From assembly GCA_019358935.1 (NCBI GenBank), contig JAHHIK010000173.1:1-11401 (forward strand): a stretch of DNA of 11,401 nt, written 5' to 3'. Numbering within the stretch: position 1 is the first letter of the stretch; every line of letters starts with the position of its first letter. Of this stretch, positions 1 through 11,401 are shown piece after piece. The position numbers were made by a program, and so were the translations under genes. Source of the DNA: Tolypothrix carrinoi HA7290-LM1 (GTDB lineage Bacteria; Cyanobacteriota; Cyanobacteriia; Cyanobacteriales; Nostocaceae). Below the pieces are notes generated by a model that saw only the letters and a program-made list of their open reading frames with translations, searched no databases and was not told the DNA's origin.

Positions 1-356
1 ATCTCAAAAAACGATTAAATTACCCAAATGTCAAGCCTAGGAAAGCTTTCAAGATTATTTATATATATTTGTTTATCTTTTATTGTTAAATAAACTAACT
101 TTTTGGCATATCAATTACTGAAGAACCTAATTATAGTTGTAATTATTAGATAAAAATACGTTTTCTAATAAAGTAGTTTGAGTAACTAACATTAATTCTT
201 AAAGTTGGACATTAATTATTTAATGGACACGTGATGAAAACCAATAGCTCCTAACTATTTGGGAACGGGAGAATTCAGTACGCCTGGAAGCTACCGCTTC
301 CGCCGCTACTAAGTTCTTTGCACACCGCTCTCAAATTTAATTTAGGAGTTAAATAA

Positions 357-776
357 ATGTCAGAACACACACTGTTTGCGATCGCTTTGTTCATTTTTAT
401 CTTCTGCGTGGAGTGCATTTTTGTGGCTGATTATCGCTCATGCATGAAAAAGCAGCAATTTGAACAACCTGCTGTTGAAGACCCTAACCAGTCACGCTCA
501 TCAAAAGTGATGCTCTCAACTGCTGACATGCACTCCTTAACCAAATCAACAGTTGATAGAGAATGCTTTGTTGAGGTAAATAACCACCAGACTATGCCTT
601 TTAAACAACAAGCAAATGATATTTATGGTGGTTTTGAGACATCACTCTTTTTGGATAAAAAAGGCAAGTCTCTTACTGGGGCTGCGATTGCAGCTAGACG
701 ACAAAGGTTGGAGAAGTTGCAAAAACTAGAACAACTTTTGCTATTGAAGAAGGACATGATTGATACAACTGCGTAA
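357..776 (+). CDS. Hypothetical protein (139 aa) with N-terminal hydrophobic/TM segment and C-terminal coiled-coil-like helix
   Basis: ORF with AGGAG RBS at 344-348. N-terminus TLFAIALFIFIFCVECIFV is hydrophobic and the C-terminus RRQRLEKLQKLEQLLLL is helical. Contains a HIP1 site at 378-385. No family recognised. Confidence 0.65.
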   Translation: MSEHTLFAIALFIFIFCVECIFVADYRSCMKKQQFEQPAVEDPNQSRSSKVMLSTADMHSLTKSTVDRECFVEVNNHQTMPFKQQANDIYGGFETSLFLDKKGKSLTGAAIAARRQRLEKLQKLEQLLLLKKDMIDTTA

Positions 777-841
777 CTGACAAAATGTAAACAATCCGCA
801 CTTTTATCCCCAAGTTACAGGGTGTAAATTTAATAATTATC

Positions 842-932
842 GCGGTAATTACATTCAGTGACTAAGGGTTTGCTTGAAGGGCATATTAACCGACTCAAGA
901 TGTTGAAACAGTAGATGTATGGTCGCGCTGGC
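842..932 (+). pseudogene. ISL3-family transposase C-terminal remnant
   Basis: Manual translation from 858 gives VTKGLLEGHINRLKMLKQ*MYGRAG. This matches the ISL3 C-terminal motif (SNG.VEGHINRLKMLKRQMYGRA) with an in-frame TAG at 912-914 in place of Gln. Confidence 0.85.
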
Positions 933-942
933 AACAATAGAA

Positions 943-1421
943 GGGAGCATCGCTGCGGAGTGCAAATATAGGTGTAATTGAGGGAAGATAGTTACACTCT
1001 TTTATACGAGTGGCAAGCAGAACTACTATGAAACCTGAAGACTCGCAACGTGAGGACACGCCTGCTTGCTCAAAGCAGCAATTCTTTATCGCAATACCCC
1101 AACTGAAGAATTAACAACAAATATTGGGTTTAGAAAAAGCAGTACGCACAAAGATGAAGCGCGCAAGTAAGTCCAAAAATAGCTTTTTTCATCAAACAAA
1201 TTACAGGCACTTCAATTAGTAGAAAAAGATTAGTAAAGAGCGTTGTGGGCAAGTTATAAGTTACGGATAAACAAGCAAACATATTGGGTTGGAAGCCTTA
1301 TAGCTAGATGAGTCCACTGTTTGAGAAAAACTGTTTCCTATTGAGTAGTAATGAATCATTTCAAGTTGTAGAAAAGGACATCAAGGCATTGGCAGGGATA
1401 ATGGAAAATTCATTCTTTTAG
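943..1421 (+). mobile_element. Decayed ISKra4-like IS: putative left end plus frameshifted, stop-interrupted 5' part of transposase (ATG 1028)
   Basis: Pieces across frames read MKPEDSQR / AAILYRNTPTEELTT / LGLEKAVRTKM / QVSPKIAFFIKQITGTSISRKRLVKSVVGKL*VTDKQANILGWKPYS*MSPLFEKNCFLLSSNESFQVVEKDIKALAGI. These resemble cyanobacterial ISKra4-type transposase N-termini (recognised from memory). GGGAGCATC...TGCAAA at 943-964 resembles a degraded terminal IR. Confidence 0.75.
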
Positions 1422-1482
1422 TGGCTAATGTTATGACAGCTAACGCTGTGTTTGTAATTTAAAACATAGCGGAAAAGTCAAA

Positions 1483-2787
1483 ATGATCCAAACCCTACAA
1501 ACTGCTGATTTTAGTCTTACATCTCAACAACTCAAAGCTCTTGAGTTAATGAACGAATTTCTCAAAAGCACTAAAAACATTTTCCTTATCCTTGGATACG
1601 CTGGTACGGGAAAATCAACTATTATCTTTCAATTAATAAAGCTACTTGTTGGTAGAGGAAAGCGAATTGCCCTGACTGCACCAACTAATAAAGCAGTGAG
1701 AGTGTTACAACGTATGGCATCAAAAAATGAGATATACGGAGTAGATTTCTTCACCATTCATCAGCTTCTGGGACTTGGATTGGTAAGAAGGGGTGGCAAT
1801 AAGGTTTTAGAACAGACTGCTCCTTCCATGCTCAGTTTATTTGACCTTGTTTTCCTTGACGAATGCAGTATGGTCAACAAAGAGCTCTGGCATTGGATTA
1901 CTGAAAGTATCAGTCGGTCTTTAATCACAAATAAGCAACTAATTCTTATGGGCGATCCAGCGCAGTTGCCTCCAGTCGATGAAGTTAAATCGCTTTCCTT
2001 CAGTGTACCCAATAAAGCGATTTTAACTGAAGTTGTTCGACAAGGTACTGATAGCCCATTATTAGAATTTGTTACAGCTTGTAGAAAAGCAGTTAAAAGC
2101 CAAAAGGCTTTCAAACCTTTCTCAAAGTATTTGCCAGATAAGACTAATGGAGCATTCATGGTTAAAGAAAATACTTTGTTGAGATATGCGTTTAAGAAAG
2201 TCTCAAAAAATTTTACCCAAAACCCAGATTGCTTTCGGATTTTGTGCTGGACTAACAAGAAAGTTGATTACTACAATGCAAACATACGGGCAAAAATTTA
2301 CGGAGAAAACGCACCTAGATTTATTATTGGTGAAAGGCTAATTACCAGAAGTCCAGTTACGGCTCCTGATGGAAAATCTATTATTTTACCAACTTCAACA
2401 GAAATTGAAGTCTTGGACTTTTGTGAAGATCGATATTCTAGCTACAAAGCTTGGCAATTGAAGGTAGTGACGGATGAAAAAACAATTCGTCAAATTTACG
2501 TTTTGCATGAAGATGATACCAAAAGGTATAACAAAGATAATGCTTCATTGTTGCGAAATGCCAAAAAGAATCCTTTCTTTTGGAAAGCCTATTACAATCA
2601 TCTTGAAGTATTTGCAGATATTCGTAATTGTTATGCGCTTACCGTGCATAACAGTCAAGGCAGCACTTTTGACGAAGTGGGAATTGATGGACGTGACCTG
2701 AACAAAAACGACAAAGTTAGTGAGTGCAATCAATTGTGGTACGTCGCTGCGAGTCGTGCACGTCGTCGAGTTTTCATCGTTCATTAA
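1483..2787 (+). CDS. SF1B 5'-3' DNA helicase, Dda/RecD2-like (434 aa, no RecD2 N-terminal domain)
   Basis: Walker A GYAGTGKS, motif Ia APTNKA, TIHQLLG, Walker B DECSM, motif III GDPAQLPPV, IV LTEVVRQ, V YALTVHNSQGSTF, VI WYVAASRAR. Confidence 0.92.
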   Translation: MIQTLQTADFSLTSQQLKALELMNEFLKSTKNIFLILGYAGTGKSTIIFQLIKLLVGRGKRIALTAPTNKAVRVLQRMASKNEIYGVDFFTIHQLLGLGLVRRGGNKVLEQTAPSMLSLFDLVFLDECSMVNKELWHWITESISRSLITNKQLILMGDPAQLPPVDEVKSLSFSVPNKAILTEVVRQGTDSPLLEFVTACRKAVKSQKAFKPFSKYLPDKTNGAFMVKENTLLRYAFKKVSKNFTQNPDCFRILCWTNKKVDYYNANIRAKIYGENAPRFIIGERLITRSPVTAPDGKSIILPTSTEIEVLDFCEDRYSSYKAWQLKVVTDEKTIRQIYVLHEDDTKRYNKDNASLLRNAKKNPFFWKAYYNHLEVFADIRNCYALTVHNSQGSTFDEVGIDGRDLNKNDKVSECNQLWYVAASRARRRVFIVH

Positions 2788-2812
2788 CACCAATTAATTC
2801 AATTTTTGAGTT

Positions 2813-2903
2813 AGCGATCGCTCCCGCACGCATTGACCTTGGCATAATCTGATGAGTGAGCACAAAGGACAATTGCGCTGTGCGATCGCTACTTCTTTTT
2901 TTT
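2813..2903 (+). terminator. Long imperfect hairpin closed by two HIP1 sites and followed by a T-run; possible terminator or structured RNA
   Basis: AGCGATCGC (2813-2821) pairs with GCGATCGCT (2882-2890). Inner arms CGCATTG-A-CCTT and AAGG-A-CAATTGCG also pair. TTCTTTTTTTT follows at 2893-2903. Confidence 0.5.
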
Positions 2904-2905
2904 GC

Positions 2906-2943
2906 AAGCTGCTTACGCAGCTTTATGTCAGAATAGCTGACAT
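2906..2943. promoter_or_regulatory. Two adjacent 7-bp inverted repeats immediately upstream of dnaN
   Basis: AAGCTGC-ttac-GCAGCTT (2906-2923) and ATGTCAG-aatag-CTGACAT (2925-2943), ending 8 nt before the ATG at 2952. Confidence 0.45.
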
Positions 2944-2951
2944 GAAAGAAA

Positions 2952-4292
2952 ATGCCTAAAACACTAAAGACACAACGTTCAAAAACCTCGAAGCCAGTTG
3001 AAACACCAATTCAGCCACAGACCGAAACTGATGAGCAACCTTTAGTAGAAACTAAAGGGATACAAATAATTTGCAGTCAGAATGACCTAAGCACAAATCT
3101 GTCACTAGTCAGTCACGCTGTTCCGCAACGTCCAACACATCCAGTGCTGGCTAATGTTCTCCTGGTCGCCGATAAAACGTTGCAGCAAGTGCATCTAACC
3201 GTATTTGACCTCAGCCTGGGAATTCAAACAAGCTTTGATGCTCAAGTCCGATCGGGAGGAGAAATTACTATCCCAGTCGAAATTTTGAGTGATATTGTCG
3301 AACGCTTTCCTCAGGGCGATATCACCCTAAATAACCAAGCGGTAAAAGCAGACAAACCAGCGCAATCAGAGGAAACCGTCGAATCGTTAATTGCCACGTT
3401 GACTGCGGATTCAGGACGTTATCAGGTGCGGTGTCTTAGTGCAGAGGAATTTCCTCGCATTCCTGTAGTAACAGCACAACAGGCTATCCACCTACCAGCA
3501 GAGACTTTAAAAGAAGGATTGCGAGGTTCCTTATTTGCCACCAGCACCGACGAAACCAAACTAATCTTGACGGGTATTCATCTAAAACTGGAGCAGGATA
3601 CTTTAGAGTTTGCTGCCACAGATGGTCATCGGCTAGCAGTTCTACAATCATCAACTCAAGGCATCGCTGCAAAGAAGAAACAGTCTAACACGACTGATGA
3701 TGCACCACTGTCACTATCATTCACTGTACCCGCCAAAGCATTGCGGGAATTAGAGCGCATCCTAGAAATGCGTACTTCTACTGAGCCTGTGGCTTTGTAC
3801 TACAAACAAGAAGAAGAAATCGTCGCTTTCCAATGGGGAAAACAACGTCTGGTCAGCCGCTGTCTGCGTGAACAGTACCCAGCTTACCCAGAACTGTTAA
3901 AACACGACTTTAAGCAGCAAATAATACTCGAAAAAGTTCCCCTAGTAAAAGCCTTGGAACGGATTGCGGTACTGGCTGACAAGAAGGAAAAGACTGTCAA
4001 GCTCTACTTCAACAGTGATTTGCAACAACTTTCGCTCTTCATGGCGCGAGATTTTGGCGAAGGAGAAGAATTAATACCAGCCTGCATTTCCGGGGAAAGT
4101 TTATACATCAGCTTCAATGTCAAATATCTGCTGGACGGAGTGAAGGCAATCAAAAGCTCTGAAGTACAAATGCAACTGACTTCACCTGACGGTCCGGCAA
4201 TTCTGGTTCCCTTTGGCAATCGAGACAAACCTCATGTGCGGATAGAGGCGAAGTATTTATTAATGCCAATGTCTCAAGAATCGAAAAGTTAA
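2952..4292 (+). CDS. dnaN: DNA polymerase III beta subunit (sliding clamp), with N-terminal extension and loop insertions
   Basis: Cyanobacterial DnaN motifs ICSQNDLSTNLSLVSHAVPQRPTHPVLANVLL, FDLSLGI, EEFP, STDETKLILTGIH, ATDGHRLA, YPAYPEL, FNVKYLLDG and YLLMPM. Confidence 0.96.
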   Translation: MPKTLKTQRSKTSKPVETPIQPQTETDEQPLVETKGIQIICSQNDLSTNLSLVSHAVPQRPTHPVLANVLLVADKTLQQVHLTVFDLSLGIQTSFDAQVRSGGEITIPVEILSDIVERFPQGDITLNNQAVKADKPAQSEETVESLIATLTADSGRYQVRCLSAEEFPRIPVVTAQQAIHLPAETLKEGLRGSLFATSTDETKLILTGIHLKLEQDTLEFAATDGHRLAVLQSSTQGIAAKKKQSNTTDDAPLSLSFTVPAKALRELERILEMRTSTEPVALYYKQEEEIVAFQWGKQRLVSRCLREQYPAYPELLKHDFKQQIILEKVPLVKALERIAVLADKKEKTVKLYFNSDLQQLSLFMARDFGEGEELIPACISGESLYISFNVKYLLDGVKAIKSSEVQMQLTSPDGPAILVPFGNRDKPHVRIEAKYLLMPMSQESKS

Positions 4293-4341
4293 ATCCACTT
4301 CCACTCTTCTTTACCTCCAATGAGTCCTCAAGACTTAAAAT

Positions 4342-4501
4342 CAGGACTTACCCACTCTCTACGAATTCTTCTCTTCTCCTGTCGGAGACGCTGCGCGAAC
4401 GAGACGCTTCTCTACGAGAGGCACGCGGCTACGCAAAGGCGTTCTTGACGTCTTAGCAGTTCGATAAATTAAGGTTTTTGAGGATTTTTGCGTAAGTCCT
4501 A
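4342..4501. mobile_element. MITE-like element with (C/T)AGGACTTACGCA terminal inverted repeats, possible 5-bp target duplication and nested SDR-like hairpins
   Basis: Left AGGACTTACCCA (4343-4354) versus right TGCGTAAGTCCT (4489-4500), one mismatch. AAAAT flanks both sides (4337-4341, 4502-4506). Internal GC-rich motifs TCTCCTGTCGGAGACGCTGCGCGAACG and CTCTACGAGAG are typical of Nostoc short dispersed repeats. Confidence 0.75.
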
Positions 4502-4560
4502 AAAATGACACATTTACTCGCCCCTTAGGGGAGAATCTGAAAATTTCAACAATCACAAAA

Positions 4561-5961
4561 ATGCACACACCTTTGCACCTCAAGTACCGACCGCGCACAT
4601 TAGACGAGTTGGCAGGTCAGGAGTACGTTCAAAAAACTCTTATCAATGCGCTTCTTTCAGGCAAAATTGCCCAAGCTTATTTATTCATCGGTCCGAGAGG
4701 AACGGGTAAAACCTCGACAGCCCGGATGTTTGCGAAGTCACTAAACTGTATTTCTAGCCGTAAGTTTACCGCCCATCCCTGCGGCGAGTGTCAGTCGTGC
4801 CGCTCTATTGATAAAAGCAGCAGCTTGGATGTTGCTGAAATTGATGCGGCTAGCAACAATGGGGTCGATGATGCCCGCAGTTTGATCGAGCGTAGCAGTT
4901 TTGCCCCAGCAATAGGGCGCTATCGAATTTTCATTTTGGATGAATGCCATCAACTCACAGCACAGTCTCAAAATACGCTTCTTAAGTGCATTGAAGAACC
5001 ACCCGCACACGTAGTATTTATTCTCTGCACAACGGAACCTCACAAAGTTCTGCCGACAATTACAAGCCGATGCCAAGTATTTAACTTTCGTGCTTTGTCC
5101 ATTAGCGCTATTGTAGAGCAACTTCGGTTCGTAGCCCAAAAAGAATCTATTGCGATCGCTGATGAAGCAGTGCGTGCGATCGCACGCACGGCTGACGGTG
5201 GATTAAGAGATGCTTTACAGCTATTAGATCAGCTGAGTCTTTTGGGAGTTGAGATTACTAAAAGCCACGTTCTTGAACTTTCAGGAAGTGTGGCAGAATC
5301 GGACTTGGTGGCAATCCTCGAAGCGATAAAGATTGGCAATATATTCGGGCTGTTGCAATTATCTCGCTCGCTCCTAGACAACGGCAAAACACCCAAACTG
5401 ATTTTGAGCAATTTGCTCACCATCTACCGCGACTTGCTTGTAGTTATGGCTTCCCCAAAAAGCCAAAACCTGATTACTGGGGCAATCAGCTACTCCCAAC
5501 TCAAACAACTGGCGACTCCTTGGGATTACGAGGCAATCAGTGCAGGGCTTACTCAGTTGCAAAAATCGGAAAACCAACTTCGCAATGCAGCCCAACCTCA
5601 CCTTTGGCTTGAAGTCTGCTTGCTAGGACTGGTTATAACGCGATCTGATCATAGCAACAACTCAAACAACGGCAACGGCTCAAAGACTGCATTGAATTCC
5701 AAAAGAAAATCTCAGCCGAAAGTTCCAACGAATAACCTGACTGCTATTTGGAACAAAGTACTAGAGTTAGCAACACCTAACAATCGTTCTTTGCTGACAC
5801 ATGCTGAACTTGTTGAATTGAAGAGTGACTTTGCTGTCATAACAGTCGAAGCAAAATATTTCCACAAATTTAATTGCAATGCCGAAAAGGTCGAGAAAAT
5901 GTTCCAGAAAGCTACTGGAGCAAGAGTGACTGTATCAATTAAGGAGCGTCGCGTTAAATGA
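4561..5961 (+). CDS. dnaX: DNA polymerase III gamma/tau subunit (clamp-loader ATPase), 466 aa, intein-free
   Basis: KYRP N-terminus, Walker A GPRGTGKT, Zn site C..PCGECQSC, EIDAASNNGVD, Walker B DECH, LLKCIEEPP, SRC motif, ADGGLRDALQLLDQL. Confidence 0.97.
   Translation: MHTPLHLKYRPRTLDELAGQEYVQKTLINALLSGKIAQAYLFIGPRGTGKTSTARMFAKSLNCISSRKFTAHPCGECQSCRSIDKSSSLDVAEIDAASNNGVDDARSLIERSSFAPAIGRYRIFILDECHQLTAQSQNTLLKCIEEPPAHVVFILCTTEPHKVLPTITSRCQVFNFRALSISAIVEQLRFVAQKESIAIADEAVRAIARTADGGLRDALQLLDQLSLLGVEITKSHVLELSGSVAESDLVAILEAIKIGNIFGLLQLSRSLLDNGKTPKLILSNLLTIYRDLLVVMASPKSQNLITGAISYSQLKQLATPWDYEAISAGLTQLQKSENQLRNAAQPHLWLEVCLLGLVITRSDHSNNSNNGNGSKTALNSKRKSQPKVPTNNLTAIWNKVLELATPNNRSLLTHAELVELKSDFAVITVEAKYFHKFNCNAEKVEKMFQKATGARVTVSIKERRVK
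5170..5189. repeat. Perfect 20-bp palindrome centred on a HIP1 site within dnaX
   Basis: GTGCGTGCGATCGCACGCAC; a second HIP1 lies at 5152-5159. Confidence 0.8.
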
Positions 5962-6923
5962 TTACACTGCTAATTGGCAACGATCAATACGCTATCAAAA
6001 AAAAACTTACGTCTTTCAAAAGCGCTCTCGACCCAGCTTGGACAACCTTTAACTACCACCGATTTCCTCAATCGTCCCTCAGTGATGCTATTGACTGTGC
6101 TTTGACGATCCCATTCGGCACTTTAAAAGCAAAGTTAATTGTCGTAGAAGATTGCAACTTTAAGCAATTTGACGACGACATGCTGAAAACTCTCAGCCTT
6201 CTTCCACAAATACCGGACTTCTCCCACTTGGTGTTTGTTGCACCGTCCTTTGACAAGCGGCTGAAGGTTTCCAAATTGTTAATTTCACACAGCAAGCTTT
6301 TGGAATTCATGCTGATCCCGCCGTGGCGCACCGATTTAATTGCTCAGTCTATATCGTCACAAGCTAAATCCCTAAAGCTGCTGCTCGACACTAACACAGT
6401 TGATTATTTGGCTCAAGCTATTGGGAATGATTTAACCCGTGCAGAATCGGAATTGCAAAAACTCACCATCTATGGAGAAGGTCGCCGCCTTACCAATGCC
6501 GAAGTGCAGGCGCTGGTTCCATCACAGACTCAAAACAGCCTCCAGTTAGCCGAAGCTATCCGAGAAAACAATCCCAGAAAGGCGATGACTCTGCTCGATG
6601 AACTTCTGGCGAGTGCCGAATTCCCACTGGTGATTTGTGCAACGCTCTCCACTCAGTTCCGAACGTGGCTTTGGGTTAAAACAGTGATCGTTTCTGGAGT
6701 TAAACTTGACGGTGAAATAGCCAAAGTCTGTCAAATTGCCAATCCAAAGCGAGTTTATTTTCTCAAAAAAGAAGTGGCAGCGACATCTGAATTAGCTCTC
6801 GCTCAAGCTGTAACATTACTGCTTGAGTTGGAAGTGTCCCTCAAACTAGGAGCAAAAGCAGATTTTATGCTGCCCTCAATACTTACAATTGCACGATTAT
6901 TTCAACCAGTCCAATCGACGTAA
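5958..6923 (+). CDS. holA: DNA polymerase III delta subunit (clamp loader), translationally coupled to dnaX
   Basis: ATGA overlap with the dnaX stop. Cyanobacterial HolA-like motifs LLIGNDQYAI, DPAWTTFNY, ALTIPFG, DKRLK, IPPW, LAQAIGNDLTRAESELQKL, QFRTWLWVK, IANPKRVYFL. Confidence 0.93.
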   Translation: MITLLIGNDQYAIKKKLTSFKSALDPAWTTFNYHRFPQSSLSDAIDCALTIPFGTLKAKLIVVEDCNFKQFDDDMLKTLSLLPQIPDFSHLVFVAPSFDKRLKVSKLLISHSKLLEFMLIPPWRTDLIAQSISSQAKSLKLLLDTNTVDYLAQAIGNDLTRAESELQKLTIYGEGRRLTNAEVQALVPSQTQNSLQLAEAIRENNPRKAMTLLDELLASAEFPLVICATLSTQFRTWLWVKTVIVSGVKLDGEIAKVCQIANPKRVYFLKKEVAATSELALAQAVTLLLELEVSLKLGAKADFMLPSILTIARLFQPVQST

Positions 6924-7014
6924 CTTGAAACTGCACTCTTCTTATCCAGAAATTAGGTTTTGACCCTTGCTGTACAAGGCTTTGATAGTCATTTGCCGAT
7001 ATGTTTACTGATAA

Positions 7015-7046
7015 CCTCTTTCCATCCGACTAAAGGTGGAAAGAGG
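7015..7046. terminator. Strong stem-loop downstream of holA (possible terminator/processing site)
   Basis: CCTCTTTCCATC (7015-7026) pairs with GGTGGAAAGAGG (7035-7046): 12-bp stem with one G-U pair. No clear U-tract. Confidence 0.45.
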
Positions 7047-7288
7047 CAACATCCGTCGTAAGATAAAAATAGTTGATGCAATGCCAGAAATAAATTTTGA
7101 TCGAATGCCCCATCTTTCCCTGGAGAGTCCTTTGATCCCGCCGCCAAATCTGCATATTATGGCAGGGAAATTACTTCTTCCCAGACCTCACACAAGTTAA
7201 ATAATAGTTCAGCTTGGCTTTGATGTGGTAAATTTCAAGCTAACCTCCAACAATAAATAAACCACTTTACTGAATATCAAACGAACAT

Positions 7289-7308
7289 ATTGCTATTCAA
7301 ATAGCAAT
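7289..7308. promoter_or_regulatory. Inverted repeat upstream of parA; candidate autoregulatory operator
   Basis: ATTGCTATT-ca-AATAGCAAT, 28 nt before the parA ATG, in an AT-rich promoter-like region. Confidence 0.55.
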
Positions 7309-7336
7309 TTTCAATTACCATTTTGACATTCTGACC

Positions 7337-7978
7337 ATGATTGTATCCTTCACAAATCAAAAGGGAGGGGTCGGCAAATCAACGGCTGCTGTTCATATGA
7401 CCTACTGGCTTAACCAGCGGGGATCGGCACTGTTAGTTGATTCCGATGCTCAACAAAGTAGTTCCACCTGGCTAAAAAACTTGAATCTACCCTACCAAAT
7501 AATCAGCGATCCAGAAGAGTTATTTGAAACCCTGCCAGCGCTTGCCCAACAACACTCAGCCATAGTTATTGACGGTCCAGGTAGTCTCAGTGAAGTAACC
7601 AAAGCAATACTCGCTCGGTCTGACCTGGCACTTGTGCCGTGTCAACCTTCTGGTCTTGACCTCCACAGCAGCAGCAAGATTCTCAGGTTTATTCGGCACG
7701 CTCAGGAATTGAGAGGAGGAATGCCCAAAGCAGCTATGTTCCTCAGCCGCGCTACTAAGGGGACTGTGTTGTTGCAGGAGTCTAGGGAAGTTCTCAAGGG
7801 AAATCCCTTTCCCCTCCTTTCCACCACAATTTACCAACGCCAGTGTCTCGCTGATGCCCCAGGACAGGAGAAAACTGTTTTTCAAATGTCAGGAGCAGCA
7901 GCCAAAGAGGCAGCCAAAGATTATGAGTCTCTGTTCAAAGAATCTCTGGAGGTTCTCAATGACCGCATCAAGGCGTAG
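7337..7978 (+). CDS. parA: ParA-family partition ATPase (short form, no N-terminal HTH)
   Basis: Deviant Walker A NQKGGVGKST, LVDSDAQQS, Walker B VIDGPGS, SDLALVPCQPS; directly upstream of and overlapping parB. Confidence 0.94.
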   Translation: MIVSFTNQKGGVGKSTAAVHMTYWLNQRGSALLVDSDAQQSSSTWLKNLNLPYQIISDPEELFETLPALAQQHSAIVIDGPGSLSEVTKAILARSDLALVPCQPSGLDLHSSSKILRFIRHAQELRGGMPKAAMFLSRATKGTVLLQESREVLKGNPFPLLSTTIYQRQCLADAPGQEKTVFQMSGAAAKEAAKDYESLFKESLEVLNDRIKA

Positions 7979-8882
7979 TCTCAAGGATTTTGTCTTCGGC
8001 GATGAACCCCAGGCAGAACTATCAGGTCAACAGATAGTGCCGCTGACTGCCATTACTCTACCAACCAGTCAGCCCCGACGTTACTTCGATCCTCAAAAGC
8101 TTCAAGAACTGACGAATTCAGTCCGCAAGCATGGTATTTTGGAGCCACTACTGGTACGCCCACTGCCCGACAATGAAGGCAAGTATGAGCTAGTGGCTGG
8201 AGAAAGACGCTACCGAGCAGCTGTTGCCTCTGGGTTAAGTGAAGTTCCTGTGACCATCCGCACCCTCAGTGACTCTGAAGCACTACAACTTTCCCTCATA
8301 GAAAACTTACAACGGGAAGACCTGAACCCAGTTGAGGAAACGGAAGGGATTTTGCAACTGCTGTCATTCAAGTTAGAAATGGATGTGTCCGAAGTAGTGG
8401 CACGATTGTACCGGATGAGAAATGAAGCCAGCGGCATAGTTAGTCAAAACGTTTTGACTAACTTGGAAGGTGAAGCTATTCAGTCCTTGTTTGACTCACT
8501 AGGTCTAGTTAGCTGGGAATCCTTTATTACCACTCGCCTCCCCCTGCTTAAATTGCCAGAGGAAATTAAAGAAGCTCTACTCAGCGGATCAATAGCTTAT
8601 ACCAAAGCTCAGGTTATTGCCAGGGTAAAAGACCAAGATTTACGTCAAGCTTTATTAGAGGAAGCGATCGCCTCTGACTTGTCGTTAACTCAGATTAAGG
8701 AAAAAATAGCCGCTATTAACTGCCCTAAAACCAGCGATAAAGGAGAAAATGCAACGCTCAAAAGTCGAGTGGATACAACTTATAGTCTTTTAAAAAAATC
8801 AAAGATTTGGAATGACCCCCAGAAGCAAAAACACCTAGAGCAACTACTAGCGCAGATAGAAACACTCCTGACCAATGAATGA
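7959..8882 (+). CDS. parB: ParB/Spo0J-family CTPase partition protein (307 aa; start corrected from 7854 to 7959)
   Basis: QPRRYFD, GILEPLLVRP, YELVAGERRYRAA, ENLQREDLNPVEE. GGAGG RBS at 7948-7952 precedes ATG 7959, giving a 20-nt overlap with parA rather than 125 nt. Confidence 0.93.
   Translation: MTASRRSLKDFVFGDEPQAELSGQQIVPLTAITLPTSQPRRYFDPQKLQELTNSVRKHGILEPLLVRPLPDNEGKYELVAGERRYRAAVASGLSEVPVTIRTLSDSEALQLSLIENLQREDLNPVEETEGILQLLSFKLEMDVSEVVARLYRMRNEASGIVSQNVLTNLEGEAIQSLFDSLGLVSWESFITTRLPLLKLPEEIKEALLSGSIAYTKAQVIARVKDQDLRQALLEEAIASDLSLTQIKEKIAAINCPKTSDKGENATLKSRVDTTYSLLKKSKIWNDPQKQKHLEQLLAQIETLLTNE
8438..8463. promoter_or_regulatory. Perfect 26-bp palindrome inside parB; candidate parS
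   Basis: AGTTAGTCAAAACGTTTTGACTAACT is its own reverse complement. The palindrome is certain; the parS function is inferred. Confidence 0.6.
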
Positions 8883-8901
8883 GAGTGGTCAGAAAAAGCT
8901 T

Positions 8902-8921
8902 TGGAGGTATGCTCACCTCCA
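8902..8921. terminator. Short hairpin just after the parB stop
   Basis: TGGAGGT-atgctc-ACCTCCA. A second IR, CTGACCA...TGGTCAG (8868-8892), spans the stop codon. Confidence 0.35.
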
Positions 8922-9226
8922 GAGGTCTCTATTGCTGTCCGGGGAAGCCAAGCAGTTAAACTTCAACAAATCCTACCCGATTCTGCTGGCAAAACACTCA
9001 GGATTTCGGGACACAGCGCTTTCTCTAAAAGTCCGTGAACCATCACTCTCTTCTGGACTGTATTTTACAAAACGCTCAAACACCTGCCAAGCGTAACATT
9101 TCTATTCTCCACCCTGATCTTTTCACCTCCCTAAACCAAACTACAAATCAGCCCATTACACAACACCTTGAAAGGGCTAGTTCTAGGTCTTTACTTAAAC
9201 CCCCAGAATTTGGTAAATTATGATGG

Positions 9227-9262
9227 GCAATGTCTGCGACAAGCCGCTAAGAGCGTCTACGC
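9227..9262. repeat. Nostoc-type small dispersed repeat apparently inserted in a (mutated) HIP1 site
   Basis: GCAAT|GTCTGCGACAAGCCGCTAAGAGCGTCTA|CGC. The flanks rebuild GC(G>A)ATCGC and the insert has short hairpins, as in HIP1-targeting SDRs. Confidence 0.6.
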
Positions 9263-9265
9263 AAT

Positions 9266-9904
9266 CTACAAAAACAGAGATTGAACAGTCAGATCCTTCT
9301 GGGTGATACTGAAGTTACGCTGTTCTGCTGTGGCAACGAATGAAACGATCGCTTCACACGCCACAGCAACGGTTAACATCACCAGGTTTCGTGTCAGGGG
9401 ATAATCACAGACATCATCATTAACAAGAGAAGGAACGCGATAAACTTCATTCCAAATCACTTCTGCATAATCAGCCGATAGCCCAGCATGAAGACAAGGA
9501 ATGCTTAATTGTTCAGCATAATCTTTCACTGCTTGACGTGCCACACTATTGTCAAAGACATCGACAATTAGCTGGCTGTCTTGGAGTAGTTGAGTTGTAT
9601 TTGCTGATGTCAACTCAAGAGTCTTAGCATCAACTTTAGTACCAATTGCTCGATATAAATTGTTCGCTAAAATCTTCGCCTTGAACGCTCCCACATCGGA
9701 ACGGTAGTAAGGCTGAGTCGAAAGATTACGCTCCTCAATGCGATCGCGATCTATCACTGTAAGTTTATCAAAACCAGACCGAACTAAGTTTTCCGCAATG
9801 TTAGCTCCTAATGCTCCAGCGCCACAAATTGTTACAGGATAATTTTTTAGCTTTGCCATCACAGCATTGCTGCGGTAAAGCTGCTCGTGAAAAAAGATAC
9901 TCAT
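9266..9904 (-). CDS. ThiF/MoeB/E1-like adenylyltransferase lacking Zn-binding CxxC pairs
   Basis: GAGALG nucleotide-binding loop, DRDRIEERNLSTQ, GAFKAK, IVDVFDN. Cys in DDVCDYP lies at the crossover-loop position. Confidence 0.92.
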   Translation of the reverse strand: MSIFFHEQLYRSNAVMAKLKNYPVTICGAGALGANIAENLVRSGFDKLTVIDRDRIEERNLSTQPYYRSDVGAFKAKILANNLYRAIGTKVDAKTLELTSANTTQLLQDSQLIVDVFDNSVARQAVKDYAEQLSIPCLHAGLSADYAEVIWNEVYRVPSLVNDDVCDYPLTRNLVMLTVAVACEAIVSFVATAEQRNFSITQKDLTVQSLFL

Positions 9905-9906
9905 AA

Positions 9907-9957
9907 TAATTCGTAATACTCGCCAAAGGCGAGAAGCAAGCTACGTAATTCGTAATT
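9907..9957. repeat. Heptamer tandem repeat (TAATTCG, STRR-type) interrupted by an SDR-like hairpin
   Basis: TAATTCG-TAAT-[ACTCGCCAAAGGCGAGAAGCAAGCTA]-CG-TAATTCG-TAATT, with hairpin CTCGCC-aaa-GGCGAG at 9919-9933. Confidence 0.75.
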
Positions 9958-9977
9958 AATTAGTCAGATTGTTCTCA

Positions 9978-10811
9978 CTACTCTTGCTGTTCCATGACAC
10001 CTACTAAGGATTGCAAGTCAAAATCGCGATCGCGTCCACTCAGACAAATACCAGAACTAACAACAGTCAAATCAGTTTTAGCGATCGCACTACTATGGCG
10101 AACACCATCTTCCTCAGTTGTCCAATCGACTGTCCAGTAATCGCTGCGATCGTGGAATTGAGTTAAGGTACCGCCACCCATTTGCAATGCCTTTCTCAAT
10201 CGCTTTTCATCCTGTTGGGGTTGAGTAAATCCCTCAATGCGCCGAGTTCCTAATTCATACACTGTGCGGATTTCTGGAGTAATGCCCTTAAACTGTAATT
10301 CTTCAGCAGGAATGAGTTGCTTGAGGGCAGATTGCAGAGTTTCAGAAATTGCCGGATCGGTACGGCGATCGACTTCCTCAAACCAGCATGACTGCCCATT
10401 CCATCGGGCAATAATTTGCTCAAAGGTAACGCCGTCGGTAACTAAGTGGACTGCGATCGGCTTAACTACCTTCAACCGTTGACGCATATCTGCTTCATTC
10501 ACAGGGTATGCTAACCAAGTTTGTTTTTGCAGTGGGTGTGCTAACCGCAGTCGTATTTGGGGAAAATGTTGCAGGTATTCTGCAATCTGGGGTAAGTCTG
10601 CTTCTTCTACAACCGTTGCTATTTTCTCATCCACAGGCTGAAAGATGCCCCAACCTTGAAATTTACTAGGCTTTGGACTGAAGGTGTAGATCATCCCGGC
10701 TACCCGTGTGCGAACTCGTCCACCCTTGACACAGGGTGCGAGGAATTGGGTGGTATGTAACTGTGCTTCTGCGATCGCAATTTGGTTGATTAGCTTACGG
10801 ATGTCAGTCAT
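9978..10811 (-). CDS. Conserved-looking hypothetical protein (277 aa), co-oriented with the E1-like gene; C-terminal GICLSG motif
   Basis: Long ORF with natural composition and three HIP1 sites, ending 73 nt upstream of the ThiF gene on the same strand. Confidence 0.85.
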   Translation of the reverse strand: MTDIRKLINQIAIAEAQLHTTQFLAPCVKGGRVRTRVAGMIYTFSPKPSKFQGWGIFQPVDEKIATVVEEADLPQIAEYLQHFPQIRLRLAHPLQKQTWLAYPVNEADMRQRLKVVKPIAVHLVTDGVTFEQIIARWNGQSCWFEEVDRRTDPAISETLQSALKQLIPAEELQFKGITPEIRTVYELGTRRIEGFTQPQQDEKRLRKALQMGGGTLTQFHDRSDYWTVDWTTEEDGVRHSSAIAKTDLTVVSSGICLSGRDRDFDLQSLVGVMEQQE

Positions 10812-10913
10812 AACTTATTCCATGTATTACGCATAATTACTCAAAAAAATTTGTGTTGTTAAGTATATAAAAAAACATGTATTTGCTCAATAAACCAAAA
10901 AAAAAGAAAAATA

Positions 10914-11363
10914 ATGACTACCCAAATACAACAAATATCAGAATCCCGAAAAAAGTTAGCATCTGCTTACCGTGCAGTTTACGCAATTGGAGTTTTATGT
11001 ATTTTTCTAAGCATAATATTCTTTGTTGCTGGTAATCGATTGCCTGATTATCTAATATTGGGAATTGGTTTTTTATTTTTTGGTTTACTCTATCTAGTTC
11101 TAGGTTTTTTTGTACAACGTAAATCAAAAATTGCACTAGGTATTGCAGTAGGATTGATGTCGTTAAATGTGTTAACTGGCATTTACAATATGATTCAAAC
11201 TGGTAAACCGTTTGGCTTGATTCTTCCCATGATATTTTTAGGTCAGACTATAGAAGGATTTAAAGCTATAGAAGTCAGGACTTACGCAACTGGCACATTG
11301 CGATCGCCAATTAGTAGTAATTTAGTACTAGAAACAAGTATTTCTGAAATCAGCCCTTTTTAG
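10914..11363 (+). CDS. Small integral membrane protein (about 4 TM); C-terminal ~29 aa probably derived from an inserted element
   Basis: Hydrophobic segments VYAIGVLCIFLSIIFFVAG, YLILGIGFLFFGLLYLVLGFFV, IALGIAVGLMSLNVL and FGLILPMIFLG. The element end starts at 11276. Confidence 0.75.
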   Translation: MTTQIQQISESRKKLASAYRAVYAIGVLCIFLSIIFFVAGNRLPDYLILGIGFLFFGLLYLVLGFFVQRKSKIALGIAVGLMSLNVLTGIYNMIQTGKPFGLILPMIFLGQTIEGFKAIEVRTYATGTLRSPISSNLVLETSISEISPF

Positions 11364-11401
11364 AATTGTTGATAGAAATGAATCAAGTAGATTCCGGGAA
11401 A
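11276..11401. mobile_element. End of an IS/MITE (CAGGACTTACGCA terminus), extending beyond the window
   Basis: CAGGACTTACGCA at 11276-11288 matches the terminal repeat of the 4342-4501 element. No partner repeat lies in the remaining window. Confidence 0.65.

Follow-up and report, generated by a model that had tools for sequence, protein, structure and literature searches.

The 277-aa protein P0001 and the 212-aa protein P0002 of Tolypothrix carrinoi HA7290-LM1 are, on balance, probably the E2-like and E1 enzymes of a protein-tagging Ubl operon that is accompanied by Y-RNA-like cassettes. The operon comprises five to six genes, including those for a Ubl, a Ro60-like TROVE/vWA protein, the OB-E2-like protein, a JAB peptidase where present, and the E1. 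It is real, conserved and unannotated, and appears to join bacterial Ubl conjugation to a Ro60/Y-like RNA particle. The window, 11,401 nucleotides in length, is an entire contig (C173) of a 7.96-Mb genome and contains the following features.

1483..8882, plus strand: plasmid-like replication/partition block with helicase, dnaN, dnaX, holA, parA and parB (Pfam)
9266..9904, minus strand: P0002, 212-aa ThiF/E1-family adenylation enzyme without Zn motifs (Pfam ThiF, E 1.8e-27)
9407..9409, minus strand: Cys166 codon of P0002, candidate E1 thioester residue (conservation)
9978..10811, minus strand: P0001, 277 aa, OB-fold plus minimal E2/UBC-like protein (ORF; predicted model)
9981..10226, minus strand: P0001 residues 196–277, UBC/RWD-like topology (predicted model)
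10044..10046, minus strand: Cys256 codon of P0001, candidate E2 catalytic residue (conservation)
10338..10754, minus strand: P0001 residues 20–158, two beta-barrels (predicted model)
10914..11275, plus strand: accessory gene for a membrane protein, split by an insertion sequence (IS) and situated between the Ro60-like gene and P0001
11271..11275, minus strand: 5-bp target-site duplication, second copy at C91:34151-34155
11276..11401, no strand: end of a multicopy IS and assembly break, 126 bases shared with contig ends

The E1 and E2-like proteins

A sequence-only reading of this DNA had described P0002 as a stand-alone ThiF/E1 domain with a Cys in the crossover loop and without the two Zn CxxC motifs, and both points held. 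DDVCDYP contains Cys166; this crossover Cys is present in all 168 distinct E1 relatives (161 by pattern, 7 by eye), and CxxC occurs in just one of them. Residues G28, G30, G33, D52, R55, N60, Q64, K75, D118, N119, R123 and C166 are invariant in 39 diverse E1 sequences (alignment A6), and by its GxGxxG, D-R, NLxxQ, K and DN motifs P0002 belongs to the ThiF/MoeB/E1 adenylation superfamily. A generic E1 domain was the sole PADLOC match, and P0002 scored under all NCBIfam cut-offs, those of ThiF and MoeB included. A canonical cofactor ThiF/MoeB was rejected on the grounds of these sub-cut-off scores, the near absence of CxxC and the lack of thiS/thiG or moaD/moaE neighbours; as had been noted before, neither the ORF list nor Pfam revealed thiS, thiG or moaE in the window.

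The 277-aa ORF with its GICL motif was likewise confirmed (residues 254–257, positions 10041–10052, minus strand), and the protein, previously called unknown, indeed had no match in Pfam, NCBIfam, PADLOC or PHROGs. A Pfam search across its relatives showed no common family and no E2 match in 110 members. We found 1220 relatives in a 90% collection (E 0.001) and 735 in a 50% library, the closest relatives of both genes being those of Nostoc (93–96% identity). In an alignment of 110 full-length family sequences (A1, 29–93% identity), the GICL cysteine, on whose conservation the E2 proposal depended, was present in 109, within the context [ST]xGICLxxxDxxFDLxSL, and every other Cys column held at most 26. 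By HMM alignment, Cys256 was found in 136 of 140 distant representatives with the domain (150 were taken, 10 lacked it, and two of the four exceptions were truncated at that point), in 120 of 120 close ones and in 193 of 194 locus proteins. Judged from these alignments, its conservation is not due to chance. Neither an HPN motif nor a conserved nearby His was found in A1, H239 occurring in only 66 of the 110 sequences.

The full P0001 model was predicted with a pLDDT of 93.6, the model of the Cys domain with 90. OB folds were matched by the second barrel (residues 83–158) in structure comparisons of the model, the first barrel is probably an OB fold too, and Mpa was among the structural matches of the barrels. 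The idea that the N-terminal part of P0001 might itself be the modifier was rejected, since this region consists of OB barrels without a Gly site. Residues 196–277 are predicted to form a helix, a four-strand meander, G-I-C-L, a short helix and a further helix, without the HPN flap and the last UBC helices. Fifteen structural rows aligned at least 75 of the 84 Cys-domain residues, including nine UBC E2s and Csm1, and in a second comparison with the same filter 7 of 8 rows were of UBC/RWD type. The domain aligned end to end with Ubc13 (4–116), Rad6 (3–117), UBE2T (5–119) and Cap2 (8–148). The top-scoring rows were unrelated folds and Z was low. As to the proposed E2 fold, whole-domain alignments were mostly to UBC/RWD, but a profile match, an HPN motif and a high Z were missing.

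Foldseek gave nothing usable for full P0001 and the Cys domain against PDB or for full P0001 against BFVD, ESM Atlas gave no usable match to P0001, and PDB sequence searches with P0001 and A1 returned nothing significant. An hhalign comparison with a shallow set of five HPN-bearing bacterial UBC proteins (5 of 15 UQ_con loci, those with the HPN motif used for cutting; three Prok-E2_B loci were left out) was blank, as were its reversed and shuffled controls. UQ_con (PF00179) itself gave matches in 14 of the 301 genomes searched in the phylum, with 8 of 8 in one family (L224–L238). Complex prediction of two E1 copies with P0001 residues 194–277 scored 0.01 and was given no weight either way. A weak search of longer proteins for an E2-E1 fusion yielded one match in 29 candidates, an NRPS with an appended domain that is probably an artefact.

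Upstream partners on a neighbouring contig

The pair had been taken to stand alone. Its upstream partners, however, sit on another contig, C91. The terminal 126 bases of the window recur at the ends of nine other contigs, and a matching inverted repeat closes C91. In the relatives L001 and L004 the site is uninterrupted, with the five bases present once, inside the membrane-protein gene; this family occurs in 23 of 80 loci and is not a core part. Because of the IS inverted-repeat ends and the same five bases, single in relatives, C91 and C173 are almost certainly neighbours. On C91 lie the genes for the Ubl (69 aa, C91:28719-28928), the Ro60-like protein (C91:30791-32224) and a 247-aa unknown protein, together with RNA cassettes; the Ubl would be the modifier that had been suggested to be encoded elsewhere. 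On the same contig, a CHAT-TIR-AAA_35 gene with an AAA partner lies upstream of the operon (L081:1-3558), a 496-aa gene that looks low in GC and belongs to no known family is inserted after the Ro-like gene (L081:10315-11805), and the 247-aa gene (L081:7405-8148) carries a 21-nt repeat insertion.

The plasmid-like context proposed for the window was borne out, with dnaN, dnaX and holA being extra copies 28–51% identical to others in the genome; contig C9 carries a second, more distant set of block genes. In Scytonema hofmanni UTEX 2349 (L035), the whole operon lies beside the same block at 90–98% identity. We rejected the block as a part of the system, since it adjoins the operon in this one of 80 loci only. 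As, moreover, just 2 of 72,556 plasmid records matched, the system is not mainly plasmid-borne.

Conservation in cellular and viral genomes

We collected 80 GTDB genome loci (mostly Nostocales) and 80 metagenome loci, many of them short. Co-occurrence of the two enzymes, which the pair reading required, was nearly complete: the E1 adjoins P0001 in 79 of the 80 genome loci, the one miss being a contig end, and accompanies it in all 16 viral loci. The neighbourhood survey also recovered the other expected partners, Ubl and a Ro-like vWA protein in most genome and viral loci and JAB in most of the viral ones. A 477-aa Ro-like vWA protein is encoded upstream in 71 genome loci, and a 66–71-aa Ubl ending in RPEAVYG in 66. 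Of the nine loci missing the Ro-like gene, six have less than 1 kb upstream; L032, L046 and L073 are truly without it within 8 kb. Among 301 cyanobacterial genomes, P0001 was found in 32 and the Ro-like gene in 33, all 32 falling within the 33, these being related rather than independent genomes. The metagenome loci contain E1 in 64, vWA in 32 and Ubl in 22 cases. No rhodanese, desulfurase or thiolase family was common to the 80 genome loci, and in viral loci such families reached at most 2 of 16.

Several further genes accompany the operon. A basic unknown protein (~240 aa) is encoded in 57 of 80 genome loci and in none of the 16 viral ones, and a high-GC metagenome locus has two tandem vWA genes of 529 and 702 aa (L217:3984-7979). 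In 22 of the 80 genome loci, the operon includes a ribosomal L7/L12 paralogue (e.g., L037:3634-4026), which hints that the translation machinery may be a target or a partner. Four RNA libraries of relatives yielded contigs across the Ubl-Ro region at 90–95% identity with flat coverage; these runs contain contigs up to 7–22 kb, DNA carry-over being possible, and were thus not counted as expression.

The viral set, drawn from two IMG/VR scans and GenBank phages, comprises 16 non-redundant loci on contigs of up to 595 kb, "viral" being the collection's label (L135, with the genes of L136, and first-scan duplicates were dropped; L140 was excluded from protein analyses). The Ro-like vWA protein, the P0001 family and the E1 are each encoded in all 16, JAB in 14 and Ubl in 14 (13 free, one fused in L093), and the order Ubl-vWA-E2-like-JAB-E1 is constant wherever those genes are present. 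Clusters of tRNA genes surround many of these loci. The two viral loci without a recognised Ubl, L127 and L139, are related; both carry tmRNA and, just before the Ro-like gene, a gene that from its motif looks like a desulfurase gene, together with an 82-aa ORF ending in Gly (L127:1-1379, L139:6314-7694).

The C-terminus of the Ubl follows RP[EQD]A[VI][YFW]G, with the final Gly invariant in 24 sequences. Sequence searches for beta-grasp relatives were blank; a strand-strand-helix-strand pattern in the 69-aa Ubl was read by eye only. The viral gene between the P0001 family and the E1 is, by its motifs, a JAB/JAMM peptidase: Prok-JAB matched in 13 of 13 scanned and E...HxH...S..D is invariant. 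JAB was found in none of the 80 genome and 80 metagenome loci, and no clear one in this genome. Cellular Ubls stop at the terminal Gly; the L137 Ubl ends in G-NG, and in L093 (5997-7970) the Ubl is joined directly to the Ro-like protein with RPDSVLG kept at the joint. Both loci encode JAB, as expected if the Gly needs exposing.

A Ro60-like protein and tRNA-shaped RNA cassettes

The operon's vWA protein is, judged from profile matches, a divergent Ro60-like protein. Its profile matched only two "TROVE domain-containing" chains in PDB (E 8e-5), probably the phiLo Ro60 of PMC12135203, and Deinococcus Rsr (E 0.006); the matches at E 8e-5 cover both ring and vWA. The vWA domain was confirmed by vWA_Ro60 matches in 5 of 16 Ro-like members, and the Atlas neighbours were TROVE clusters (0.94–0.95). 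The Pfam TROVE model itself found no match, these proteins scoring below it.

Around the Ubl and Ro-like genes, RNA units are repeated that consist of an outer stem, a CC(Y)AA/ACUU internal loop, a second stem, an invariant UACA, and then D, anticodon and T arms. ARAGORN made 336 same-strand calls in 177 loci, 160 of them with cassette flanks. Cassettes were present in 68 of the 80 genome loci, 11 of the 16 viral loci and 17 of the 80 loci from metagenomes. The 160 cassettes show 36 different anticodon calls (four irregular), with CUA 39 times. Decoding tRNAs are disfavoured, as the anticodon varies between orthologues and includes the stop-reading CUA, UUA and UCA. RNAalifold revealed two-sided changes in 19 of 21 pairs, the outermost stem being missed because the Nostoc and phage rows are out of register by 1 nt. 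When anchored on the motif, this stem paired in 246 of 252 cells over 36 distinct stems, compared with a mean of 197 and a maximum of 212 in 1000 shuffles, for rows that are related to one another and motif-selected. A model built from 30 cassettes scored both C91 copies, which belong to the training set, at 116 bits and the rest of the genome at 48 or less; it also found full-length copies outside the training set in L125 and L138 and weak ones at four more C91 places. The cassettes matched only tRNA and tmRNA models in Rfam and no Y RNA family. They do share the layout of bacterial Y RNAs: same strand, within about 4 kb of Ro, a terminal stem and a tRNA-like module. The GNCGAAN0-1G motif is absent from the cassette alignment A9, which has CC(Y)AA instead. 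In several phage cassettes CCA follows the acceptor-like stem; in those of Nostoc the acceptor is imperfect and CCA is absent.

Other units on C91 (L081:6941-7125, 7141-7278, 8657-8730 and 11871-12075) have the same outer stems around a different cargo (T/D arms in permuted order, one hairpin, or a long multi-hairpin), which suggests a modular RNA family. Upstream of the Ubl gene lies an 84-nt RNA (L081:6365-6448) that matches both ends of the tmRNA model at 47 bits (at the cut-off); next to its tRNA-like domain, a short hairpin stands in place of the mRNA part. It occurs in 28 of 80 genome loci; a separate full tmRNA of this genome is on C107.

Proposed mechanism and alternatives

The cascade as far as a Ubl~E2 intermediate is likely. 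Given family knowledge and the conserved active site, the E1 would very probably adenylate the C-terminal Gly69 of the Ubl. Transfer of the thioester from Cys166 to Cys256 of the UBC-like domain is likewise likely, in view of the two invariant cysteines and the fold. Where encoded, JAB would trim or free the Ubl, as the G-NG tail and the Ubl-Ro fusion in JAB loci suggest, and might also reverse the tag. With no E3 at hand, the OB barrels and the Ro60-like ring on the RNA stem may choose the targets, the tRNA-shaped head acting as a bait or a tether. Lysine-tagged targets might be tRNA-handling proteins, such as anticodon nucleases and translation or RNA-decay factors, or Ro itself. The likely role would be tRNA/RNA protection in host–phage conflict or stress, on either side. 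An RNA-guided Ubl ligase, with the Ro60-like ring and swappable Y-like RNAs replacing an E3, is unlikely; diversified anticodon loops would then serve as bait, and the OB-E2 would tag the attacker or handler of that tRNA shape, or an RNA end. If so, phages might disable host anticodon nucleases, and cyanobacteria might use the system for the mirror-image task or under RNA stress.

A ThiF-family E1 in RNA-rich surroundings could instead point to a sulfur relay of ThiS/Urm1 type, in which the Ubl would be a sulfur carrier, Cys166 and Cys256 would form persulfides, and the product would be a thio-modified tRNA or a tRNA-like RNA held by OB folds and Ro ring. TcdA and Uba4 among the PDB relatives of the E1 profile and the desulfurase-looking gene in L127 and L139 fit this, and sulfur carriers are also JAB-processed (PMC1779556, table rows 4a–4d). 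We regard it as quite unlikely, as relay enzymes recur neither in the 80 genome loci nor beyond two viral ones, the E1 falls under the ThiF/MoeB cut-offs, and the predicted topology of the Cys domain is UBC-like, not rhodanese. That this domain is no E2 at all but an unrelated small alpha/beta domain with a metal, redox or hydrolase site, the E1 handing the Ubl straight to targets or the Ubl being otherwise used, would explain the low Z, the unrelated folds topping the structural list, and the missing profile match, HPN and conserved His. It is decidedly unlikely in the face of one invariant Cys followed by DxxFD, whole-domain alignments mostly to UBC/RWD, and the fact that, wherever a viral locus has the Ubl, JAB and E1 genes, P0001 fills the E2 slot of the Ubl-x-JAB-E1 order.

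The OB-E2 might also put the Ubl on a free RNA end, e.g., a 3′ end in the Ro ring, capping tRNA-like or damaged RNA for protection, repair or decay. Fusion of the E2-like domain to OB barrels of nucleic-acid-binding type, the near-constant Ro60-like partner from a family binding single-stranded RNA ends (PMC4201824, in the section available) and the CCA of several phage cassettes are in line with this. Since OB folds bind proteins too (cf. the Mpa match) and Nostoc cassettes lack CCA and a perfect acceptor, we consider it very unlikely. Most improbable is the frame in which the sequence-only reading had set its conjugation pair, a stand-alone Bil/CBASS-type anti-phage system tagging virion proteins, with Ro and RNAs incidental. 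The pair itself probably stands, as enzymes of a Ubl operon. Enzyme logic and gene order as in Bil, the patchy spread (32 of 301 genomes) and the TIR/CHAT/AAA cluster on C91 agree with the frame, but the Ro-like gene is nearly always present alongside, large viral contigs often carry the system, and PADLOC matched a generic E1 domain alone.

Comparison with known systems

Few bacterial Ubl conjugation systems are known; the operon would add to them a widespread family that had no annotation and that large phages carry whole. At 212 aa, its E1 would be the smallest so far, and so would the E2-like part at 82 aa. The operon would also connect two fields that have been unconnected, Ubl conjugation and Ro60/Y RNA biology, and link tagging to RNA surveillance. 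It bears on what Y RNAs tether and why tRNA is mimicked; with five genes and an RNA family of 120 nt that Rfam lacks, this question can be put to the test in vitro as well as in a model strain of Nostoc type. A full-text literature search found no Ubl/E1/E2/JAB operon tied to Ro60. A survey of RNA repair by Burroughs and Aravind (2016) reportedly covers Ro neighbourhoods and could mention the system, limiting the novelty claim.

Cap2 of type II CBASS is an E2-E1 fusion that conjugates the CD-NTase, unlike the two separate Cys enzymes here; Bub and Cap2/Cap3 share ThiF-type E1, E2-like and JAB parts with the operon. As in BubAB, a Ubl made as a fusion, and presumably freed by JAB, occurs here too (L093). 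Bub (6E/DUF6527) uses Tyr/Ser oxyesters and has DUF6527 (PMC11601596, available portion); membership was rejected, both cysteines being conserved here and no shared DUF6527-type family being seen in the loci. Bil has the order Ubl-E2-DUB-E1, and BilB lacks the C-terminal helices of UBE2D2 (PMC10557695, available portion, which mentions neither TROVE nor vWA). To that extent, the operon resembles Bil: both arrange Ubl, Cys-E2, JAB and Cys-E1 alike, without an E3, and in both the E2 part lacks the last UBC helices. It differs in its E1, a single 212-aa adenylation domain without IAD, CYS domain or Zn, in its E2-like part, an 82-aa domain fused to OB barrels and lacking CEHH, in its core Ro60-like gene and RNA cassettes, and in being phage-carried. 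Membership in Bil, with its Zn-bearing IAD-AAD-CYS E1, was rejected because P0002 is a 212-aa single domain.

The available text of PMC1779556 likewise mentions no vWA or TROVE. A few jumbo phages carry ROT/TROVE, with no JAB or Ubl mentioned in the accessible part of PMC7824862. Nidhogg (Helarchaeota-linked) viruses encode Ro60 (TROVE+vWA) and ThiF/E1-like proteins; that paper discusses these genes separately, with no viral Ubl or E2 named in the portion available, and explains the E1 as hijacking host ubiquitin (bioRxiv 2021.07.29.454249). Likened by description only, these viruses may be unrecognised members.

Known Ro60/Rsr proteins and their Yrn1, YrlA and phiLo Yrl RNAs combine a terminal stem with internal loop and a tRNA-like module (PMC4201824; PMC12135203, both in part), and the present operon likewise pairs a TROVE-like plus vWA protein with a number of RNAs of such build, close by on the same strand. 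The present RNAs have a full D/anticodon/T head of the Deinococcus Yrn1 type rather than the permuted YrlA arrangement, and G(U/C)NCCYAA...ACUU instead of GNCGAA. The present Ro is divergent, below the TROVE model, and its partner is a Ubl cascade, not RtcB or PNPase.
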